Shown: piece after piece, positions 1 through 64,000 of the stretch
How positions within the stretch are numbered: the first letter of the stretch is position 1
How the letters are laid out: every line of letters starts with the position of its first letter
IMG/VR virus record: IMGVR_UViG_3300014205_000182
Location: 64,001 to 128,000 of that record
DNA length: 64,000 nucleotides
Reading direction: 5' to 3' (one strand)
From: a virus
Taxonomy: Duplodnaviria; Caudoviricetes
Translations under genes and position numbers: made by a program
The notes under the pieces: model-generated
What the model saw: the letters and a program-made list of their open reading frames with translations, nothing else
Database searches by the model: none
Told to the model about the DNA's origin: nothing

Positions 1-56
1 TTTGAATCACATGCAGAGCTTTAGCTCTTACTCTCTGCCAGACTGGTGATAATTGC

Positions 57-686
57 TTAGGGTCGATAGTTCATAAACGCAGTACGCGGAGGCTTGATAG
101 GTCCGGTCGGAAGAACTCCAAACGGGCTAGGCGTATATCCCTCGTGCCACGGTGCCGTAGAAGGCATCGAGACGCGACAGAACTGGCGGAAGGTATCCTC
201 AGGCATCTCCAGCGCCTCGTGAACGCACGTAGGCGAACACCACCACAGCTGGTTGCTCTTGATCAGCTTGGCCTCACCACACTCGTGGGCAATGTTGGAG
301 CAGTCACCATTCGGCAGAGGAGTGCCAGCGAAATCCTGATTCCACACGCGACAGCCGGTGTGACTGGAAATCATGTACATGCCGTTCTTGGCATAACCAC
401 CACCACCGCCGTAGGGAGCATCTCCACCGTCTTCACCGATCCCGTCCACGTGGATACCGGGGCGACGGTGGGTCGTACCAGCCTTGACGAGCGCCTCGTC
501 AATCGTGAGATACCCGACGCCCTTAGCGCCGGCGATATCGGAAATCTTGGAAACCACAGAACGCCAACCACCAAGCTCCGGCAGTGTGCCGGCAGCGTCA
601 TGCAGATGAAACGGCATCATCATGACACGGACGCCCGAGAAGGCAGGGAGGTTCATTTGCGCAATCAGCTTTGCTTCACTCTTCAT
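57..686 (-). CDS. 2OG-Fe(II) oxygenase-like protein
   Basis: HxD (GIHVDG), distal H (CVHE) and R (RQFCR) spacing typical of the DSBH dioxygenase fold. Confidence 0.55.
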   Translation of the reverse strand: MKSEAKLIAQMNLPAFSGVRVMMMPFHLHDAAGTLPELGGWRSVVSKISDIAGAKGVGYLTIDEALVKAGTTHRRPGIHVDGIGEDGGDAPYGGGGGYAKNGMYMISSHTGCRVWNQDFAGTPLPNGDCSNIAHECGEAKLIKSNQLWWCSPTCVHEALEMPEDTFRQFCRVSMPSTAPWHEGYTPSPFGVLPTGPIKPPRTAFMNYRP

Positions 687-692
687 GTCAAC

Positions 693-721
693 ACCTTAAG
701 CATCGGCTGGCTAGGCGTCAA
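693..721 (-). promoter_or_regulatory. sigma70-type promoter, leaderless geometry
   Basis: TTGACG-17nt-TAAGGT-6nt-ATG(686). Confidence 0.75.
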
Positions 722-778
722 GGGGTGCTAAGCTTCTGAATGACCAAAAACACCAAGATGTCTCTATTCGGCCTAGGC

Positions 779-1699
779 CTAGTTGTTGCTATTGCCGGCA
801 TTCTCGCCGCCCTCGGATTGAACGGGGTACTTGGCTAAGGCTTCCTCATAGGCAGCGTTAAACTCCTCAACAGGGTCAATGTTCCCGAGCCAGTTAGCCT
901 GGCCTCTAAAATGATCTACGTGGTTACCAATTAGTTTCTTAACGCACTCGTAGATATCTTCCAAGGGGTTAAAGCTTGCGGCATAGCCTCCCAGAATAGA
1001 CATGTCCTTACCGTGCTGGTTCGCACGCGGCGAAGCGCCGTGAGGGTCTACCACACGCCACTTACCGTCGTACTTGTCCATGGAATCGTTGACGCGAGTC
1101 ACTAACTCCAACGTCTCGTGCTGCAAATACAGTGTCCAAGCGTACGTCATGTAAAGCTCGGCCATCTCTCTACCTGGCCACGCCCCACACTGGAAGATCA
1201 TTTCGAAGTTATTGTAGCGCCGGTCTGAAGTTGTATCCTTCATGTTGAGGATAGAAAACTTCCCGTAACACGGCATCTGATGTTGTGAATAAATGGTAGG
1301 GGTTCCAGAGAAGTGTGGTTGTACAGAAACTAGTGGGTCAGGGTGACGAAACACCAACTTCGCAGCAACACCAGACCACAGTTTACGCATAGCCTCACGC
1401 TTGGCAGACCACCTACTTTCGGCAGAGTACAGCGCTCTCGGGCGATCGAACCGAGGCATGTCAATTGCCCTCGGGTAAGCGTAGATTGCTTCACCGTTCC
1501 AGTTAATCTGGGTGTCGCCACCGAAAAACATGTCGCCACCGAAAAACACGAACTTCACATTGTGAAGTGTGCGATCCTTCTTAACCGGCTCGACAGTCGC
1601 ACGTGCAAATCCGCCCAGCTTCCTAGGCGGACGGTGGCCCACCTTCTTAGCAAGCTTAGGATCTGCCAGGTGCCCTAGTGCTTTCTGGTAAGCGTTCAC
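779..1699 (-). CDS. hypothetical protein
   Basis: 306-aa ORF with 4-bp overlap to the upstream gene. Confidence 0.7.
   Translation of the reverse strand: MNAYQKALGHLADPKLAKKVGHRPPRKLGGFARATVEPVKKDRTLHNVKFVFFGGDMFFGGDTQINWNGEAIYAYPRAIDMPRFDRPRALYSAESRWSAKREAMRKLWSGVAAKLVFRHPDPLVSVQPHFSGTPTIYSQHQMPCYGKFSILNMKDTTSDRRYNNFEMIFQCGAWPGREMAELYMTYAWTLYLQHETLELVTRVNDSMDKYDGKWRVVDPHGASPRANQHGKDMSILGGYAASFNPLEDIYECVKKLIGNHVDHFRGQANWLGNIDPVEEFNAAYEEALAKYPVQSEGGENAGNSNN
1513..1548. repeat. perfect 18-bp in-frame tandem duplication
   Basis: tgtcgccaccgaaaaaca x2, giving FFGGD-M-FFGGD. Confidence 0.9.
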
Positions 1700-1953
1700 T
1701 TCTCAGCCTCATCAGCCGCTCTTAGCAGCATTCGTGCCATGTGACGTGCGTCTGTTGGCGAGACCTCAGAAACGAGCCAGTCAGCCTGAATCCAAGGCCC
1801 ATCTTCGTCACCCTTAATCACCTGAACAAGGTCAAAACCACAAGGATCAGCCTCAGCTAGGAGATCAATGATCCCCATACCTAGCTCGACCATCTCTTCG
1901 CTCTGAGACTTTACGAGATTGTTAGCGATGGCTATAAGATCAGCAACAGTCAC
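1696..1953 (-). CDS. hypothetical protein, distant paralog of 30047..30373
   Basis: shared C-terminal AR.hA..LLRAA motif. Confidence 0.65.
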   Translation of the reverse strand: MTVADLIAIANNLVKSQSEEMVELGMGIIDLLAEADPCGFDLVQVIKGDEDGPWIQADWLVSEVSPTDARHMARMLLRAADEAEK

Positions 1954-2246
1954 AGGGAGATCCTAAAGTTAAGATAGACAGTGTAATCGGCAGCTTTGAC
2001 CCAGCGTGAGTAAAACTCGGGCTTCAAGTCGTAAAGCTCCTTAACGCTAGCAGGAGCACTGGCGATCTTGAAAGGCTCAATCCCTAGCTCGACAGCCGCT
2101 TCTACGTGAGCAGCCACGATTCTAGACATCTCCTCGACGAGATCGAATAGTGACTGAGCTTGCGAAGCCAGGTCAATTTCTACACACTGCCCGACGTACC
2201 AGAGGCCGTCACGAGTAAGTAGGACGCTGAGATGTTTGACGATCAA
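1950..2246 (-). CDS. HicB-like antitoxin-domain protein
   Basis: WYVGQCVEIDLASQAQSLFDLVEEM pattern resembles the HicB partial RNase H fold. Confidence 0.55.
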   Translation of the reverse strand: MIVKHLSVLLTRDGLWYVGQCVEIDLASQAQSLFDLVEEMSRIVAAHVEAAVELGIEPFKIASAPASVKELYDLKPEFYSRWVKAADYTVYLNFRISL

Positions 2247-2515
2247 ATCTGTTCTCCACAGTGATCACAGTAAACACGCATATCACCAGAGTCAACCCCT
2301 GGTGCGCTACAAGCTTCGTGCTGACACTCACCCCAGAACCGTGAGGTGCTCGGGTCCAGATCTTCTGGATCGATAACCTCTTCCAGGTCGTCCTCTAAGT
2401 CATCCAGGTGGCATGCTTGAACGTTCTTCGCACCACCCCTCGGCTGCAAACGATGCTTCATGACAGCAGGAGGGCGATGCTGGGCTGCGACTGCTTCTCC
2501 GCTTCGCTTCTTCAT
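2243..2515 (-). CDS. small Cys/His-containing hypothetical protein
   Basis: CQHEAC and CDHC motifs; own promoter. Confidence 0.65.
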   Translation of the reverse strand: MKKRSGEAVAAQHRPPAVMKHRLQPRGGAKNVQACHLDDLEDDLEEVIDPEDLDPSTSRFWGECQHEACSAPGVDSGDMRVYCDHCGEQI

Positions 2516-2521
2516 AAGAGC

Positions 2522-2549
2522 AACCTAAGCACTGCTAGGGTGTTGTCAA
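2522..2549 (-). promoter_or_regulatory. sigma70-type promoter, leaderless geometry
   Basis: TTGACA-16nt-TAGGTT-6nt-ATG(2515). Confidence 0.7.
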
Positions 2550-2704
2550 TAGAACCACCTAGAAGGGAGTACGGTAGACCAGAAAGCTGGAACCTTACGA
2601 TCATAAAGCTCCTTGACTCGCTCACGAGCGTAGTATTCACTGGGAACGGTTCGCTCGTAAACTACGTCGCCGTTGCGAACGCTGAATACGTAGTAGTGAG
2701 TCAG
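2546..2704 (-). CDS. 52-aa ORF with probable CTG start
   Basis: fills the gap exactly; CTGA overlaps the upstream stop; (M)THYYVFSVRNGDVVYERTV... Confidence 0.5.
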   Translation of the reverse strand: MTHYYVFSVRNGDVVYERTVPSEYYARERVKELYDRKVPAFWSTVLPSRWFY

Positions 2705-3228
2705 ACGCTCTCACTTTCTTCCTTAGTAGCCTCAGTAACCAGCCGGAACCCAAGGATCTTGGGACGGCTATCCCACGAGTTGATCTTGGGAGCAGCTGCG
2801 AATGCTAGAGCTTGCTTCTTCATGAAGTCAATCTCCTTGAGAGTCGGCTTACGAGACAGAAAAAACTGAACACTCTGGTACGCAGGCCAGGGAGTGTTCT
2901 GCCAAAGCTTGGCTTTCTTGCGATTAGCTGGCGTATCCTTGTAGTGATTACCTTTGCCGTCGTTGAAGAAACCAGGCGTAGGGGCGATCGTCACACAGGT
3001 ATCTTCCGGGATGTCATCAGACTGATGCAGACGGTACTCCAGTAGTTCTTCAAAATCCACCCCAGCTTCGATCGCTGCAATCACGGCAGGCTTCGAATAA
3101 TCTTCGTAGTTCATGCCGGTTGCCCCATCCGGACAATTCTGCTGTCCGGTAACGAAATAGAGCATTTCGCGCTCGAAGTTACCGGAGTATCTGTCGGTGT
3201 CGATCAAGAAGGAGTAAGACTTTCTCAC
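2701..3228 (-). CDS. hypothetical protein
   Basis: ORF coupled to its neighbours. Confidence 0.7.
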   Translation of the reverse strand: MRKSYSFLIDTDRYSGNFEREMLYFVTGQQNCPDGATGMNYEDYSKPAVIAAIEAGVDFEELLEYRLHQSDDIPEDTCVTIAPTPGFFNDGKGNHYKDTPANRKKAKLWQNTPWPAYQSVQFFLSRKPTLKEIDFMKKQALAFAAAPKINSWDSRPKILGFRLVTEATKEESESV

Positions 3229-3485
3229 GAAATCACCTCAATGCGAATTGACTTAGGACCACCAAGATAAAGTCTTGGCACAACTTCCTCAGTCAACCAC
3301 TTCTGGCAAGCTTCAGAGTAGAGATCTGCCAGCGAAATGTGAAGCTCCATGCGCCAGATTCGCTTGCCTGCAAAGCTGGTACCGATTGCAGGATGGTCTT
3401 GCGTGCCATCCCTGTAGACGACGTTTAGCCAGAACTTACCCATGTCACCACACTCCGAAGGATGCCCACCTGGACGGTAGGTCAC
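3225..3485 (-). CDS. hypothetical protein
   Basis: coupled ORF. Confidence 0.6.
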   Translation of the reverse strand: MTYRPGGHPSECGDMGKFWLNVVYRDGTQDHPAIGTSFAGKRIWRMELHISLADLYSEACQKWLTEEVVPRLYLGGPKSIRIEVIS

Positions 3486-4099
3486 TTGTACCGGTGACGG
3501 CCCTTGGCCGGGTCAAACTTGCCACCGTTGCTGATGATGTTCTGCATGATCATCGTCAGGCAGTCGTTCTGGTTGCCTTCAGTAAAGATGGGGGAAGTGT
3601 TGATTACATGATCTTCGATGGTAATTCGATAATCGTGGCGCTTATACTCGTCCCACTTCTCGAAGAAACATTCGACGAGATTCAGCTGGTTTACTGAGAA
3701 CCATTTCTTGAGGTAGTTGACCTCAAACTGCCGCAAAGGCATATCACGGTCAAAGAAGTCAGCCACCGGCAGGTGGTCAGCATTAAGCACTGCACTGGCG
3801 AACAGTCCTCCGATACCACAGACCTGACAGGACGTCTGAGCGATACACTCCGACATATCCATGTTAGCCTCGACGGCAGCAGAGGTGCCCAAAACGTACT
3901 CACTAGGGCCACCGAAGTCAAAGTAAATGCTGGTTGCAGAGAACTTACCTGCCTTCAGCTGAGCGATGACGTCTCGCGCGATAGCGATACGTTGCTTTGG
4001 CTTCGTCAGAGCCTTAAAACGCTTGTTCTTGGCCTTGAGTCGACGTTGAATGGTGGAGCGCAGGGCTCCTTCGGTCTGGATGGTCTTTGTTTGTATCAT
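3482..4099 (-). CDS. unknown family, paralog 1 of 3
   Basis: QRIAIARDVIAQ...CQVCGIG.LF...NIISN.G.F shared with 5970..6581 and 8854..9456. Confidence 0.85.
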   Translation of the reverse strand: MIQTKTIQTEGALRSTIQRRLKAKNKRFKALTKPKQRIAIARDVIAQLKAGKFSATSIYFDFGGPSEYVLGTSAAVEANMDMSECIAQTSCQVCGIGGLFASAVLNADHLPVADFFDRDMPLRQFEVNYLKKWFSVNQLNLVECFFEKWDEYKRHDYRITIEDHVINTSPIFTEGNQNDCLTMIMQNIISNGGKFDPAKGRHRYK

Positions 4100-4105
4100 A
4101 TTACC

Positions 4106-4134
4106 TCTGTAAGCACTAAGGGTGGGCTTGTCAA
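4106..4134 (-). promoter_or_regulatory. promoter-like element
   Basis: TTGACA-17nt-TACAGA-6nt-ATG(4099). Confidence 0.6.
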
Positions 4135-4427
4135 CGCTTCTTCAACAGATCGCCAAATGAGAAACACAGTCGCTTGTTAGGGGAGTAGTCTTCACGCTTG
4201 CGAGGGACCCCGTTAGGCCCTTCCCAAATGTACGGGTGCAATGAGCACTTACGCGGGTCGTCTTTACAGGTGCAGGTCATATCAATCCTCTGCAAGCTCG
4301 TCGAGTATCTCTTGAACGTAACTCTTGACCTCGACGAGGAAATTCCACTTCTCGTCAGCAGTCATGCTCTCCATGAGTACACTGAGGGTCTCACGAGTGA
4401 TGACCATGTGCTCGGTTTCTTTAGGCA

Positions 4428-4694
4428 TTAGTCCACCACCCAACCATCAGCCAGCATTTCCTCAAAAGAGGCATACTGCTTTGCCGGGATTCCCGCCAGC
4501 TGAGGTTCCAGCTTGCCAGTCTCCAGACGCATCACGTTGCCGAGGTAGACCCACGTCCTACCCTGGACAACAAACCCGATCTCGGGCATCCCAGAGCCCT
4601 TCGGGCGCTTCATGGGCATTACTGGACCCAGAGGCCAGGTCTCTGGCCTGCCAAGAATATCTAGGTCATGCGGGCGCTTAGGTGTCAGCATCAT
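4428..4694 (-). CDS. hypothetical protein (start revised to ATG 4694)
   Basis: TTGACA(4729-4724)-16nt-TACGAT-7nt-ATG. Confidence 0.65.
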   Translation of the reverse strand: MMLTPKRPHDLDILGRPETWPLGPVMPMKRPKGSGMPEIGFVVQGRTWVYLGNVMRLETGKLEPQLAGIPAKQYASFEEMLADGWVVD

Positions 4695-4740
4695 GCATCC
4701 TATCGTAATCACGTGCTACGCTTTGTCAAGTGGAGTGAAT

Positions 4741-5214
4741 GTGAAAGAAATCAAATACGGGGCAATCCCCACAATATACCGAGGCATCCAGTTTCGCAGT
4801 AGACTCGAAGCAAAAATCGCTTGCTTCTTAGATTCGTACGACCTGATCTGGGATTTCGAACCACTTGATCTCAAGCGGTACATCCCAGACTTTATCGTCG
4901 AGTTCCCTTGGGGAGCGACGCTAGTAGAAGCCAAGCCTGCCGTCAGGCCAGCAGAATTCAAACCAGCCTGCCGTAAGATCACACGCAGTGGTTGGACCGG
5001 ACCGGCGCTAGTGATAGGCTCTCAGCTAGCTCTAGGTCCAGATGACCGAGCAGACCTCACGATGTTTGGCTCTACGCAAGCGGAGGATGGTTGCTGGAGC
5101 AGAGTAGGCAGAGAGAGGTGGCCAGCGGACTGGGGATCTGAGTACGTGTTCCCAGACTGCTTCACTAAGTGGGTAGAAGCTGGGAATGTTACGCGCTGGG
5201 ATCCGGGTCAGTGA
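4741..5214 (+). CDS. PD-(D/E)xK nuclease
   Basis: YRGIQFRSRLEA...YIPDF...VEAK; GTG start after GGAG. Confidence 0.75.
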   Translation: MKEIKYGAIPTIYRGIQFRSRLEAKIACFLDSYDLIWDFEPLDLKRYIPDFIVEFPWGATLVEAKPAVRPAEFKPACRKITRSGWTGPALVIGSQLALGPDDRADLTMFGSTQAEDGCWSRVGRERWPADWGSEYVFPDCFTKWVEAGNVTRWDPGQ

Positions 5215-5401
5215 ACACGAATTTCGGTACCGCCGTGTACCTGCCTTCGATCGGAGGCTCTAGCTCGCGCCAGATTACTTTCATCGCTGTAGAGTAGTAG
5301 TGTTCTTCTGCTCCCTCGGGATCCTTAATCCAAACACCGTTCGACCAGAACACGTTGTCTTGTCCGTTACGAACCCATACAATAACGTACTGATAGGTCA
5401 T
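5189..5401 (-). CDS. hypothetical protein
   Basis: coupled small ORF. Confidence 0.55.
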   Translation of the reverse strand: MTYQYVIVWVRNGQDNVFWSNGVWIKDPEGAEEHYYSTAMKVIWRELEPPIEGRYTAVPKFVFTDPDPSA

Positions 5402-5970
5402 TCGCACTCGCCCCTAATCTTCTGCAACTTGCTGAAGATCTCGGGCATCTGAGAACCGTCGTACCGAATAACATTCGGCCCAAGCTTCTCGATGTTCTTG
5501 TTCCAGGGCTGCGCGACTGAGATTACCAGACCACGGGGACGCCACTTGATCCAGCGCTCGACATACGCAGGCCAGTCATCCACCAGAACCTTGCCGTAAA
5601 CAAGCCCCTTGTCCTCCGAGAGTGTGATCGGCATGTGAGGCACGTGCTCCTCACACCACTCGACCTTCTCCTGCCAAGCCGCCGTCGACTTGCGGGGACC
5701 CTTGCTGAGGATGTTGCAGCGAAACTTCAAGGCCATCAGAGTATTGACGATGTCAAAGCCTGCCTGGAGCCTGGGGAGGTTGCGCCAGAATCCCGGCAGC
5801 TTCTTGATCAACCTATGACGCTGCTTCACGTAGGTCTGATCTTCGCCCGAGTAGTCATCCGGCTTTGTCTCCTCAGGTGAGCGAATCAGGCTGAGGTAGT
5901 GACGCATCGACTGATCGAAATCGGCGATCGTACCGTCCATGTCGATCAATGCGACAGGTTCAGCCAACAT
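5398..5970 (-). CDS. 5'(3')-deoxyribonucleotidase (NT5C, HAD family)
   Basis: DMDGTIADF, EKVEW, LVDD, QPWN motifs. Confidence 0.85.
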   Translation of the reverse strand: MLAEPVALIDMDGTIADFDQSMRHYLSLIRSPEETKPDDYSGEDQTYVKQRHRLIKKLPGFWRNLPRLQAGFDIVNTLMALKFRCNILSKGPRKSTAAWQEKVEWCEEHVPHMPITLSEDKGLVYGKVLVDDWPAYVERWIKWRPRGLVISVAQPWNKNIEKLGPNVIRYDGSQMPEIFSKLQKIRGECE

Positions 5971-6581
5971 TACCGGGTCCGATGCTTACCAGCAAACGGG
6001 TTGAAGAACCCACGATTGCTGATGATGTTCTCCATAATCATCACGAGACGCTTCTTAGGGGAACGCTCCAAATAAATCGGAGAAGAGCGCAGAGTCTTCA
6101 GCGTAATCTTGACCGACTCAGGCCAGAGGTACTCGGTACCAGGACGCCACTTCTCGAAGAAGACCTCCACGAGATCCAGCTGATCCTCGGAGAACCACTG
6201 CTGGAGATACTCGGTCTGCTTGCTGCGTTGTTCGGCCATCGTCGGCCAGGTACAACCTGCGGGACGTAGGTCAAAGACCTTCAGCTTGTCGGCGTTCAGG
6301 ACAGCACCAGCAAAGAGGCTGCCGATACCACAAACCTGGCACGAAGAAGCTTGGGCCACCACATCAGCAACCTCAAGCTCGTCCCTGGCGCCGCTGAAAT
6401 CGCTGATGTCAAAATAACCGCTGAACGCCTTGAACTTGCCGGCGTAGATCTGAGCGATCACATCCTTCGCGATGTGGATGCGCTGCTCATGCTGAGGAAG
6501 CTTGGCAAACGCCTTATTCTTCTGCTGAACGAGCTTACGTGCGGCTTCAAACTTCGGTCCCTGATTGCTGATCACTTGCAT
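5970..6581 (-). CDS. unknown family, paralog 2 of 3
   Basis: QRIHIAKDVIAQ...CQVCGIGSLF. Confidence 0.85.
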   Translation of the reverse strand: MQVISNQGPKFEAARKLVQQKNKAFAKLPQHEQRIHIAKDVIAQIYAGKFKAFSGYFDISDFSGARDELEVADVVAQASSCQVCGIGSLFAGAVLNADKLKVFDLRPAGCTWPTMAEQRSKQTEYLQQWFSEDQLDLVEVFFEKWRPGTEYLWPESVKITLKTLRSSPIYLERSPKKRLVMIMENIISNRGFFNPFAGKHRTR

Positions 6582-6587
6582 ATATCA

Positions 6588-6616
6588 CCTGTAGTCATCT
6601 GTTTAGCTTCTGTCAA
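6588..6616 (-). promoter_or_regulatory. promoter-like element
   Basis: TTGACA-17nt-TACAGG-6nt-ATG(6581). Confidence 0.6.
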
Positions 6617-6722
6617 TGGCACACACTCAGGTCTCGCACCTGTCTCATCACCTTCAATTTTACGTTGCTTCAGTTTTGAGCGCCCTGATCCTTTACCGTG
6701 CCCGATAAAGCCAGCTATGTGT
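6617..6722 (-). ncRNA. CCA-ending structured RNA with T-arm-like hairpin
   Basis: ACACA/TGTGT closing stem + G-CCA; CAGG-TGCGAGA-CCTG; shares ATAGCTRGC and AAAAT(T)GAAGGT with 42976..43061. Confidence 0.5.
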
Positions 6723-6860
6723 CGTCGTCTTTCCGACTGTCATACCGGCACCACGCGTAGCCCGGTCGCGTATTGTCAACGGGGTACGTTCACTCTACCC
6801 GTTGTCCCTCTCTCCCTGAACGCTATGACGAGAACTTAATCTCGACTACCTAGAGAGGTG
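6723..6860 (-). ncRNA. structured RNA candidate
   Basis: GTCATA/TATGAC, CAACGGG/CCCGTTG, crossing ACGCG/CGCGT and ACCGG/CCGGT; ends GACAGTCGGAAAGACGAC. Confidence 0.45.
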
Positions 6861-6869
6861 TGGGAGCAC

Positions 6870-8447
6870 TCACTTCGCCAGACGACGGCGAACCTTCATG
6901 ATCTTCGCCACCAGCGTGGACTTGCCACCCGGAATCTTCGAAGCTCCGTGGATCTTCAGTCGACCCGAGGCGTACTTGCGCAGATTCTCGATAGGCTGCT
7001 CCATAAGCTCGCGAGTGTTCATGCGATCCAGAGGGTAGTCGACCTTTTCGAACATGCTCGTCTGTGCAGCAGTGACCGGTGGGAATTCCTCCTGGGTCGA
7101 CAGCGGCTCGGGCGGCGTCTCCTTCGACTTCGCCATGTCAACGAGGACCTCGGCGACGAGCTTAGTGATGCCGTTCAGTGCTTCGCCCGGCGTGCCGGCG
7201 AACCAGCTCAGTGACGGGAACTCCGCCACGAGTCCGACGTGCTCCTGATCCTCCTCGGACCACCGCACGCGGTAGGTGTACTTCTCAGTCTCAGACTCTT
7301 CATCAATATCATCCACATCGACCTCGTACTCCTCGTCAGGAAGATCCGAGTCATCCGCAACAGCGGTCATATCCTGACCAGACCAGTCGCCAATAACCTC
7401 GTACTCACAGACGCGCATCTTCTGCGCATTGTGGTCCTCAGGGACACACACGACGTTCTCAGGGTCGACACGAACGACCACAGTCGTACCGTAGCCAAAA
7501 CCGTGAGCGTACGAGCGGGCACCGACATGCAGACCGACGTGGCAAGTCTGGCTCGGGTTGTCAGAGATCTGGTTGCGAGGCATCTTGACCACCGCGCCCG
7601 GCTTGTTCGAAATCGTGCCAGAGTACACGTCGAGATAGTCGTCTCGAAGGCCCTTGTATGCCAGGAACGTACCATCCGGCTCGATGGCGATGTTGAGGTG
7701 CTGAAGGAACCCGAAGACCTGCTCACGAGAGCGATAGCTCGGATTCTTGTCCAGGCGCTCGTAGAAGCGCAGCAGCGGAGACGGATCCTGACCAGCGCTG
7801 GCCATCGCGTTGATGCGGTCCGAGAGCGCAGGAGGCAGTGCAGTACCGTTGTACTTCACGACACCGTTGTCCAGAGCGAAGGCAGTACCCAGATACTTCT
7901 GGAGAGCACCACCCGGGGCCAGAAGAGCCGGGATACCTGCCCAGTCCTTTTCCAGAATTGCCTTCTGGATCTGGTTGTACTGGACGGTACCAGCGTGATG
8001 GGTGTGAGGGGTACCGTCAACAAAGACGGTAACAGAATCGCCGGTCATGGAGAATGGAAGTGCGTTTGTCATAGAGGTAATATGCTCACTGTAGATGCGC
8101 CCGTCAAGGGTCGTCAGGCGGTAAACGTTACGATCGATCTCGACCAGGTGAGGGGTGGCAAGCATTGCAAAAAGCGCGCCCGTCATGTGCTCGACAATCT
8201 GCCCGGTAGTGCCCTTTGTACACCCTACAGATTCTGCGAGTTTAGAGATGTCGATCTGAAGCATCTCTGTCTGGGAAACCGACTTCAATTCTTCAATACG
8301 CCATAGGAGATTGACTGCAATCTCGTTGAGAGTACTTCGCCAAAGATGAGGGACTTTGTCCGCATTCAAAGGACGTTCAAGGAATGGGAAAATAGTGGAG
8401 TAGGTTTGCGTACCGAGATCGAGAATAAATTTGTCGGTGTTACTCAC
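6870..8447 (-). CDS. rIIB: RIIB-like protein with N-terminal extension and internal HicB-like domain
   Basis: NPSYRSREQVFGFL, DGTFLAYKG, C..GLHVG, VPEDH..KMRVCEY; downstream of rIIA. Confidence 0.85.
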   Translation of the reverse strand: MSNTDKFILDLGTQTYSTIFPFLERPLNADKVPHLWRSTLNEIAVNLLWRIEELKSVSQTEMLQIDISKLAESVGCTKGTTGQIVEHMTGALFAMLATPHLVEIDRNVYRLTTLDGRIYSEHITSMTNALPFSMTGDSVTVFVDGTPHTHHAGTVQYNQIQKAILEKDWAGIPALLAPGGALQKYLGTAFALDNGVVKYNGTALPPALSDRINAMASAGQDPSPLLRFYERLDKNPSYRSREQVFGFLQHLNIAIEPDGTFLAYKGLRDDYLDVYSGTISNKPGAVVKMPRNQISDNPSQTCHVGLHVGARSYAHGFGYGTTVVVRVDPENVVCVPEDHNAQKMRVCEYEVIGDWSGQDMTAVADDSDLPDEEYEVDVDDIDEESETEKYTYRVRWSEEDQEHVGLVAEFPSLSWFAGTPGEALNGITKLVAEVLVDMAKSKETPPEPLSTQEEFPPVTAAQTSMFEKVDYPLDRMNTRELMEQPIENLRKYASGRLKIHGASKIPGGKSTLVAKIMKVRRRLAK

Positions 8448-8854
8448 GAGGCCCCCACAAACTTCACTGCAAATCCAAGCTTCTTGAGGATCGGAATCAG
8501 CTTCTTCTCGCGTTCCTCTTCCGAAATCAGGGTATCGTCGTTGATCTCCATCGCCGCATCAGTTGCAGCGCGATTCGTCATCTTACGCTGTCCGGTGCTA
8601 CGCGTGACACGCACCAATGGCGAGAGCTTGTCGAGTAGGTAATTGAATCGCGTGTCGCTAATAGCGTCATCGCTAGCGATGTCGTCGGGTGCCGGCCGAT
8701 CGTCGATCGCTTCACGAGTCAGCCCGAGCTTTCGGCAGGCGAACCCAAGGCAACACATGTTGTCTTGTTCGTTGAGAAGGCTCGACATGCCGCCCTTGTT
8801 GCCACGGACCCAGCGAGAACGGTTAATTGTGAGTGGAATCAGTTTCTTCGCCAT
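8444..8854 (-). CDS. hypothetical protein
   Basis: INRSRWVRG...MCCLGF; coupled ORF. Confidence 0.7.
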   Translation of the reverse strand: MAKKLIPLTINRSRWVRGNKGGMSSLLNEQDNMCCLGFACRKLGLTREAIDDRPAPDDIASDDAISDTRFNYLLDKLSPLVRVTRSTGQRKMTNRAATDAAMEINDDTLISEEEREKKLIPILKKLGFAVKFVGAS

Positions 8855-9456
8855 CAGATCTTGTGCCTTCCCTTGAACAGGTCAAAAGTACCCTTGTTGC
8901 TGATAATATTCTCCATGATCATCAGCAGCCGCTTCTTCTTCGAAGAAGTACGAAAAATCGGAGAGTGCTTGAGCACGATGTCAGGCATCGCCACTTGCTG
9001 TGAATGGTGTTCACCCTGAGTATCTTCATACCAGCGCTCAAAAACCGTCTCGATCAGGTCCAGCTGCTTGGACGTAAACCAGCGCTTGAGGTAAGCGACC
9101 TGGTTGTCACGTTCAGCACCAAAATTGAAATCCTTCAGCTTGAGCTTGTCTGCGTTGATCACAGCACCAGCAAACAAGCTACCGATACCACAAACCTGGC
9201 AAGAAGCCTGCGCTATGCAGTTACTCATATCCAGATTTTGGACACTATCGTCATACTCGTTATCAACCGAACGATTGAATTCAAAATAGGTACTGGTCGG
9301 AACAAAGCGCCCAACCTTCACCTGAGCAATGACGTCCTTTGCAATCGCGATGCGTTGCTGAGCACGTGTGAGCTTGCGGAACTTGGCGTTACGCCGCTTG
9401 AGAGCGGTTTGAATTGCTTCGAACCGTGGACCTGAGGTAACAATGTTTCTAGTCAT
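8854..9456 (-). CDS. unknown family, paralog 3 of 3
   Basis: QRIAIAKDVIAQ...CQVCGIGSLF. Confidence 0.85.
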   Translation of the reverse strand: MTRNIVTSGPRFEAIQTALKRRNAKFRKLTRAQQRIAIAKDVIAQVKVGRFVPTSTYFEFNRSVDNEYDDSVQNLDMSNCIAQASCQVCGIGSLFAGAVINADKLKLKDFNFGAERDNQVAYLKRWFTSKQLDLIETVFERWYEDTQGEHHSQQVAMPDIVLKHSPIFRTSSKKKRLLMIMENIISNKGTFDLFKGRHKI

Positions 9457-9474
9457 ACATCCTTTGTAGTCACT

Positions 9475-11517
9475 CTAGGGAACGAGCGCAAGGGCCGGCT
9501 TGCGATTAGCGTTGCGTTCGTCAACAATCTGAACATACTCAATCCAGTGAGCCGGCTCATTATGCCAGGTCTTCCAGAGATTCACGATGTTACCACCGCG
9601 AAGAAGAGGGTAGCTGTCCGTGATCAGTTTGTAGGCCATACCTGCCTCAGAATCCTTGTAGTAAACCTTGGCGCGGTCTGCCAGAAGCTCCGTCAGACCG
9701 TTAGTCTTGGCAGCGTTCTCACGGGTGATCATCTGGCAAATCGGGTGAGTGTCACCCAGAGCAGCAGCCAGAGCCTTCGCACCGTCACTCTCGTCGGCAT
9801 CAGGCCAGCTAAACCAGTCGCTATCCCCCTGGGGCTTGTGCCAGAAGTGATCCTGAATCTTCGCCAGGTTGTCTGGAGTAAGCAGCGAGGTGATAAACGT
9901 GTCACGCCAAGTGTAATACTCGACACCCTTCATTCCGGTAGCAGGCTTCTTCTCAGAAGTCTTGTACCCGTAAATCACGGGCATCGTCGTGCCAAACTCC
10001 TTGGCAAGCTTGCGATCTTCCAGGTACTCCTTGAAGAAAGAGTCACGCTCATGCGACGTGAACCCAGAGATCAGCAGATAAACGTCGGTGTCCTCGGGAA
10101 TCCGGTCAACCGTCGTCCAGTGATCCGACAGAGGCGAGGGAAAACTGTTCTTGGTTGCATCCAGAGTGAACATCCGAGCCTTGTGCTTCGGGTTCACGAC
10201 CTTCTTCTGCTTGACCGGACCAGCATTCCACGACAGGGTGCTCAGAAGGATAATCGTGGCACCCGTGAGCCCGGAATCCGTCAGAGCCTGCTCCAGCAGA
10301 GCCTGCGTGTCAGCAGGCGTCCTATTCTCACCACGAACAACGTAGTCATCCGGCGTGAGATAGTAGCCATCCAGCTTCTTGCCGGTGTCATCAATAATCA
10401 GACGGGTCTTCGACGTCACGGTAATGCGCGTCGTGACCGTGGAATTGTGGAGCAGAACGAACGTACCAGGAGCGTAGGTGACCTTGGCAGTCTGGAACGC
10501 AAGATCCTTGTACTCCTCAGGAAGTGGCAGGCCCATCGTAGCGAGAACCTGAACCTTGAGGCGCTTATCCCACTCCGAGACGCCAGGCTTTTCCAGGTCA
10601 ACCAGAGCCTTCATCACGTACTCATCGACGAGATCGTTGAACTTCTGAACCAGTGCAGCCTTCGTGGCCGACGAGTACTTAAGCTCCTCGCGAGAGGTGG
10701 AGATCTGAACGTCACCAATGTTGAAGAACAGCGAGCCAGAAAGCGTGCTCAGGCAGCGAGCAACCAGCGACTGATCCAGCTGTGCCAGGTTGACACGGTA
10801 CGGGACGCAGCCCATGATCGCGATCCACTCGGAGTTATCGTACTGACCCTTCTTGACAATTGCACCGTGGGTCAACACAGTCTGCTCTGCTGGTTCCGAC
10901 GGAAGCGAAATGTTGATCTCGGGGCGAGGTGAGAAGTGGCGGTAGAGATCGCGAGCCTTCCGCTCGAAATCATAGAGATCTTCCGAGCGAACCGCGATGA
11001 TAATCTCGACGCCAGTCTCGCTAGGATCGCAAGGAGTCTCAGCGAGCAGGGCAAACTGACCCTTCTCAGACTCGTCCATGAAAGCGTTATAGGTACGCTT
11101 CCACCCGCCGTGCCAAGAAATCACAGTGAACGTGTCGGAGTAGGCAAAGCCAGACTTCGAACCGATCCCGAGCATGCCAACCGCATCGTTGGTATCACGC
11201 TTCGTAGAATTGCCGTAGGCACAGAAGATATTGAACGCATCCTCATGCGAGAGGCCGGGACCGTAGTCCCGAATGCGCAGCGTCGAGTCGTACCGCGTTG
11301 GGATCGTCACCTTGATCGGAACGTCGCCCTTGCCAACCATCTTGTGGGCGTCCCACGCGTTGGCAGAGTACTCACGGAGGACGGCAAGCACCTTATCGGT
11401 GTAGATACCGTCGCGAAGCATACCCATGATGGCAGCTTCATTGGCCTTGGAGATGTGGAAAGAGGTGGAGTCGAGGTTGCTGCTCAGCGTCGAGCGCGTT
11501 TCAATGGTCGGCTTCAT
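9475..11517 (-). CDS. rIIA: RIIA-like protein (GHKL ATPase N-terminus)
   Basis: LREYSANAWDAH, IRDYGPGL, GMLGIGSKS, SREELKY. Confidence 0.9.
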   Translation of the reverse strand: MKPTIETRSTLSSNLDSTSFHISKANEAAIMGMLRDGIYTDKVLAVLREYSANAWDAHKMVGKGDVPIKVTIPTRYDSTLRIRDYGPGLSHEDAFNIFCAYGNSTKRDTNDAVGMLGIGSKSGFAYSDTFTVISWHGGWKRTYNAFMDESEKGQFALLAETPCDPSETGVEIIIAVRSEDLYDFERKARDLYRHFSPRPEINISLPSEPAEQTVLTHGAIVKKGQYDNSEWIAIMGCVPYRVNLAQLDQSLVARCLSTLSGSLFFNIGDVQISTSREELKYSSATKAALVQKFNDLVDEYVMKALVDLEKPGVSEWDKRLKVQVLATMGLPLPEEYKDLAFQTAKVTYAPGTFVLLHNSTVTTRITVTSKTRLIIDDTGKKLDGYYLTPDDYVVRGENRTPADTQALLEQALTDSGLTGATIILLSTLSWNAGPVKQKKVVNPKHKARMFTLDATKNSFPSPLSDHWTTVDRIPEDTDVYLLISGFTSHERDSFFKEYLEDRKLAKEFGTTMPVIYGYKTSEKKPATGMKGVEYYTWRDTFITSLLTPDNLAKIQDHFWHKPQGDSDWFSWPDADESDGAKALAAALGDTHPICQMITRENAAKTNGLTELLADRAKVYYKDSEAGMAYKLITDSYPLLRGGNIVNLWKTWHNEPAHWIEYVQIVDERNANRKPALALVP

Positions 11518-11523
11518 GACATC

Positions 11524-11552
11524 ACCATAAGCATGTAGGGGAAGGTCGTCAA
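11524..11552 (-). promoter_or_regulatory. sigma70-type promoter, leaderless rIIA
   Basis: TTGACG-17nt-TATGGT-6nt-ATG(11517). Confidence 0.75.
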
Positions 11553-11555
11553 GGG

Positions 11556-11915
11556 CTAGCGAGGGCCGAGGTAGTCAATGTGTCCGTTGAATCGATTCAC
11601 ACGGGCGATACCCCCACGAGGATTGACGATCGTGAAGAACTTGCCACCCTCGCGAAGTTTCACTAACATCTGGTACTTCCATTCAGCTTTGTCACGAATG
11701 CGCTGGTCTTGAGACCGCCATTTACCACGATGGTGTGTGCGCTTAGCATCTACGTATGCAAGAACCAGAGCATTCGGCCCGTCTTGTGCTTCGAAGATCC
11801 CAGCCAGAAGGTCTAGTTTTCCATGCTCTGCTTTCTTTTGCCAAACAGTAAGCCCGCAACGAAACCTAGATCGACTTGGGCGATTATCGTCGTTATGATG
11901 TCTAGTACGACTCAT
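11556..11915 (-). CDS. basic hypothetical protein
   Basis: 119-aa ORF. Confidence 0.6.
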   Translation of the reverse strand: MSRTRHHNDDNRPSRSRFRCGLTVWQKKAEHGKLDLLAGIFEAQDGPNALVLAYVDAKRTHHRGKWRSQDQRIRDKAEWKYQMLVKLREGGKFFTIVNPRGGIARVNRFNGHIDYLGPR

Positions 11916-11917
11916 CG

Positions 11918-12000
11918 CGCTCGGGGAAGGGCTCGCACCTTCCAGTATGTCTCACCGTTACCGGACATGAGACGGCCGGGCGTTACTCCCCGGACCAAGC
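11918..12000 (-). ncRNA. tRNA-like cloverleaf with non-standard anticodon arm
   Basis: GCTTGG/CCGAGC, CCGGG/CCCGG, GTCTCA/TGAGAC around a 13-nt insert, GGAAGG-TGCGAGC-CCTTCC; no encoded CCA. Confidence 0.65.
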
Positions 12001-12005
12001 AAGAA

Positions 12006-12257
12006 TTAGTACATGAACTTTTTGAGTTCTTCGCAGAGCTTGTAGCCAATGAGTTGCGGTAGTGTAGCAACACCAACTTTCTCGTCGTAGGAACGGTGAG
12101 GATGATCGATTTCCTCCATCAGATCACCATTATCGGCCACCCACTGGTCGTGCCCCAGACCGGCCTTGGCACGGATAATGTCAATAGCGGCTTTGATGAT
12201 ATCAGAGTCACGAACCTCGATGTTCACGATCTGTGACTGTGTACCGTTGATCTTCAT
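12006..12257 (-). CDS. hypothetical protein
   Basis: coupled ORF. Confidence 0.65.
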   Translation of the reverse strand: MKINGTQSQIVNIEVRDSDIIKAAIDIIRAKAGLGHDQWVADNGDLMEEIDHPHRSYDEKVGVATLPQLIGYKLCEELKKFMY

Positions 12258-12478
12258 TTCTTCTCCGCTCGATACTTCTCGACATCAGAATACCCCTGCG
12301 CCTTAGCCACTTCTTCATCCTTCGGAGCCGTGAGTACCTTGGCCCTGAATTCAGAACCATAAGCGTAAGGCAGAAGATTGCCCAGACGGTCATGAACATT
12401 CTCAGGCGTGATATCAAAACCGTCCTCGACCCAGGTCTCGGCGACTTCGATTTGAATGGTCCACTTGTAGAACTTCAT
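12254..12478 (-). CDS. hypothetical protein
   Basis: coupled ORF. Confidence 0.65.
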   Translation of the reverse strand: MKFYKWTIQIEVAETWVEDGFDITPENVHDRLGNLLPYAYGSEFRAKVLTAPKDEEVAKAQGYSDVEKYRAEKK

Positions 12479-12825
12479 TCGTCCACCGTCATAGCCATGC
12501 GATAGGCGTGCCCGACATCTTCCATGTCGGTACCACCACTATAGATTACCCACGGCTCTTCCGGGAAATCGTTACCACGAGCCATACGGACGCTGTGGTA
12601 CACGTCTTTGTGTGTGTCTGTCTCCAACCATGCCGCCCCCATGGCGCAACACGAGTCGGCGCCATCAGGACCGGTGTCTATCCCGCCACATGGCTCACCC
12701 TTCTTAAGGTAGGCTGCTCTCTCGGCGAACTTCATGTTGTAGGCGTGAGCATTCTGGATTAGCTTAGCCAAAAGAAGCTCCTTGGCGTCTGTGCTCTTGG
12801 CGGGGCCGAATGTCTTTTGCTTCAT
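12475..12825 (-). CDS. hypothetical protein
   Basis: SCCAMGA motif; coupled ORF. Confidence 0.65.
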   Translation of the reverse strand: MKQKTFGPAKSTDAKELLLAKLIQNAHAYNMKFAERAAYLKKGEPCGGIDTGPDGADSCCAMGAAWLETDTHKDVYHSVRMARGNDFPEEPWVIYSGGTDMEDVGHAYRMAMTVDE

Positions 12826-13880
12826 TTGTTCCTCAGAGAGTAAATCAGTTGCTGAATTCGTCGTTTAGTTACGTGATGACCGATTCGCTTGCACTCTGGT
12901 CCAACGTAGATAGCTCCGTCAAGTAGCTTGCAGCGGCAAGGGTCACCGTGCTGTATCACCACCTTGCGTCCGTCTGGATCCATACTAACCATCGAGAGGG
13001 AAGGCGTCAAGTCCACAGGCCAGAAGAAACGACGCCCTTTCGCCTGGCACAATCACTTCATCAGCAATTGCTAGAGCAGTAGCGCGAATTCCTGCCTGGT
13101 ACTCAAGCTCGAAATTACACTGCCGTGCGCGGTTTACTGCATTAGAAATCACGAGGTGCTTGCGAGAGAGAGGGGTGCGAGGGGGCCTCACTTCTTTCTC
13201 CCCTTACGTTCCGATTCTCGCCGCTCTGTCTGAATAACTTCGCCCATTGCCATCAGGAGTTGGCCAAAGTAAAGCACCATTTGCTGCTGCTGATCGCGAC
13301 TAATCAGGTAGTTGTCATTGACGTCACGGACGAGTGCTGTTAGCTCTCGCTGGAGATGGTCCGCGTAGCGTTTCACGTCGTCCTGACGGATTTCTCGCTC
13401 CGTCCATGCACGCGGTTTATCAGCCACGGTAGCCCTCCCAGAGCACCTTGCCGCAGCGCTCGCAGATTCCACAGGTCATTTTTTGACGTTCTTTGTGACC
13501 AAACAGCTTGCAAATGAGGTCATAGATCTTCATCGTACCACCCGAGCTTTCGGAAAAACGTAGCGAAGCTTAGCCCACTCTTCGCGGAAGTGTTTACACC
13601 ACTGAGCCCACGAAGCGTACTTCAGACCGTTCAGGTCCAGGTACACGATAAAAGCGATACATGAAGGTACCAGGAAGAAATAGACTACACTGAACCAGAA
13701 AGCGTAAGTCATGCAAACCTCACATCCCTTGAAACCTGGTCCACGTTAGCAGGCCTAGTGTGATCGTGAACAAAGTAAAAGTAGTAATGCCCCAGTGGAG
13801 ACTTCTTCATCGTTGAGGTGTAAGACAACCTTGGCCAACCGCCCCTGTAAAAGTGCTTAGCGTACGGGTCTTCGGGCCAC

Positions 13881-14213
13881 TTACTCACGCTCGTACTCCT
13901 GCGAATCGTCCCAAGCATCAGCAGCCTTGTCAGCCGCCATTTCTGCTGCGTACTCCTCGACATCCTTGGGACAGTCACCAGTGCCGAACCAGTAGCCCTC
14001 AGGGATCCCACAGCCGGGATCCTTACCCTCATACTCGCAGGAGACTACAGAGTCAACCGGAATACCACCGTCACGGAAGTGCCAGGTAACGACGTACTCG
14101 TCGTCACCAAGGTCGATGCACTCGTCGATTTCGATGTTCTTGCTTCGCATAGAGCTAATGTAAGCACGAGGAGAACCGTTTGTCAGGTATCGGTGGGGTA
14201 GCCAAACCCCCAA
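13881..14213 (-). CDS. acidic hypothetical protein (start uncertain)
   Basis: ORF; DPGCGI motif. Confidence 0.55.
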   Translation of the reverse strand: MGVWLPHRYLTNGSPRAYISSMRSKNIEIDECIDLGDDEYVVTWHFRDGGIPVDSVVSCEYEGKDPGCGIPEGYWFGTGDCPKDVEEYAAEMAADKAADAWDDSQEYERE

Positions 14214-14488
14214 ATCATTCTTGCAGCCACATCGCGCAAGAACTGGTCATCTTCACAACGAAGTTCCCAATCGGAACCTGGGCCGGTACTAGTGCCTGGC
14301 AAATCCTGAGCCAGCAACGGCAGATCTTCCTTGATCGAAGCTAGTGACGCGTGAACGTCAATTTGGATCATACCCTGACTATTGCGAATCTCGTACCAGT
14401 AGTTCTGTTTACGTCGGTTGAAATCCCAGTCTACTTCGTAACCGAGGCTACGGAAGTAGTCGACGACTTCACTTTTTGCAGGAATCAT
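14183..14488 (-). CDS. hypothetical protein
   Basis: ORF directly after a promoter. Confidence 0.65.
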   Translation of the reverse strand: MIPAKSEVVDYFRSLGYEVDWDFNRRKQNYWYEIRNSQGMIQIDVHASLASIKEDLPLLAQDLPGTSTGPGSDWELRCEDDQFLRDVAARMIWGFGYPTDT

Positions 14489-14494
14489 GAGAGC

Positions 14495-14556
14495 AATGTA
14501 AGCATCGCGAAGGCTGGCGTCAACCCCTTGACATACGAGCCGATGGTGTTTAGGCT
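14495..14556. promoter_or_regulatory. back-to-back divergent promoters, both leaderless geometry
   Basis: minus TTGACG-17-TACATT-6-ATG(14488); plus TTGACA-17-TAGGCT-6-GTG(14563). Confidence 0.8.
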
Positions 14557-14562
14557 GGTAGG

Positions 14563-14844
14563 GTGAAGAACGATCTCGCTAGTATGTTCAGCAGTCTCAG
14601 AAACAGACTTTCCGAGGAGTTGAGCACCGCTCACGACTTGTGGACCTGGCTCCCATCCTACAAGGTGGCGCAGAAGAATCACGGTGACTACGCTAGTGAG
14701 TATTGTCCGTGTGTCAAGGACGTGATGGTGGAGGCTGCGATGTTCATCGCTGTGTTGAAAGCAGAACCTCTGCGGGACTACACCCTTGATGAAAAAGACT
14801 GGTTCAACCGTTGCCCTTGTGGCGAGGAGCATGTTGATGAGTAA
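14563..14844 (+). CDS. hypothetical protein
   Basis: CPCGEEH terminus. Confidence 0.65.
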   Translation: MKNDLASMFSSLRNRLSEELSTAHDLWTWLPSYKVAQKNHGDYASEYCPCVKDVMVEAAMFIAVLKAEPLRDYTLDEKDWFNRCPCGEEHVDE

Positions 14845-15223
14845 CTGGCTTGAAACTGAAGCCGAATCCGAGATCAAGCACGGAGACGATGACTCCCAGG
14901 AGATCACCTATCAGGGGATGCTCCTGAAGGCTGGCGCAATCGAGTACGGAGACACTGTGCAGGGGCAGGAAGAACTCGCTGCCAAGCTGGCGATTCTCAA
15001 GATCCAGGAAGAGGAGAACGCCAAAAAGGCAGCCCTCAAGGCCCAAGAAGAGGAACGCCTGAAGACTCAGATGGTTCCTATCATCTGTTCCTGTGGCTCC
15101 ATGAAGTGCTACGCAATTCGCTGGTACGGACTCCCTAAGCCTGTGTATCAGGAGCACATCAAGCCTCTACCTATGATGCTGAAGGATCCGACGGCTGCTC
15201 GGATGAAGGCGAGTTATGGATAA
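14837..15223 (+). CDS. hypothetical protein
   Basis: coiled-coil-like segment plus CSCG. Confidence 0.6.
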   Translation: MSNWLETEAESEIKHGDDDSQEITYQGMLLKAGAIEYGDTVQGQEELAAKLAILKIQEEENAKKAALKAQEEERLKTQMVPIICSCGSMKCYAIRWYGLPKPVYQEHIKPLPMMLKDPTAARMKASYG

Positions 15224-15681
15224 TGTCTATCATCACGGCACGTTTCGACTCAATTTGTTCGATTTGTAGAAAGCTTATCTCCAAAGGAGATCAGGTAGAG
15301 TGGTCTCCAGGTTCGTATGCCAAGCATGTGGCCTGTGTGGCACAGGTTGTGAAGACCGGTCCGCCGCTTACACCACCACAGGCAGTGAATATCGACGATC
15401 TTTTCTCAACCCCTATGACTGAATTTAGGGTAGGCAGCTTAAAGCTAGACGAGTGGCCAACAAATGGCGCACCAGATACCCGCACCGACTACTCTATCGA
15501 AGGCGTTGCTAAGGCGCAAGTCAGGCGAGCGCAAGAAGCGTTCATGACAGCGATGTACCTACGATTTATTGAGCTAACCAAAAAGATCGTACTCCTATGG
15601 GCAGAGAATTTGTCGGACACAGAACTTCGCGTCGTAATGCTAGAGTTGCGCGAGGTCCCATTACCCGTAATCCGAAGCTAG
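15223..15681 (+). CDS. hypothetical protein with N-terminal Zn ribbon
   Basis: CSIC...HVAC. Confidence 0.6.
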   Translation: MSIITARFDSICSICRKLISKGDQVEWSPGSYAKHVACVAQVVKTGPPLTPPQAVNIDDLFSTPMTEFRVGSLKLDEWPTNGAPDTRTDYSIEGVAKAQVRRAQEAFMTAMYLRFIELTKKIVLLWAENLSDTELRVVMLELREVPLPVIRS

Positions 15682-16041
15682 CTACAGCTTGTAGCCGACG
15701 ATTTGCTTGATACGCAAACGTGTATCGCACGCGGCCAAGTCCGTACAGCGGCCACGATTACCAATCTTGGTGGGTTTTACACCAGAACCCCAATTGCCGC
15801 ACATCCAGCACTCAAGTGTCTTGGGTACCCACTCGCGGGGTTTATCGCCCATGAGCAGCATTCCAGGCGTTCATGTGAGATTGCCAGATCCGCCCAGCCG
15901 CGCCTGTTAGAGACTTCTCAGGCCATGGTAGATCTTCTAGCGAGTAGTCGAGCGCTTTTTGAGTGCGCAGGATGCGATCCTCCGCTTCAAAAAGCAGTAT
16001 TTCCGCTTCGGCTAGTGGGAACCGCTTTGCTTGTTCGCCGG

Positions 16042-16689
16042 TCATGCCGCCTCATCGGGGATGTAGAGGTTTGTGGCGTTGTCCTTGTGGAGACTTACGT
16101 CTGGTGGGAAGGTGTAGCGATCCTCCAAATAATCCCCCGTCATGGGGTCTTTGTCGCGCCACTTGTCCAAGCTAAAGGTGTAGGTGATATAGTGTAGGCC
16201 CTTCTTACTAGGAACGGTAGCAACGAGGTGTGGCTGCTTGCTACGAGCGTCTGGCGTGGCCAGCCACTTTCCAAACGCCTCCGATTCACTTGAAATTCTA
16301 TCGACGTCAAACATCCAAAGCTTCTTGTTGGGCGTGACGATGCCGCAGGCTCGGGTATAAAGTGACTTCATGCCGGCAAAATTCCCAGTCAACGAAGCGT
16401 CCACCACCAGGCGCGTGAACTCGGCGCCCACCTTCTTGAAGCTACGCGTCGAAAGTCGAGTGTATGCTCGGACCTTCAGTGCATCACAAAGCGCCACCAT
16501 TTGCGGCATGTGGCGGTCAAAGTCTGCAAGTGACCGGTGATAGAAAGTCTTCACAATCCGCACTCCGTTGTTCCCGACGCGCTTTGTGCGGTCAAGAAGC
16601 TCGGTGTACAGAAAGTGATCTCCGTTAGAATCCAGGCCTAGCTCCTCGCCAGGAAGAAAGCGTTTTACGAGGTCGTAGTTGTTAATCAC
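16042..16689 (-). CDS. archaeo-eukaryotic primase (AEP)-like protein
   Basis: FDVD, SKKGLH, HKD match AEP motifs I-III in order. Confidence 0.5.
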   Translation of the reverse strand: MINNYDLVKRFLPGEELGLDSNGDHFLYTELLDRTKRVGNNGVRIVKTFYHRSLADFDRHMPQMVALCDALKVRAYTRLSTRSFKKVGAEFTRLVVDASLTGNFAGMKSLYTRACGIVTPNKKLWMFDVDRISSESEAFGKWLATPDARSKQPHLVATVPSKKGLHYITYTFSLDKWRDKDPMTGDYLEDRYTFPPDVSLHKDNATNLYIPDEAA

Positions 16690-16695
16690 CCTCTC

Positions 16696-16777
16696 AAGCT
16701 AAGCACCGGGCAGCGAAAGTCAAGTGTAACCTCGCGCAGCGAGAAGGCTTGACACGGGCACTGGGAGTGATTACTGT
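16696..16777. promoter_or_regulatory. divergent promoters, leaderless geometry
   Basis: minus TTGACT-16-TAGCTT-6-GTG(16689); plus TTGACA-17-TACTGT-7-ATG(16785). Confidence 0.75.
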
Positions 16778-16784
16778 TGGAAAC

Positions 16785-17144
16785 ATGGACTACTCAAAAA
16801 CTATAAAGCATATGGAAGACGAGATGTCGAAGGGTATCTTCGAAACACTCACCAGCCAGTCAAAGATTCCGTATCCAGGGAAACTGTCACCCCACCAAAA
16901 GGAATGCCCTGTTGGTCGAGTAGGAGACGGCTCTGCCACCAAAGCAATTCTGGCTAAGTATCTAGACAACATGCGCGAAGCTGTGAACCCGGACGGAAGT
17001 CCTCGCCGTTGGAAACTTACCGGCCAGGAGAAGCTGATTGCTCGCGACGCTTGGGCCAGGCAGCTTGCTGCTCTTCAGACCGAGCAAAAGGCTAAGGATG
17101 CCAGTCGTGAAGTGACCGTGGTTACACAGAGTGAGGATGACTGA
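16785..17144 (+). CDS. hypothetical protein
   Basis: ORF after promoter. Confidence 0.6.
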   Translation: MDYSKTIKHMEDEMSKGIFETLTSQSKIPYPGKLSPHQKECPVGRVGDGSATKAILAKYLDNMREAVNPDGSPRRWKLTGQEKLIARDAWARQLAALQTEQKAKDASREVTVVTQSEDD

Positions 17145-17695
17145 TGACGGTATTTTTCACCTCAGATACTCACTACGGCCACGCTAACATCATCAAGTTT
17201 AGCGAACGTCCCTTCTCTTCTGTTGAAGAGATGGACGAGGCAATGATCACAAACTGGAATGCTGTTGTCAAGCCCGGGGATCTCGTCTACCACCTCGGCG
17301 ACTTCTCGTTCGCTAACCGAGACCGAACCATCAAGATCGCTAAGCGTCTTGCAGGACAGAAGTTTCTGGTCTACGGTAATCACGACAAGGCAATGCGTCG
17401 TGACCGTGAGTTCAACGAGCAGTGGCAGTGGACCCGAGATCTCACGCAGATCGAGGTCGAGGGCCAGAAGATCACGCTCTGCCACTTCGCTATGTTGACT
17501 TGGAATCAAAGCCATCGCGGAGCGTGGAATCTCCACGGGCACTCCCACGGCAATCTCACGGACGACCCTAACGCGCTACGAATTGACGTAGGGGTCGACT
17601 GCTTCAACTACGCACCAGTTTCGTTCGAAGAAGTTCAAGCCATTATGGCCAAGAAGACGTTCAAACCAATCGACCACCACGGAGACAGGAGCTAG
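17144..17695 (+). CDS. calcineurin-like metallophosphoesterase
   Basis: DTHYGH, LGD, GNHD, HGHSH, DVGVD. Confidence 0.9.
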   Translation: MTVFFTSDTHYGHANIIKFSERPFSSVEEMDEAMITNWNAVVKPGDLVYHLGDFSFANRDRTIKIAKRLAGQKFLVYGNHDKAMRRDREFNEQWQWTRDLTQIEVEGQKITLCHFAMLTWNQSHRGAWNLHGHSHGNLTDDPNALRIDVGVDCFNYAPVSFEEVQAIMAKKTFKPIDHHGDRS

Positions 17696-17881
17696 TATGC
17701 AGGTTATTTTCGATATTCAGCGCACAGGCCGTCGTTATATGTCCGATGCAGACCTTCAGCAGGAGTGTCTGTTTCTCGGACTTGAACCTACCGCTACCAC
17801 AGCAGAGATCGCCGCCGAGCTTCACCGACGCGGGCTGGATGATTTCTCGGCAGGTAGAGCGATGAAGATGGGGCCGAAGGC

Positions 17882-18190
17882 GTGACTAAGCCGATCACCC
17901 CAGCCGAAGTTGTTACTGCCAAAGCAGCAGCACTCCCAGACGGGGTGCTAGAGACTTTCAACGACTTAATCGCCAAGAAGTGGAACGGGTACTCAGCCAC
18001 TTTGAAGATTGGTGAAGTCTGTAAAGCTTTGCGATTGAAGATGAATCTAACCGAAGGTGTTGACGCGTTGCCTGGAGAGTGGCTAGACATCGAACCCGTC
18101 TACCGAAAAGCTGGCTGGTACTGTGAATTCGATAAGCCCGGGTATAACGAAACCTACGAAGGTTATTACACCTTCAAGAAGAAGCCATGA
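17882..18190 (+). CDS. hypothetical protein
   Basis: YRKAGW...DKPGYNE; coupled ORF. Confidence 0.7.
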   Translation: MTKPITPAEVVTAKAAALPDGVLETFNDLIAKKWNGYSATLKIGEVCKALRLKMNLTEGVDALPGEWLDIEPVYRKAGWYCEFDKPGYNETYEGYYTFKKKP

Positions 18191-19026
18191 AGCCACCAGA
18201 CGAACGTTTCCTAAACACTTTCGCCGTTTGTGTCCCCTGCCATAACCATCACAACCTGTGGGTAAAGTGGCACGACGAGTACGGTGTGCCGTGGGAACAG
18301 GACTCACTCGGTATGTGGCAGGAGATCGGCAAGGTTGACAACCGTCCTGTTGTTGTCTCCGTTAACTGGGCTGATATCGCGGGACGACGAGTAGCGTTTG
18401 TCGAGCCAACTAGCCAGCTGGTTGACTACGTGATGGTCGATAAGTGGGCCAAAGAAGTGTTCCCGAACGCTATCGAGTTCGTGGACGATAACAACTTCCA
18501 CAACATCATCCATCCGATTGCTGCGGCGATTGGTGTCAAGTCGATCATGGCACGGAAGCCAGAGATGAATCTTTACGCAAAGTACGCTCCTAAGGACCCC
18601 GATTTCATGAAGAATCTGGTAGGTGCGAACACGAGAACCCCGGCCTCGCGTGTCGGTCAACTGTTCAAGCGAATCACGTATCGTGACCTGCCGAAGCAAA
18701 ACCACGGGTGGAACAAGAAGCTAAGCAGCATGGACTGGTCTGAGGTATGCCTCGACGGCTACCCCGGCTGGCAAATCGAGATGGCTGATGGTCAGAAGGC
18801 GCCCGCCTTTGTGAAGCTGACACACGTCCGAGGCAAAGGTACCGTGGAGTCTAACGATCTCGCTACTAAGTGGGACGATATCGCCAGCGAGACGTTCTAC
18901 CAGCGCGACTGGACCGACGATGGTATCCCGTTCGTTCATGAGCACGAGGTTTACTGGTCGGGCTGGTGGTTCAAGACGATTGCTGAGCGAGATCGCTTTG
19001 TGGCTTGGCAAGCCGAGCAGAAGTGA
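18187..19026 (+). CDS. hypothetical protein
   Basis: 279-aa coupled ORF. Confidence 0.65.
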   Translation: MKPPDERFLNTFAVCVPCHNHHNLWVKWHDEYGVPWEQDSLGMWQEIGKVDNRPVVVSVNWADIAGRRVAFVEPTSQLVDYVMVDKWAKEVFPNAIEFVDDNNFHNIIHPIAAAIGVKSIMARKPEMNLYAKYAPKDPDFMKNLVGANTRTPASRVGQLFKRITYRDLPKQNHGWNKKLSSMDWSEVCLDGYPGWQIEMADGQKAPAFVKLTHVRGKGTVESNDLATKWDDIASETFYQRDWTDDGIPFVHEHEVYWSGWWFKTIAERDRFVAWQAEQK

Positions 19027-19039
19027 TTACCTTTGAGCT

Positions 19040-19819
19040 ATGGCTCATTGGATCCTTCAGAACAATCTCTACGAGGAAGAGGGCTTCGCCGCCCTCACGG
19101 GCGCTCTAGACCGTCTAGAAGTACCGTACTCGATTCACAAGTGCGTGCCCTTCGTCGGCACACTAGAGCCCGAGGCCACCCCGCCTGCCGGGCCTGTTAT
19201 TGTGATGGGTTCCTACACCCTCGCCCGGCACGCCAAGCAGAGGGGCTGGACGCCGGGCGCTTGGCTGGACAATCTCGACTTCGAGGTCCAGCGTAACCAC
19301 TGGGGCAACCACATGCTGAACGCTGACGCACACGTCTGCAAATTCGGTGAGATCCCGTTCCAGCGTGAGCCTTTCTTTTTGCGCCCTACCGAGGACTCCA
19401 AGGCCTTCACCGGTTTCGTGTGCGACTGGCCTTACTACGAGGGCTGGCGAGCCGGCATCGAGCGCATGGGACCTGAGCCTGATTTCAATCTTGACACCTG
19501 GGTGATGGTGTGTTCCAAGAAGGAGATCTACACGGAGACCAGATGCTGGGTCGTACACAAGCGTGTTGTCACAGCTTCTCAGTACAAGCTAGGAACCCTC
19601 AAACGGTATGAGGAGCTTCGCAGGTCGCGTTTTGATAGTGACCTAATCGCGTTTGCGGAGGATCGCGCACTGGACTGGTCACCTAACGAGGCTTACGTGA
19701 TGGATATCGCGGAGACACCCGAGGGCTTGAAGATTATCGAAGTGAATAATCTCAATAGTGCAGGCTTCTACAAGGCTGATATGAATAAGCTCGTCATGGC
19801 GCTGGAGATGATCGCGTGA
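19040..19819 (+). CDS. ATP-grasp protein (DUF4343/R2K-like)
   Basis: FLRP..DSKAFTG, E.R.WVV, YVMDIA, IIEVN. Confidence 0.8.
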   Translation: MAHWILQNNLYEEEGFAALTGALDRLEVPYSIHKCVPFVGTLEPEATPPAGPVIVMGSYTLARHAKQRGWTPGAWLDNLDFEVQRNHWGNHMLNADAHVCKFGEIPFQREPFFLRPTEDSKAFTGFVCDWPYYEGWRAGIERMGPEPDFNLDTWVMVCSKKEIYTETRCWVVHKRVVTASQYKLGTLKRYEELRRSRFDSDLIAFAEDRALDWSPNEAYVMDIAETPEGLKIIEVNNLNSAGFYKADMNKLVMALEMIA

Positions 19820-20199
19820 AGGTTGCTAAACAAGTCATCGTAATGCGCAAGGATCTCAACATGCGCAAGGGTAAGATGGTTGCACAGGGAGCCCACGCTT
19901 CTCTGGGCGCTGTTCTGGTGATCCGTAAGGAGCTAGACGGTGAGCCAGGCCATGCCTGGGGTGAGGCCTTTAGGCAGTGGATGACAGGCACCTTCACCAA
20001 AATCTGCGTGTCTGTAAGTTCTGAGAGCGAGCTTATGGATATCTTCCACGCCGCTAATGACGCTGGTCTGCCGGTCAAGCTAATCACCGACGCCGGGCAC
20101 ACCGAATTCCACGGCGTACCAACACGTACGTGTTTGGCTATTGGTCCCGCATGGTCCGACGACATCGACACTGTCACAGGAAAGCTAGCACTACTATGA
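19816..20199 (+). CDS. pth2: peptidyl-tRNA hydrolase, Pth2 type
   Basis: KQVIVMRKDL.M.KGK..AQGAHA, DAGHTEF, TCLAIGP. Confidence 0.95.
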   Translation: MKVAKQVIVMRKDLNMRKGKMVAQGAHASLGAVLVIRKELDGEPGHAWGEAFRQWMTGTFTKICVSVSSESELMDIFHAANDAGLPVKLITDAGHTEFHGVPTRTCLAIGPAWSDDIDTVTGKLALL

Positions 20200-20419
20200 G
20201 CGAGCAAATCCTACGTCAAGTCAAACTCACGCGACCAATGCATAACGGCCACGCCGAGGAGATTGCCTGGATCGACAACGAGAAAGCCAAGCTCAACAAG
20301 TTCGTCGAGGACGAAGATGGGGTCGTTTGGCTAGTAGCGGAGCTTTACGGCGCTAAGCCGTTCTCAGCTGTCGATCGAACGGCGAGGGTGGCTAGAGAAG
20401 TCGCTGACGTCCTCAAAGA

Positions 20420-21022
20420 TCACTGAGGCATTAGCGTACGCATCAGCTGACCACGTCCGAACACATCGTAAAGCCCGTGCTTCACAATGTAGTCAGCTAC
20501 ATCCTGGTGAACTAGCTGACGGAAGTCTTCGCCGTCGACAATCCTCTTCTTGACCATCGTTGAAGAGATGTCTGGAACGACCGCGTGAGCAGCAAGCGCC
20601 GGTAAGTCGTACCCGTCACGGCGCACGACAATCGGAGGCGCAATCTCCACAATCTCAGCCCAGCCTTCCCAGGTCGTGAATGAGTCGACTAGGTCAGAGC
20701 CAAGGATCAAGCGAAATCGGTCATTTGGCCACTCCTCCTGCACATACTTGACGAGGTCAATAGTGCGGCTACCGACGAAGCCAGGCTGCTTGGCCAGACG
20801 CTGCTCAGCACGACACACCGACGTACGTGGGAGGTCGCGAGCCATCAGCCGACACATCTCCAGGCGATGCTCGAAGTCGAGCAACTCCTTGCCAAGCATG
20901 TGCTTGTATGTCGGAACGAACCAAAGTTCATCCACCGGTTGTGTGGCTAAAACGAGTGCAGCCACCAAGTGGTGGCCGACGTGAGCAGGGTTGAAACTAC
21001 CGCCGTAGAGTGCGATGTCCAT
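20420..21022 (-). CDS. nadD: nicotinate/nicotinamide-nucleotide adenylyltransferase
   Basis: GGSFNPAHVGH, GSD, W, ISST, YI..HGLY. Confidence 0.9.
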   Translation of the reverse strand: MDIALYGGSFNPAHVGHHLVAALVLATQPVDELWFVPTYKHMLGKELLDFEHRLEMCRLMARDLPRTSVCRAEQRLAKQPGFVGSRTIDLVKYVQEEWPNDRFRLILGSDLVDSFTTWEGWAEIVEIAPPIVVRRDGYDLPALAAHAVVPDISSTMVKKRIVDGEDFRQLVHQDVADYIVKHGLYDVFGRGQLMRTLMPQ

Positions 21023-21633
21023 AGCGCTCCTGCATCTCCTGAAGGACGTCATGTCGACCTTCATAGTAGGCAATTATTGCGGTACCAATACCAAGCACAC
21101 CTACAAAACAAAGAGCAAAAAAGACCACACCCACCACCATAGCCCACTGATCCCAAGGCTTGCCGATTTTGGTAGAAGGGACTTCCGATGGAATCTCTTC
21201 TGGGTGCAAACACTCTCGTTTGATGTTAGTCATTCTCGGACTCCTTGAAGATACCCCACAGGAAAGCCCCAGGCGCTCCCCAAGCAATCGTGCTGCTGGC
21301 CAACCCAAGGTTATTTGTGGCTGCAAAGACCACAGAAGTGACTGCCGTTAGAAACACAATGCCTAGTAGGCCGATTAGGTAGAATGTGCGAGTACTCATT
21401 TCTTCACCTTCTTCAAGTCAAGCGTCGGTCGCTCAGAAGTGGCTACTGCTGCAAATTCTTCCTGCCACTCTTTGGCAAGCTCCAGCAAAGTCTTGGGCTC
21501 TGCTGGCTGGGTAATTTCTTCATCCGGATCCAGCATCTAACCCTTCCAGTCTCGCATACGCTCTGCTTCGCCCAGGAACCAGGAGAACCCGGCAACCAGG
21601 AGCATTGGCAGAACCATCAGCACAGCGAACAGC

Positions 21634-21981
21634 TTACGCATTGGGCCACACAAGCCCCTCACGCTCGCCCAGCTGCTTCAGGCGGCGCTCCATCATCGCC
21701 GGGCTACGTGAGTCGTCATGACACCACTGAAGCTGCGTGGCGAAAGTGACCCCGGTTAGATCAAGGGAGGCAGCCAGACCGACACCGTCGGCCATCAAGC
21801 CGTTGATGTAGTACCTGGCGTACTCTGGCTTTGCCGAAGCTTCCGGATCAACCCAGCCCCAAGCACAGTGGCGACCCTGGTCGTCACCGTAGACAGACTC
21901 GTCGTTGACCTGGCAACGCGTAAAGCCCTGCGAGCGCAGACCGATGACTGCGCGGTTGAACATCTCTTGCTTTGTAATCAC
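21634..21981 (-). CDS. hypothetical protein
   Basis: HCAWG...LQWCHD. Confidence 0.7.
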   Translation of the reverse strand: MITKQEMFNRAVIGLRSQGFTRCQVNDESVYGDDQGRHCAWGWVDPEASAKPEYARYYINGLMADGVGLAASLDLTGVTFATQLQWCHDDSRSPAMMERRLKQLGEREGLVWPNA

Positions 21982-22334
21982 TTGACCTCTGGAATTGCTT
22001 CAATCACAACTTTGCCAGTGAACCTGTGGTCAGGCCAGCAAGGCGAAACACGATGCACGTCGTAGGATACACGAACGATTGCGCCCGATTCGGCAGCCTC
22101 GGTCAGCTGTTCGATAGCCTCACGTTCCGAGTTGTCGACGGCAATGAACACGTCTTCACGCGACATCGAGCCGACACCGTTGCGCATCGTGCCGAGGCTG
22201 ATGTCGACCAGGGTGTAGTCAGAGCAGAAGATGGGCGTCTTCTTGACGATCTTCTTGACCTGGCCAATGGCCTCGTTGTCAGCCGAGGAGTTGCCACAAG
22301 AGGCGAGAACAGCTAGCAGTAGAATCTTCTTCAT
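21978..22334 (-). CDS. putative lipoprotein
   Basis: MKKILLLAVLASC lipobox. Confidence 0.7.
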   Translation of the reverse strand: MKKILLLAVLASCGNSSADNEAIGQVKKIVKKTPIFCSDYTLVDISLGTMRNGVGSMSREDVFIAVDNSEREAIEQLTEAAESGAIVRVSYDVHRVSPCWPDHRFTGKVVIEAIPEVK

Positions 22335-22672
22335 TAGACCTTCTCCGTAAAATACAGAAACTGGATGTGGCTACCGAAGTAACCGTGATCAATGTTCAAC
22401 GTCTTGGCATGCGCTTCCGCAGCAGCCTGATCTGGGAAGATCCCCTTGACCTCGACGTACTCTGCCGAGCCAAACGTGCAGCCGTCAGAGTAGTGTTCGA
22501 CGAGAACACAGGCCGTCTTGGCATCTGGAAGCTCGTAGCCGAAGTCCTTGGTGGTGTGCGTCAGTGAGACTGAGATATCAGTCAGACCACGCTCGCCAAT
22601 GTCCCATTCGTCGTCTGGGTTAACTTCGCGAGAGTAGTACTCGTCGTAACTTAGTGAGGCGTGTAACTTCAT
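22334..22672 (-). CDS. hypothetical protein
   Basis: YSDGCTFG motif. Confidence 0.65.
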   Translation of the reverse strand: MKLHASLSYDEYYSREVNPDDEWDIGERGLTDISVSLTHTTKDFGYELPDAKTACVLVEHYSDGCTFGSAEYVEVKGIFPDQAAAEAHAKTLNIDHGYFGSHIQFLYFTEKV

Positions 22673-22914
22673 GTTTTCTCCATAGGAATTCGACGGTCGA
22701 TCTCATCACCAACGGCGACCACTGCTGCCGCAATCAGCAATTTAACTTCCTCATCACTGAGGAAGCTATCATCAACTAGATTGAGCAAAGCCTCAGGGCT
22801 CGTATAGTACGCGATCAAGTTGCTGGTGCGTTCAGTACGTAGTGTTGCGCGGAACGCATCGAGTTTTGGCGATGTTTGATTTGCCAGATACTCGCGAGCC
22901 TCGGATTCGTTCAT
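22669..22914 (-). CDS. hypothetical protein
   Basis: preceded by TTGACA-16-TAAATA-6-ATG. Confidence 0.6.
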   Translation of the reverse strand: MNESEAREYLANQTSPKLDAFRATLRTERTSNLIAYYTSPEALLNLVDDSFLSDEEVKLLIAAAVVAVGDEIDRRIPMEKT

Positions 22915-22944
22915 AGCTTCTATTTAACCACTTTCTCTGGCTTG

Positions 22945-23145
22945 TCAAGGCTTCTCTGGACAAGCGGCAACACACTGAATAGAGTCGTCACCACTTCGCC
23001 GTAGGCAAACCCAACGTTGGCCTTGGTTGATACAATCACACTTACGTCCGTCACAAACACACACCGCCTTAGGTCCCAGATGTTTCTCAACCGTAGATCC
23101 AGACGGTAGGCAGCCAGCCAGTAGTACGAGCAAAGCGAACTTCAC
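22945..23145 (-). CDS. small Cys-rich lipoprotein
   Basis: MKFALLVLLAGC lipobox. Confidence 0.65.
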   Translation of the reverse strand: MKFALLVLLAGCLPSGSTVEKHLGPKAVCVCDGRKCDCINQGQRWVCLRRSGDDSIQCVAACPEKP

Positions 23146-23351
23146 GACACTTCGTCCGCGTAGTGCTTGGCGAAGCCGGCACGTAGCGCTTCTGAGTGTG
23201 CGCTGATCTTCAGGAAAAGCTCTTCCCCGCAGGCCTGACGCAGCTGCTTAACCAGAATCTTGGCATTCGGTTCGGCGAGCATAACCAGCAGAATTGGTTC
23301 TGCTTCGTCCGGAACCGTTTCGATCATGTGAACAAAAATTGCTGTGTACAT
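23142..23351 (-). CDS. hypothetical protein (start revised to ATG 23351)
   Basis: TTGACA(23386-23381)-17-TACTCT-6-ATG. Confidence 0.6.
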   Translation of the reverse strand: MYTAIFVHMIETVPDEAEPILLVMLAEPNAKILVKQLRQACGEELFLKISAHSEALRAGFAKHYADEVS

Positions 23352-23390
23352 GCAACCAGAGTAATCACGCACGGCAAGCCTGTCAACAGG

Positions 23391-25970
23391 CTAGTTGCTA
23401 TCGCGCAAGCCTGAGGTTGAACTTTCTGCAATCTCTGGTGAAGTGCCTTCCGGAAGACGCCACATCGGCTGCCCCTCGTCACCGAGTGTTGGCAGCAGGC
23501 CCGCCTCTTTGATAGCAGCAGAGATGCCCTTCTGGCGACCAGGAAGCTTCTCAATCTCGATGTCTAGCGCGGACTTAGCAATCTCGGCCAGCGTCCACTG
23601 ACGGCGCACGTTGACACCCACAGAATTACGACGCGACCACTCGCGAATGAGCCCAGCCCAGGTGTTCTCTGGACGACGCTTCTCGACGACAAGCGCTGCC
23701 ATATCCTGCTCGGTCTCCGTCTCAAACCACCAGCGTTCACCAGGGCACTCAGGGTGCGCCAGAGAAGGGTTCAAGTCAGCGTGAAGATAACGGTAAGCGG
23801 CCTCTGCCCACAGCTGATCGCGGTCAGCACGAAGTCGAATCGTGTCACATTCGCCCACAGCTACTGGCCAGTAACGACGGTTACCGGTTTCGTCTGGCAA
23901 GTACTCACCCTGGTTGGTCGAACCGATAAACACTGCGTATCGCTTGAATTCCTCTGGAGCCTTGCCGTAGGGCGGGCGGTAGTTGTCGACGCGGGCCGAG
24001 ATGAACGCCTTCTGGCTTTCCGTCTCAGAAGCACGTAGCGAAGCAAGCTCAGCAAGCTCGATGATCCAGCGGTAGCTGGCCATCTGCATGGAGTCCTTGT
24101 TACCAATTACGAGAGGAGAGTCAGAGAACCAAGAGCCGGCAAGTACGCTGGCAGCTTTGGACTTTCCAACACCCTGGCGACCTTCTAGAATCAGAACAGT
24201 GTCGACCTTGCTTCCGGGTACGAGTCCACGAGCACACGCCGAGATCATCCACATCGCCCCGACGCGACGGTTGAAATCTGTGTCTTCGGCGCCACAGTAA
24301 TCGATGAGCCAGGTGTCAATGCGTGGCTTACGATCCCACTTAACCGCACGCAAGTACTCAGCAACGGGGTTGTACTCGTTGCGTCGAGCGATCAGTAGAA
24401 GCTGATCTTCGATTTGCGTCCTGTTGGCAGTCACCTGCCACTTGCGGTCCATCCAGTTCATGACGTCGGTTGCCAGGACGTTGCTCGAAACGTCCTTGAA
24501 AAGCTCTGCTGTAATCTCTACTTGCTTCGTTAGCCCGTTGAATCGAATGCTGTTTCCCACTACGGAATCTCCGTTCAGAATCTGGTAAAGGTTGTTGGGG
24601 CAATTCTTGACCCCTTCACCTTCACTGTCAAGCTTTAACGTAGCCATGAGGTCGTAATCAGCCTCGGGTAGATCGGCAGGACCGCCACCAGGTGCGCTTG
24701 CAGGAGCAGGTGTAACAGGAAGGGAGTCGGCCAGGCTAGCAAACTGAGAAGCTCCGGCAATACTCTTGGGCCGAGCTTGGCGAAGCAATTCACGTGCCCG
24801 GTCTTCGGGCATGTTGGTGCCCATCAGAAGGGTGGCAAACTGATCGTCGGTCGTACCGGTAGGACAGTTACGAATCAGTGCTTGTGTAGCTAGTAGTTCG
24901 TTATCACCTAGATATTTCTTATCCAGAATCTGCGAGATTAGTTCTTTGTCGACTCCCTTGGCAGGATCCGACGTTCGCTTTGCTTTGATAGCCTTCAGGG
25001 TTTCTGTAACGAGAATGTCTGGTGGCTTCGTGTACGCCGGTAGAACAGGAGCGTCACTAAGCCCAAGAGCATCTAGACGCTGTTCCTCGCCTCGATACGC
25101 GGCACCCCAAACCGGCATGTTGGCACGCTGGTACGCCGACCAGACATGACGACCCATACGTGCGCCCCACGGAGGGACGCACTTCTTATCAAACTCCATT
25201 GCAGCTTCAAGCGCAGCTTCCGAGTCACGCACACCATAAGAACGAATGGCCGAACGCACAATGTTGAACGTCGTACCTGCCGTCGATGTACCCTTGACTT
25301 CACCAGGCTCACGAGCAAAGTGTGCCTTCATGTCTGCGATGCGTTGCTCGTTTGGAATCTTGGCGAGCCACTCCGGTTCCTCCTTCGGAATACCGACGTC
25401 ACCGACTTCGCTGGTCTTTCGCAGCGCTTCTTTCCAGGAATCTGGAAGCTCCGCAACAGCGATCTCCGTCGGACCAAGACCCTCCTGCCATGCGTAGTTA
25501 CCACCACTTGCATGGTTTGACGGCGCAACAATAATGTACGCCTTCGAACGGATAACAATTCCGCCGAGAACACCACGCACCGGGCCTCCGGGAGACTGCA
25601 CGATCGCGTGGAAGCCTTCACCAGAGCCAGAGCGCTGTGTAACCGTCGAAGGAAGCGGCCCGAGTGTTTGCTCAAGTGCTGCTAACTTAGCTAGATCTTT
25701 GTTGTACTCGTCAAGGTCAAACCCCAGGAGCCCGGAAGGCTCCATGACGACGGCGATCGATGCATCTGGCATCGCAGTCCACCAGGCACGAATTTGCGCT
25801 TCGTCTGTGGTAGCATCCGTCAGCCCGTTATTGGAACACGGGTGCTTACCAGGAGATACACATTGTGGTCTACCGCACGCACAGATCCCATCACGCATCG
25901 GGTAGCACGGGATCACGTACCAACCGATTTTACTGTAGGCTAAGGCAAAATCTAGCATCGTCGCCGACAT
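23391..25970 (-). CDS. bifunctional primase-polymerase fused to VapE-like P-loop helicase
   Basis: GKHP...GL.DAT.D...I.AWW, DLD; Walker A GRQGVGKS; TGNRRYWP. Confidence 0.9.
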   Translation of the reverse strand: MSATMLDFALAYSKIGWYVIPCYPMRDGICACGRPQCVSPGKHPCSNNGLTDATTDEAQIRAWWTAMPDASIAVVMEPSGLLGFDLDEYNKDLAKLAALEQTLGPLPSTVTQRSGSGEGFHAIVQSPGGPVRGVLGGIVIRSKAYIIVAPSNHASGGNYAWQEGLGPTEIAVAELPDSWKEALRKTSEVGDVGIPKEEPEWLAKIPNEQRIADMKAHFAREPGEVKGTSTAGTTFNIVRSAIRSYGVRDSEAALEAAMEFDKKCVPPWGARMGRHVWSAYQRANMPVWGAAYRGEEQRLDALGLSDAPVLPAYTKPPDILVTETLKAIKAKRTSDPAKGVDKELISQILDKKYLGDNELLATQALIRNCPTGTTDDQFATLLMGTNMPEDRARELLRQARPKSIAGASQFASLADSLPVTPAPASAPGGGPADLPEADYDLMATLKLDSEGEGVKNCPNNLYQILNGDSVVGNSIRFNGLTKQVEITAELFKDVSSNVLATDVMNWMDRKWQVTANRTQIEDQLLLIARRNEYNPVAEYLRAVKWDRKPRIDTWLIDYCGAEDTDFNRRVGAMWMISACARGLVPGSKVDTVLILEGRQGVGKSKAASVLAGSWFSDSPLVIGNKDSMQMASYRWIIELAELASLRASETESQKAFISARVDNYRPPYGKAPEEFKRYAVFIGSTNQGEYLPDETGNRRYWPVAVGECDTIRLRADRDQLWAEAAYRYLHADLNPSLAHPECPGERWWFETETEQDMAALVVEKRRPENTWAGLIREWSRRNSVGVNVRRQWTLAEIAKSALDIEIEKLPGRQKGISAAIKEAGLLPTLGDEGQPMWRLPEGTSPEIAESSTSGLRDSN

Positions 25971-26051
25971 AATAGCTTACCTGCCCGCAGTCTGCGGGAT
26001 AACGACCGTCATCCCAAGTAAACTACGCGAGGTACTCGCGAAACTCCGGCG

Positions 26052-26654
26052 TTACTTGGTACGAGCCATCAGAACAGCACGTCGAACCCACTCGATTGGA
26101 GCAACGAACGTCAGGTTGTCCATGTCACCGAAACGCTTGATAAGTACGCCAACAGACTCACCACGGGTGTTCATGATCGGAGAACCACTTGCGCCGAAGC
26201 CGACAACAGAAGAACAGATGCCTTCGTTATCTTCATCTCGACCTGCCCAGTAACCATCAGAGATCAGGAACTTGCCACGAGGATACCCGGCTGTCCAGAT
26301 ACGCTCACCGATTTTTGGATCATAAAGTGCAATCTTGATAGCGTTACCACGAAGCTCGCCACGAAGCACGCACACATCATGAATGTCGTCATCCACAAGA
26401 ACGGTAAAGGTTGCGCCGGCAACAGCATGCGGTCCCGATGCTGAATAGATCTCATTCATTTCGCAGCAGTGGCCAGCAGTTACTGCCAACCCGTCCGTTG
26501 TCTTCCAGACAGTGCAAGACCCGGCATCTTCTGCCAGAGCTTGTAGCTTAGCAACCGCAGGGTCAGACATAGTCGGTGCTTGACCAGGGTGCTGAGCACT
26601 GCCACAAGCAGAGCAGGCAGTGAGAAGGGCGATGACAACGGCGAGAAAATGCAT
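26052..26654 (-). CDS. exported trypsin-like serine protease
   Basis: signal/lipobox LTAC; TAGHC, D, GASGSP triad. Confidence 0.85.
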   Translation of the reverse strand: MHFLAVVIALLTACSACGSAQHPGQAPTMSDPAVAKLQALAEDAGSCTVWKTTDGLAVTAGHCCEMNEIYSASGPHAVAGATFTVLVDDDIHDVCVLRGELRGNAIKIALYDPKIGERIWTAGYPRGKFLISDGYWAGRDEDNEGICSSVVGFGASGSPIMNTRGESVGVLIKRFGDMDNLTFVAPIEWVRRAVLMARTK

Positions 26655-26729
26655 GGGAAGCTCCTATTGAGGTAACTTCATAAGCTTAGCTTATGACTCC
26701 CATTTAGTCTTCGGAGTTTCTGGAGGACT

Positions 26730-27014
26730 TTGGGTGGTTTACTTCGTATGGATAACCCTGAAACCTTCGTAGCCACCCAAGATCACCCGGTTTACTGGTG
26801 TACCCGAGACGAGGTTGCTGGGGTATTGTCGGATATTGTTGATATTTGGACAAGTCCACCAGAAAGAGTGCCCAGAGCAGATGGCGGCTGTGACTGGCTC
26901 GGCGAAGGTGTCGCACGCCTGACCTCGCGTTATGCTCAGTGGTCGCTTGCATTGTGCTTGAAGAACTGCGGAACCACACCCGACGACTCCAGGCAGTGCA
27001 TCAAGGTCGGCTAA
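26730..27014 (+). CDS. hypothetical protein
   Basis: ORF preceding the exonuclease. Confidence 0.5.
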   Translation: MGGLLRMDNPETFVATQDHPVYWCTRDEVAGVLSDIVDIWTSPPERVPRADGGCDWLGEGVARLTSRYAQWSLALCLKNCGTTPDDSRQCIKVG

Positions 27015-27015
27015 C

Positions 27016-28923
27016 ATGGCGAATGCAGGCTGGAAACACGGATCGGCATTATCTGCCGATAAGAAGACGTGGCGTTATTTTTCACCATCGACCCTGATGT
27101 CTGGTGACTTAGGCACCACCGAAGGCTGCCTTCGTAAGGTGTATTACGAAAAGGTACTGGAACTAAAGGGACCGGAGCAGAAATGGCTTACGACGGGCAA
27201 GGATCTTCACGCCGAGAACGAAAAGTATCTGCTAACCGGTGATCGTTCGCACATGACTTCCCTGGCACTGTCGGGAATTCACATGCTACCGAAGCCACAG
27301 ACTATCGATCCACGTATCAAGATCGAATGGGAAATCGCTGGCAACCTCGCCACAGCACCACTGCAAGCAGCAGGCGTGCCAATTGCCGGGTTCATCGATT
27401 GCATTCACTGGCAAGGTACGAACGCCGGGACGTCTGACATAACCGACACTATTGATCCTGAAGGCACAGTAGAAGTTATCGACTGGAAGACGACCTCCGA
27501 CGCTAAGTACATCAAGTCTCCTCAGGAAGTAGCGCGCACTCTTCAGATGACGACGTACGGCAAGTGGGCTCTCGTCACACACCAGGCCGAGTGGGTACGG
27601 CTAAGTCACGGGTACTACGTGACCAAGGGTCGTCACACGACTCGTAAAGTTTCACTGCGTGTCCATAAGGATCAGATTGACGAACGTTGGGAGTACGTCG
27701 AAGCCTTGGCTGGTTCTCTGAAGGAGGCCATCAAAGAAGACAACGTAGACAAGGTCCCGGCAAACACCCGGGCTTGCGATGCCTACCGAGGATGTCCTCA
27801 CCGTTCATACTGCTCTGCTGCCGCGCACAATAGCTTATCTTCCCTTTTCTCCTCGGATTTTGCATCAGCCCTACTAGGCTTGGACAAACCAGAAGTACTT
27901 ACCGTAGAAAATACAGGACCAGAAAAAATGTCACTACTAGCCAAACTACAAGCTGCCACCACACCTGCACCGGGACCAAAGCCCGAGGTTGCTCTAGAAA
28001 TGAAGCGACTTGCGCTCGAAGAGATCACTGTGAAGTACCCTGGCATCGGGGACACTATCACGAAGCTTGAGACTTTAGGGCTCGGTCTACCGGTCCTTCT
28101 AGGAGAGGCTGCACGTGTTTACGCTGTCATCAAGGGTAACGCTCCTTACGCAAACGGGGAGCTAGCTGGCTTCGAGTTCGACGACCCGGCACAGCTACCA
28201 GTCGTTCTCGCAGAAGCCGAGGCGATTGTTGCGGAGCGTGTCAAGAACGGTGTACCTGCTCCGGTGGTCGCTACGCCTGTAGCCGTAACCAGCCCGTTCC
28301 CAGAAGATGCTCCTCCTGCACAAGCTTCTCCACCTGTTGAGGAACTTCCGGCACCTCCGATCAACTCTGCTGCTGAGGCGATTGCCGCAGCGGCAAGTGA
28401 TGCTCCGAAGAAGAGAGCAGGCAGGCCGAAGAAGGTTGTTGCTGCCCCTGAGGAAACGACAGCAAACGTAACCGTTGTGGTTAACGGTACTGTTACCCCG
28501 CAGGAAGTCAACAAGGCTATAGAGACTGGGCAGTCAGTAGCCAAGACCATTCTTATTGACTCGGCTGAGCACGTCACTAACGTGGCAGCTGAAAGCTCAG
28601 CAGGAATCAACCTCTTCGTCGACTGCGTTCCCAGCTGCAAGTACGAATCGTTCTGGCCATATGTCGACCGTATCACCAAGGCCATGGCCAAGGAGTATGG
28701 TGGCGTTGACTACCGTGCAGCGGATAACGACAAGCCAACAGCCTTCGGTAAGTACAAAGGGTTTTTGGCACACGGACTTCGTACCCTTGCTCAGGCTGGT
28801 GAGATCCCAGCCGGTAATTACGTACTGGACGGGGCCCGAACAGAGACTGGTGGTGTAGTTGTGGAGGCTATGAGAGATATTGTTGCACAGTCGGGTGGAC
28901 TCTTGGTTCGTGGCATCATGTGA
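27016..28923 (+). CDS. Cas4/RecB-like PD-(D/E)xK exonuclease with long Pro/Ala linker and C-terminal domain
   Basis: SPST...C, GFID, IDWKT, LQM..Y, C....GCP....C. Confidence 0.85.
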   Translation: MANAGWKHGSALSADKKTWRYFSPSTLMSGDLGTTEGCLRKVYYEKVLELKGPEQKWLTTGKDLHAENEKYLLTGDRSHMTSLALSGIHMLPKPQTIDPRIKIEWEIAGNLATAPLQAAGVPIAGFIDCIHWQGTNAGTSDITDTIDPEGTVEVIDWKTTSDAKYIKSPQEVARTLQMTTYGKWALVTHQAEWVRLSHGYYVTKGRHTTRKVSLRVHKDQIDERWEYVEALAGSLKEAIKEDNVDKVPANTRACDAYRGCPHRSYCSAAAHNSLSSLFSSDFASALLGLDKPEVLTVENTGPEKMSLLAKLQAATTPAPGPKPEVALEMKRLALEEITVKYPGIGDTITKLETLGLGLPVLLGEAARVYAVIKGNAPYANGELAGFEFDDPAQLPVVLAEAEAIVAERVKNGVPAPVVATPVAVTSPFPEDAPPAQASPPVEELPAPPINSAAEAIAAAASDAPKKRAGRPKKVVAAPEETTANVTVVVNGTVTPQEVNKAIETGQSVAKTILIDSAEHVTNVAAESSAGINLFVDCVPSCKYESFWPYVDRITKAMAKEYGGVDYRAADNDKPTAFGKYKGFLAHGLRTLAQAGEIPAGNYVLDGARTETGGVVVEAMRDIVAQSGGLLVRGIM

Positions 28924-29438
28924 AGCACGGGACAGGAGGTTATCGTAAAGGGTGTCGTTGTACTTTGTGTAGAGAATCACATTCAACCTACATGAAAAAC
29001 TACAATGACACTAATAAGAAACGAGATAGTAATCGTACATGGATGGCAACAAATAGAGCTGCCTATCCAGAAAAATCCAGACTGTATCAGGCTCAGATGA
29101 ACTCAAAATACGTGGCAAACGGGCAGAAGCGACGTAACCGCTTGTTGACTGATTATGGTTTGACTCAATCTCAAGTTGACCAGATGCTTGCAGCTTGCAA
29201 CTATACTTGTGTGATCTGCAAAGAGCCGTTTAAAGCACTCACTGGTAAATCAGGCCCACACATCGATCACATCCACGGTACCAAAATTGTTAGAGGTTTG
29301 TTACACGGTCGCTGCAATACAGCACTCGGCTCTCTAAGAGACGATCCGGTGGTAATGAGGCGTGCAATCCGATACATCGAAACACAAGGTAAAGAAACAG
29401 AAGATGCAGAACTCGAATTATATGAAGGGACTATATAA
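28920..29438 (+). CDS. endonuclease VII-family (HNH-like) endonuclease
   Basis: CVIC, HIDHIH, VRGLLH.RCN. Confidence 0.85.
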   Translation: MKHGTGGYRKGCRCTLCRESHSTYMKNYNDTNKKRDSNRTWMATNRAAYPEKSRLYQAQMNSKYVANGQKRRNRLLTDYGLTQSQVDQMLAACNYTCVICKEPFKALTGKSGPHIDHIHGTKIVRGLLHGRCNTALGSLRDDPVVMRRAIRYIETQGKETEDAELELYEGTI

Positions 29439-29656
29439 TGCTGTACCGTGAATTACGTGCTTCGCGCATGATTGCACTTCTTGCTCAGATGGGCATCAAG
29501 TCCGCCGTCGATATGTCCCTTGAGGACGCTTGTCGCTCGTACTCTCGCCTTCGAAGAGGCGTCGAGAATATTGGTGTCCCGATGTCGCCAGCCGTTCTGG
29601 CTCATAAGAGCCGTCAGCGTCGCAGGGCTCGACAGACTCATAGGGGTAAGCGGTGA
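29438..29656 (+). CDS. small basic hypothetical protein
   Basis: coupled ORF. Confidence 0.55.
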   Translation: MLYRELRASRMIALLAQMGIKSAVDMSLEDACRSYSRLRRGVENIGVPMSPAVLAHKSRQRRRARQTHRGKR

Positions 29657-30063
29657 AGTCCCGAGGCATCGACACTCTAGACGCTGTGCGTGAGTTCCAC
29701 GAGAAATGCGACCAGCCCATTCATCACCTTCCTTATCTGGACGACGAAGAGGTTAACGAACTTCGACTGGACTTACTTTACGAGGAATTGAACGAGCTAA
29801 AGACTGCTCTAAAGGACGGAAATGAAGCGGCTGTTCTCGATGCTCTCACGGATATTCAGTACGTCCTCGACGGTACTTATCTCTCCCTCGGGTTTCATGG
29901 GATGAAGGAAGCTGCTTTCAGAGAAATCCATCGATCAAATCTGAGCAAACTCGAAAACGGCAAAGTGCTCAAGAGAGCCGACGGGAAGGTCCTAAAAGGC
30001 AAATCCTATCGTCCACCGAACCTAGCCCCAATTCTGGAAGCAGCGTATGCAGACGATCGATGA
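29653..30063 (+). CDS. MazG-like NTP pyrophosphohydrolase
   Basis: EELNE, DALTD, HRSNLSK, DGKVLK. Confidence 0.85.
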   Translation: MKSRGIDTLDAVREFHEKCDQPIHHLPYLDDEEVNELRLDLLYEELNELKTALKDGNEAAVLDALTDIQYVLDGTYLSLGFHGMKEAAFREIHRSNLSKLENGKVLKRADGKVLKGKSYRPPNLAPILEAAYADDR

Positions 30064-30373
30064 AACTCTGGACCTCGCAATCACTCTTCTGGAGCGTGGT
30101 GCGACTGGGGATACTGAGCAGCTGGCTAGTTGGGTTGTCGATAACCTTGTACATGTTCTGGACGAGCTTCGTTCAGGTTCACTCTCTGTTTGTGAAGTAG
30201 CTAACTACAAGGTTTGTAGGGTAGGCGAGCAGATTGGCATTGTAGTGAGGGAGAAGCCAGATTTAATGCGATCAGAGCAAGCCAGAATGCTAGCCGCCGC
30301 TCTTCTTAGAGCAGCCGAGATGGCAGATTTAGAGGCAGCAGGTGAAAGCAAGATGGGAGGATCAGATGTTTAA
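30047..30373 (+). CDS. hypothetical protein
   Basis: resembles 1696..1953. Confidence 0.6.
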   Translation: MQTIDETLDLAITLLERGATGDTEQLASWVVDNLVHVLDELRSGSLSVCEVANYKVCRVGEQIGIVVREKPDLMRSEQARMLAAALLRAAEMADLEAAGESKMGGSDV

Positions 30374-30750
30374 GAAGGGTCAGAAGGTAGTCAAAGTAAT
30401 CAACGTGAAGGGTAATAAGTCGGCGACTGAAGCAATCGTGGAGAGTGTCCGTAAGGGAATTGTACGTTTAGCTGATTCTGGACTAGAGTATACGGAGTCT
30501 GGCGCTGAGATCGATCCTCCGATGATCACGATGGGCATTTACTCCGAGATCATTAGATACGACGGAGAGTGATGCAAGCTAGGTGTCCGACCTGCGATAC
30601 TCTACAACAGGTTACGCAAACCGGCGTAGCTGTAAAGTATCGAACAGATTCTGATTTCTCGCGTATTCCAGACGGACGTACGTGTTATTGGCGTATCTGT
30701 AATCATAAAGATGAGAACGGTGAGTCATGTGAGGGCTCTGGAAAGCGTGT

Positions 30751-32844
30751 ATGACGTTAGCTGAAATCCTAGCCAACCTGTCGAAGGAAGTAGAGAGCCC
30801 GAAGCCTGCACCCCAGCCTTCGGGTTTTAAGCTTTCAGACGCTGTTGCTGATCCGATGTGTGCGCCATTCGGCTGGCAAACCGAGGCGCCCGATGACCTG
30901 TTTCGTCGTGGCGACCCTGTTGGGGATTCGGCTGACCTCCAGCGCATTCTTGCGTTGCCTCGTCGTCCGCAGCTTGACCTGACCTCTGCAACCGCCGAGG
31001 CGATGGTCGAGCTTGAGATGCAGAAGTACGCTCGGACCGATAACATCGGGCAGTGTCGCTGCAAGAGTATCGACCCTCGCAAGGGCTGTATCACGCGATT
31101 ACTGCCGGCTCAAGCGTGGATTCTGCGTGAAGTCTCGATGAACCAAGGATTACTGGCACATGCATCCGTCGGACTTGGCAAGACCCTCCTCAACATCCTA
31201 GCCGGCCTAGCACTCACGAACGTCAACACGATCCTTCTTCTAGTTCCAGCTAGCTTACGCGATCAGATCCAGCACGACTATCAGCTGATTGCCCAACACT
31301 TTATCGTGCCCGGGTTTGTCATGCATATCGGCGTCGAGAAGCCGTTGTACCCGACCGGAAAGATCCCCGGTCGTCCCACGCTCCACGTACTCCCATACTC
31401 ACGTCTGTCGATGCCTGAGGAGAGCGACTTTCTTCAGCGTCTTCAGCCAGATGCCATCATCTCGGACGAGTGCGACAGTATTCGTGCGATGACCTCTTCC
31501 AGAGGTATCCGCATCGCGAAGTGGTTCGCGGGCGGAACGACGCCAGAGGAACGTGCCAAGCGAATGGCAACGAAGTTTCTCGGCTGGACCGGTTCGCTAA
31601 CCGACTCCTCAATCACCGAGTTCAACTACCTGGCTCTGTTTGCTCTCCGTGACAAATCGCCGCTACCCCTCGACCCCAACACAGTCATCGAGTGGTCGCG
31701 CTGTCTCGACGCTACCGGCAACGCCAGCCCACCCGGCGAGCTAAAGCGCTTCTGTTCGCCTGGCGAGAACGTGCGCCATGCGGTTCGTCGTCGGCTTGCT
31801 GAGACTCCGGGGTTTATTATCGCCAACCAGACCGAGATCGAAGTAACGGGCGGTGAGGGCTTTGTGCAGAACTCGATCTCCGAGAAAGAGGCGCCGCCGT
31901 TGCCCGAGATTATCGAGGAAGCACTGGCGATGATCCGAAACGACGGCGTTCGTCCCGACTCACTAATCAGCCGAGTCAGGCCAGATATCGCCGAGATGAT
32001 GGGCGACGACCTGCTCCTCGACGAGACCCTTGAGGACGCGATGGCTATTGCTCGCGCTGCTCAGGAAGTATCGGTCGGTGTTCTGTATTTTTGGAAGTAC
32101 CCTAACCGCGAACCACGCACTCTGATCAAGGAGTGGCTGCTGAAGCGTCGTGACTACAATCGCGAAATTCGCGAGAAGACGCTAGAGGGTGAAACGTACC
32201 TCGACTCGGCGAAGCTTTGCGAATCAGCTGCCCAGCGGTTCTGGGGTGACGAGCAGAAGCGTGACGACCGGCCTGAGTGGCGTTGCGAATCCTGGCCAGC
32301 CTGGAAGGAAATCAGGAACAAGGTCAAACCACAGACGGACTCTTGCGTGCTGCACGACTTCCTGTGTGTTGACGCTGCCGAGTGGGCCAAGGAACGCCCT
32401 GGGATTCTCTGGTACCGCATGCGTGCTCTTGCTGTGCGAATCCAGGAGCTAACCGGGCTTCCGATCCACGACGGCGGTCCGAAGGGTGGTCTGCGTCTGA
32501 TGGCAGAGCGTGGAGACCGCTCTATCATTTGCTCGATCGACTCTAACGGTCGTGGTCGAGACGGCTTGCAGCTTTCGTTTGATCGCCAGCTGCTGATTAA
32601 CTGCCCGGCGTCTGCAACGAGGACGGAACAGCTGCTTGGTCGTGCTCACCGAAGAGGTCAGAAGTCTTCGCTAGTTACGACGGAGATCTATCTGCATACG
32701 CCAGAGCTTCGCAAGGCGTTGAAGCAGGCTGTGCGTAGGTCTAGGTTCGTGCGTGACATTCTAGGGGCCGATCAGAAGCTGCTGAATGGTGCTGACGCGG
32801 CGCTGCTTGGGCCTGAAGATGACGGGGAGTCCTCGGAAGACTAG
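30751..32844 (+). CDS. superfamily 2 DNA helicase
   Basis: GLGKT, DECD, TGS, QLLGRAHRRGQ. Confidence 0.9.
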   Translation: MTLAEILANLSKEVESPKPAPQPSGFKLSDAVADPMCAPFGWQTEAPDDLFRRGDPVGDSADLQRILALPRRPQLDLTSATAEAMVELEMQKYARTDNIGQCRCKSIDPRKGCITRLLPAQAWILREVSMNQGLLAHASVGLGKTLLNILAGLALTNVNTILLLVPASLRDQIQHDYQLIAQHFIVPGFVMHIGVEKPLYPTGKIPGRPTLHVLPYSRLSMPEESDFLQRLQPDAIISDECDSIRAMTSSRGIRIAKWFAGGTTPEERAKRMATKFLGWTGSLTDSSITEFNYLALFALRDKSPLPLDPNTVIEWSRCLDATGNASPPGELKRFCSPGENVRHAVRRRLAETPGFIIANQTEIEVTGGEGFVQNSISEKEAPPLPEIIEEALAMIRNDGVRPDSLISRVRPDIAEMMGDDLLLDETLEDAMAIARAAQEVSVGVLYFWKYPNREPRTLIKEWLLKRRDYNREIREKTLEGETYLDSAKLCESAAQRFWGDEQKRDDRPEWRCESWPAWKEIRNKVKPQTDSCVLHDFLCVDAAEWAKERPGILWYRMRALAVRIQELTGLPIHDGGPKGGLRLMAERGDRSIICSIDSNGRGRDGLQLSFDRQLLINCPASATRTEQLLGRAHRRGQKSSLVTTEIYLHTPELRKALKQAVRRSRFVRDILGADQKLLNGADAALLGPEDDGESSED

Positions 32845-32898
32845 GATGGTTCTCTACTAAGAACGGCAACAGACGCCGTAGAAAAGAAGAGAACAAAG

Positions 32899-33519
32899 AT
32901 GAGTGATGTACTAGTTAATGCGTTTCTTGGTGCCGAAAATGCGAAGGCTCTCAATAGCTTCTCGCCAAACTTTGCGAACGGTGAGCACACTGTGCTCCTG
33001 AAGCGATTCAATGTCAAGGAATCGGCCAAGGGTAAGGGTAAGATTGTTGAGGCGGATTTCCATATCCTAGCCTCTAACACCGAGCCTGTGGATGCCACCC
33101 GTGGCTGGCCGTGGTTCATTGGCGCTGCCGGTTGGCAGGGCACGTATGCTGAGGCTCGCCTCAAGGAGTTCTTGACCGCTGTCGCTGCTTGTATCGGTGA
33201 TACTAGCCCGATCTCTCAGATCGGTGCCATGCTCGCTGGCCCTGCACAGGCAGGTCGTGGCCTTGCCATCAAGGTTCATGTCTTTGACGGTAAGCCGAAG
33301 AAGGCACCGGCTACTGGTTTCTACCAGGAGATTCGCTGGATCCCGGTGACCCAGACGATGGAAGACATCAAGGCCGGTCGAGCCCTGCTCGATGGTGACG
33401 GTGCCGCTGCTCCTGCACCAGCGCCTGTCCAGGCTGCTCCAGTACAGCAGGTTGCTCCTACGCCCGCACCGGCACCCGCTGGAAACACGTCAAGCTTTCT
33501 CGCTGCTCTGAAGCGATAG
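32899..33519 (+). CDS. putative single-stranded DNA-binding protein
   Basis: position in replication cluster; beta-rich core with Pro/Ala tail. Confidence 0.5.
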   Translation: MSDVLVNAFLGAENAKALNSFSPNFANGEHTVLLKRFNVKESAKGKGKIVEADFHILASNTEPVDATRGWPWFIGAAGWQGTYAEARLKEFLTAVAACIGDTSPISQIGAMLAGPAQAGRGLAIKVHVFDGKPKKAPATGFYQEIRWIPVTQTMEDIKAGRALLDGDGAAAPAPAPVQAAPVQQVAPTPAPAPAGNTSSFLAALKR

Positions 33520-33540
33520 GAACAACCGACAGGTTGCCCC

Positions 33541-33569
33541 TTGACACCACCCACCAGGGTGGTTACTGT
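33541..33569 (+). promoter_or_regulatory. promoter of ncRNA operon 1
   Basis: TTGACA-17nt-TACTGT; predicted +1 near 33576. Confidence 0.8.
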
Positions 33570-33575
33570 ATCTGA

Positions 33576-33651
33576 GTCACCAAGCATGGTACCTGAGGAG
33601 ATCTCAGGGCACGACCAAGTTGTTCTTCGTTCGCATGAAACACTTGGTGAC
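33576..33651 (+). ncRNA. 76-nt structured RNA of unknown class
   Basis: 9-bp terminal stem GTCACCAAG/CTTGGTGAC beginning at predicted +1; inner CTGAG/CTCAG and TGGT/ACCA. Confidence 0.6.
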
Positions 33652-33656
33652 GATTA

Positions 33657-33732
33657 GGTGAGGTACGCTAAGTTAAAGCGGCGGGCACTATAAAGCCCGT
33701 GTTTGGTGGTTCATGTCCATCCCTCACCACCA
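33657..33732 (+). tRNA. tRNA-like RNA with 8-nt anticodon loop (ACTATAAA); identity unclear
   Basis: GGTGAGG/CCTCACC-A-CCA, CGCT/AGCG, CGGGC/GCCCG, GGTGG-TTCATGT-CCATC. Confidence 0.8.
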
Positions 33733-33816
33733 TCCGATAGTGATGCTAGCGGTTACTTCTTTGTCTAAGGACGGGTTCTTCGGGACCCGTAAATACCCGC
33801 TGCGATTTTCTTCGGA
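33733..33816 (+). ncRNA. Y-RNA-like element A
   Basis: TCCGA/TCGGA, TAGTGATG, AGCGG/CCGCT, TTACTTC; cUUCGg hairpin insert. Confidence 0.7.
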
Positions 33817-33823
33817 CTAATTT

Positions 33824-34051
33824 ATGAGCATCCCAAACTACTATAACGACGGGCATACTGCCAGCGCAGAGATGAAGCGCGACCTTGCACGTGTTCGCCT
33901 GGCTAAGCCAGAGCGCTACCTAACTCGCAAGGTGAAGGAACAGCGGCATTCAACCGAAGGTACGGTCGACGTTGTCGTCAACCGCGAGCCTGATTCGTTG
34001 GCGATGGGGCGTCGTGCGCGACACGAGTTCTGGACCAGGAGAGCTAAATGA
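33824..34051 (+). CDS. small basic hypothetical protein
   Basis: ORF. Confidence 0.6.
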   Translation: MSIPNYYNDGHTASAEMKRDLARVRLAKPERYLTRKVKEQRHSTEGTVDVVVNREPDSLAMGRRARHEFWTRRAK

Positions 34052-34497
34052 GCGTCTTCGATACTTCTGATGTGGCTGGTGAGCATGCTCCTTATTTCAA
34101 GGAGATCGAGCGGCTGGAGATGTCAAACCAGCGACTCATTGCAGAGCTAGGGCGCATTGCCGAAGCTCTGGGTGTTGAACCGTCTATGGTTAAGGTTCTC
34201 GGTAAGATTCAGGAACTTCAAGACCGGCAGGTTGAGGTTTGTTACCGATCTAGACACGTTATCTACAGTAACAAAGCAGCAGCCGAAGAAGATGCTGCGT
34301 ATTACAACGGCCAACCAGACGACGTGGTCCCTGTGTTTAAGGTGTCACCTACACTTTATTATGAGAAGGCGTACACTACGACCAGCACTCACGGTATCAA
34401 GGTATTCTCGACTTTCGACGATTATCTGAAAGCTATCGCACTTGGTACCTTGACACCGCGCCAAAAAGTCTTACTAGGGTTGCAGGAGAAAGAATAA
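34048..34497 (+). CDS. hypothetical protein
   Basis: coupled ORF. Confidence 0.65.
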   Translation: MSVFDTSDVAGEHAPYFKEIERLEMSNQRLIAELGRIAEALGVEPSMVKVLGKIQELQDRQVEVCYRSRHVIYSNKAAAEEDAAYYNGQPDDVVPVFKVSPTLYYEKAYTTTSTHGIKVFSTFDDYLKAIALGTLTPRQKVLLGLQEKE

Positions 34498-34760
34498 TGA
34501 AGAAGCTAATACTAGTAGCAGTACTGCTAAGCGGTTGTAAAAAGGTTGAACGTCCGAATACGCCACCGCCAATTGCGGACGGTAAGTGCCTGGCTGACAA
34601 GTATGTTGGCGCGACTGCAATGAAGCAGTCTTGCCTATACGTCGGCTACAACTGGTCGTGTGCGTATGACGCTGGTATCTATTCGTGTGATCGTGGGACT
34701 GAAGCAAGTGGAGAGCGCGTTACAACGCCCGTAACAGAAATTCTAGGAGCAACAAAGTGA
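34497..34760 (+). CDS. Cys-rich lipoprotein
   Basis: MKKLILVAVLLSGC. Confidence 0.7.
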   Translation: MKKLILVAVLLSGCKKVERPNTPPPIADGKCLADKYVGATAMKQSCLYVGYNWSCAYDAGIYSCDRGTEASGERVTTPVTEILGATK

Positions 34761-35743
34761 ATAAGACAGAAGTGACAATCGTAGCCGATCTCTCGGGGTC
34801 AATGCAGGGTAACAAGGAGTACAAGCTCCGTCAGATGGTTAGCCAGCTGATCCAGCAACTTGCGAACGAAGAGGCGAAGGGCAACCAGCTTTTCGAAGTT
34901 CGTTTGCTTCCATTCTCTACCAGCGCTCAGGTCTGGGGACCGTGGCCGGCTTCTGCCGCTGCTGGCCAGGTCGAGAGGCTGAACACGCGCTCTCCGTTCG
35001 GTCAGGGTACGGCGTTGATTGACGCTATCGGCAAGGCCCTCGAATCGTTCAACGGCAAGACGCCCGCGATCATCGCAATCTTCTCCGACGGCCAGGAGAT
35101 GCACAGCACGATCTACAGTGCTTCTCGCCTCAAGGCTGCGGTCGCCATCAAGGAAGCGACCGGGAACCTCACCCTGACGTTTGCCGGCCCTGACAGCGCA
35201 CGCCACATGCTGCGCAACATCGGCCTGCCTGAGGGCAACTTCCAGTCGTGGGATGGTTCTGAGCGTGCAATGCAGGAGACTGTCCAGCGCACGACGTCCA
35301 GCATGGACAACTACATCCAGGATCGTTCGAAGGGTGTTACCCGTTCGGCACGCTTCTACGCCGACCCAGGCGACGTTTCTGTCTCGGCAGTTCGCGGTAT
35401 GACCAAGAAGGTCACTCCTAGCGAAGTGCGCAAGGTAACGGCGAAGATGGACGGTCGTGCCATCTCGGACTTCTACGGCTCGAAGTTCGACCCGGGCAAC
35501 CACTACTACGAGCTTGTCAAGCCTGAGTACATCCAGGATGGCAAGGAGCTTGTGATCCTCGTCAAGTCGTCGAACGAGTATCGCCTGGGCTCTCGTGCGG
35601 TTCGCTCTCTGCTCGGTCTTCCGGAGACCGGTAAAGTTCGTGTTCACCCGGGACCACACAATGACAAGTACCAGATCTTCGTCCAGTCTAGCTCGATGAA
35701 CCGTAAGGTTGTCGAGGGCCAGACGATGATCACGGTGAAGTGA
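34757..35743 (+). CDS. von Willebrand factor A domain protein
   Basis: MIDAS DLSGS, TALIDAI, SDG.E. Confidence 0.85.
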   Translation: MNKTEVTIVADLSGSMQGNKEYKLRQMVSQLIQQLANEEAKGNQLFEVRLLPFSTSAQVWGPWPASAAAGQVERLNTRSPFGQGTALIDAIGKALESFNGKTPAIIAIFSDGQEMHSTIYSASRLKAAVAIKEATGNLTLTFAGPDSARHMLRNIGLPEGNFQSWDGSERAMQETVQRTTSSMDNYIQDRSKGVTRSARFYADPGDVSVSAVRGMTKKVTPSEVRKVTAKMDGRAISDFYGSKFDPGNHYYELVKPEYIQDGKELVILVKSSNEYRLGSRAVRSLLGLPETGKVRVHPGPHNDKYQIFVQSSSMNRKVVEGQTMITVK

Positions 35744-35954
35744 TGACTGAATCCGGCTGGCTCATTGAGCGCTACGATCGCAACGAACAGCCGATGTACT
35801 GGTGCGGACTACTAATCACCGGTAATGTGTGGTCCTACGACAGTTCGAACGCCGTTCGCTTCTCACGCGAAATTGACGCCGACACTGTCGCGAGGAATTT
35901 ACCTTCACCATCTGGTACAGCCCACGAACACGTGTGGATTGATTTGGAGCTTTA

Positions 35955-36227
35955 ATGCTAACACTGATCTTTCTTATGGTTCTAATCCTTGGCTCTGTGA
36001 TCTCGCAGACAATGCGCGAAGAGGTCTTCAGGCCTAGTTTTAGCCTTGGTCGAGTAGTGACTTACTTTATCGCTTTCGAGACGATTGAGAGGATCCCATT
36101 CAAGTCGTATGATACGATCACCTCCGTCGCTGTCTGGATCTTCGCACTGCTAGTCTTTACTATCGCGCTAGTTCTCGTCCAGAAGGGCGAGGACTACTGG
36201 TGGAAGCATGCAACTCGCAAGACCTGA
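35955..36227 (+). CDS. small membrane protein
   Basis: hydrophobic segments. Confidence 0.6.
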   Translation: MLTLIFLMVLILGSVISQTMREEVFRPSFSLGRVVTYFIAFETIERIPFKSYDTITSVAVWIFALLVFTIALVLVQKGEDYWWKHATRKT

Positions 36228-36663
36228 CCAGGTCGTACAGTTAGGCTTCACCGGCACTAAAGTCGGGATGACACCGGCCCAAGCGGTCGGTGTTGCGGCG
36301 TTTCTGGGGCAGTTTGCCCGGTTCGTCGGCCATCACGGGCTCTGCATCGGTGCTGACATACAATTCGACGGGCTGGCACGTGCTGCGCTCGGCTTTGAAC
36401 ACATGGTGATGTACCCGGCCTCAGGTGTCGGTCCAAAAGCAGGGAGCGTCCCAGCGTCGCCTGGTGACGTTATGCGAGCACCACAACCCCCACTGCTCCG
36501 TAACGCGGTCATCGCCTCCACGGTCGACGTGCTGCTAGCTACCCCGAAAGAGGAGCATATGCAGCTTAGGTCCGGAACGTGGACGACGGTTCGTTATGCA
36601 CTGAGTCACAACAAGCCGGTTTTTGTGGTGATACCGAGCGGGCAGGTGATTCCGTGGTACTGA
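36208..36663 (+). CDS. SLOG/DprA-like nucleotide-binding protein
   Basis: GFTG, HHG.C.GAD, RN, SGTW.T.RYA. Confidence 0.75.
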   Translation: MQLARPDQVVQLGFTGTKVGMTPAQAVGVAAFLGQFARFVGHHGLCIGADIQFDGLARAALGFEHMVMYPASGVGPKAGSVPASPGDVMRAPQPPLLRNAVIASTVDVLLATPKEEHMQLRSGTWTTVRYALSHNKPVFVVIPSGQVIPWY

Positions 36664-36963
36664 CTACAAAATTACAAACTTTGAAGGAGCGGATGGAGCG
36701 TGATCTGATACGCACCTGCACACACATCAAAGCAGTGGGGCGATTCGGGGAAGAGGCAGCGAGAGCCCGAATTGTCGAACGCTTTCATGACGGCATGCCG
36801 GCACCTTGCACGTTTCAAATGTCTGTTAACCAGGTGTTCCAAGCGGGACCTGTCAGTATTTACCTCTACAACGAGGAAGGACAGCCAGTTATCGAAGTTG
36901 ACCTGGACTACCCGATGGTGGTCGGACCAGGTGACGAGATCCGACTACAATTCAGAGGGATCA

Positions 36964-37401
36964 GTGTTCAATCGCTGTAAAAAAGCCAGAGAGCAAGCCG
37001 GGTTATCACTTCAACAAGCTGCCAGAGTCACTGGCATAGCTGTCGAAACGTTGCATACGTTTGAAGATCCTAAAGATCCCGGACCACCGGAGGAGATGGC
37101 GCAAGTCATCGCATCATATTACGGTTGCTCGGTCGAATGGCTGCTTGGCAACGGGCCAGATCGTGATTACGCTACAGTCAAAGCAATGAAGGGTTCGGAG
37201 CAGCTATCAGACCATGACCGAGATGTCTTGGCCGAGTTTGCTGCCAGCCTCCCGAGGCGTAAGCAACCCACCGAAATCCGTGACGGTGGTGATGAAGACG
37301 ACTGGAACCAGTTTCGAGAAATCGATCGCCTGAGGTTTCAGCGTTTTGATAAGTTTGAAGACGCCGATTCTATTCATAAAATCACCGGAAAGAAACGATG
37401 A
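36964..37401 (+). CDS. XRE-family HTH regulator
   Basis: AREQAGLSLQQAA...YGCSVEWLLG. Confidence 0.8.
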   Translation: MFNRCKKAREQAGLSLQQAARVTGIAVETLHTFEDPKDPGPPEEMAQVIASYYGCSVEWLLGNGPDRDYATVKAMKGSEQLSDHDRDVLAEFAASLPRRKQPTEIRDGGDEDDWNQFREIDRLRFQRFDKFEDADSIHKITGKKR

Positions 37402-37751
37402 AGATCCTATTCCTGGACGACAACGCTGAGCGCCACGCCAAGTTCAAACACAACCGCGTCGGTATGGACATCACGCAAGCGTGGAATTACGCCGAGGCGT
37501 GCCACCACTTGACCCTTGAGGTGTTTGACATCGCTTATCTTGATCACGATCTCGACGAGCTAAGTACTGCCGGCCTACCGACAGAGGAGAAGACTGGTAC
37601 GCACGTGGCCGAGTTTATCGCAGCTATGCCTGAGGAGAAGCGTCCTAAGTACGTGGTTATTCATTCGTGGAACTACGCTGGCGCGCTCAGGATGCTCGGT
37701 ATTCTTAGCTCGGCCGGTGTGGCTTGCATGACGGAGTCTTTTCGTGGATAA
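37398..37751 (+). CDS. stand-alone receiver-like protein (cyclic-phosphate-processing type)
   Basis: LFLDD, LDHDL, TG, IHSWN..GA.RM. Confidence 0.75.
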   Translation: MKILFLDDNAERHAKFKHNRVGMDITQAWNYAEACHHLTLEVFDIAYLDHDLDELSTAGLPTEEKTGTHVAEFIAAMPEEKRPKYVVIHSWNYAGALRMLGILSSAGVACMTESFRG

Positions 37752-38059
37752 ACGACAAGTTAGGATCATCAATAAGCAAGGGGTGCTTATAGGTGTAGGT
37801 AAGTTGCGCTATGTTAACACCGGAGAAGGGCACGGCTATAACTGCATGGTTCAGTGCGAACCTCCTGTAGAATTAACGATCTTTAGTCACCAGTACACCG
37901 AACATTTCTACTTCCTTCTGCCGTCCGGGCATTATCACGTCTGGGGTTGTGGGCATAGCGAACCTGACGACCAAATCCAGATCCACCCTGAAGACTTGCA
38001 CGATATTCTGGTCTGGCATCCACAGGAGTCTTTCAGAGGTTGAACTAGTTTTCTGATTG

Positions 38060-39550
38060 ATGCTACCAGAACGTCTGCAAACCCTACCAACAAACGGCAT
38101 AGCTTTCGACTTAGAAACGTACCTGATCCGTCCGGGGAACTTAGTTCCCCCGCTCGTCCTGGGCTCCGTTGCCTGGTACGATGGAGCTAACATTCAGGGC
38201 GCCCTGCTCGACAAGGAGCAGGCGCTTGAGTTATTTGCTCAGGTCATCGACGACACTACGAAGATCATCGAAGGCGCTAACATCGCTTTCGATCTAGCTG
38301 TTCTCGTTCGCGAGTTCGCCAAGCGAGGGATTGACATTATCCCCTACATCGCCATGGCGCTTATGGGCGAGCATCGCGAACACATGACCGGCATCGACGA
38401 CGGTCGAATCTACGACATTCAACACGCCGAGGCTCTGAACGCCATCGGTCTCGGAATGCTCGGCAAGAACCCGCGAACCGGTGAGCCTCTGAAGGGACGC
38501 TACTCGCAGGATCAGGTTATCAAGCTTAACTTTGACAGAGATGATGCCAAGATTAACGACGAATTCCGTTTGCGATACGGCGAGTTCGACGGTGTACCGC
38601 TCGATCAACTTCCCGAGAAGGCTCGCCAGTACCCAGTAGACGACGTCGTCAACTGTAAGCAAGCAGCACTGGCCCAGACTGGTCACATCCCTAAGATCGG
38701 CCCGTATCACACCTGGGGACCGAAGGGTGCGTGTGTCGACTGTGGCGCCACGGGCATGAGTACGCCGTGCTGGATCACGAAGCCTCACCTGAACCTTCAC
38801 GACCTTGCTAGCCAGACCTCGACGGCATTCTGGTTGCACATGGGCGCAGCTACAGGCTTCAAGATCGACCAGAAGTACGTCGACATCATCGAGAATTATT
38901 CGTCTAAGAACCGCATCGACGGCCTCAAGCCGTACATTGAAGCGGGTCTGATTCGTCCGAATGGTACCGAGGATCGCAGCGAACTTAAGCGCCGCGTTGC
39001 TGTTGCTTTTGGTTCCAAGGATCCGTGCCCTGTCTGCTCCGGCACTGGCAAAGTACCGAGCCCGGCCAACCCTAAGTCCAAGATCATCTGCTTTCAGATG
39101 GCCGAGGACCAGCAGACCAAGCTCAAGACTTGTGACGGCACTGGTCTGATTCTTCACCCTGATGTGCCGCGTTCTGAGAAGGACGGCATCGGTTACGGGC
39201 GTTCGTACCTGATTGATAGTGGTGACGAATTCCTCATGGGTTACGCCGAGGTGATGGAAGACGCCAAGGTTCTGAACGTCTACGTTCCGTTCCTTCGTAC
39301 TGGGCGTTTGTGTGTCTCGTGTGACCATCACGGCACGGACAAGGATCCTCACAAAGAGGGTTGTGCGATGGCCGGCTGGAAAGATATCCCACTGACCCTG
39401 CGCCCAAACCCTATCCTTGATACAGGACGTGTCAGCTACGATGGGGCTGTAATGCTCCTGCCACGCCGCCCCGGTTTTATGGGTAAGTTCTTCGAAGAGA
39501 TTGAAGTGCCAGACGACTACGTCCTTCAGGAAGGTGAAGAATGGGCGTAG
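38060..39550 (+). CDS. family A DNA polymerase, N-terminal fragment (3'-5' exonuclease, thumb)
   Basis: FDLET, NIAFD, YPVDD exonuclease motifs; TGRVS...LPR. Confidence 0.85.
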   Translation: MLPERLQTLPTNGIAFDLETYLIRPGNLVPPLVLGSVAWYDGANIQGALLDKEQALELFAQVIDDTTKIIEGANIAFDLAVLVREFAKRGIDIIPYIAMALMGEHREHMTGIDDGRIYDIQHAEALNAIGLGMLGKNPRTGEPLKGRYSQDQVIKLNFDRDDAKINDEFRLRYGEFDGVPLDQLPEKARQYPVDDVVNCKQAALAQTGHIPKIGPYHTWGPKGACVDCGATGMSTPCWITKPHLNLHDLASQTSTAFWLHMGAATGFKIDQKYVDIIENYSSKNRIDGLKPYIEAGLIRPNGTEDRSELKRRVAVAFGSKDPCPVCSGTGKVPSPANPKSKIICFQMAEDQQTKLKTCDGTGLILHPDVPRSEKDGIGYGRSYLIDSGDEFLMGYAEVMEDAKVLNVYVPFLRTGRLCVSCDHHGTDKDPHKEGCAMAGWKDIPLTLRPNPILDTGRVSYDGAVMLLPRRPGFMGKFFEEIEVPDDYVLQEGEEWA

Positions 39551-39981
39551 ATCACATCGGAAAAACGGAGAAGGGGTGTACCCGTTGCCTGGAAACTAAA
39601 CCGATTGATAGTTTTTACCTGGTCAAACACCAGGCTAACGGAAGATTTTATCGGCAAGCCCAATGTAGGGCCTGTGACGACAGTAGACGCAAACGGGAGA
39701 ACGATTGTAATCGAGAGCGTAACAAGTGGCGTGCGATTCTGAAGAAGTACGGGATTACGAAAGATCAGTGGGAGGACAGGTTCTCACAGCAAGGTTCCAG
39801 ATGTGCAGTATGTCCTGCAATTGAACCTGGATGGGAACGCGGTTGGGTGGTGGATCACGATCACAAAACCGGACGTATACGAGGGTTACTGTGTGTTAAC
39901 TGTAACTTGTTAGTGGGTCACGCCAAAGACAACCCGTCAACGCTGCGGAATGCAGCGAAATACCTGGAGACAACACAATGA
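39541..39981 (+). mobile_element. EndoVII-family homing endonuclease inserted in the polymerase
   Basis: CAVC, VDHDHKTGRIRGLLC..CN; overlaps both polymerase fragments. Confidence 0.85.
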
Positions 39982-41207
39982 AGAAAATCAAGCGATGGAG
40001 CGCACAGTACGTTCCCAGCATGCGCGAATGCTTTCAAGCTCGCGACGGCAAGGGCTATTCGTCCGAGGACTTCAAGGCCGGTGAAACGTTTACGCACGCC
40101 CAGAGTTGTATCTGGTTGCTCGGATACTCTGACCTTGGTGTCGCTCTCCTGAACGACGTCGATCCTCACGGCGCCGTCGCTGCATCCGTTCTTGGTGTGA
40201 GCTACGAAGAATGGTTCAAGCGTCGTAAGGAACCTCTCTTTAAGGCGGCTCGTCAGGGCGCCAAGCCATTTACGTTTGGAAAGCCCACCGGCATGTCGTC
40301 GATCAAGCTTGTCTTGTCTAACCGCGCCCAGGGCCAGGATACGCCAGCCGAGGGAGGACCGTCGTGGATTGACGACGGAACGTATACCGGCAAGAAGATT
40401 CGCGGGTACAAGGGTACGAGATTCTGCATTCTGATGAACGGCTCACCTACCTGTGGTGACATCAAGGTAACCAGCTGGGGTCGTCGCGACAAGATCCCGC
40501 CGACTTGCAAGGCTTGTCTGGAATGTGCCGATCACCTCGGCAAGATTTGGCTCAAGCAGTGGCGTGAGAACCAGCCGTACTACGACATCAACGACGGGAT
40601 CGTCAACGAAGGTATGATGATCACTGAGGAAGCTCTGGAGCGTTGGCCGTGGCTCAAGAAGGTCTATCGCCCTGGCACGAAGACCGAACCTGGCCAGGTG
40701 ATGCAACACTGGTCCGGTCGTTTGCGTGGTGGTATGGACTTCACGACGACGTGCAACGGGTGGTTCCAAGTCCTTCTGGCCGAGATCACCAAGCTTGCAT
40801 ACCGCCTCGTCGCTCGTGAGTGCTACGACTCGACAATCAAGGTGCCAACACAGTTGTTCTACAACTCCAACCGTAGTCGTTACGCTGGTATGCAGAGCCC
40901 ACTGTTCCGGTCTACACCGGTTGCACCATTTCACGACGAGTTGTTTATGGAGCACCCGGCGTCGATGCTGGTTGACGGTGCAATGCGCACCAGTGAAGTA
41001 ATGCGTGATGTTTTTGCGTATGTTTGCCCGGACATGGCTGCGAAGGTTGGTGCCGACCCTACCATCATGGAGCGTTGGTACAAGAACGCCGAGCCGGTCT
41101 ACCGCGACGCGGCGGGTAACAAGTGCGAGCCCGACGCGCCGGGCGCACGGCTTTCGCTGTGGAAGCCGAAATTCGGACCGGGCGCTGAGGTTGTTGGAGT
41201 CCAGTGA
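39978..41207 (+). CDS. family A DNA polymerase, C-terminal fragment (motifs A, B, C)
   Basis: RECF..., SEDFKAGE, RQGAKPFTFG, FHDEL; own GGAG ribosome-binding site. Confidence 0.85.
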   Translation: MKKIKRWSAQYVPSMRECFQARDGKGYSSEDFKAGETFTHAQSCIWLLGYSDLGVALLNDVDPHGAVAASVLGVSYEEWFKRRKEPLFKAARQGAKPFTFGKPTGMSSIKLVLSNRAQGQDTPAEGGPSWIDDGTYTGKKIRGYKGTRFCILMNGSPTCGDIKVTSWGRRDKIPPTCKACLECADHLGKIWLKQWRENQPYYDINDGIVNEGMMITEEALERWPWLKKVYRPGTKTEPGQVMQHWSGRLRGGMDFTTTCNGWFQVLLAEITKLAYRLVARECYDSTIKVPTQLFYNSNRSRYAGMQSPLFRSTPVAPFHDELFMEHPASMLVDGAMRTSEVMRDVFAYVCPDMAAKVGADPTIMERWYKNAEPVYRDAAGNKCEPDAPGARLSLWKPKFGPGAEVVGVQ

Positions 41208-41229
41208 GACCTTCGCTGGTTATCTGGGC

Positions 41230-41841
41230 ATGACGTACGAGAGACCAGATAGCCGTCCTCTGCCAGAGTTTCAGCCTTGGCCTAAGATCCCGAGACTTAA
41301 CCGTGAGGTTACCGTTTCGGAGAAGATCGATGGAACAAACGCTGCGGTCTGGATTTCTGATGACGGTACTCAAATCGGTGCCCAGTCTCGGACGAAGTGG
41401 ATCACTCCCAAGGATGATAACTACGGTTTCGCTCGTTGGGTAGAGGAAAACCGCGACGAGCTTCTAAAGCTCGGACCTGGACATCACTTCGGTGAATGGT
41501 GGGGCTCTGGTATCAACCGCCGCTACGGTCTAACCGAGCGTAGGTTCTGGTTGTTCAACACGCATCGTTGGGGTAATCCGGATACACGTCCTGCGTGTGT
41601 GGGCTGCGTTCCAGTTCTTTGGAACGGTAACTACCAGGACATGGATCTTGCTGCAATCATGGCCAAGCTCACGAGTGAGGGTAGCGTGTCTGCGCCCGGG
41701 TTTATGAAGCCTGAGGGAGTTGTAATCTTCCATCACGCCGCAGATCAGTACTTCAAGGTGCTTGCGGAGGGTGACGAGTTACCTAAGGGGATTACTACGT
41801 TGAAGGAACGCGCAACGCTTGCAAAGCTGGAGGGAAAATGA
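41230..41841 (+). CDS. ATP-dependent RNA ligase (Rnl2-like)
   Basis: KIPRL, EKIDGTNA, GEW.G, EGVV. Confidence 0.8.
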   Translation: MTYERPDSRPLPEFQPWPKIPRLNREVTVSEKIDGTNAAVWISDDGTQIGAQSRTKWITPKDDNYGFARWVEENRDELLKLGPGHHFGEWWGSGINRRYGLTERRFWLFNTHRWGNPDTRPACVGCVPVLWNGNYQDMDLAAIMAKLTSEGSVSAPGFMKPEGVVIFHHAADQYFKVLAEGDELPKGITTLKERATLAKLEGK

Positions 41842-42104
41842 GCGATCGAAAGTTCAAGATTGGTGACGTCGTTGTTCTGCGCTCGGGCGGGCCGCAGATG
41901 ACCGTACTTCAATACGAAGTCGACAAATTTAACTACGTTGAGGACGACGAGGAGCCCGGTGTGGAGTGTTGTTGGTTTGCCGAGACAGGCAACGGGTACA
42001 CACCAGACGACATCCACAGTGATGAATTTGCTGAAGAGATTCTGACACTGCTTTACACCGCTGAAGCTTTTGACAACGCCAATAAACACAAGAGGGACCA
42101 GTGA
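41838..42104 (+). CDS. YodC/DUF2158-family protein
   Basis: FKIGDVV.LRSGGP.MTV...C.WF. Confidence 0.8.
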   Translation: MSDRKFKIGDVVVLRSGGPQMTVLQYEVDKFNYVEDDEEPGVECCWFAETGNGYTPDDIHSDEFAEEILTLLYTAEAFDNANKHKRDQ

Positions 42105-42502
42105 GCCTCTGGACACGTGGTATCACATCTCTCGGCTGGATCGGAATCGATCTTGACGGAACTCTAGCCACTTACGGCACTCGCCAGTGGCCAGACATCG
42201 GCGAACCTGTCCCAGCTATCCTAGCAATCGTGAAGGATTACCTAGCTCAAGGGCGCGAAGTTCGCATCATGACGGCACGCGTCGGTAACCTCTTCAAGAA
42301 CCACGTAACTCGTGCAGAGTACGACGACGGAGTTGAGCAGGAGCGTTTAGTTCAGGCTTGGTGCATGAAGCATCTCGGCAGAGAACTACCTGTAACTGCC
42401 GTGAAGGACTATGATATGGACCTTCTTCTGGACGACCGTGCAGTGACTATCGAGAAAAACACTGGTGTGATCTTGACAAAGGATTGGAGCGTGACTAAAT
42501 GA
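42101..42502 (+). CDS. HAD-family (PNKP-type) phosphatase
   Basis: DLDGTLA, TAR, K, DDRA. Confidence 0.8.
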   Translation: MSLWTRGITSLGWIGIDLDGTLATYGTRQWPDIGEPVPAILAIVKDYLAQGREVRIMTARVGNLFKNHVTRAEYDDGVEQERLVQAWCMKHLGRELPVTAVKDYDMDLLLDDRAVTIEKNTGVILTKDWSVTK

Positions 42503-42507
42503 GTGAT

Positions 42508-42741
42508 ATGAACAATTCACAGAAGGCGGTACAGGCTCTGGTTATTCAGCTGCACGAAGCCGGTGAGCCGATTGAAGACATTACCGACGCGTTCTCGTTT
42601 GCTGGTGCCATTGCAGCGGCAAGCCTCAAGCTGCCGCGACGCAACGTCGAAGGCCTTGTCGGTATTCTTGCATCGGTGATGAACAACGAGATCCCTTCGC
42701 ATTATCCGTCCCTTGACGATAAGCCCTTGACAGAGAACTAG
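42508..42741 (+). CDS. hypothetical protein (start 42499 or 42508)
   Basis: TTGACA(42473)-17-TAAATG-6-ATG(42508). Confidence 0.55.
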   Translation: MNNSQKAVQALVIQLHEAGEPIEDITDAFSFAGAIAAASLKLPRRNVEGLVGILASVMNNEIPSHYPSLDDKPLTEN

Positions 42742-42755
42742 TTCGTAGTTAGATT
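42727..42755 (+). promoter_or_regulatory. promoter of ncRNA operon 2 / Ro60
   Basis: TTGACA-17nt-TAGATT; predicted +1 near 42761-42762. Confidence 0.85.
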
Positions 42756-42760
42756 GTTTT

Positions 42761-42825
42761 TGAGACAGTGAAGCTGACGGATACTTCATCCATTAAAGAA
42801 ACCCCGTCAACGTTATATCTTCTCA
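42761..42825 (+). ncRNA. Y-RNA-like element B
   Basis: TGAGA/TCTCA, CAGTGAAG, TGACGG/CCGTCA, ATACTTC...AAAC. Confidence 0.7.
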
Positions 42826-42829
42826 TTTT

Positions 42830-42903
42830 GCCCCTGTAGCTTAATTCTAGAGCACCGGTCATTAGGACCGGGGATCGTGGTGAAAATCCATGCAGGGGCG
42901 CCA
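42830..42903 (+). tRNA. tRNA-like RNA with atypical loop CA-TTA-GG (UUA at anticodon position, A33)
   Basis: GCCCCTG/CAGGGGC-G-CCA, GCTT/GAGC, CCGGT/ACCGG, CGTGG-TGAAAAT-CCATG. Confidence 0.8.
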
Positions 42904-42904
42904 A

Positions 42905-42965
42905 GCGGTAGTGATAGACTCGGATACTTCATGGGGAAATAAACCCGAGTCAACAATATCTCCGC
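42905..42965 (+). ncRNA. Y-RNA-like element C
   Basis: GCGG/CCGC, TAGTGATA, ACTCGG/CCGAGT, ATACTTC...AAAC. Confidence 0.7.
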
Positions 42966-42975
42966 GTTAATTTAT

Positions 42976-43061
42976 GCACCTTATAGCTAGCAGCGGCGTG
43001 AATCACCAGCAGTACTGGTCGCGAAAGCGTAGTCACGACAAAATGAAGGTAGGGTGCGCCA
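42976..43061 (+). ncRNA. CCA-ending multibranch RNA
   Basis: GCACCTTA/TAGGGTGC-G-CCA; CGTGA/TCACG enclosing ACCAG/CTGGT and CGC-GAAA-GCG. Confidence 0.6.
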
Positions 43062-43064
43062 ATT

Positions 43065-43194
43065 TGCCGATAGTGATGAGAGCGGTTACTTCATTGATAA
43101 CGAACGAGGTCCGGGCTGCAAACCCCGGCGCACCTGCAAAGGTGTGTAGCTTAATAGTAGAGCGCGAAAACACCGCAATCGATTATCTTCGGCA
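43065..43194 (+). ncRNA. YrlA-like Y RNA (element D) with circularly permuted tRNA domain
   Basis: same stem motif as A-C; inside, in order: AGGT, T arm CCGGG/CCCGG, acceptor hairpin CGCACCT-GCAA-AGGTGTG, D arm TAGCTTAATAGTAGAGC. Confidence 0.85.
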
Positions 43195-43202
43195 CTTTTC
43201 AA

Positions 43203-43248
43203 GTGCGCCCCTGGACTGAGGGTCGGGGGACGGGGTCCAGGGGCGCAC
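43203..43248 (+). other. 14-bp perfect hairpin with G-rich loop
   Basis: GTGCGCCCCTGGAC/GTCCAGGGGCGCAC; four G-tracts. Confidence 0.7.
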
Positions 43249-43364
43249 ATCCTTTTATGTCCAGCAAGCATTACAACCCTGAAAAACGTGTATGGCGAGG
43301 CCGCTCCTACAAGAACGGCAAGCGTGTTTCTGAACTCAAGTACTCCAACAAAGGTAGTGACACA

Positions 43365-45005
43365 ATGGCAAACATTCTGAATCCAAAGTCTCCGAAGAAG
43401 ATCGACCAAGTCGAAACCCACAAGAACTGGATGGGTGGAACTTCGTTCGACATCAACGATCCAATCATGCGGCTGCGCATCGCAGCTAGCTCGTGCTTCT
43501 TTGGCGAGCCACAGTACTACTCGACGGACCCTGACGACAAGCGCAAGGCGCGTCAGGCATCTATGCCTGCTAACTTCGGGAAGCCGACGACACTGCCGGC
43601 AGCGCAGCTTACCAAGCTTCGTCAGACGCTGACGGCCATCGATCCTCAGGAGTGGCGGTCGATGACGCCGGCTCAGGCGATGGTCTCTGCTATCGACGCA
43701 GCCCTAGACCACGACCCTGAGGCAACGCTCGGCATTGCAGCAGCGCTTCGCCAGGCTGATCACATCCGTACGACGCCCCAGGTTATCCTGGTTCGTGCAG
43801 CACACCACCCCAAGGTTCGTGGTACTGGCATGCTCAAGAAGTATGCTCAGGAGATCATGGCACGTGCAGACGAGCCGGCCGTCGGTCTCGCATACCACAT
43901 CTTTGCCTACGGCAAGGAGAAGCCAATCCCGAACGCCCTGAAGAAGGTGTGGGCACAGCGCCTCGCACGTGCTTCGGAGTACGACCTCGCCAAGTATCGC
44001 CTGGCTGACCACTCGGTCAAGACGGTCGACGTCGTCAACCTCGTTCACGCCAAGTCTCCAGCAATCGGAAAGCTCATGAAGGGTGAACTTACGACCGAGG
44101 GCGAGACGTGGGAGTCCATCATCTCGCAAGGCGGATCTACCAAGGAAAACTGGGAGAAGGCCATCGACAAGATGGGCCACATGGCCCTACTGCGAAACCT
44201 GCGTAACTTCAACGACAAGGGTGTTAACCCGTCGCTGTACACTGGCAAGCTCGTTGGTGGCGCAGCGACCGGTAAGCAGCTTCCGTTCCGCTATTACTCG
44301 GCGTACAAGGCTGTCGCCGGTTCTTCGGCACCGGTGATGGACGCTATCGAGCAGTGTCTGGAGATTTCGCTGGGTAACCTGCCGAAGTTCCCGGGCCGTA
44401 CGATGGCGCTTGCCGACAACTCGGGCTCGGCTCGTGGTGCAACCACGTCCACGATGGGAACGATGCAGGTTTCGACGATTGCTAACTTGACGGCTATCGT
44501 GGCCGGCAAGGTGTCGGACGACGGCTACATCGGTGTCTTCGGTGACACGTTGAACGTCGTGCCGGTGCGCAAGAGGTCGTCGGTGTTCGATCAGTTGAAG
44601 GCTGCCGACGAAGCTGGTGCAGCAGTCGGCGGTTCTACCGAGAACGGTATCTGGCTGTTCTGGGAGAAGGCTATCCGCGAGAAGGAGCATTGGGACAACG
44701 TGTTCGTGATGTCTGATATGCAGGCAGGTCACGGCGGGCTCTATGGTACGCGTGCGTCGATGGCGTCGTACTCTCGTGAGTACGGTTGGCCGGCAGCTAA
44801 CTCGCCGCACATCGACGTCGCCAAGCTCGTCAACACGTATCGCGCCAAGGTCAACCCGAAGGTCAACGTGTTTCTAATCCAGGTCGCCGGTTACCAGGAC
44901 ACCCTGATGCCGGAGTTCTACAACCGTACGTATATCCTCGGCGGATGGGGTGAAGGCGTTCTTCGCTTTGCTGCCGCGATGGCTAATATCGGAGAGGTTA
45001 AGTGA
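43365..45005 (+). CDS. Ro60/Rsr (TROVE + vWA) RNA-binding protein (alternative start 43257)
   Basis: FFGEPQYY, R.DE, MALLRNLRN, LPFRYYSAY, DNSGS MIDAS, SDMQ. Confidence 0.9.
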   Translation: MANILNPKSPKKIDQVETHKNWMGGTSFDINDPIMRLRIAASSCFFGEPQYYSTDPDDKRKARQASMPANFGKPTTLPAAQLTKLRQTLTAIDPQEWRSMTPAQAMVSAIDAALDHDPEATLGIAAALRQADHIRTTPQVILVRAAHHPKVRGTGMLKKYAQEIMARADEPAVGLAYHIFAYGKEKPIPNALKKVWAQRLARASEYDLAKYRLADHSVKTVDVVNLVHAKSPAIGKLMKGELTTEGETWESIISQGGSTKENWEKAIDKMGHMALLRNLRNFNDKGVNPSLYTGKLVGGAATGKQLPFRYYSAYKAVAGSSAPVMDAIEQCLEISLGNLPKFPGRTMALADNSGSARGATTSTMGTMQVSTIANLTAIVAGKVSDDGYIGVFGDTLNVVPVRKRSSVFDQLKAADEAGAAVGGSTENGIWLFWEKAIREKEHWDNVFVMSDMQAGHGGLYGTRASMASYSREYGWPAANSPHIDVAKLVNTYRAKVNPKVNVFLIQVAGYQDTLMPEFYNRTYILGGWGEGVLRFAAAMANIGEVK

Positions 45006-45811
45006 AGCGTCGCGATCTCAACCCAGGCGACGTGTTCGTTTATCTGGAGGTACACGACCAGCCCGTGCATAGAAAGCCTGTGCTTGGCGAGCTTCGTTAC
45101 GTTTACCAAGGTAGCACCCCGCCCTGGATCCCTGGTGTGCAGGCGAGCGGTGGCCCTAATGACATGGGCGGGGTATCGTGGTTGACCAAAGAGACTCTAG
45201 ATCTACCAGTCCTATTGATTCAGAAACCAGGAACTTAAGGAGCATTATGCAGAAGTTTACAACTAACAGCGACAATATCGTCAAGGCTCATTATGAGCGC
45301 TGCAACAGCAGCAACAACCGAGAGGTTCTGGCTCTTGCCAAGGAGATCTTTCTGCCCGAGGATAACCCTGTCAAGTCTCAGCGCGACGTAGATGCTCGCC
45401 TCGGCGACTTCGTCGCAGGAGTCGAGAAGCTCGGTTGGGAAGTTATTAGTAAGCCGGTACTGAAGTTTGCTGATCTCTTCGAATCAGCTAAATTCCAGTT
45501 TCAACGCAAACTCCCGTGAGCGAATGCTGGGTCTGTCAGGGCCGTACACTTCCTGACTATGACGATCTCCCAGGACACTGGCCTCCGGAGCCGGAGTACG
45601 ATTGCGATTGCGACTTTGAACTACCTTACGAGGTGAATAAAATGCGCGGGAAAGAAGCACGTGAGCGTCTTGAACGTCGTGAGTTAGACCGCACCAAGTG
45701 TGGCAAGGGCGACTGTAATCTAACCCCAGACCACGCTGGATCTCACCGGGGTGCTTGCGGGTGCGACACCGGTTGTGCTGCCGTGAATTGCCCTAATGCG
45801 CCGAGGTTTGG

Positions 45812-46126
45812 ATGAAGAACATGGTAGTCAATGCCTTGCCGCGTGAGCGGAACTACACAATCTGGGAAGCAAGTAAGCTTGGCACCGAGGGTACCAAGCG
45901 CTATTTGTGTTTCAGGACGTTCAACAACGCGGATCGCGATACCGTGACCGCAATCCAGAACTCCATGTTCATGTACGGATTCTTCAAGGGTGACGAGCAG
46001 GACTACGGGATGGCCTGTTGGTACGCCGTATTGACGGACGAATCGCGTGAGTTTGCTGAGCTTACGCTGGCAGGCGCTACGTATACGAAGCCTGGTGACA
46101 AGGTGTTCAACGGAGGCAAGGAGTGA
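45812..46126 (+). CDS. hypothetical protein
   Basis: coupled ORF. Confidence 0.6.
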   Translation: MKNMVVNALPRERNYTIWEASKLGTEGTKRYLCFRTFNNADRDTVTAIQNSMFMYGFFKGDEQDYGMACWYAVLTDESREFAELTLAGATYTKPGDKVFNGGKE

Positions 46127-46331
46127 GCCTTGAAGGCGTCGTACACAAACAACACTACTGTTCCGGTTGTAAGCGTATGTTACCACTGGCACCAGGCACT
46201 AGCGGATACGAGTACGGTACCATCGGTGTGGCACACGTCGTAAATGAGCCGATGTGTTTTGGAGTGCCTTGTTGGTTAGTAAAAAGCTACAGTAGAGCCG
46301 AACAACGGCGTAACTTAGAGGAGATGGTTGT

Positions 46332-46682
46332 ATGAGGCATAGTGGACGTTTCGATTGGCAGCTGGCCGGGATCATTGGGGTGATCACCGGCATAGTTGCG
46401 TTAAGTGGGCTAGGTATCTGGAAATACGCAGAGCATCGCGCCAAGTGTACAGATAACGGCGGTCACTGGGAGACCTACGACTGTCATACCGAACATTACA
46501 CGCAATGTCACCACAACGGCAGCGGCGAGGTTACGATTTGTCTGCCAGCTACACGTCGTGTGTGTAGTGAGCGTTGTGTTGGCGTGCGTGCCGAGAAGGT
46601 GTGTGAAGGAACCACCTGTTCCCCGATCAACGTCGAGTCTCACGTCGGACCGGTGCTAGTCCCGGAGTCTGTGAAGCCCTGA
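46332..46682 (+). CDS. membrane-anchored Cys-rich protein
   Basis: one transmembrane helix followed by multiple Cys. Confidence 0.65.
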   Translation: MRHSGRFDWQLAGIIGVITGIVALSGLGIWKYAEHRAKCTDNGGHWETYDCHTEHYTQCHHNGSGEVTICLPATRRVCSERCVGVRAEKVCEGTTCSPINVESHVGPVLVPESVKP

Positions 46683-46698
46683 TCTGGTTTACTGAGGT

Positions 46699-46986
46699 AT
46701 GACACCTTCAGTTCCTTTAGTAGCTCACTATAAGCGTGGCGAAGTACGCGAAATCAGCCTTCGTGTGATCGCTATCTCTCCTCAGAACGTAATGCTTGTC
46801 CTCTGGGAGAATAAGCTCGTTCCTGTACATCAGCCTCCAATGGGCCTACAACTAGATCGGGTAGAGATTTTAGTTGAACCGCCTGCTACCTCAGTAGTGA
46901 ACGTTAGCGTTCAGCCAGAGCCCAAGAAGCCAGGCCGACCGAAGAAGGTTGAATCCGACCCTGAGAAGCCGGATGAGACTGTATAA
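46699..46986 (+). CDS. hypothetical protein
   Basis: ORF with KKPGRPKK. Confidence 0.6.
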   Translation: MTPSVPLVAHYKRGEVREISLRVIAISPQNVMLVLWENKLVPVHQPPMGLQLDRVEILVEPPATSVVNVSVQPEPKKPGRPKKVESDPEKPDETV

Positions 46987-47449
46987 GTCTGGCAGTCGCT
47001 ACCTGGAGTTCGGCGATATTCGATTACCAGAACACTTTTGGTCGAAGTGTATTCCAGAGCCTAATAGTGGCTGCTGGTTATGGATTGCGTCCAAAACTAC
47101 CAACGGGTACGGTAAATTCTCAATAGCTCGCAGGCTACATCCAGCACATCGTGTCGCTTGGGAAGCACTGAACGGGGAAGTACCGTGCGGGCTGGAGATG
47201 GATCATCGTTGTCGTACCAGGTGTTGTGTTAACCCCGCGCACCTCGAAGCGGTGAAACACAAAACTAATGTCCGTCGCGGCACTGCCGGGGATGCACAGG
47301 CTGCTAGAAGTCACTGTCCTTCTGGTCATCCTTATGACGCCACTAATACCAGTATTCACCTGCGACGTGGTATGATGACTTACCGAAGATGCCGGCAGTG
47401 TGATCGTAAGCACTGGCGGGAGTATAAACGGAGGATTCGTGCAAAATAA
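46973..47449 (+). mobile_element. HNH homing endonuclease
   Basis: SGCWLW, GYG, AHRVAW, DH.C..RCCVNPAHL, HCP.GH. Confidence 0.9.
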
Positions 47450-47879
47450 GAAAAGGCTATACAAAAGCGGTTCAAAATTTGCGCTGTGGCGTTGGACCCA
47501 GACAGACACCGGCTACATCACGCGTTTTCACTTACTGAAGACGCCATGGTTTGCCATCTGTCTTCACTGGCTCAATCACCCAGACCCGGAACCATATGAC
47601 CACGACCATCCGGTTACGTTCCTCAGCCTTATCTTGCGAGGTTGGTACCGTGAACAGCGAACGGTAACGCTGACGACGACACACACTGTTAAACATCGTT
47701 GGTACAACTTCATTCGCGCGACACCGACGTTTGCACATACTATTGTGGAGGTTGCCCCTAAGACTCTGACGCTTGCTATCATGGGACCTAAGACCAGAGA
47801 ATGGGGTTACCACCTGCCTGGTGGCTGGATGCATTGGAAAACTTATACTGACCTGAAACGACGAGGCATCCAACCGTGA
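47439..47879 (+). CDS. cupin-like protein
   Basis: HDHP..F.S.IL.G.Y.E...H; GTG start after GGAGG. Confidence 0.7.
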   Translation: MQNKKRLYKSGSKFALWRWTQTDTGYITRFHLLKTPWFAICLHWLNHPDPEPYDHDHPVTFLSLILRGWYREQRTVTLTTTHTVKHRWYNFIRATPTFAHTIVEVAPKTLTLAIMGPKTREWGYHLPGGWMHWKTYTDLKRRGIQP

Positions 47880-48409
47880 CCAAGAACGCCAAGCACAGCA
47901 AAGAAACGAACCGCTGGGGGACCCCTAACGGTTCTGCTCAGGACGGTGAAGACATCGTGGATCGTTGTCGTCGAGTCATGGGTTCGATCGACTTAGACCC
48001 GTGCTCTGAAGCTCGTTTCAATGCTGTCGTAAAGGCGACCACCTACTACTCGTTTTTGGAACGAGGTGAAGATGGTCTACTTCTGCCTTGGTACGGCAAT
48101 GTCATGTGTAACCACCCGGGTGGACTGACGAAACAGTTCTGGCGCAAGGCAATCAACTCCGACGCTAAACAGATTATGTGGATCGGGTTCTCGAATGAAC
48201 AGCTTGGAATACTAGCCGACGAAGCGGCACATCCGTCGGATTTCTCCATATGTTATCACCGGAAGCGAATTCCTTTTACACGCCATGACGGTTATGAGGG
48301 TGCCCCGGCTCATGCAAACTACATCTGTGGTATTAACGTCGATCACGACGCTTTCATTCGAGAATTCGGAGATCTGGGGAAGATTCAGAAGGGACCACTG
48401 TGCCGGTGA
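47876..48409 (+). CDS. phage DNA N6-adenine methyltransferase-like protein
   Basis: WGTP, IDLDPCS, DGL...W.G.V.CNHPG. Confidence 0.7.
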   Translation: MTKNAKHSKETNRWGTPNGSAQDGEDIVDRCRRVMGSIDLDPCSEARFNAVVKATTYYSFLERGEDGLLLPWYGNVMCNHPGGLTKQFWRKAINSDAKQIMWIGFSNEQLGILADEAAHPSDFSICYHRKRIPFTRHDGYEGAPAHANYICGINVDHDAFIREFGDLGKIQKGPLCR

Positions 48410-48666
48410 CCAAGAAATACGATCCTAACGACATCGCCATCACATTCAACGGGATCCTGATCACAGGTCACGCTGACGGAACGTTTATTGAGGTTGAAGC
48501 AGAAGACGGGTTTGTAAAGCACGTCGGGTCGTCAGGTGACGTGTGTATAGTCAATAAAAACAAAGACAAGGATAAGTGGAATGGTGCCTGCGAGACATGT
48601 GGCAAGGGGACCTACACCGGAATGAATAATGTAGAGCACGAAGGAGGCAAGTGTGACCGCTCGTGA
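48400..48666 (+). CDS. truncated DUF3277/tail-tube-like N-terminus fused to a Zn knuckle
   Basis: YDP.DIAITFNGI.ITGHADGTFI...VG..GDV then CETC...H....C. Confidence 0.55.
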   Translation: MPVTKKYDPNDIAITFNGILITGHADGTFIEVEAEDGFVKHVGSSGDVCIVNKNKDKDKWNGACETCGKGTYTGMNNVEHEGGKCDRS

Positions 48667-48874
48667 TTTTGTATATTGGCTTCAAGGGTTTGCAGAGATT
48701 TCTGGTAAGCAGCCGACTGCTGCTCAGTGGGCGACGATTCGAAACCACATCAATCTCGTATTCAAGCACGAGATCGACCCATCAATGCCTGATCCGGACG
48801 GTAAGCTTCAGGAGGCACATGACGGTGACGTCCCTCTAGGAACCCCTCCGTGGGGTCCGATGTTGAGGTGTTAA
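48653..48874 (+). CDS. hypothetical protein
   Basis: FVYWLQGFAEI...QW..I..H...VF. Confidence 0.7.
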   Translation: MTARDFVYWLQGFAEISGKQPTAAQWATIRNHINLVFKHEIDPSMPDPDGKLQEAHDGDVPLGTPPWGPMLRC

Positions 48875-49002
48875 TGAAGAGAGTGGAATGGACCTGGTGG
48901 ACCCTACTGCTCCAAGTGATTTTCATTTGGGCTCTGGTGTTGCTGTACGTTTTTGTTATTAGCTAGTGCGCGCCCAAGCCCGGTGTGTTAGAAAGGTACC
49001 AG

Positions 49003-50178
49003 ATGAGCGAAGAAGACAATGACGCTGGTCGCCCACTACCCAAGCGTAAAGAGAGCAAAGTCAGGAAGCTGATTGCTTACTTGAAGTTGGCCTCCGACGT
49101 CGGTGGAATCGTGATGGACCTTCGCGACAAGCCGTCCCGCATGGACTGGTTCTCGCTGGGTATGCGTGCCGCTAACACCGGGATCGGCTGGTATTCGGAT
49201 CGCAAGAAAACCAGACTACACGGAACCACGTGGGAGTACTTCAACGAAGACGACCGTTGGGCACTGTTTCCCAATGAGTACAGCAAGATCGTCCTCGCTA
49301 ACGCTGTGGATCTCCAGGTCGCCGACGAATTCATTGATGCCGACGTCAAGGCTCCGTATGCTTGCATCGGACGTCTAGGATCCGAGACCGTTGGATGGTC
49401 CGTCGAAGCCGGTCAGATGTCTGACGGCCCGTATTATCTCGATAAGCGCGAGAACGAGACCTACGCCGAACTCGGTCGAATGCTCTGGCGAACCCTTGGC
49501 GGTAAGCAGCTGCTCTACTCGACCAACGGTCTGGTGCTCGATGCATACCACGATACTGGTGTTATCCCGACGGCGCAGATGACGTCGATTCTGGATCGCA
49601 TGACTAAGTTCTTGGCTGCCAAGGAGCCTCGTGGCTACCTGTTTAGCGGGGTGCCTGGTACTGGTAAGTCGATTACTATTCGCTGGCTCGCCGGTGTCCT
49701 GGGACTGTCGTCCGTACGCGTCGACCTGAGGCTGCTCAGCAGCGAATCCGAACGCCGTGGCTCTTCGGTCGCCATGGGTCTGGAAACGATGCTGCGAGCC
49801 CTCAAGCCGGATGTGATGATTCTGGACGACCTCGACCGCATCGAAGTCGACGCCCAAGTCCTGGCATTCCTGGAAATGGCGCGGCAGTCCTGCCGAATTG
49901 TGATGGCTTCGGCCAACTCCGTCTCAGCACTCTCGGGCGCTGCGATTCGTCCGGGTAGATTTGACGACATCATCGAGTTTGAGCAGCTGGACCGCAACGT
50001 CGTGGTTAGCATTCTCGGACCTGAGTTTGCCGATCTTGCCGACGAGGTACTCGAATTGCCGGCAGCGTATGTGGCTGAATTTGCACGTCGTTGCCGCGTA
50101 CTTGGTAGGGAGCAGGCTATTCTGGACCTGGTTGAGTTGCGTGAGCGAGCCGAGGAAACCTCCGAGGACGCTGACTGA
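49003..50178 (+). CDS. AAA+ ATPase
   Basis: GVPGTGKS, ILDDLD, RPGRFD. Confidence 0.9.
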   Translation: MSEEDNDAGRPLPKRKESKVRKLIAYLKLASDVGGIVMDLRDKPSRMDWFSLGMRAANTGIGWYSDRKKTRLHGTTWEYFNEDDRWALFPNEYSKIVLANAVDLQVADEFIDADVKAPYACIGRLGSETVGWSVEAGQMSDGPYYLDKRENETYAELGRMLWRTLGGKQLLYSTNGLVLDAYHDTGVIPTAQMTSILDRMTKFLAAKEPRGYLFSGVPGTGKSITIRWLAGVLGLSSVRVDLRLLSSESERRGSSVAMGLETMLRALKPDVMILDDLDRIEVDAQVLAFLEMARQSCRIVMASANSVSALSGAAIRPGRFDDIIEFEQLDRNVVVSILGPEFADLADEVLELPAAYVAEFARRCRVLGREQAILDLVELRERAEETSEDAD

Positions 50179-50230
50179 TTTAAACATTAGAAAACGGGAG
50201 TTTTCACTGGTCGGTCGTAGTTAACAGAGC

Positions 50231-50458
50231 ATGTCAGACCGCCCAGAAGCTATCCTGAAGTTCTTTTCGTACGACCATCTACCGGAAAAGTTGCAAGCGT
50301 CTAGCAAGATTTTTGCAGACGCGGCTGCCGAGATGCTCGTACGATGTCCAACCGCTAGCGCAGAGCGCACGTTCGCGCTGCGTCAGCTGCTACTTACCAA
50401 GGACGCATATGTCCGAGCGTGCATCGAGCACGCTATCGCAACCGGAGAAGCAAAGTGA
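50231..50458 (+). CDS. small helical-hairpin phage protein
   Basis: FF.Y.HLP..LQ..SK.F...ERT.ALR.LL..KD..VRA. Confidence 0.7.
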   Translation: MSDRPEAILKFFSYDHLPEKLQASSKIFADAAAEMLVRCPTASAERTFALRQLLLTKDAYVRACIEHAIATGEAK

Positions 50459-50678
50459 GTAAATCCAAGCTTCCTGTTCCGGTGACTAAGGTCGCGCTGC
50501 TGCCGAGCTTTGGCTACGGCCCTGGCGTGCCTCGAATCACCAAGCACACCTATTCGCGGACGATGGAATGTATTCTGCCCAGCCCGGATGGGGATGCGTA
50601 TGAGTTCCTGTTCGTTTGTTCCGAGACTGGCGTAGAACGCCGTTGGGGTACGTGGGAGCCTGACGAGGAGATTACGTC

Positions 50679-51083
50679 GTGAAGCCAGGAGATTACTCAC
50701 TCGACCTGTTCGTAAGCTACACGTCGGGCCATCTGAAAGGCTGGCTGGACTCTGGTGGTGATCCAATTAGGTGGATGGAATACAAGAAGATGAGCCTTGA
50801 GGAAGTCAACGCTATGTCAGCCCGACTGGTGGAGATGACCAAGCGAGTCGACACGTTCAACGGCGGCGGGCTTGACGTGGCCAGCGCTTGGGTTGTGGTC
50901 TGGGATCACAAGGCACGAGCACTCGGTACGATGCTTCTATCGGATGCTCTGGGAGCAAACGCCGAAGCAGTAGCAGATGACGAGCCGTCGCAGTCGACCA
51001 TCCTTTCAGTCTGGGAGAGCCAAGATAAGGCTAACTCGGCAATTGAATCCCTGGAGCCCATGTTCTTGAGGAAGATGACATGA
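50679..51083 (+). CDS. hypothetical protein
   Basis: coupled ORF. Confidence 0.6.
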   Translation: MKPGDYSLDLFVSYTSGHLKGWLDSGGDPIRWMEYKKMSLEEVNAMSARLVEMTKRVDTFNGGGLDVASAWVVVWDHKARALGTMLLSDALGANAEAVADDEPSQSTILSVWESQDKANSAIESLEPMFLRKMT

Positions 51084-51497
51084 GAGAGCCTATGAGAGAG
51101 CGCCTGTGGAAGAACTACATGGCGCTCAAGAAGTTTGTCTGGAACGGCTATCATGCGCCAGAGCAATGTCCGGATGTACGTAGCGACTCTGTCATTGCTT
51201 TGATGCAGATCGTTGAGGGCCTAGAAGCTCGCATCGATGAGCAAGATCGAATCATCGCGGAGCTTATGAAGTGAGCCGCTGCTACGGTTGTTGCCAGGAG
51301 AATTGCGGCTATACAGGCTGCACGTGTGGTTGTCACAGCACATCGTATCAGAAGCTGTACAACCCAACGAACATCATGGCACCTAAGACACACTATCTGG
51401 ATAAGTGCCCCTGCAAGAAGCATAAGAGATATCAGGCAAAACGAAAGCCTACTTCAGGTTGTGAAGAGTGTTGGCGATTCTATGTGAAGGTGAATCC

Positions 51498-51887
51498 ATG
51501 AAGTTCCTACGCAAAGCAAAAGACGGCGGACCTAAGTCCACAGTGACTGGTTACTGGCTCGCTGAAATCAAAAGCCTGTTCAGCATCGTGCTACTCAAAT
51601 TCGAAGACGGGTCTCGTGACGAGTATCATAGCCATGCCTTCAATTCTGTCAATTGGATTTTGAAGGGTAGGGTGACTGAACAAGTCATCAGCCCTACCAT
51701 GGAGACCAAGCACCTCTCGGCTAGTGCTCGCCCCGTGCTTACGCCACGCGAGCGCACGCACCGAGTCGTCAGCGAAGGTACGACGTGGGTACTGTCGTTC
51801 CGTGGGCCGTGGGCTAAGACGTGGCAGGAGTACAACCCTCGCACGTGGAAGTGGACAACGCTAGGTCACGGTCGGGTGGAGCAATGA
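51498..51887 (+). CDS. cupin-like protein
   Basis: HSH....W.LKG...E...H. Confidence 0.65.
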   Translation: MKFLRKAKDGGPKSTVTGYWLAEIKSLFSIVLLKFEDGSRDEYHSHAFNSVNWILKGRVTEQVISPTMETKHLSASARPVLTPRERTHRVVSEGTTWVLSFRGPWAKTWQEYNPRTWKWTTLGHGRVEQ

Positions 51888-52318
51888 GCCACCCGGCAGG
51901 TTTCTGGCAGAACTGGTTCATTGGGCTGGCCAAGCACGTCGCTACGGCTTCCAAGGATCCGAGCACCAAAGTTGGTGCCGTGATTGCCGATGACCAGCGA
52001 CGCATCTGTGGGGTTGGTTACAACGGGTTCCCACGTAAAGTGAACGACCATCCAGATCGTCTAGATGATCGTCCAACCAAGTACAAGTTCACGGTACACG
52101 CCGAAGTCAACGCGATCCTAAATTCTAAAGGTTCGACCGACGGTGCTGTTATGTACTGCACGTTACATCCGTGTTCCGCCTGCGCTCTACTCATTGTTCA
52201 GGCAGGTATCACTAAAGTCGTGTCGCCACCGCAGACGATTGATCGTTGGGTGGAGGACGCAAAGATTGCAGCAGAGATTCTAGAGGAGGGCGGCGTAAAG
52301 CTGCTTCTGGTGAAGTAA
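51884..52318 (+). CDS. dCMP deaminase
   Basis: GYNG, HAEVNAI, PCSAC. Confidence 0.92.
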   Translation: MSHPAGFWQNWFIGLAKHVATASKDPSTKVGAVIADDQRRICGVGYNGFPRKVNDHPDRLDDRPTKYKFTVHAEVNAILNSKGSTDGAVMYCTLHPCSACALLIVQAGITKVVSPPQTIDRWVEDAKIAAEILEEGGVKLLLVK

Positions 52319-52477
52319 TGAACTACAAAACTATGAAGGAACTACTCAAAGTCCTGGACACCCCGGACCACCCATACCTGCCAATTATGATCGACGCGGT
52401 TCGTGGTTTCGGTGTCGACGCCACCGACGAGGCGATTCTGGATGAGTACAAGATTTTACTCAAGGAGAAGATGAAGC

Positions 52478-53170
52478 GTGATTGAGTTACCCATCGAAAA
52501 GAAGGTCTTAGACCTCGGATACGTCGCGCTCACATCGGTAATGGGCGACGACCGCACGCCGGCTCGTACGGCCCGCACCTCCTTCAGAAACGCTGACAAG
52601 GAACGCAGCGAGGAGCAGGACGCCAAGCTGACGAAGTACCTGATCAACCACGCACATAACACACCGATCGAGTTCTGTCAGGTCCGATTCTACATGAAGC
52701 TGCCAATCTTTGTGGCTCGCCAGCTGGTGCGACACCGTACCGTCAGCATCAACGAAGTTTCGTACCGCTACGTTACGGCAGCCAGAGAGTTCTACATTCC
52801 CGAGCTAGACCGTATGCAGAAGAAGGCCGAGTCGAACAAACAAGGCTCGTCGTCGGAACTAGTGAAGAACCCAGGACAGTGTGAGGCGTTGATGCGCCAC
52901 GCCTGCGACGCATCGTTTAACGCGTATGACGCGTTGCTAAACGAAGGGCTCGCACCTGAGCTAGCTCGTGCCGTGTTGCCGGCGAACACCTACACAGAGT
53001 GGTACTGGCAGCAGAACCTTCACAATTTCCTCCATATGGCCGGGCTAAGGACCGATCCACACGCTCAATTCGAAACACAGCAGTACGCCTTTGCCATGCT
53101 AGACATGGTCGAACAAGTGTTCCCGTCGATTGTTGGAGCCTGGAAAGAGAAACGCAATGGCAACAGCTAA
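52478..53170 (+). CDS. thyX: flavin-dependent thymidylate synthase
   Basis: RQLVRHR..SINEVSYRY, ELAR.VLP, HAQFE. Confidence 0.95.
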   Translation: MIELPIEKKVLDLGYVALTSVMGDDRTPARTARTSFRNADKERSEEQDAKLTKYLINHAHNTPIEFCQVRFYMKLPIFVARQLVRHRTVSINEVSYRYVTAAREFYIPELDRMQKKAESNKQGSSSELVKNPGQCEALMRHACDASFNAYDALLNEGLAPELARAVLPANTYTEWYWQQNLHNFLHMAGLRTDPHAQFETQQYAFAMLDMVEQVFPSIVGAWKEKRNGNS

Positions 53171-53384
53171 AGAATCAACCAGTCGTCTATTCATGCTCGT
53201 GCGTGCGGAAGACGTTTCCGGGACCTCGGGTCTGGGAGTCGTAGCCGAGGGTGTCGAGTTTTCTGAAGGCACCTGTGTTTTGCACTGGCTAAGCCAGATG
53301 CACTCGATTGAAATCTGCGCAAATCTACATGTTGTAGAGCAGATTCATGGGCACGAGGGTCGCACGAAGGTAGTTTTCAAATGA
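53157..53384 (+). CDS. hypothetical protein
   Basis: EDVSG.SG.G.VAEGVEF...HGH.G.T. Confidence 0.7.
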   Translation: MATAKESTSRLFMLVRAEDVSGTSGLGVVAEGVEFSEGTCVLHWLSQMHSIEICANLHVVEQIHGHEGRTKVVFK

Positions 53385-53995
53385 AGATAATCGGAATTTT
53401 GGGTCCCGCAGGATCCGGTAAGAGCACTGCCGCAACTTACCTGGTCGATAAGTACGGCGCTAAGCGCTATTCTTTTGCACACCCCTTGAAGAAGATCGTG
53501 CGTCAAGCATTTGATCTTACTAAGGACCAGGTCTGGGGCAGTCAGGCTTGCAAGGAAAAGATCGATCCACGATACAACGTTTCGCCGCGATGGCTCCTCC
53601 AGCGTATCGGAACCGAAGGAATTCGTAACACACTAGGCCCGGATTTCTGGTGGGAACTTTGCATGCAGCAAATTCTGGACGACAACCCGCCGCTCGCCGT
53701 CATCGACGATTTCCGATTCGAGAACGAAGTTAACGGGTTCCTGTCTCTCAACATCAACCACGATCCTAAGTACCCGCTGGTTCACATCTGGCGAATCGAG
53801 TCGGACCGGCTGCCTAACTCCACAGCCGACGCATCACATCAGAGCGAGGCAGAGTGGTCTAAGTGTGCATTCACTGAGAAGATCGAGTCAGAGTCAGGTG
53901 GGGACGACTTTACGTCGCTGCTAAACTTCTACGAGGCCATCGACGATACTGCCGGGCAGTCTGGGCTGACAGCCACTGTACGTGTGTTACAATGA
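53381..53995 (+). CDS. deoxynucleoside monophosphate kinase
   Basis: GPAGSGKS, SFA.PLK, LQ.IGTE, DFRF.NE, H.SE. Confidence 0.9.
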   Translation: MKIIGILGPAGSGKSTAATYLVDKYGAKRYSFAHPLKKIVRQAFDLTKDQVWGSQACKEKIDPRYNVSPRWLLQRIGTEGIRNTLGPDFWWELCMQQILDDNPPLAVIDDFRFENEVNGFLSLNINHDPKYPLVHIWRIESDRLPNSTADASHQSEAEWSKCAFTEKIESESGGDDFTSLLNFYEAIDDTAGQSGLTATVRVLQ

Positions 53996-54786
53996 GCGCC
54001 ATGAAGCTAGGTGATAAGGGTGAAGCGGTACGTAGTTTACAGCTACGTCTAAACGAGAAGTACTTTGTTGTCGCTGACGGCGTCTTCGGACCTCTGACTG
54101 AGGAAGCCGTTAAAGCCTTCCAGAAAGATCAGGGTTTGACGGTCGACGGAATTGCCGGCCCTCAGACGCAGGAGAAGTTGAAGAACTGGAAGCCTGCACC
54201 TGTGCGCAAGCTACCGACATTGCGTAGCATTGCCGATCGTGTCGCTAAGGCCTGGTACTTTACGACTCAGAAGGCTAAGTACATCCTCGGCGAGGGTGGG
54301 CGTGCTCCAGTTAACCCAGACCCGTTTACGCCGAACGCGAAGGGCCAGCGAGGTTCAGACTGTATCGGCTTCGTTCTCTGGTGCCTCGGAATCGACCGCT
54401 ACCAGCCGAAGTTGTTTACACATTACGACGGCTGGATGAACACGGACTCGATTATCCAGGACGCCAAGACAGGAATCGGTGGTGGGCTCTGGAAGATCCT
54501 CAACAAGCCAGAAGTCGGTTCTCTTGTAATTTTTCCCTCCTTGTGGAAGAACGGTAAGATGGTTAGAATGGGACACGTCGGGCTTGTCGTGGAGGTGCCC
54601 GGAGAGTGGCCAGAGAACTTAACTAAGTGGGATCCGAAGGCTCGCAGAGAGTTGCTAAAGCTCGTCAAGGTGATAGATTGTAATGCTTCCTGGAAACGAA
54701 AGTTGTCTGGAAAAGCAATCGGGCAACTCACCGCTGCGGACCTCTGGGACAAGCCAGATGCTGTGTGGGTCGGTTGGGCCGGTTAA
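53992..54786 (+). CDS. endolysin-like: peptidoglycan-binding domain + NlpC/P60/CHAP-like peptidase
   Basis: DGVFGP.T..AV..FQ...DGIAGP.T; SDCIGF; GHVGLV. Confidence 0.85.
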   Translation: MSAMKLGDKGEAVRSLQLRLNEKYFVVADGVFGPLTEEAVKAFQKDQGLTVDGIAGPQTQEKLKNWKPAPVRKLPTLRSIADRVAKAWYFTTQKAKYILGEGGRAPVNPDPFTPNAKGQRGSDCIGFVLWCLGIDRYQPKLFTHYDGWMNTDSIIQDAKTGIGGGLWKILNKPEVGSLVIFPSLWKNGKMVRMGHVGLVVEVPGEWPENLTKWDPKARRELLKLVKVIDCNASWKRKLSGKAIGQLTAADLWDKPDAVWVGWAG

Positions 54787-54822
54787 CCTTTAATTGTGGA
54801 GTGATTGTGAACAGAGGTATTG

Positions 54823-55533
54823 ATGTACGATTTCGAGAAGTTGTGTCTCCCATGTTACCCGGAGTTGATTGCCTACGCCACGAAGCGTACTAAGAGCAAA
54901 GTCAAAGCCGAAGATATTGTTCAGGAATCCGTGGCTCGCGCATTAGCTGCCTGGGATCGCTGGGTCCCGCAAGGCGATCCAGAAAAGTACGCCAGAGCCT
55001 GGATGTATCGCATGGTTAGCAACGTGTTTTCTACGGCGTACAGTCGTGAGAAGACGTTCACCCGGATTACCGGTGCCCTAGCTAGTGGTAGAGGCGGTGA
55101 GAGTCTGGTCGACGTGCCGGTAAAGCGTCTACCTGAAGCTGACATGGTCGTGGCGGAATTACACCAGTCCGACGTGGCTGAGCATCCGTACTTCAAGCCA
55201 GATGACCTAGGCGACGAAGTGCGTGAGGCTCTGGATCGAATCAAGCCAGAGTGGGCTGATGTAGTCAAGCTCGTGTACATCGAAGGTACGCCGGCTCACG
55301 AGGTTGCCCAGATTCTGAATATCGCCCCAGGCACCGTACGCTCGCGTATGGCACGTGGTCGTCTAGCTCTGGCCAGAATCCTCGGACCGTTCGCAAGGCA
55401 GCGCTTCGGGTACGTGGTGAAGCCTGAGGGCGAAGTGGATCACGTCGCTGAGGAGACTCTAGGTGGCGCCGATGAAGCTCTTGGTGGCTTCGAGTCTGCC
55501 GAGTTTCCAGAGACCCAAGCCTACAGCGTCTAG
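54823..55533 (+). CDS. ECF-type RNA polymerase sigma factor
   Basis: AEDIVQE, AW.YR...N, EVA.IL....GTVRSR..RGR. Confidence 0.9.
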   Translation: MYDFEKLCLPCYPELIAYATKRTKSKVKAEDIVQESVARALAAWDRWVPQGDPEKYARAWMYRMVSNVFSTAYSREKTFTRITGALASGRGGESLVDVPVKRLPEADMVVAELHQSDVAEHPYFKPDDLGDEVREALDRIKPEWADVVKLVYIEGTPAHEVAQILNIAPGTVRSRMARGRLALARILGPFARQRFGYVVKPEGEVDHVAEETLGGADEALGGFESAEFPETQAYSV

Positions 55534-55977
55534 AGCATCGTGAGAAAGTACAACACAAGCTCGCTCAGCTTCTGTTAGTTTGTTCCAGATTCGACGAGCA
55601 CGAGGTGATTCTAACGGGTCACCTTTCGTCGTTTTTGGCACGTTACCGATCCACTCCGGAGCAGTCGGTGCAACAACTGGAACGCCAAGCATTCCTGCTA
55701 GAGCCATACCTACGCCCGCGAGTGGGAACAGATCGGCCGGGTCACCCTTCTGGATGCGGTAACACCTCGGCCACTCGATTACGAGTTCGTCGACCGGACA
55801 GTACGGGCTGACGTGTACGTTAACGAGCCTGGCGACGTTCAGGCAACGCATTCCCATTTCGAGCTTGTGGCTCGTGCCTGGGATTTTTACGCGGCTAGCG
55901 TGAGCTAATACGCCGTTCTTGAAGATGGCGACGGCAGGGTAGCGTAGGCCGGGATCTAGGGTTAGTAGGGTACTCAT
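55459..55977 (-). CDS. RuvC-like Holliday junction resolvase
   Basis: LDPG, VIE.P, HD..DAVGLG. Confidence 0.75.
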   Translation of the reverse strand: MSTLLTLDPGLRYPAVAIFKNGVLAHASRVKIPGTSHKLEMGMRCLNVARLVNVHVSPYCPVDELVIEWPRCYRIQKGDPADLFPLAGVGMALAGMLGVPVVAPTAPEWIGNVPKTTKGDPLESPRARRIWNKLTEAERACVVLSHDALDAVGLGLWKLGRLEATKSFIGAT

Positions 55978-56179
55978 AGAATCCCCAGGATCTTGAAGCA
56001 ATCAAAAGTGTTGTCGTTCTTGTAGATTGCGTAATACCAGTCCCAGTCTCGCTTGATACCGAGCTTCTCATCCTCGGCGCGATGACGCAGTCCTCGGGCG
56101 CCGATGCATCGGCAGTTCCCACGGAAATGCGCACCGGATGCGCATGGCGTCATATCCTGGCCGACGTGTGTAGGTCCAC

Positions 56180-56521
56180 TCATTTTCCCTCCGGGTAAGC
56201 CACGATAACGTCTATACGCTTGCCGTCGTAAGTTCGATAGACTTCGACATGTTTACCGTCAGGGGAGCCCTTGGATTTCCAGTGTTCACGCATCTGCTCT
56301 GCTTCGTGTGTGCGCTTCCAGCCAGCGAAATCCAGTACCATGTGAAGCTGTGCAATGCTTGCCGCTCCGGTCTTCATCGGCACAAGCACGAGATCCAAAT
56401 CGTGCTCGGATCGCCCCTTGTTCAGAACACCGCCGGCCAGTGCGACAAACCACCCGTTCACCATGAGTTGTGGCTGGATGCTTTGGATTAGTTTGAGTGC
56501 TTCGTAAAGTGACCACATCAC
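56180..56521 (-). CDS. minimal nucleotidyltransferase-like protein
   Basis: LAGGVL..G.S..DLDL...IDV. Confidence 0.65.
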   Translation of the reverse strand: MMWSLYEALKLIQSIQPQLMVNGWFVALAGGVLNKGRSEHDLDLVLVPMKTGAASIAQLHMVLDFAGWKRTHEAEQMREHWKSKGSPDGKHVEVYRTYDGKRIDVIVAYPEGK

Positions 56522-56720
56522 TTGCTCTCCTCTTCCTCTTCATCCTCGTCCTCTTCAACGATTTCGTCCTCAGCATCGTCGTCCCCATAAGTGCCGTGCT
56601 TCTCGTCGATCTTGCGACCTAAGACGTTACCGCATGCATTTCCGAGGTGACGCCCGACGTTCGTGAGTACTGGCCTTGCCACTTCTTTGACAGCGAACAG
56701 AAGCACTTTACCAACTAGAC

Positions 56721-58478
56721 TCATGTGTCGCACAGTCCCGACCGGCAAGCATCCTGGCTAAGTACGCCAGCAGTCGCCGTCTTCGCAAGCTCTAGGGCAC
56801 GTTCCAGAGGAATCGGCGTCAGTGGCTGGTTCTCACGAGAACCGTCTGGGTAAACCGTGAGGCCCTTGAGATCGGGGAAGAACTCCATCATGAGGTCGCC
56901 GAGTTCTGCGGTCGATGTGTCGTGCGGAACGTTGATCGTCTTGCTGACGGCGTTATCGACGTGTCGCTGGCACACCCGCTGCATCTCCATGTGATCACGG
57001 ATCGACAGATTGTGAGCACCTACAAAGTGAGTAACGTCGCGTCCCTCTTCTACAAAACGCTGGAACATTGGATCGACGAGTTCTTCGGTGCCGAAGATCT
57101 TGGTACCATCCGTCTGCGTTCCAGTCTGGAACCGGCGGATGTGTGCCGGAGCGAAGATTGGCTCAATACCAGAGGATACGTCGCATACAATCGAACCCGT
57201 GCCGACCGGTGCGATTGTCATCGTGGCGCAGTTACGCATCCCGTCCTTGCGAATCTTGGAGCGCAGCGAGGGCTTCAGGTTCTTGATGAACATGCCCTTC
57301 AGGTACTTGTCTGCATCAAAGCCGGGGAACGCACCCTTCTCGGCGGCTAGATCGCTCGACGCCTCGTAGGACCAGTTCTTGATCTTCTTCATCAGGTTGT
57401 CGACGAATTCCAGGCCAGCGGGCGAGTTGTACTTGAGCCCGAGTTCCAGCAACATGTGGTGCAGACCAGTGATACCCAGACCGATACGACGAAGCTGCGA
57501 GCACTTCGCCTTGATTTCTGCCAGAGGATACTCGTTAACCGTGAGTACGTTATCCAGAAATCGTACGCCCGTCTTTACGGTGTCCTTCAGCATGTCCCAG
57601 TCGACTTCACCACCGACGACGAATCGTGGCAGAACTAGCGCGCCCAAGCAGCAGCAATCGTACGGAGACATCCAGATTTCACCACACGGGTTCGTCGAAG
57701 TGAGTTCCTCGATGTACCAGATGTTTGACATCTTGTTCGCCAGGTGACGATTGAGTGCGCCAGGTTCGCCACCACTTAGGGCATTGACGACAATGCGTTC
57801 CCATAGCAGCTTCGCCGGCATCGAGCCAACCTGTCGACCCTGGTGCATAAGTGGCCATTCGCCGCCCTCACGCACGAGCTTGAAGAAAATCTCCGGATCC
57901 TCATCGAATACGACGGAGATGTTGGCGTTGTTCAGCTGCTTCAGATCTAGCTTCTTATCCAGGAATTCGGCGATGTCGCCGTGGCTCAACGACAAGCAAA
58001 GCATGAGTGCGGTTCGACGCCCGCCCCCAGCCTTGATAACCTCGCCCGTCGCGTTGATGATCTCCATGAGAGACACGGCGCCAGTTGCCTGTCCGCCCGT
58101 ACCGTTGATGCTGGAGCCACGAGGGCGCACCGGAGAGCAGTTGAGGCCGACACCGCCGCCAGTGCCCGAGATAACGATGCTGTCCGACACCGTCTTACCC
58201 CAGCCCTCTCGGCTGTCGGACGTGCCTACGACGAAGCAGTTGAGCATTTGCCCACGTGCTCTACCTGCGCCGTACCAGATTCTACCGCCAGGCATTAGCA
58301 AGTTGTTGCTCAACGCACTGAAGAACTTGTCCTTCCACGTCGTACGGGCATCGCCTGACTCGGCGTTCGAAACAGTAAGTGACACTCGTTCACAAGCTTC
58401 TAACCAGGTCTCCTTATCGTGAGAAGCGTGGCGTGTCTGGAAAATCTGTAGGGCAAATCCGGTCGGTTCGTAAGTCAC
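56721..58478 (-). CDS. nrdJ: class II (B12-dependent) ribonucleotide reductase
   Basis: PGGRI, NCFV, TNPCGEI, CCLG, TIAP.G, SGIEP; no beta subunit nearby. Confidence 0.88.
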   Translation of the reverse strand: MTYEPTGFALQIFQTRHASHDKETWLEACERVSLTVSNAESGDARTTWKDKFFSALSNNLLMPGGRIWYGAGRARGQMLNCFVVGTSDSREGWGKTVSDSIVISGTGGGVGLNCSPVRPRGSSINGTGGQATGAVSLMEIINATGEVIKAGGGRRTALMLCLSLSHGDIAEFLDKKLDLKQLNNANISVVFDEDPEIFFKLVREGGEWPLMHQGRQVGSMPAKLLWERIVVNALSGGEPGALNRHLANKMSNIWYIEELTSTNPCGEIWMSPYDCCCLGALVLPRFVVGGEVDWDMLKDTVKTGVRFLDNVLTVNEYPLAEIKAKCSQLRRIGLGITGLHHMLLELGLKYNSPAGLEFVDNLMKKIKNWSYEASSDLAAEKGAFPGFDADKYLKGMFIKNLKPSLRSKIRKDGMRNCATMTIAPVGTGSIVCDVSSGIEPIFAPAHIRRFQTGTQTDGTKIFGTEELVDPMFQRFVEEGRDVTHFVGAHNLSIRDHMEMQRVCQRHVDNAVSKTINVPHDTSTAELGDLMMEFFPDLKGLTVYPDGSRENQPLTPIPLERALELAKTATAGVLSQDACRSGLCDT

Positions 58479-58501
58479 GTAACTAGGCTCCTTTAAAATA
58501 C

Positions 58502-58529
58502 AAAACGGGCCTAGTGAAAACTAAGCCCG
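58502..58529 (-). terminator. intrinsic terminator candidate
   Basis: CGGGC-TTAG..CTAG-GCCCG followed by TTTT on the minus strand. Confidence 0.6.
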
Positions 58530-58549
58530 AGGTCGCACGACTCCGTTGA

Positions 58550-59821
58550 TTACTGGTGAGGAATCAGATGATTAATCTGTTCGATACCGATAATGTACCG
58601 ATTGATTTTACCATACTCGCGGTGGATAATATCCAGCTTCATGTCCTTGCCGCTGCGATAACCCTGGCCGTGGTGCCATGCATCGCGCCCAGCGAGAGTG
58701 CGGAACGATTCGACGGTAACGCCCGGATATTCTTTGAGGCTGTCGTGGTGGACGTGACCGATGTACCAGTAACGATGCAGAGTCTCGCCCCAGTCCTTCG
58801 CACGATCACAAGCCATCACGCCAAGAAGGTTGGCGTTCTTGGTCTTGTCACCGTGGTGAACACCGATCAGCACCTTACCGAAACGGTACCAGTGGAACGG
58901 CTCAGGTGACGTATCGATCGTTACACGCGGCTCGCGCTCGTAGAACTGCGCCAGAGCGATCGAGAGCATGATCGACGTGTGGTCGTCATGGTTTCCGATC
59001 TCGTTGATGACGGTCACGTGCTTGTGCTTCTCAAGCGCACGGTCAATCAAGCGACGCATCACGCGGATGCCGGTCGCGAGAACCTTGGGCCAACGATTGT
59101 CGACGTCAACTGCTGTGCCCTTCGTGGTCTCGTTCTTCTTGCTATCGGCGTGGAAGAAGTCACCGAGATTCATGATGATTGCCTGCGACGCTGGCGGCGC
59201 CAATCCGACAAGGTGATCAACAGCTGCAAAAAGGTTGTCCTCTGCAATCTTCAGATCAAAAGCATTGCCAGTCTCTGCTGGCCAGGCCATCATGCCGAGG
59301 TGAGGGTCACCCATCGGATACACGGCGAGAAGATCGTCATTGTAGTTCGCCTGTTGCGGGATTGGGTTTGCCAGGGAACGAAGTGGCTCGGAGATTGCAG
59401 TGAACGACTTGACCATCGCCAGGTAGCGTTCTTCCTGCTCCTTGTTTGTCTTGACCCATTTAGCCTTGACGTTACCTTCACCATCGAATAGGGTGGACTC
59501 ACCCTTTACGTAGTAGCCTTCGGGCGCCTGGCTCAGACCAGTCAGATCTGTGACAACTTCAGACTTTTCAATTTCAACCTGAGTATCGAACGCTTCGACA
59601 CTCGGGAATCTAGAGTTACGACCGTCGTCGGGCCACTTACCTGTACGGATGAATGTGTTTTGTGCTTTAGCTTCGACTTCATCCAGCAGAGGTGTCTCGC
59701 GTCGAACGCGAGCCATCCTGGCCTTGCTTTCGCACTTACGACAGATGGTTCTCTGTGGACGAAAATCTCTTGTAGCAATGCCGACGGTGGAGCACCGTGT
59801 ACAAACTTTGGTCATGTTCAC
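58550..59821 (-). CDS. metallophosphoesterase with N-terminal Zn finger
   Basis: DPH.G, GD, GNHD, HHG, GHVHH; CTRC...CRKC. Confidence 0.85.
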   Translation of the reverse strand: MNMTKVCTRCSTVGIATRDFRPQRTICRKCESKARMARVRRETPLLDEVEAKAQNTFIRTGKWPDDGRNSRFPSVEAFDTQVEIEKSEVVTDLTGLSQAPEGYYVKGESTLFDGEGNVKAKWVKTNKEQEERYLAMVKSFTAISEPLRSLANPIPQQANYNDDLLAVYPMGDPHLGMMAWPAETGNAFDLKIAEDNLFAAVDHLVGLAPPASQAIIMNLGDFFHADSKKNETTKGTAVDVDNRWPKVLATGIRVMRRLIDRALEKHKHVTVINEIGNHDDHTSIMLSIALAQFYEREPRVTIDTSPEPFHWYRFGKVLIGVHHGDKTKNANLLGVMACDRAKDWGETLHRYWYIGHVHHDSLKEYPGVTVESFRTLAGRDAWHHGQGYRSGKDMKLDIIHREYGKINRYIIGIEQINHLIPHQ

Positions 59822-59848
59822 CTGATCTTGGTAACTAGCGAAGGCTTG

Positions 59849-60199
59849 TTAGAACTTCAAGCCGATGTAAGTTCCCGTGATCAGACCGACTGCTACTCCG
59901 AGCGCAATCAAACGCCAAGGAACTTCGTCAGCTGACTCACGAAAACTATCGTTCTCAGCCTTCAGACGAATTTCTTGTTCCTGTAGACGCTTCTTCTCAA
60001 TTTCTAGAAGATCCCACTCGCTGCCGGTGATGATGTGAGACCCTTGAGGGATATCGTACATCAGGCCGTTGATATGAAGTACACCAGGAGCAGAACGCAT
60101 CCAGAGATGCGCACTGGGCATTTGCTGAGGTTCTGCCTCTGCCGTCGTAGGCATTGCAACCAGTAAGGCTGCAATCAGAATCGCTGCTTTGCAGCGCAT
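59849..60199 (-). CDS. exported/membrane protein (possible lysis accessory)
   Basis: signal peptide, coiled coil, C-terminal transmembrane helix. Confidence 0.55.
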   Translation of the reverse strand: MRCKAAILIAALLVAMPTTAEAEPQQMPSAHLWMRSAPGVLHINGLMYDIPQGSHIITGSEWDLLEIEKKRLQEQEIRLKAENDSFRESADEVPWRLIALGVAVGLITGTYIGLKF

Positions 60200-60201
60200 C
60201 T

Positions 60202-60786
60202 TTAGATCTCCGTTACGTTGTTGGTTGGCGTGCCAGCGGGCGGGTTCTCAGAGACAGCCTTGTCCCCAGCAACCTCGGCTGCAACCTTAGCCGTAGGCTT
60301 ACCGAATGCCCAGAGGAGCATCGGGAAGATCCACTGCAACCAGGCCGGTGCCTTAGGCTGTAGCTTGACGAGTACAGGCACAAGCAGCGTCTTGAGTAGT
60401 GCGTAACCGCCAGCAGCACTGACAGCGATCTTCAGAGCAGCCCATGCGAGCGCGCCCGTGAGAACAGCACCAGGACCAACTGCTGTCAAAGCAGCGATGG
60501 CCGAACCAGCGAACGCAAGTACAAGCACCGTTGCAGGCTGTCCATATTCACCGTTAACAAGTTCGCCAGCCTTACCAGGCAGATAACGCTTTGCAGCAGT
60601 CGTTGCAAGGATCAGACCGAACATCGCGGCGAGCCAGTACTGCCCACCCATGATGGCCTCGTAGAACGGCTTCGCCAGATCCAGAAGAGGCTCCTCACCG
60701 GTGACAGCGCCCTGTGCAAGCGCAACCCCTACGAAAGAGAAATAGGCCAGAACGGCGAATAGAAAGGCTGTGGTTAGTTTCTTCAT
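60202..60786 (-). CDS. multi-pass membrane protein (holin candidate)
   Basis: several hydrophobic helices at the end of the tail operon. Confidence 0.55.
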   Translation of the reverse strand: MKKLTTAFLFAVLAYFSFVGVALAQGAVTGEEPLLDLAKPFYEAIMGGQYWLAAMFGLILATTAAKRYLPGKAGELVNGEYGQPATVLVLAFAGSAIAALTAVGPGAVLTGALAWAALKIAVSAAGGYALLKTLLVPVLVKLQPKAPAWLQWIFPMLLWAFGKPTAKVAAEVAGDKAVSENPPAGTPTNNVTEI

Positions 60787-60991
60787 AGGTTCCTCAGGAT
60801 ATTAGCAGGCAGACATGATAGTGGCCACTGTGGTGCAAGGGGCCTGGTACTTTACGGGGAGAGCGTGACAAACAAGGCTAAGGATTGCGCCTACTAAGAC
60901 GGCCCATTTAGCAACCCTCTTAAGCGACTCTTTGGCGCACGGTCGGCACTGGACTGAACCAGCTGCCAGAACGGCACCACATTTGCAAGTT

Positions 60992-61891
60992 TTATGGTCG
61001 GTCATAAAAAACTTCTACACGCCAGACAGTGTTGCCGGTAGTCCCGCCGCCGCCTACTTTGATATAGTAGTGGTACTGAGCAGCAACTGTAACGTTCTCG
61101 GACGCCGGGAGCGACGTGTCTCCGGGCGTGATCTCGTCGTTGATAAACTCAGCGCCAGCGGTAGTTTCGCCACCCGTGTCGTGTTGTCTGTATAGCCTGG
61201 CACGGATAACGTCAGTACCAGCAGTCACTTTAGTCAGATAGACTTCGTAACCAGTAATTCGCGTGCCTACAGGAAGTTCGATTGGGTAGATGACAGGGTT
61301 AGAAGCGTATGTCGAAGTACCTAAAGTCCAACAACCGCCTGTGCCCTGAGCAAGTCCGCCAGCTGCACCCGGAGTGTCCAGACAACTATTCCAACCAGAG
61401 ATGGGCAGCGTGAGGACGCCAGTATGCTTGTACTCCGTCGCAGTCCAAGGTTGTGTCGAGGTTCCGCCGACGAACGTAGGGATGTCGGTGAAGTTGGGCG
61501 TGCCGGTAACGTTACCGTTAAGTGCAGCTGCGCCAGTGACACTCAGCGAACCTACAGTCGCGAGACCACCGACGTTTGCCGTCAGGTCGACCTGAAGATC
61601 GCCATCGATGTTCACGTCATCGTCAACGTCGAGATCACCGGTGACGTTTAGGTCGCCAGTGATGGAGTGGTTACCTACGAATGCGTTGCTGTTAAGGTAC
61701 GATGCCCACTGGCTAAGCCAGTAAAGCATGTAGTTGAGATTCTGGGCCTTGGGCTTCTGCTCCGGGCGATAGCCGACGTCGTCGTACGTCGAGGCCGGCG
61801 TAACCTTAGTTGGAGTACCCGCTTCCGGTTCCGCACCGGCAGGGTAATTGGCATCTTCTGCCCAAACGGGTAATGTGACTGGCTTGGCCAT
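60992..61891 (-). CDS. tail fibre/baseplate-associated protein
   Basis: N-terminal WA...G......PKAQNLNY.L....QW..YL, then beta-helix-like repeats. Confidence 0.7.
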   Translation of the reverse strand: MAKPVTLPVWAEDANYPAGAEPEAGTPTKVTPASTYDDVGYRPEQKPKAQNLNYMLYWLSQWASYLNSNAFVGNHSITGDLNVTGDLDVDDDVNIDGDLQVDLTANVGGLATVGSLSVTGAAALNGNVTGTPNFTDIPTFVGGTSTQPWTATEYKHTGVLTLPISGWNSCLDTPGAAGGLAQGTGGCWTLGTSTYASNPVIYPIELPVGTRITGYEVYLTKVTAGTDVIRARLYRQHDTGGETTAGAEFINDEITPGDTSLPASENVTVAAQYHYYIKVGGGGTTGNTVWRVEVFYDRP

Positions 61892-61934
61892 ACGGGAGGA
61901 TTATGGCACGGATAGTACAGTTACGCACGCGCGG

Positions 61935-62483
61935 CTAGACTACGTTACCGAGCTTGCCACCGGTCAAAGTGTCATAAGATTCAAAGCCTTGGCCGGGTCC
62001 GAGGCCTGTGTCACCGTAGTCGTCGAACGTAAACGCGTCCGCGTCGCTGGTGTTGTTTGTTTCCAGATAAATTCGCACTCCGGCAGCTACGGCATCCTGG
62101 AGCAAACTAGCCAGCGTTAGCGATGTCTGGACCGAGACGATGACGTCTTCGATTGACATCGTGAGAGCGGCGGCGCCGTGGTTGTTGACCTTCATGTATG
62201 CAAGGTCGTCGTACACAATCAAACTGGCAATCTTGATCAGGTCACTGATCGTGCCCTTAGATCGATTCACGGAAATGCGAGCACGGACCACACGACGATA
62301 GTCATCGTCGTCGAGCCCGGCACGTTCCTGACCAACGATACGACCCAGTACGTTCAGCTGTTCACCGACGGCAGTATCCACCGAACGGTCGACTAGCAAC
62401 TTCTGAAGTTCACACTCTAGTGTCTGAACCGGAGTGACCAGAGCACGAATTAGTTTCTTGATGTTGTTTTCAGTGTCACTCAT
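61935..62483 (-). CDS. baseplate wedge protein (DUF2612-like)
   Basis: DTAVGEQL..LGRIVG..R....DD.YR. Confidence 0.75.
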   Translation of the reverse strand: MSDTENNIKKLIRALVTPVQTLECELQKLLVDRSVDTAVGEQLNVLGRIVGQERAGLDDDDYRRVVRARISVNRSKGTISDLIKIASLIVYDDLAYMKVNNHGAAALTMSIEDVIVSVQTSLTLASLLQDAVAAGVRIYLETNNTSDADAFTFDDYGDTGLGPGQGFESYDTLTGGKLGNVV

Positions 62484-63148
62484 AGCTTGCCTTTGAATTG
62501 CTCGCACAGACGATCAAATGCTGCCTGAACATGATCGAGATACTCTAGATCCTCCGGAACATACGGAGCTTCAATTAGAACACGTGGCTCGTCTTCAACA
62601 GTACCTACAGCCACACCAAACCAGTATACATATGTGTCTGCACCCGCATCGTCGACCCGGATAGCCATCGGGAACGGGCTAAGTTCACCCAGGTCGAACT
62701 CGTAGTAGTAAAGACCACCGCCGGATTCACCGCCGCTACCGTTTGCAGTCTCCCAGGTAGTGACGGCCCATTCAGTATTACCATCGTCGATGGTCAGACC
62801 CTCAACACCTACTCCATCCAGAGACAGGTAGATAGGCACGCGACGCGCACGTGCTTCTGATGTCGTCGTGATCCCGTCACCGATGAAGCGCATGAATGGG
62901 TACGGCATCGCACCAGTAACTTCGACGAGCAGTGCAAAGTATCCTTCGGTGTCTGTCTCGTCAGCTGTCGGCGTGTATAGGTAGTAACCTTGCCCTACCT
63001 CTAACCACGTCCCGGCACCATTGACTAACGTGTCACCGCTCTTGGTGACACGTAACTCCGCACCAGTCGGAGTGACTCCTGTTACTGGAGTGCCCGACGA
63101 CGATTCAAGGTAAACAGGTACAAGCTGACCCGCCTGGTTTCTAATCAT
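62480..63148 (-). CDS. virion structural protein with two internal repeats
   Basis: VPVYL...G.G...E.G.G.Y.Y occurs twice. Confidence 0.6.
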   Translation of the reverse strand: MIRNQAGQLVPVYLESSSGTPVTGVTPTGAELRVTKSGDTLVNGAGTWLEVGQGYYLYTPTADETDTEGYFALLVEVTGAMPYPFMRFIGDGITTTSEARARRVPIYLSLDGVGVEGLTIDDGNTEWAVTTWETANGSGGESGGGLYYYEFDLGELSPFPMAIRVDDAGADTYVYWFGVAVGTVEDEPRVLIEAPYVPEDLEYLDHVQAAFDRLCEQFKGKL

Positions 63149-63987
63149 TCGGCTCCCAGGCGGAACAAGTAGATTAGACCAGGCCCACCGTCAAACCCGT
63201 CCTTGTTAGCGGTAACGTTCGCCGCTCCAGCAGTTCCGTGAACACCGCCTGCGGCTGAGCAGGTCGGAAAATCACCTGTACCAATGAAACATAGGATAAC
63301 ACCACCACCGCCTCCAGACCCTGCACCGCTGTTATTACCTACAAGCGGCCCAGCGTTCCCACCTTTACCACCTCTACAATTCAGGATACCAGTACCTACG
63401 ATGGTGTTAGCGGCGACTACACACACTCCACCACCACTGCCACCACCTCCTGCACCTGATCCGTTGCCACCGGTCGCACCACCACGACCACCACCGCCGC
63501 CAGTTCCGCCGAAGAACTGAACTCCTGTAACCGATCGTCCGTGTATCGCGTTCCAGGGCGAGGATAGGTTGTTACCAACGTTGTCGTTGAGCAGGGTAAT
63601 GCTACCACCAGCGCCGGTTCCTCCACCGGCCGCTGCGCCGCCTGCGCCGCCCTGACACGTTCCGCCTGTGCCTGTGGCACCACCGGCAGTCATGCCCTTG
63701 GCTCCGGAAACGTGAGCACCCCCAGCACCGCCAGCACCACCACCGCCGCCGTTGGCTCCTGCGCCACCGATAGTACTGCCGCCGAGAAGTGTAGCCGCAC
63801 GAGCAGCCCCACCCGCTCCACCTAGAATGGAACCGGCTGCACCAGTAGCGCCATCTCCTCCCCAGAAACCGATACCACCACCTGCACCAATCGTAAGCGT
63901 GCCGGCTACAAACACGCGATAACCGCCAGTGTACAGCCACACCCCAGGATCGATTGTCAGGTTATTTGCGAAGATATCAAACGTCAT
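63145..63987 (-). CDS. glycine-rich tail fibre-like protein (probably 5'-truncated by the window edge)
   Basis: GGxGG repeats. Confidence 0.7.
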   Translation of the reverse strand: MTFDIFANNLTIDPGVWLYTGGYRVFVAGTLTIGAGGGIGFWGGDGATGAAGSILGGAGGAARAATLLGGSTIGGAGANGGGGGAGGAGGAHVSGAKGMTAGGATGTGGTCQGGAGGAAAGGGTGAGGSITLLNDNVGNNLSSPWNAIHGRSVTGVQFFGGTGGGGGRGGATGGNGSGAGGGGSGGGVCVVAANTIVGTGILNCRGGKGGNAGPLVGNNSGAGSGGGGGVILCFIGTGDFPTCSAAGGVHGTAGAANVTANKDGFDGGPGLIYLFRLGAE

Positions 63988-64000
63988 GATGTACTGCTGA

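Follow-up and report, generated by a model that had tools for sequence, protein, structure and literature searches.

Genomic setting of the locus

The window analyzed here is a 64,000-nt stretch (bases 64001–128000) of the 143,724-bp IMG/VR virus record IMGVR_UViG_3300014205_000182, and coordinates refer to this stretch unless genome positions are specified. Two groups of small structured RNAs lie on its plus strand. Operon 1 consists of a promoter, a 76-nt RNA, a tRNA-like RNA (tl1) and a Y-RNA-like RNA (element A); operon 2 carries three Y-like RNAs (elements B, C and D) interspersed with two CCA-ended units (tl2 and tl3). The tRNA genes of the phage, ∼30 in number, are found at genome positions 4.3–17.4 kb.

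A Ro60/Rsr gene with a TROVE domain (Pfam TROVE, 5e-13) is located at positions 43257–45005 (plus strand), downstream of element A at a distance of 9.4 kb. Its product matches the solved Thermus phage phiLo Ro60 (structures 9L5Y/9KOP) with E = 1.4e-14, and its closest relatives in cultured phages are gp540 of Bacillus phage G (38% identity) and a Desulfovibrio phage protein (36%). The gene is adjoined by an RNA ligase (41005–41841) and a PNKP-like phosphatase (42101–42502) and resides in an RNA-repair neighbourhood. The start codon is probably ATG 43257, which lies 3′ of a hairpin with a 14-bp stem; a GTG at 43203 was rejected as an artefact because it overlaps structured RNA. The hairpin itself (43203–43248) is followed by AUCCUUUU in the interval between element D and the Ro60 start (43203–43259) and could be an attenuator or a processing barrier.

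Operon 1 is preceded by a gene at 32899–33519 that the initial annotation had called SSB-like, a label that finds no support from Pfam or PHROG, where the protein has no match. Searches of viral contigs and of five related phage records likewise found no relative of this protein, so the exact locus has no comparator. When the locus was compared by blastn with 50,697 phage records, no match was obtained, and an Rfam scan of the window at gathering thresholds returned nothing, both tRNA-like RNAs being missed by its filters. On the other side of element A, the first downstream open reading frame (33824–34051, plus strand, 75 aa) lacks a Shine–Dalgarno sequence and overlaps the next ORF through an ATGA. 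A stand-alone vWA/MIDAS protein of 328 aa (34757–35743; PHROG 26613, function not annotated) is encoded 1 kb 3′ of element A. We considered this protein as a Ro60 paralog and rejected it: BLASTP gives E = 5, there is no PDB relative by sequence, and the likeness to the vWA part of the phage Ro60 is limited to the DxSGS motif.

A shared promoter class and predicted transcription starts

The operon 1 promoter (33541–33569, plus strand) is composed of TTGACA at 33541–33546, a 17-nt spacer containing a small inverted repeat (33547–33562) and TACTGT at 33564–33569. It was overlooked by a generic scanner, the −10 element fitting at three of six positions. The operon 2 promoter (42727–42755, plus strand) has the same organization, with TTGACA, 17 nt and TAGATT. 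Both belong to a class, TTGACA-N16/17-TANNNT, that is present in nine copies in the window versus 0.76 expected from shuffles and in 24 copies genome-wide, one of which precedes the tRNA array at genome 14934 on the minus strand. Other copies are found, for example, at window positions 2522–2549(−), 4702–4729(−) and 16749–16777(+).

By hand tally, an ATG or GTG stands 6–8 nt 3′ of the −10 element in ∼14–16 of the 24 genome copies, and many of the phage mRNAs seem to be leaderless, which hints at the kind of host. We used the position of these start codons to calibrate the +1 of operon 1, which is predicted at G33576, the first base of a 9-bp stem. For operon 2, the same calibration places the predicted +1 at about G42762, where element B begins.

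The leader RNA and the extent of the precursor

The RNA that begins at the predicted +1 is 76 nt long (33576–33651, plus strand). It is closed by the 9-bp stem (GUCACCAAG/CUUGGUGAC), contains an inner 6-bp hairpin and is separated from the tRNA-like RNA by a 5-nt spacer. The CCA of the latter (33730–33732) abuts element A, which starts at 33733, with a spacer of 0 nt. The arrangement of promoter, stem-closed RNA and abutting CCA given in the initial annotation is thus reproduced in full. When folded, the predicted transcript 33576–33826 forms three separate domains (z = −3.2). Neither the 76-nt RNA nor tl3 has a paralog or homolog in any sequence fetched; the 76-nt RNA is probably a 5′ leader or cap structure of the precursor.

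No terminator was found between element A and ATG 33824, and no other promoter of the TTGACA-N16/17-TANNNT class is present on the plus strand between operon 1 and 42727. The transcript therefore probably runs into the genes from 33824; operon 1 would then form the leader of a long mRNA, from which the ncRNAs are probably processed, as in tRNA–mRNA operons. The string UAAUUUAUG occurs 3′ of both elements A and C (33817–33826 and 42966–42976); after C it forms the spacer before tl3, and after A it holds the ATG of the first ORF. This repeat may be a shared cleavage signal or may have arisen by chance.

tl1 is a non-decoding tRNA mimic

tl1 (33657–33732, plus strand) comprises a cloverleaf (33657–33729), with a 7-bp acceptor stem, D, anticodon and T arms and a discriminator A, followed by an encoded CCA (33730–33732). 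It matches the Rfam RF00005 tRNA model at 42.9 bits (E = 1e-7; gathering score 29 bits), within the 39–62-bit range of the other tRNAs of this phage, and its minimum free energy fold is the cloverleaf (z = −3.9). Its loops are not those of a decoding tRNA. The anticodon loop has 8 nt (ACUAUAAA) and departs from the decoder pattern of a 7-nt loop with U33 and a purine at position 37. By inspection, the D-loop (AAGUUAA) lacks the GG of the G18–G19 elbow, and the T-loop (UUCAUGU) has U at position 58, where the T54–A58 elbow pair requires A.

A single paralog of tl1 exists, at genome 8348–8421(−), with 89% identity; ARAGORN calls neither of the two as a tRNA. Pairing is kept at all seven stem differences. 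These include compensatory changes in the acceptor stem (U3–A70 to G–C), the anticodon stem (G–C to C–G, together with a C–G to U–G wobble) and the T stem (G–U to C–G). The anticodon loop of the paralog has 6 nt rather than 8, and both RNAs terminate in ACCA. With stem pairing kept while the loops differ, the name tRNA mimic is justified, and the comparison indicates that the pair is under selection for tRNA shape and not for decoding. The paralog precedes an ordinary tRNA-Glu, with no Y-like RNA. A naive scan for a 7-bp acceptor stem followed by NCCA proved too noisy, giving ∼70 matches per strand with tl1, tl2 and tl3 among them.

Element A belongs to a covarying RNA family

Element A (33733–33816, plus strand, 84 nt) is built from an outer stem (UCCGA/UCGGA), a UAGUGAU loop, an inner stem ending in CGG and the segment UUACUUC in its 5′ half, followed by a single cargo hairpin with a UUCG loop, an A-rich linker, CCG and a U-rich segment in its 3′ half. 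The order is common to elements A–D: outer stem, YAGUGAW, inner stem ending in CGG, WUACUUC, variable cargo, A-rich linker and CCG. We built a covariance model, R1, from seven copies of this handle in the phage and its nearest relative, in which the CCG is followed by the U-rich segment and the closing strand of the outer stem, with covariation in both stems; element A has all of these parts and scores 51.5 bits (E about 4e-11).

A genome-wide motif search located a fifth copy, element E, inside the tRNA array and outside the window (genome ∼13007–12935, minus strand; L125:8936–9008:−; 64.5 bits). With R1, exactly five matches were obtained in the 143.7-kb genome, with no other up to E = 5. 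Upstream of element E is a degenerate cloverleaf that lacks CCA; its downstream neighbour is tRNA-like, ends in CCA and has UUA in the anticodon position. ARAGORN and Rfam recognize neither unit. A further pattern match, in the related phage L006, falls within coding sequence and was dismissed as a chance occurrence.

Further loci were fetched with a seed pattern fixing AGUGA and CGGUUACUUC, which added tandem arrays in 11 large phage contigs and brought the family to 31 members in 13 phage contigs. The invariance of AGUGA and CGGUUACUUC in this set is partly ascertainment; the stems were left free. In these stems, 91% of cells are paired versus 63% in shuffles, double changes number 134 versus 43 in shuffles, and the covariation score is 0.684, compared with 0.176 in shuffles and 0.09–0.17 when the partners are slid. 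R1 searches around the Ro60 genes of Desulfovibrio phage 7757 and Thermus phage phiLo gave no convincing match, the best in phiLo reaching 17 bits.

The family distribution also bears on a simpler reading of operon 1, in which its structured part would act mostly in cis, as a 5′ leader controlling the stability or translation of the genes from 33824, and would not supply trans-acting RNAs. The missing terminator, the lack of another same-class promoter before 42727 and the absence of a Shine–Dalgarno sequence from the downstream ORF would all suit such a role. The family to which element A belongs, however, is present at five sites in this genome and in 12 other phages, in arrays beside tRNAs and Ro60 genes and in varied downstream contexts. 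A leader specific to one gene would not show this distribution, and we regard the leader reading as highly improbable.

Operon 2 and the link to Ro60

Element B (42762–42825, plus strand; R1 67 bits) starts at the predicted +1 of operon 2 and is followed by tl2 (42830–42903, plus strand), a tRNA mimic that ARAGORN calls tRNA-Stop(tta) and the Rfam tRNA model scores at 47.5 bits. tl2 has UUA at the anticodon position, A at position 33, an anticodon loop that can close to 5 nt, an odd T-loop (UGAAAAU) and an encoded CCA. Element C (42904–42966, plus strand; R1 62.6 bits) comes next, and tl3 (42976–43061, plus strand) is an 86-nt multibranch RNA with a 7-bp acceptor-like stem and GCCA; its fold has no cloverleaf or T arm and it has no Rfam match. 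Element D (43065–43194, plus strand; R1 30.9 bits) carries as cargo a YrlA-type tRNA-like module with a T arm, a hairpin and a D arm. The initial annotation had CCA ends preceding C and D here as well, and this holds: CCA 42901–42903 is followed after 1 nt by the stem of C, and CCA 43059–43061 after 3–4 nt by that of D. An ORF of 81 aa at 42974–43219, which overlaps tl3 and element D, is almost certainly no gene.

Operon 2 ends next to the Ro60 gene, and the association extends to the family. TROVE genes are present in eight of the nine searchable R1-positive records, the sole exception being a fragment estimated to be 26% complete, and in none of five R1-negative large viral contigs from the same fetch that served as controls. 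In Bacillus phage G, R1-like RNAs lie in an unannotated 1-kb gap upstream of the TROVE gene gp540. At least three such RNAs are present in this gap, and the same region contains an annotated tRNA-other(tta) and a tmRNA (L126 3957–5015 and 9534–9970). A tmRNA (95 bits) is also encoded by L117, a 225-kb phage.

The description of element A as a Y-like RNA is therefore upheld by its membership in a covarying, Ro60-associated family. Judged from its sequence, element A is a short, YrlB-like member of that family and most likely a ligand or scaffold of the phage Ro60. We hold the identification of the parts of the locus with high confidence.

Relation to YrlA

Ro60 genes with nearby Y-like RNAs or YrlA have been described in mycobacteriophages (Chen et al. 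2014, PMC4201824; Rfam RF02553), and Ro60 with Yrl1 and Yrl2 in Thermus phage phiLo (PMC12135203); this pairing in phages is already known. Like the Ro60 (Rsr)–Y RNA systems, which in Salmonella and Mycobacterium smegmatis include YrlA and YrlB, the present one has stem-closed small RNAs encoded with a TROVE gene, several per genome. It differs from known Ro60–Y RNA loci in the 9.4 kb that separate element A from the Ro60 gene. Bacterial Ro60–Y RNAs are processed from a common precursor, and here a common precursor is predicted. [quoted passage not shown]

Two comparisons place the R1 family relative to YrlA. First, element D resembles YrlA in its nested T-arm/hairpin/D-arm module, and it aligns to positions 30–81 of the Rfam YrlA model (RF02553) at 14.9 bits (E = 4.7), below the gathering score of 69; for element A, no YrlA match is found in 33300–34000 up to E = 10. 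In the R1 arrays of relatives, scores with the YrlA model are sub-threshold but significant, at 37–47 bits with E down to 3e-7. Secondly, the GNCGAAN0-1G motif by which Chen et al. (2014) define bacterial Y RNAs, located on the 5′ strand of the Rsr-binding stem, is replaced here by YAGUGAW and WUACUUC: element A reads UCCGAUAG (two mismatches) and element D GCCGAUAG (one mismatch), and B, C and E do not fit. Unlike in YrlA, the tRNA-shaped unit is separate in operon 1, a non-permuted cloverleaf placed in series and provided with an encoded CCA. Taken together, these comparisons point to a relationship between the R1 family and YrlA in architecture.

Y-like RNAs occupy tRNA slots

CCA is encoded by seven of the 31 ARAGORN-called tRNAs of this phage (genome 4391–17393, L125), and tRNAs with and without an encoded CCA seem to alternate pairwise along the array. 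After a CCA-ended tRNA, the next unit mostly begins 1–2 nt further on. The CCA-to-Y spacers of 0 nt for A, 1 nt for C and 3–4 nt for D are similar to this tRNA–tRNA rule. Two of the ARAGORN calls have ‘anticodons’ of four and two bases (4469–4544 and 12326–12399, respectively).

In the relatives, nearly all tRNAs encode CCA, and Y-like RNAs are found inside the tRNA arrays with the same CCA + 0–4 nt spacers that are seen at tRNA–tRNA junctions. L117 contains the series tRNA-Gly(GCC)-CCA-UCU-Y-UUUC-tRNA-Gly(UCC) and, at a second site, tRNA-CCA-AUUU-Y-Y-YrlA-like; L046 contains tRNA-Met-CCA-AAAU-Y-YrlA-like. The Y arrays of L039, L034, L022 and L010 lie within or at the edge of tRNA arrays. Other junctions have no tRNA: many Y–Y junctions consist of AU-rich linkers of 7–17 nt, and the closest relative (Rsr 59% identical) has its three Y-like RNAs on either side of the Rsr ORF, with no tRNA-like unit among them. 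Two ARAGORN calls in the relatives, ‘tRNA-His’ at L039:6186–6255 and ‘tRNA-Asn(att)’ at L117:317–387, begin with a Y-like handle (GGUGUAG...CAGUUACUUC, or CAGUGAGG...GGAUACUUC) and look like YrlA-type RNAs misread as tRNAs.

The absence of any spacer at 33733 suggests a second way of reading operon 1, namely that tl1 and element A are one bipartite RNA of ∼160 nt in which the tRNA module stands in series instead of being nested and the CCA blocks RNase Z. The ACCA would then be a 4-nt single-stranded hinge between two helices, and a module supplied in series would suit A, B and C, which are without the nested one of D and YrlA. In the relatives, however, Y is preceded by a standard decoding tRNA, which could not work unless released; the tl1 paralog is followed by a tRNA instead of a handle; and element B starts at the +1 with no tRNA unit upstream. 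A single bipartite molecule is in our judgement very unlikely.

Processing of the precursor

We favor separate RNAs cut from a common transcript. The anatomy of the locus, the R1 family, its association with Ro60 and its position among tRNAs are observed; in the pathway that we build on them, the transcription start, every cleavage, Ro60 binding and the nuclease at the CCA junction are inferred. A host sigma-70-type promoter, of the class that would also drive the tRNA array and the Ro60 locus, would fire at G33576. The transcript would contain, in order, the 76-nt stem-loop, the non-decoding tRNA-shaped RNA with its CCA, element A and then probably the downstream genes, and the 5′-terminal stem-loop would protect the precursor. 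A cut by RNase P at G33657 would remove the leader and set the 5′ end of the mimic, and a 3′-end nuclease acting at the CCA, or no more than a few nucleotides from it, would free element A so that its 5′ end coincides with the base of the closing stem. The freed RNA would bind the phage Ro60, which is encoded beside the RNA ligase and PNKP-like phosphatase. We lean slightly towards this processing model.

RNase P could account for the cut at 33656/33657 and for the 3′ ends of B, C and E, and not for CCA|33733; the 5′ end of A, where both a T arm and a 3′ CCA are missing, is not an expected RNase P site. RNase E sites typically have a U-rich context. The A and C junctions (CCA|UCC and CCA-A|GCG, respectively) have no such context and do not look like RNase E sites. 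RNase Z is inhibited in many bacteria by an encoded CCA, and both E. coli RNase BN and the Thermotoga RNase Z cleave after CCA.

The initial annotation had proposed that CCA-ending units act as processing punctuation that releases the Y-like RNAs with defined 5′ ends. The placement on which this rests is borne out, since Y-like RNAs fill tRNA-type slots with CCA + 0–4 nt spacers both here and in the relatives. As they are routinely found in such slots, the Y-like RNAs are probably excised by the tRNA-processing enzymes of the cell and released in the course of tRNA maturation. The strongest support comes from L117, where a Y-like RNA lies between two ordinary, working tRNA-Gly and would thus be freed by tRNA maturation too. 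Several points narrow the punctuation role. The tl1 paralog stands before tRNA-Glu, which shows that the mimic is not reserved for Y RNAs; the Y-like RNAs of the closest relative lack tRNA units, so such units are not required for release; and this arrangement, together with the tRNA-free Y–Y linkers, implies that other nucleases can release Y-like RNAs. These observations argue that CCA units are neither necessary for nor dedicated to Y-RNA release.

A stronger version of the punctuation idea would make tl1 and its paralog, tl2 and tl3 dedicated, portable processing or end-defining cassettes for the Ro60 Y-like RNAs or, equivalently, would make mimic plus handle a split YrlA. Such cassettes would bring in host RNase P and a 3′ nuclease that respects CCA, perhaps along with a CCA-adding enzyme, and Y-like scaffold RNAs would be carved for a phage Ro60 RNA-repair or RNA-decay particle in a viral form of ‘tRNA punctuation’. 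We consider this version doubtful.

The opposite possibility is that the CCA-ended mimics have a job of their own, so that their contact with Y-like RNAs reflects dense packing and punctuation is a by-product. The mimics might act as decoys, or as nuclease-resistant substitutes for tRNAs, against host defences that target tRNAs; they might be substrates or cofactors of the phage RNA-repair module; or they might be ligands of CCA-binding factors. The tl1 paralog fits this possibility, since it stands before an ordinary tRNA-Glu yet has its cloverleaf kept by compensatory changes. So do the array, where CCA-ended units mostly have the next unit 1–2 nt on, whatever its kind, the normal decoding tRNAs upstream of Y in L117 and L046, and the RNA ligase and PNKP-like phosphatase that adjoin the Ro60 locus. 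The sequence, however, names no defence target or partner, and tl3, which has only an acceptor-like stem and GCCA and no cloverleaf, is a better fit to a minimal processing or end-protection signal. We rate an independent function for the mimics as a credible, if unlikely, alternative. The best explanation of the whole, which we favor with moderate confidence, is a Ro60-linked ncRNA operon whose Y-like RNAs would be freed by tRNA-maturation enzymes.

Comparison with tRNA-linked processing and implications

Processing of RNAs linked to tRNAs or tRNA-shaped elements has several precedents, among them mitochondrial tRNA punctuation, the E. coli tRNA-tufB operon, MALAT1–mascRNA, the tRNA–miRNA units of gammaherpesvirus-68 and plant tRNA–snoRNA genes. 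The arrangement proposed here is like tRNA punctuation in that a tRNA-shaped element would recruit RNase P and a 3′-end nuclease and thereby free a non-tRNA neighbour; it is unlike those examples in that the encoded CCA of the tRNA unit directly abuts the next RNA. In E. coli, RNase P is able to separate polycistronic tRNAs on its own (PMC2190699). In the literature searched, we found no description of tRNA-punctuated processing of Y RNAs or of such processing in phage Ro60 systems.

Non-tRNA RNAs embedded in the tRNA arrays of mobile elements also have precedents. GOLLD, cited in PMC9569102, is a structured RNA housed in phage or mycobacterial tRNA arrays. The Ro60-like protein gp130 of Bas63 is encoded next to a tRNA stretch, and the authors of that study speculate that some annotated ‘tRNAs’ by the phage Ro60-like gene are Y RNAs (bioRxiv 10.1101/2024.10.10.617714). 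These two reports give no RNA family, structure or junction grammar, whereas here a family with covariation and mapped slots is defined. The R1 handle family, its systematic occupation of tRNA slots and the serial arrangement of CCA-ended tRNA mimics and Y RNAs were likewise absent from the literature searched.

The covarying family defined here (YAGUGAW ... WUACUUC) has no Rfam model, and it extends to phages in culture, Bacillus phage G among them, which are open to experiment. If Y-like RNAs generally sit in tRNA operons and are released by tRNA enzymes, this would explain why phage Ro60 genes are found beside tRNA arrays. Some of the ‘odd tRNAs’ in phage annotations would then be Y RNAs or processing cassettes, and Y RNAs would have a simple, testable route of biogenesis.

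What the first reader, a model, noticed from the sequence alone, without database searches (positions are those of the whole stretch)
33733..43194. Four-copy covarying stem motif (Y-RNA-like docking module) at two loci 9 kb apart
Seen in A 33733-33816, B 42761-42825, C 42905-42965 and D 43065-43194: outer stem - YAGTGAW - inner stem ending CGG - WTACTTC - variable cargo - A-rich linker - CCG inner stem - T-rich segment - outer stem. Stems differ in sequence yet keep pairing (TCCGA/TCGGA, TGAGA/TCTCA, GCGG/CCGC, TGCCGA/TCGGCA; AGCGG/CCGCT, TGACGG/CCGTCA, ACTCGG/CCGAGT, GCGG/CCGC), while the intervening motifs are conserved. This is the signature of an RNA family rather than a DNA repeat. Cargo ranges from about 10 nt to a UUCG hairpin to a whole tRNA domain. 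AGUGAW only loosely resembles the reported bacterial Y RNA GNCGAA(N)G motif, so this may be a new subclass.
Basis: partly seen in the sequence, partly recalled or inferred. Interest (0 to 1): 0.85.

Follow-up and report, generated by a model that had tools for sequence, protein, structure and literature searches.

The report
Phage Y RNA array beside Ro60
The four repeats are real, structured small-RNA genes of the Y RNA kind, the partners of the RNA-binding ring protein Ro60, whose gene lies directly downstream in this uncultivated phage; the kind is known, but this sequence variant and its interleaving with tRNA-like genes appear undescribed in Rfam and the papers I searched.

Summary
A, B, C and D sit at the stated coordinates with the stated stems. 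The composite motif occurs 4 times against 0 in 100 shuffles. A fifth copy (E) lies outside the window, in the phage's main tRNA array.

The window belongs to a 143.7 kb IMG/VR phage record. A TROVE/Ro60 gene (43257-45005) starts 63 nt after D.

A covariance model built from short copies finds 39 copies in 17 sources. These include Bacillus phage G, CcrColossus, Xanthomonas phage Tabio and Arthrobacter phage Atuin. Of the 39, 37 lie in a locus with a Ro60 gene, on its strand. In three 8-10 Mb bacterial MAGs the only genome-wide hit lies just 5' of Ro60.

In the stems 94.6% of cells pair (61.8% when shuffled) and 15 of 16 pairs show compensatory changes.

D carries a permuted tRNA-like domain, so it is YrlA-type. 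A, B, C and E are short forms.

In Tabio, sub-threshold Rfam YrlA matches overlap model hits.

Verdict: these are Y RNAs, a variant of a known kind. Ro60 binding is inferred, not shown.

The parts
33657..33732 (+). tRNA-like element with encoded CCA. It has a 6-bp anticodon stem and an 8-nt loop. It ends 0 nt before copy A.
   Evidence: Rfam tRNA 42.9 bits; cloverleaf MFE, z -3.9; not called by ARAGORN
33733..33816 (+). Y RNA copy A, short form with a UUCG-capped hairpin as cargo. It lies 9.4 kb 5' of Ro60 on the same strand.
   Evidence: Sequence; pattern; model R2 31.6 bits, E 1e-5
42727..42755 (+). Promoter-like site TTGACA-17-TAGATT, 5 nt before copy B
   Evidence: Consensus scan, 10 of 12 matches; consensus match only
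42761..42825 (+). Y RNA copy B, short form with 16-nt cargo
   Evidence: R2 69.5 bits, E 1e-16
42830..42903 (+). tRNA-like gene with UUA triplet, A33, atypical D and T loops and encoded CCA. It lies between B and C.
   Evidence: ARAGORN; Rfam tRNA 47.5 bits with alignment showing loop CAUUAGG
42905..42965 (+). Y RNA copy C, short form with 14-nt cargo
   Evidence: R2 40.4 bits, E 3e-8
42976..43061 (+). CCA-ended element with a 7-bp acceptor-like stem but no cloverleaf. It lies between C and D.
   Evidence: Sequence; fold; no tRNA match in Rfam or ARAGORN
43065..43194 (+). Y RNA copy D, YrlA-type: the docking module with a permuted tRNA-like domain as cargo. The domain spans 43110-43163 (T arm, acceptor-like stem, D arm).
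   Evidence: R2 30.7 bits, E 2e-5, full length; Rfam YrlA 14.9 bits over model positions 30-81; fold z -3.1
43203..43248 (+). Very stable hairpin followed by a short U run, between D and the Ro60 start. It may be a terminator, attenuator or processing stem.
   Evidence: MFE -38.6 kcal/mol, z -5.2
43257..45005 (+). Ro60 (TROVE-domain) gene. The true start may be the in-frame ATG at 43365.
   Evidence: Pfam TROVE 5e-13; genome search; PDB 9KOP/9L5Y Thermus phage phiLo Ro60 1e-14; tblastn to Ro-like proteins of 98 phage records
41005..41841 (+). RNA ligase gene 0.9 kb 5' of the array (context). The true start is probably downstream of 41005.
   Evidence: Pfam RNA_ligase PF09414 3e-12
42101..42502 (+). 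Small HAD-like protein, weakly similar to the polynucleotide kinase phosphatase domain (context, weak)
   Evidence: PHROG 415 1.6e-4 and PHROG 1238; Pfam HAD_PNKP 0.0055, below cut-off

Best explanation
The copies are genes for Y RNAs, the small non-coding partners of Ro60. The phage encodes Ro60 directly downstream of D.

Each RNA has a shared Ro60-docking module. It consists of an outer stem P1, one bulged base, two more pairs (RG with CY), a small internal loop (YG.. opposite ..UU), an inner stem P2 that closes with C-G/A-G, and a loop that opens with WUACUUC and ends A-rich. The variable cargo is inserted in that loop and is the effector-binding part. It is a permuted tRNA-like domain in D (YrlA-type), a hairpin in A, and short single-stranded loops in B, C and E (short, YrlB-like forms).

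Inferred steps: B, C and D are transcribed from the promoter-like site at 42727-42755 as one precursor together with two tRNA-like elements. RNase P and tRNA 3'-end processing at those elements release the individual Y RNAs. A and E are released in the same way from other tRNA clusters. Ro60 binds the module on its outer surface. The cargoes tether it to host or phage RNA-handling proteins such as PNPase, tRNA-binding enzymes or the nearby RNA ligase. This would steer RNA decay or repair during infection.
For: Shown by computation.

(1) Four copies in the window, five in the genome, against 0 expected by chance.

(2) The TROVE/Ro60 gene begins 63 nt after D.

(3) A blind pattern scan of 2.9 million viral contigs returned 118 loci. 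The hits I picked out as true copies, from their stems and 3' UUCU motif, lie up to 1.5 kb 5' of a Ro60 homolog on the same strand wherever the locus reaches far enough. At E <= 0.01, model R2 hits only 7 of 100 pattern loci. Six of those 7 carry Ro60.

(4) In loci chosen only by Ro60 protein similarity, R2 finds 1-5 copies beside Ro60. These are Bacillus phage G, CcrColossus, Tabio, Atuin, BRock and Rabbitrun. In all, 37 of 39 hits lie in a locus with a Ro60 gene, on its strand.

(5) In MAG genomes of 10, 8.4 and 8.5 Mb the single genome-wide hit lies directly 5' of the Ro60 gene.

(6) Covariation: 94.6% of cells are paired against 61.8% in shuffles and 40-48% when partners are slid. 15 of 16 pairs have double changes. 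These include A-U (23) versus G-C (12) after the bulge and G-C (24) versus A-U (12) in the P2 closing region. RNAalifold predicts the same structure on a plain MAFFT alignment.

(7) G-U pairs number 39 and A-C cells 10, so the structure is read on the strand that carries Ro60 in 37 of the 39 copies.

(8) The cargo of D matches YrlA positions 30-81: T arm, acceptor-like stem, D arm.

(9) Rfam YrlA full-length matches overlap R2 hits in Tabio and align P2 plus UUACUU with the YrlA basal stem plus AUGCuu.

From the literature: Y RNAs are modular, with a Ro60-binding stem and an effector module. They are encoded near Ro60 in more than 250 bacteria and 22 phages (PMC4201824; 10.1101/312249).
Against: No experiment shows that Ro60 binds this variant. 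The published GNCGAA(N)G motif is not met literally. Rfam YrlA scores D at only 14.9 bits against a gathering score of 69, and nothing reaches gathering in the window. R2 finds nothing beside the one phage Ro60 whose Y RNAs were tested biochemically, Thermus phiLo. It also finds nothing in Nitratidesulfovibrio phage SRB7757 or csAssE-Sib. A lies 9.4 kb from Ro60, and E lies about 94 kb away on the other strand. The invariance of UACUUC (39 of 39) is partly ascertainment, because the patterns and models contained it. UUUCUUC and UUCCUUC variants exist. The covariation counts come from an alignment fitted to the model. Processing and effector steps are inference only.
Confidence: 0.85

Rival explanations
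1. The elements are cis-acting leader or autoregulatory elements of the Ro60 mRNA. Ro60 would bind its own 5' UTR, and the elements would not be free-standing small RNAs.
For: D ends 63 nt before the Ro60 start and is followed by a very stable hairpin. In L122, L133, L134 and L143 a copy ends 20-150 nt before Ro60.
Against: Copies also lie 3' of Ro60 (L122 has two, L053, phage G, Atuin). They occur in tandem runs of 3-5. Two are unlinked to Ro60 and sit inside tRNA clusters (A, E). D has the YrlA architecture of a stable RNA. The two roles are not mutually exclusive.
Confidence: 0.07
2. The elements are structured spacers of tRNA operons, such as processing or stability elements for the neighbouring tRNAs, with no functional tie to Ro60.
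For: Every copy in this genome abuts a tRNA or tRNA-like element within 0-8 nt. The same is seen in Atuin, L053 and HGTV-1.
Against: Many copies have no tRNA nearby but do have Ro60 (L122, L018, L126, L131, and the three MAGs). In this genome only five copies exist, although ARAGORN tRNA genes. Phage tRNA arrays without Ro60 were not surveyed.
Confidence: 0.05
3. It is a DNA-level repeat, such as an operator, a recombination site or a mobile-element end, whose palindromes merely look like RNA stems.
For: It is a short repeated unit with inverted repeats in intergenic DNA.
Against: The stems change sequence completely between copies while keeping pairing. G-U outnumbers A-C by 39 to 10. 37 of the 39 copies lie on the strand of the Ro60 gene in their locus. 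The conserved motifs are asymmetric.
Confidence: 0.02

Closest known systems
YrlA (Rfam RF02553), the bacterial and phage Y RNA with a tRNA-like effector domain (Chen et al. 2014, PMC4201824; structure 10.1101/312249)
   Same: Copy D has the same layout. The 5' and 3' ends pair into a stem, a conserved motif sits at the stem-loop junction, the cargo is a T arm, acceptor-like stem and D arm in permuted order, an A-rich strand leads back into the stem, and it is encoded just 5' of Ro60 on the same strand. In Tabio the two models hit the same RNAs.
   Different: D scores 14.9 bits against the gathering score of 69. The junction motif is CGG|WUACUUC rather than CGA|AUGCUU (GNCGAA(N)G). The second 'V' stem of the Rfam consensus is missing. 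The T loop (CUGCAAA) and D loop (AAUAGUA) lack the canonical GGUUCGA and GG, and resemble this phage's own odd tRNAs. An extra outer stem with a bulge and a conserved YRGYG/UUCY loop lies outside the Rfam model.
YrlB, the short second Y RNA of Salmonella and Mycobacterium smegmatis (PMC4201824)
   Same: A, B, C and E are short Y RNAs that keep the Ro60-binding stem but lack a tRNA-like domain. They are encoded in the same cluster as a YrlA-type RNA.
   Different: No model or sequence of YrlB was available here, so homology is untested. The phage copies are more numerous, and two are unlinked to Ro60.
Yrl1 and Yrl2 of Thermus phage phiLo, shown to bind the phage Ro60 and host PNPase (PMC12135203)
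   Same: They are phage-encoded Y RNA-like genes directly 5' of a phage Ro60. That Ro60 is the closest solved structure to this one.
   Different: Model R2 finds no match in the phiLo locus. Those RNAs were defined by a CGAA motif in a large internal bulge.
Metazoan and Deinococcus Y RNAs (RF00019, Yrn1)
   Same: A terminal stem carries the Ro60 site, with a bulged base in a conserved helix and a variable effector-binding loop.
   Different: No Rfam match. The conserved sequences differ.

Membership tests
Bacterial/phage Y RNA (Yrl type) | Encoded close to a Ro60/TROVE gene, within about 4 kb and on the same strand | tested here: met
   B, C and D lie 63-496 nt 5' of the TROVE ORF on the + strand. 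The criterion is not met by A (9.4 kb away) or E (other strand, about 94 kb away).
Bacterial/phage Y RNA (Yrl type) | The 5' and 3' ends pair into a long stem that carries the Ro60 site, and this is supported by covariation | tested here: met
   P1 and P2: 94.6% of cells paired, 15 of 16 pairs with compensatory changes. RNAalifold agrees.
Bacterial/phage Y RNA (Yrl type) | GNCGAA(N0-1)G motif near the 5' end | tested here: not met
   The homologous place, fixed through Tabio, reads GNCGG-WUA in A-E. C-G is kept; the rest differs.
Bacterial/phage Y RNA (Yrl type) | Physical binding to Ro60 | not testable with these tools
   Needs co-purification or gel-shift assays.
YrlA (RF02553) | Rfam gathering score of 69 bits | tested here: not met
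   D scores 14.9 bits, E 5.4, over model positions 30-81 only. No hit at gathering.
YrlA (RF02553) | Permuted tRNA-like domain: T arm, acceptor-like stem closed by a loop, D arm | tested here: met
   D 43110-43163 aligns to those model positions, and the MFE fold shows the three hairpins.
YrlA (RF02553) | Conserved T-loop and D-loop residues that make the tRNA elbow | tested here: not met
   The T loop is CUGCAAA and the D loop AAUAGUA, without GG.
Metazoan Y RNA (RF00019) | Match to the Rfam model | tested here: not met
   No match even at E <= 10 around the copies.
tRNA | Cloverleaf recognised by ARAGORN or Rfam | tested here: not met
   The modules themselves are not called. Only the neighbouring elements are.

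The most novel reading that the evidence does not exclude
The module defines a distinct, largely phage-borne clade of Y RNAs with its own Ro60 recognition code: a bulged base, the RG/CY pairs and WUNCUUC. It would be a portable docking cassette fused to interchangeable cargoes. The RNAs would be cut out of polycistronic precursors by non-decoding tRNA mimics that serve only as RNase P and 3'-end processing signals. Orphan copies inside tRNA arrays would tie Ro60 surveillance or repair to the phage's own tRNA pool, together with the nearby RNA ligase, as a counter to host tRNA-cleaving defences.
Probability: 0.3. Interest if true: 0.6.

Novelty: new variant of a known kind. Interest (0 to 1): 0.45.

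Why it matters
Ro60 and Y RNAs are studied for RNA quality control and for autoimmunity, yet few bacterial or phage Y RNAs are defined and Rfam recognises none of these copies. This work gives a compact, well-covarying model of the Ro60-docking module. The model finds short Y RNAs that synteny-plus-YrlA searches miss, including copies far from Ro60 and inside tRNA arrays. It also points to specific bases to mutate: UACUUC, the bulge and the RG/CY pair. The recurring placement among phage tRNAs and next to RNA ligase supports the idea that phage Ro60 particles act in the conflict over tRNA integrity. That idea is testable in cultured phages that carry the same module: Bacillus phage G, CcrColossus, Tabio and Atuin.

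Tried and rejected
- MAFFT alignments of the copies misplaced the 3' halves.
- Rfam at gathering threshold found nothing in the window.
- A weak C/D-box hit (sR2, 11.6 bits, E 8) and a k-turn reading of UGAUGA were dropped because the 3' strand has no GA.
- I looked by eye for a complement to UACUUC in the cargoes and found no consistent partner. The ACUUC/GAGGU pairing in the MFE fold of D is not conserved.
- Megablast of the locus against named phages found no match.
- The supplementary alignments of Chen et al. 2014 are not held.
- Sequencing runs: no RNA holder is listed. The only holder is one landfill-metagenome DNA run that may be the source, so expression and RNA ends could not be examined.
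- R2 found no match in the Thermus phiLo, Nitratidesulfovibrio SRB7757 or csAssE-Sib Ro60 loci.
- L014 has two good copies but no Ro60 within the 4.4 kb held. L061 is likewise cut at the locus end. Both are unresolved.
- TAA recoding as an explanation for the UUA tRNA was rejected. TAA ends 26 of 89 long open frames.
- Salmonella and M. smegmatis Y RNAs could not be fetched, so direct comparison with validated YrlA and YrlB was not possible.
Full report
**What is there**

The window is positions 64001-128000 of a 143.7 kb IMG/VR virus record estimated about 90% complete. The composite pattern AGTGAW-N4-12-GGWTACTTC matches four times, all on the + strand, against none in 100 dinucleotide shuffles. 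A regex scan and later a covariance-model scan of the whole genome find exactly one more copy. This is E, at genome 12936-13006 on the minus strand, inside the phage's main tRNA array of about 30 genes.

**Context in the window**

The ORF that starts 63 nt after D (43257-45005) is a Ro60 homolog:
- Pfam TROVE at 5e-13.
- Best solved relatives are the Ro60 of Thermus phage phiLo, 9KOP and 9L5Y.
- tblastn matches 'Ro-like RNA binding protein' genes in 98 phage records. The nearest named one is Bacillus phage G gp540 at 38% identity.

An RNA ligase gene (PF09414) and a weak HAD/PNK-phosphatase-like gene lie just 5' of the array.

Each copy abuts a tRNA-like element:
- A tRNA-like gene with encoded CCA ends at 33732, and A starts at 33733.
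- B ends 4 nt before a tRNA-like gene with a UUA triplet (42830-42903). C starts 1 nt after its CCA.
- A CCA-ended acceptor-stem element (42976-43061) precedes D by 3 nt.
- E is flanked by two sequences that fold as cloverleaves, although ARAGORN and Rfam do not call them.

A promoter-like site (TTGACA-17-TAGATT) ends 5 nt before B. A very stable hairpin separates D from Ro60.

**Relatives elsewhere**

A scan of 2.9 million viral contigs with the 5' core pattern returned 118 loci, most of them chance hits as expected for 14 fixed bases. After a scripted stem filter I picked out the true copies by eye, from their stems and 3' UUCU motif. Each lies up to 1.5 kb 5' of a Ro60 homolog on the same strand wherever the locus reaches far enough.

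I built a covariance model (R2) from eight short-cargo copies from six phages. Its results:
- At E <= 1 it finds 39 copies in 17 sources.
- These include loci chosen only by Ro60 protein similarity: Xanthomonas phage Tabio (4), Bacillus phage G (5), CcrColossus (3), Arthrobacter phage Atuin (2), Streptomyces phage BRock (1), Gordonia phage Rabbitrun (1), and a weak hit in the archaeal virus HGTV-1.
- 37 of the 39 lie in a locus with a Ro60 gene, on its strand.
- Among 100 pattern-derived loci (0.9 Mb), only 7 have hits at E <= 0.01, and 6 of those 7 carry Ro60.
- Three bacterial MAGs carry Ro60 genes 56-60% identical to the phage's: a Polyangiales and a Myxococcaceae MAG by their record titles, and a third from the same phylum sample. 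In each, the only genome-wide hit in 8-10 Mb lies immediately 5' of Ro60.
- 149 other genomes sampled from that phylum had none.

**Structure**

On the 39-sequence alignment, 94.6% of pair cells form standard pairs. This compares with 61.8% after shuffling partners and 40-48% when partners are slid by 1-3 columns. 15 of 16 pairs show changes on both sides.

- After a single bulged base (U, C or A), the 5' RG pairs with the 3' CY. The counts are A-U 23 and G-C 12.
- The P2 closing region alternates CGG/CCG with CAG/CUG. The counts are G-C 24 and A-U 12.

The alignment is fitted to the model, which inflates such counts. However, RNAalifold predicts the same P1, bulge, two-pair extension and P2 on a plain MAFFT alignment. 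G-U pairs outnumber A-C cells 39 to 10, so the RNA is read from the strand that carries Ro60 in 37 of the 39 copies, not as DNA or from the other strand.

The most conserved bases are G9 and G11 of YRGYG, the UUC of the 3' strand, and UACUUC at the start of the loop, which is present in 39 of 39 copies. That last figure is partly ascertainment. A CcrColossus YrlA-type RNA has UUUCUUC and a MAG copy has UUCCUUC.

**Relation to known Y RNAs**

Chen et al. 2014 (PMC4201824) found YrlA RNAs near Ro60 in 254 bacteria and 22 phages. They defined a GNCGAA(N0-1)G motif near the 5' end. Wang et al. (10.1101/312249) describe Y RNAs as a Ro60-binding stem module plus an effector module, which in YrlA mimics tRNA. 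The phiLo paper (PMC12135203) names Bacillus phage G and CcrColossus among the phages Chen et al. reported.

- The cargo of D matches YrlA model positions 30-81, the T arm, acceptor-like stem and D arm, but at only 14.9 bits.
- Its T and D loops lack the canonical elbow residues. Its D arm is nearly identical to that of the neighbouring UUA tRNA-like gene.
- In Bacillus phage G a YrlA match (36 bits) follows directly after a UGAAGCGG...CAGUUACUUC 5' half.
- In Tabio, full-length YrlA matches (52 and 37 bits) lie inside R2 hits. They align YrlA 'cggCga|AUGCuu' with 'ACACGG|UUACUU', and the A-rich 3' linker with YrlA 'aaAaAc'.

So P2 plus WUACUUC is the counterpart of the YrlA basal stem and GNCGAA(N)G region. 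The AGUGAW segment and P1 lie outside the Rfam model. The literal GNCGAA(N)G motif is not met.

R2 finds nothing in phage phiLo. That phage's Yrl1 and Yrl2 are the only phage Y RNAs with binding data known to me (PMC12135203). Ro60 binding of this variant is therefore inferred from context.

**Mechanism proposed**

The shown steps are the structure, the copy number, the linkage to Ro60, the strand polarity and the YrlA-type cargo in D. The inferred steps are as follows.
- Ro60 docks on the conserved module.
- The cargoes tether effectors.
- The tRNA-like neighbours act as processing signals that release the RNAs. They look unfit for decoding: one has an 8-nt loop, one has A33, and one has no cloverleaf. 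TAA ends 26 of 89 long open frames, so there is no sign of recoding.
- The particle acts on RNA decay or repair during infection. This is in line with the adjacent RNA ligase and with the rsr-rtcB linkage known in bacteria.

**Rivals**

- A cis-regulatory leader of Ro60 fits D and some relatives. It does not fit copies 3' of Ro60, tandem runs or the orphan copies.
- A tRNA-operon spacer fits this genome, but not the many copies with Ro60 and no tRNA nearby.
- A DNA repeat is excluded by the compensatory changes and the G-U bias.

**Verdict**

It is a phage Y RNA array, a known kind of system. Its junction motif, its outer helix with a bulge, its short forms and its interleaving with tRNA-like elements are not captured by Rfam, and I did not find them described in the papers I could search. 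No RNA data exist for this phage.

Noticed in passing
window 33657-33732, 42830-42903, 42976-43061: The three CCA-ended tRNA-like elements next to the Y RNAs look unfit for decoding. One has a 6-bp anticodon stem with an 8-nt loop. One has a UUA triplet with A33 and D and T loops lacking the elbow residues. One has an acceptor stem only. TAA ends 26 of 89 long open frames, so TAA is not recoded.
   Followed up: partly
L003 13010-13082 (-) and 12856-12929 (-), i.e. the same genome positions, outside the window: Two sequences flanking copy E fold as cloverleaves, one with a CCA end. Neither ARAGORN nor Rfam calls them. ARAGORN also reports odd anticodon loops (tgaa, ga) in the main tRNA array.
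   Followed up: partly
window 43203-43248: A 15-bp GC-rich hairpin (-38.6 kcal/mol, z -5.2) followed by a short U run lies between D and the Ro60 start. It may be a terminator, an attenuator or a processing stem. Homologs align only from about residue 37, so the Ro60 start may be the ATG at 43365.
   Followed up: partly
window 38057-41207: An Endonuclease VII ORF (39541-39981) sits between a 497-aa ORF with no family hit and a 409-aa ORF that matches a PHROG DNA polymerase. This looks like a polymerase gene split by a homing-type endonuclease.
   Followed up: no
window 34757-35743: A stand-alone von Willebrand A domain protein lies about 1 kb 3' of the orphan copy A. Ro60 itself carries a vWA domain, so a link is conceivable but untested.
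   Followed up: no
L130 3370-3442 (Gordonia phage Rabbitrun); L131 3635-3705 (Xanthomonas phage Tabio): In Rabbitrun the small annotated CDSs gp93 and gp94 overlap a Y RNA hit and may be mis-annotated. In Tabio, ARAGORN calls a tRNA-Asn inside a YrlA-type Y RNA.
   Followed up: no
L128 5848-6011 (Streptomyces phage BRock): A near-threshold manA RNA match (49.7 bits against a gathering score of 55.2) lies among the tRNA genes 3' of Ro60.
   Followed up: no
L133, L134, L143 (bacterial MAG contigs; Myxococcaceae and Polyangiales by the record titles of L133 and L134): The closest Ro60 relatives (56-60% identity) are in these bacterial MAGs, each with one module copy directly 5'. This hints at a myxobacterial host or gene source for this landfill-derived phage.
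   Followed up: partly

Follow-up and report, generated by a model that had tools for sequence, protein, structure and literature searches.

Organization of the split polymerase locus

We analysed a 64,000-nt stretch of DNA (the window, positions 64,001 to 128,000 of the Caudoviricetes record IMGVR_UViG_3300014205_000182), in which a family-A DNA polymerase (PolA) gene is laid out as three overlapping open reading frames (ORFs) in three different frames: the N half of the polymerase, an Endo VII-type HNH endonuclease and the C half (Table 1). A first-pass annotation of the same DNA had described this arrangement, including a GGAG ribosome-binding site belonging to the C half, and both were found as described. 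The N half overlaps the endonuclease by 10 nt (ATGGGCGTAG) and the endonuclease overlaps the C half by 4 nt (ATGA). The polymerase is made as two polypeptides, with all catalytic motifs retained across the two. The N half measures 497 aa when read from the TTG at 38057 and 496 aa from the ATG of the gene call at 38060, which is probably the true start. In relatives that have no endonuclease, the same tail G-E-E codons (GGAGAGGAA) precede the C-half start. No further copy of this polymerase was found in the phage record, where an unsplit homolog (P0046) maps to no second place and no family-B polymerase was detected.

Table 1 Features of the split polymerase locus (window coordinates)
Feature	Position	Strand	Description
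DNA polymerase A, N half	38057..39550	+	ORF; 3'-5' exonuclease, thumb, and palm up to the TGRVS...LLPRRPG motif
Tail	39479..39547	+	23 extra codons ending the N half (MGKFF...EEWA); absent from unsplit homologs
Conserved tail core	39497-39541	+	EIEVPDDYVLQEGEE; within the N-half tail
Ribosome-binding site of endonuclease	39530..39537	+	GAAGGTGA; formed by tail codons Q-E-G-E; read from sequence
Endo VII-type HNH endonuclease, free-standing	39541..39981	+	ORF, 146 aa; N-terminal CxxC...CxxC zinc finger
Ribosome-binding site of C half	39966..39969	+	GGAG; inside endonuclease ORF, 8 nt before ATG; read from sequence
Head	39978..40004	+	9 extra codons opening the C half (MKKIKRWSA); absent from unsplit homologs
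DNA polymerase A, C half	39978..41207	+	ORF, 409 aa; palm and fingers, motifs A, B, C

At the break, the N half carries a tail with 8 D/E residues and the C half opens with a basic head. The first-pass annotation had noted both extensions and their acidic and basic character, which stands, although its boundaries had to be moved, as the leading F of its "tail" and the QYVPS of its "head" are native polymerase sequence.

The two halves together correspond to one polymerase

Residues 1-478 of P0046 map to window positions 38060-39493 (77% identity) and residues 479-848, directly continuing from 478, map to 40002-41114 (83% identity), with an insert of 508 nt separating the two matches; the C half as a whole is 80% identical to P0046 residues 478-857. 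By structural alignment, the last native residue of the N half (473) is equivalent to residue 632 of Bst Pol I and the first native residues of the C half (~14) fall at 633. The halves therefore abut at Bst Pol I 632/633, which bears out the earlier claim that the gene is broken between PolA segments that are normally almost adjacent.

Both halves were modelled with high confidence (AF2 pLDDT of 91 for the N half and 89 for the C half), and together the models account for the Pol I fold (exonuclease, thumb, palm and fingers). Residues 10-473 of the N-half model align with Bst Pol I 313-632 (VIA: Z ~15, 301 aligned, rmsd ~5), and its best Foldseek matches are DpoZ, T7 DNAP and Klenow (probability 1.0). 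Residues 14-372 of the C-half model align with Bst 633-876 (VIA: Z ~18.5, 229 aligned, rmsd 2.6), and the C-half model likewise aligns with Taq 589-832 (VIA: Z 18.7, 228 aligned, rmsd 2.6) and Aquifex Pol1 (VIA: Z 19.9, 244 aligned, rmsd 2.4). The C half contains motifs A (SSEDFKAGE), B (RQ..K..FG) and C (HDE), and D31, E36, R92, Q93, K96, F100, G101, H319, D320 and E321 are invariant or nearly so in the C-half alignment (A3), while D17 and E19 of the exonuclease D-x-E motif are nearly invariant in the N-half alignment (A2). Neither half matches Pfam DNA_pol_A at E ≤ 0.01, an unsplit homolog (P0047) reaches 25 bits in that family against a cut-off of 34.3, and PHROG 17 ("DNA polymerase") matches the C half (E = 6e-8). 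Judged by sequence, the lineage of the window polymerase is divergent within family A.

The protein encoded between the halves has the nuclease domain of Endo VII (beta-beta-alpha-Me), matching Pfam Endonuclease_7 (PF02945; E = 4e-23, 81.7 bits against a cut-off of 23.6) as well as the PHROG "endonuclease VII" families, and is 62% identical to the endonuclease found at the same site in locus L002. It is predicted to be a homing endonuclease, having its own ORF outside any intron or intein, in a conserved host gene, with a sporadic distribution in close relatives. Neither a tail nor a head flanks the second Endo VII gene of the phage (window 28920-29438).

No intron or intein at the break

The first-pass annotation had held that neither an intron nor an intein interrupts the gene, and our results agree. 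At E ≤ 10, no Rfam family came near threshold or above noise across positions 37500-41800. Only 62 nt and ~23 nt (~85 nt in total) of the insert lie outside the endonuclease ORF, and in endonuclease-less relatives fewer than 110 nt separate the native segments, with stop and start overlapping. A group I or group II intron was rejected on the missing ribozyme core in Rfam and on these overlapping stops and starts. The first tail residue is M, Y or E, never Cys/Ser/Thr, and the head is 6-9 aa long without His-Asn, so neither can belong to a Hint fold; in endonuclease-less forms the two amount to ~30 aa together. An intein or split intein was rejected on these missing residues (N-terminal Cys/Ser, His-Asn in the head) and on the use of three frames.

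A conserved tail-head pair recurs at other breaks

The tail (~20 aa) has the consensus core EVPDDYVLQxGE and the head reads M-K/L-(K)-I-K/R-R, or more loosely M-x-(x)-I-[KRL]-R, often followed by P. Invariant residues are V, P, D, Y, L, G and E in the tail, and I and R in the head. The ends had been called charge-complementary, and they are indeed acidic and basic, but charge is not necessarily the main determinant, given this set of invariant residues and the lack of lysine in some heads. The nearest relatives of the window polymerase (71-78% identity) are unsplit proteins of ~860 aa with neither end peptide. Tail and head are likewise absent from an alignment with 49 unsplit homologs, which answers the earlier concern that they might be an ordinary loop of unsplit enzymes, and from the unsplit phage record MW202816; nothing in Bst Pol I corresponds structurally to the tail.

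The tail is present in ~60 N fragments. Searching 1.84e9 proteins with a tail profile gave 30 matches, 28 of them N fragments with the motif at the C-terminus or at most ~35 residues from it, and none lies within an unsplit enzyme; the remaining two (P0164, P0174) are matched over many repeated stretches and look spurious. In IMG/VR, an exact codon-pattern scan for EVPDDYVLQ returned 0 hits, and a looser peptide pattern found loci L021 and L022. Within the family of the window polymerase, tail and head occur together at three sites, namely a (L019), b (the window, L002, L015) and c (L003, L006, L007, L014, L016). The pair is also found in PolAs fused to UDG (L011, L013), in small canonical PolAs (P0166, P0167, P0176) and in three T7-like RNA polymerases split at approximately T7 residue 564 (L017, L018, L021). 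The head accompanies the tail in 13 of 13 tail-bearing loci, and where the same polymerase is split without a tail (L005, L008) the head is absent too.

What lies between tail and head varies: an Endo VII enzyme with a zinc finger, one without it (24% identity) or a classical HNH enzyme, with other junctions holding a decayed spacer or nothing (stop and start overlapping). The gaps range from -7 to 590 nt. The N-terminal zinc-finger module is common to the window endonuclease and the HNH enzymes of the split RNA polymerases. The first-pass annotation had asked whether the end peptides travel with the endonuclease; they travel with the splitting cassette, to other sites, other PolA lineages and T7-like RNA polymerases, and with other endonuclease classes. 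Literature searches on the tail motif returned nothing beyond a mistyped HA tag, and those on split DNA or RNA polymerases returned descriptive mentions only. A tail-head pair conserved across sites, lineages and gene families is new.

Selection on the tags and sporadic splitting

The invariant tail residues are encoded by several codons (V by 4, L by 6, G by 4), and of 91 pairs, 72 give a tail dS that is either at saturation or undefined. Saturation at synonymous sites implies that selection acts on the peptide, and both tail and head are under strong purifying selection at the peptide level. The tail is conserved far above the polymerase (38-82% identity) or the endonuclease (24-62%), and the tags are kept after the endonuclease has been lost. 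A cause at the DNA level (promoter, endonuclease site or overlapping ORF) was rejected because synonymous sites are saturated and alternative frames are less conserved. The phylogenetic tree requires at least 23 changes between split and unsplit states, at least 13 of which are forced by well-supported branches, and places the window protein in a supported clade of 8 in which 6 members are unsplit. The splitting cassette is sporadic among close unsplit relatives.

Two ideas on the origin of the tags were abandoned. In the first, the type-c head arose by duplication of the native "IRRAF" strand and the tail is what is left of a second motif A; however, at site a (L019) that head (MLIRRPIPG) stands before another native segment, and Bst Pol I offers no structural equivalent of the tail. 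A single ancestral duplication behind sites b and c was set aside once the sites in other lineages and in RNA polymerases had been found.

A structural model of the paired halves

The complex model of the N and C halves reached an ipSAE of 0.89 (best of three controls: 0.00). The mark set for this test was attained by 58 of the 80 solved complexes and by 2 of the 110 mismatched pairs, and halves of a known fold pass it by resemblance to solved structures. Runs agree in at least 95% of contacts, with partner pLDDT of at least 88. On the N half the interface includes tail residues 473-485, 487, 489-490 and 492-496, with the conserved Y487 and L489 facing the C half, and on the C half it includes residues 1-22, head among them. 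Multimer modelling had been proposed in the first-pass annotation, and it does place tail and head in the interface, in the form of a list of interface residues for each half rather than of tail-head pairs. In the monomer model of the C half the head is disordered (pLDDT <50), yet the complex model shows it in confident contact. The monomer model of the N half already gives the tail a confident pLDDT of 82-88, so that the tail may pack mainly on its own fragment. There are ~275 contacts between the halves in the complex model, and these may suffice without tags. Two tag subtypes covary, an aromatic tail going with a long head and an aliphatic tail with a short one, but this may reflect lineage rather than contact.

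A proposed mobile splitting cassette and its alternatives

We lean, if modestly, towards the reading that the block at ~39479-40004 is a mobile splitting cassette carrying its own reassembly tags. Such a cassette would combine the DNA encoding the tail, the gene of the free-standing homing endonuclease and the DNA encoding the head, and would occupy a surface-loop position in a family-A polymerase gene that is otherwise intact, between the equivalents of Bst Pol I 632 and 633. Tail and head would form a portable two-piece interaction module, most likely by pairing of the acidic beta-type tail with the short basic strand of the head, and this would raise the affinity or the co-translational assembly of the polymerase halves. 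Since its two attachment points are adjacent, the module could be inserted into any permissive surface loop. Insertion would then be nearly neutral to the host gene, the role that self-splicing has for introns and inteins, and near-neutrality would let the endonuclease colonise essential genes; after decay of the endonuclease, the tagged split gene would persist as a stable two-gene polymerase. Because the tags are strongly conserved and recur at further break points, in further polymerase lineages and in divided RNA polymerases, they probably aid the rejoining of the halves without splicing. The first-pass annotation had proposed a peptide clasp of this kind, an idea that gains from the conserved pair and the interface model, although the clasp cannot be called necessary: the tail-less splits (L005, L008) imply that the tags are not always required, if those enzymes work.

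A different, unlikely reading accepts selection on tail and head and gives them a polymerase-specific job other than assembly, as an acidic nucleic-acid mimic regulating the half-enzyme or as a docking peptide for a replisome or transcription partner. Every host so far has the Pol I fold (PolA or T7-like RNA polymerase), known C-terminal docking tails are acidic with an aromatic residue, which this tail resembles, and the order of the tail in the N-half monomer would suit such a role. However, unsplit relatives manage without the tail, which sits exactly at the break at every different site and is always accompanied by the head on the other fragment.

We also think it rather improbable that the pair serves the endonuclease, as a landing pad read through codon positions 1 and 2, or expression, through termination-reinitiation coupling that yields equal halves. 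Three endonuclease types do occur at exactly the same junction, the shared zinc-finger module adjoins the tail DNA, stop and start overlap in endonuclease-less forms, and the G-E-E codons double as a ribosome-binding site. A landing pad accounts for the gathering of endonucleases but not for conservation of the peptide where none is present (L007, L016, L019), and only the last 3-4 codons of the tail can serve as a ribosome-binding site; both roles are compatible with one in assembly rather than exclusive of it.

A neutral-fossil reading, in which the end peptides are just the translated edges of inserted DNA that hitchhike with the endonuclease, was already disfavoured and is very improbable: any insertion requires a stop and a start, and the last tail codons do overlap the endonuclease start, but the amino acids do not vary despite saturation at synonymous sites, and the tail both exceeds polymerase and endonuclease in conservation and outlives the latter. 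Hardly credible at all is rejoining by RNA or protein splicing, ribosomal bypass or frameshift into a single full-length polymerase; translational bypass can ride with an endonuclease cassette, as in T4 gene 60, yet we know of no precedent for a 430-nt bypass, the three ORFs occupy three frames and tail and head cannot form a Hint fold. Introns with endonucleases are often found in phage polymerase genes according to literature cited in PMC10580990, against which stand the empty Rfam search, the ~85 nt left outside the endonuclease ORF and the short, stop/start-overlapping junctions of endonuclease-less relatives.

Relation to known split genes

Seen more broadly, the splitting cassette would be a third vehicle for homing endonucleases beside introns and inteins, with tags (~20 + ~6 aa) that re-associate the products non-covalently, work at many sites in at least two enzyme families and outlast the endonuclease; we find this generalization plausible, while leaning slightly against it. 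The prevailing view is that homing endonucleases persist in essential genes solely by means of self-splicing introns or inteins, or else between genes. A few essential replication genes are known to be divided by a free-standing endonuclease or a spacer, as in the window, in the case of Aeh1 nrdA (split by mobE) and of gene 43 (PolB) of phages 25 and 44RR (split by a seg endonuclease or an untranslated spacer), and the products of such divided genes reassemble non-covalently, the endonuclease having possibly entered an already split gene (PMC2988022). No conserved, transferable end peptides are described for these systems (PMC2988022), in contrast to the recurring pair seen here, and how the halves of such "genes in pieces" reassemble is listed there as an open question. 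A conserved and transferable tail-head pair is a concrete, testable answer to how split halves meet. It would explain the frequency of split polymerases in metagenomic phages, the piling up of different endonuclease classes at the same junction and the survival of the split beyond the endonuclease. Annotation pipelines will miscall such tagged split genes as truncated or pseudogenised polymerases.

Bonocora et al. in 2011 reportedly described T4 mobA together with the 50-nt translational bypass cassette of gene 60, where, as in the window, an endonuclease cassette carries an element that lessens damage to the host gene. That element acts on ribosome and mRNA within one cistron, whereas the elements in the window are two peptides on two proteins. 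The mobA split is mentioned in a review (PMC2988022). The "fractured genes" of Dassa et al. 2009 (PMC2677866), which come from phage-like replication genes in metagenomes and are split inteins separated by a free-standing endonuclease gene, have the same order as the window: an N piece with an appendage, the endonuclease ORF, and an appendage with the C piece. Their appendages are Hint-fold intein halves that ligate the exteins through catalytic Cys/Ser and His-Asn (PMC2677866), whereas those in the window (~20 and 6-9 aa) are without these residues and cannot form an intein. Homing endonucleases with the Endo VII motif (DHHRN), such as F-CphI, are a free-standing phage family (PMC6083498) that has its catalytic domain in common with the window enzyme, but F-CphI is not reported to split a neighbouring gene or to carry flanking tags, and the window enzyme adds an N-terminal zinc-finger module.

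The closest engineered parallel is the "splitposon", which like the window cassette brings a stop at one end and a ribosome-binding site and start at the other, and SynZIP tags placed on split T7 RNA polymerase gave a more than tenfold gain in activity at low expression (Segall-Shapiro et al. 2014, PMC4299498). The natural split RNA polymerases use the same logic of heterodimerising tags at the break, but the man-made constructs rely on coiled coils of ~40 aa and include no endonuclease, whereas the natural tags are far shorter and, from their sequences, not helical. If these tags are autonomous, they would provide an unusually small natural heterodimerisation pair for protein engineering.

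A conserved tail and head at the polymerase break

The main new result, drawn from sequence comparison, is a conserved and portable pair of peptides at the break in the window's family-A DNA polymerase (PolA), namely a tail that ends the N half and a head (MKKIKRWSA in the window) that starts the C half. The polymerase ORFs and the endonuclease ORF between them lie on the same strand and overlap by 10 nt (N half/endonuclease) and 4 nt (endonuclease/C half). Both flanking proteins are identified by their structure models as polymerase halves, despite neither reaching Pfam DNA_pol_A. The N-half AF2 model (pLDDT 91) matched DpoZ, T7 DNA polymerase and Klenow, its residues 10-473 aligning with Bst Pol I 313-632 (Z about 15, 301 aligned, rmsd about 5), and residues 14-372 of the C-half model (pLDDT 89) aligned with Bst 633-876 and Taq 589-832 (Z 18-20), which places the break between Bst residues 632 and 633, after the TGR...LQNIP-type motif and ahead of the strand leading to motif A. 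Across the aligned C halves motifs A, B and C are invariant; across the aligned N halves the exonuclease D-x-E is nearly so. The unsplit homolog P0046 (860 aa) corresponds to the two halves on the window's phage record through residues 1-478 and 479-848, with no loss. No second polymerase copy was found on the 143.7-kb phage record, and no family-B polymerase in the phage record.

Coordinates of the features discussed (window positions unless a locus is named)
Feature	Position	Strand	Remarks
Polymerase N half, 497 aa	38057-39550	+	ORF
Endonuclease_7 protein, 146 aa	39541-39981	+	ORF; PF02945, E=4e-23; PHROG 'endonuclease VII' families
Polymerase C half, 409 aa	39978-41207	+	ORF
RNA ligase family ORF	41005-41841		PF09414; immediately downstream of the polymerase; same in relative L002
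TROVE/Ro60-like ORF	43203-45005		further downstream
635-aa ORF	27016-28923
Second Endo VII-like ORF, 172 aa	28920-29438	+	32% identical to the polymerase-splitting one; overlaps stop of the 635-aa ORF by 4 nt
Tail-less split at site a	L005:3900-4010		contig of P0123/P0008; no endonuclease
80-aa ORF in 240-nt spacer	L006:3762-4004		no family match
Split-RNA-polymerase endonuclease	L017:5039-5197
Split-RNA-polymerase endonuclease	L018:371-814
Split-RNA-polymerase endonuclease	L021:857-1315

Among the 120 homologs listed for the N half, one split relative stands closest (82% identity); next come enzymes without a split, 859-868 aa long and 71-78% identical, whose contigs span 85-149 kb. MW202816 (29-30% identity), the single phage relative from GenBank, is likewise unsplit. 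Aligned unsplit enzymes run from LLPRKPGF through a linker of 6-8 residues to YIPSLRECF, in place of which the window has a 23-aa tail and a 9-aa head, in agreement with the first-pass annotation, which had taken the tail to be extra.

Intron or intein splicing is all but ruled out. Rfam gave no family near threshold across 37500-41800, the insert holds only about 85 nt beyond the endonuclease ORF, the tail does not begin with Cys or Ser, the head contains no His-Asn, and the three ORFs lie in three different frames, so that an in-frame intein is impossible. In endonuclease-less relatives the N-half stop overlaps the C-half start and the extra codons number about 30 in total, which excludes a ribozyme or Hint fold. 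The split by an endonuclease with neither intron nor intein, as first proposed, is real. Phage genes split by free-standing endonucleases are known (Aeh1 nrdA/mobE, T4 genes 39/60/mobA, phage 25 gene 43), the reassembly of their products being called an open question (PMC2988022), as are split inteins with an endonuclease gene between them (PMC2677866) and Endo VII-type homing endonucleases (PMC6083498); split polymerases have been noted in marine phages, without explanation (PMC10580990). We found no description of a conserved tail/head pair in the literature, which is weak evidence given the many subscription papers outside coverage.

Recurrence, pairing and mobility of the tags

About 60 N fragments (38-82% identity) share the end motif, with the consensus Y-E-x-V-E-V-P-D-D-Y-V-L-Q-P-G-E-E, and within the window's polymerase family it follows three break positions (sites a, b and c). 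The tail recurs elsewhere, as a codon-pattern scan over metagenomes and a profile search against 1.84 billion proteins revealed. It is borne by a more canonical, UDG-fused PolA broken after KLLSTYIG (L011, L013, L022, P0170, P0183), where the C half has a Pfam DNA_pol_A match at 4e-27, and by canonical PolAs of small size (P0166, P0167, P0176). T7-like single-subunit RNA polymerases carry it too, on N fragments (P0181, PF00940 at 2e-30; P0185; L021) that break off at about T7 RNAP residue 564, after ...CSGIQ...AVN. The possibility that the tail is an ordinary loop of unsplit homologs was checked and not borne out: 28 of the 30 profile hits are N fragments with the motif at the C-terminus or within about 35 residues of it, and among the 1.84 billion proteins no unsplit enzyme carries it internally as a loop. 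The other two hits (P0164, P0174) look spurious, matching in many repeated stretches.

All 13 tail loci with readable downstream DNA have a head of the form M-K/L/R-(K)-I-K/R/L-R, often followed by P, and both tail-less splits of the window-type polymerase (L005, L008) are without it. In L005 a hyper-acidic stretch of 29 aa closes the N half; an in-frame TAG comes next, and directly after it the C-half ATG. Two subtypes occur: W or F three residues past the invariant tail G-E always goes with a 'long' head (M-x-x-I), and an aliphatic or charged residue there with a 'short' head (M-x-I), in 7/7 and 10/10 contig-matched protein pairs. Tail and head may covary because they touch, or the two subtypes may just be separate lineages of the cassette.

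Break, intervening DNA and tag subtype at tail-bearing loci
Loci	Break	Between tail and head	Tail; head
Window, L002	site b, after LLPRxPG	Endo VII with N-terminal zinc finger (34-62% identity)	W/F; long
L015	site b	same	aliphatic/charged; short
L003, L014	site c, after YIPSLRECxxARGP	same	aliphatic/charged; short
L006	site c	240-nt probable remnant	aliphatic/charged; short
L007, L016	site c	nothing	aliphatic/charged; short
L019	site a, after VPYLRRAR	nothing	aliphatic/charged; short
L011, L013	UDG-fused PolA	Endo VII without finger (24% identity to window's)	W/F; long
L018, L021	RNA polymerase	classical HNH with similar zinc finger	W/F; long

The pair is not tied to one endonuclease, and the tail is conserved far above either endonuclease or polymerase. 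Across 14 loci its invariant Val is written with all four codons, Leu with all six, Gly with all four and Glu with both, 72 of the 91 pairs have a saturated or undefined dS, and the alternative frames of the tail DNA are conserved less; selection acts on the peptide. In a FastTree tree of the N-terminal 430 residues only, with the tag region left out, tail-bearing and unsplit enzymes are interleaved, as are site types b and c, with at least 23 changes between the split and unsplit state, at least 13 of which well-supported branches make unavoidable; the window protein groups with one split sister and six unsplit enzymes in a supported eight-member clade. Such interleaving is what an element spreading horizontally leaves behind, rather than a split inherited vertically from an ancient event.

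Structure models and interpretation

Folding both halves together (ESMFold2, custom alignments) gave an ipSAE of 0.89 (runs 0.88, 0.90 and 0.89; best of three controls 0.00), a score whose mark is met by 58/80 solved complexes and 2/110 mismatched pairs, with at least 95% of contacts agreeing between runs and a partner pLDDT of at least 88. The model supports binding of the halves, short of showing it: two pieces of a familiar fold may score well simply because they resemble solved structures. Confident interface residues were 467-485, 487, 489-490 and 492-496 in the N half, essentially the whole tail, and 1-22 in the C half, comprising the head and native YVPSMRECF; contacts alternate along D-Y-V-L-Q, and therefore the conserved Tyr and Leu are predicted to face the C half. 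In the monomer models the head lacks order, with pLDDT below 50 over residues 1-17, and past a floppy linker (pLDDT 63) the tail has a confidently modelled core (pLDDT 82-88).

Given the extra ends, portability, independence of any one endonuclease, peptide selection, mobility and structure models, a splitting cassette is the simplest account, and we infer, with moderate confidence, that tail and head are assembly tags for the split halves. The cassette's ends would encode a two-piece interaction module with adjacent attachment points, the same topological trick as in inteins, such that insertion would be tolerated in any permissive surface loop and, with assembly aided, would be nearly neutral. 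The tagged split would outlast decay of the endonuclease, and the conserved tail-head junction would also make a good target for other endonucleases. A close parallel is the engineered T7 RNAP bisected by a transposon carrying stop, ribosome-binding site and start, in which SynZIP tags at the break gave a more than tenfold gain in activity when expression was low (PMC4299498).

Pointing the other way are the tail-less splits, the large interface between the halves, and the hosts found so far, all Pol I-fold polymerases, which would suit a polymerase-specific role of tail and head; we give this role lesser weight. The same holds for a function in targeting the endonuclease or coupling translation: the final tail codons G-E-E double as ribosome-binding site of the next ORF, which cannot account for the upstream V-E-V-P-D-D-Y-V-L-Q. 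Both alternatives are partly compatible with assembly tags. The first-pass annotation had proposed that charge-complementary short ends rejoin the halves and let the endonuclease persist in an essential gene; this clasp is substantially strengthened by the portable, co-occurring and peptide-selected pair, and is unproven as a protein contact.

Endonucleases and a possible further selfish element

The 80-aa ORF of L006 is probably a decayed endonuclease remnant. The split-RNA-polymerase endonucleases have an N-terminal CxxC...CxxC module in common with the window's Endo VII, and at least two of them (L018, L021) carry a classical HNH nuclease domain, which suggests a common DNA-binding module shuffled among endonucleases. 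Neither tail nor head motif was found near the second Endo VII-like ORF of the window. P0183, a 909-aa UDG-PolA N fragment, contains a LAGLIDADG_3 domain at 427-468 besides the tail near its C-terminus; this domain is possibly an intein, in which case two selfish elements would reside within one polymerase gene.
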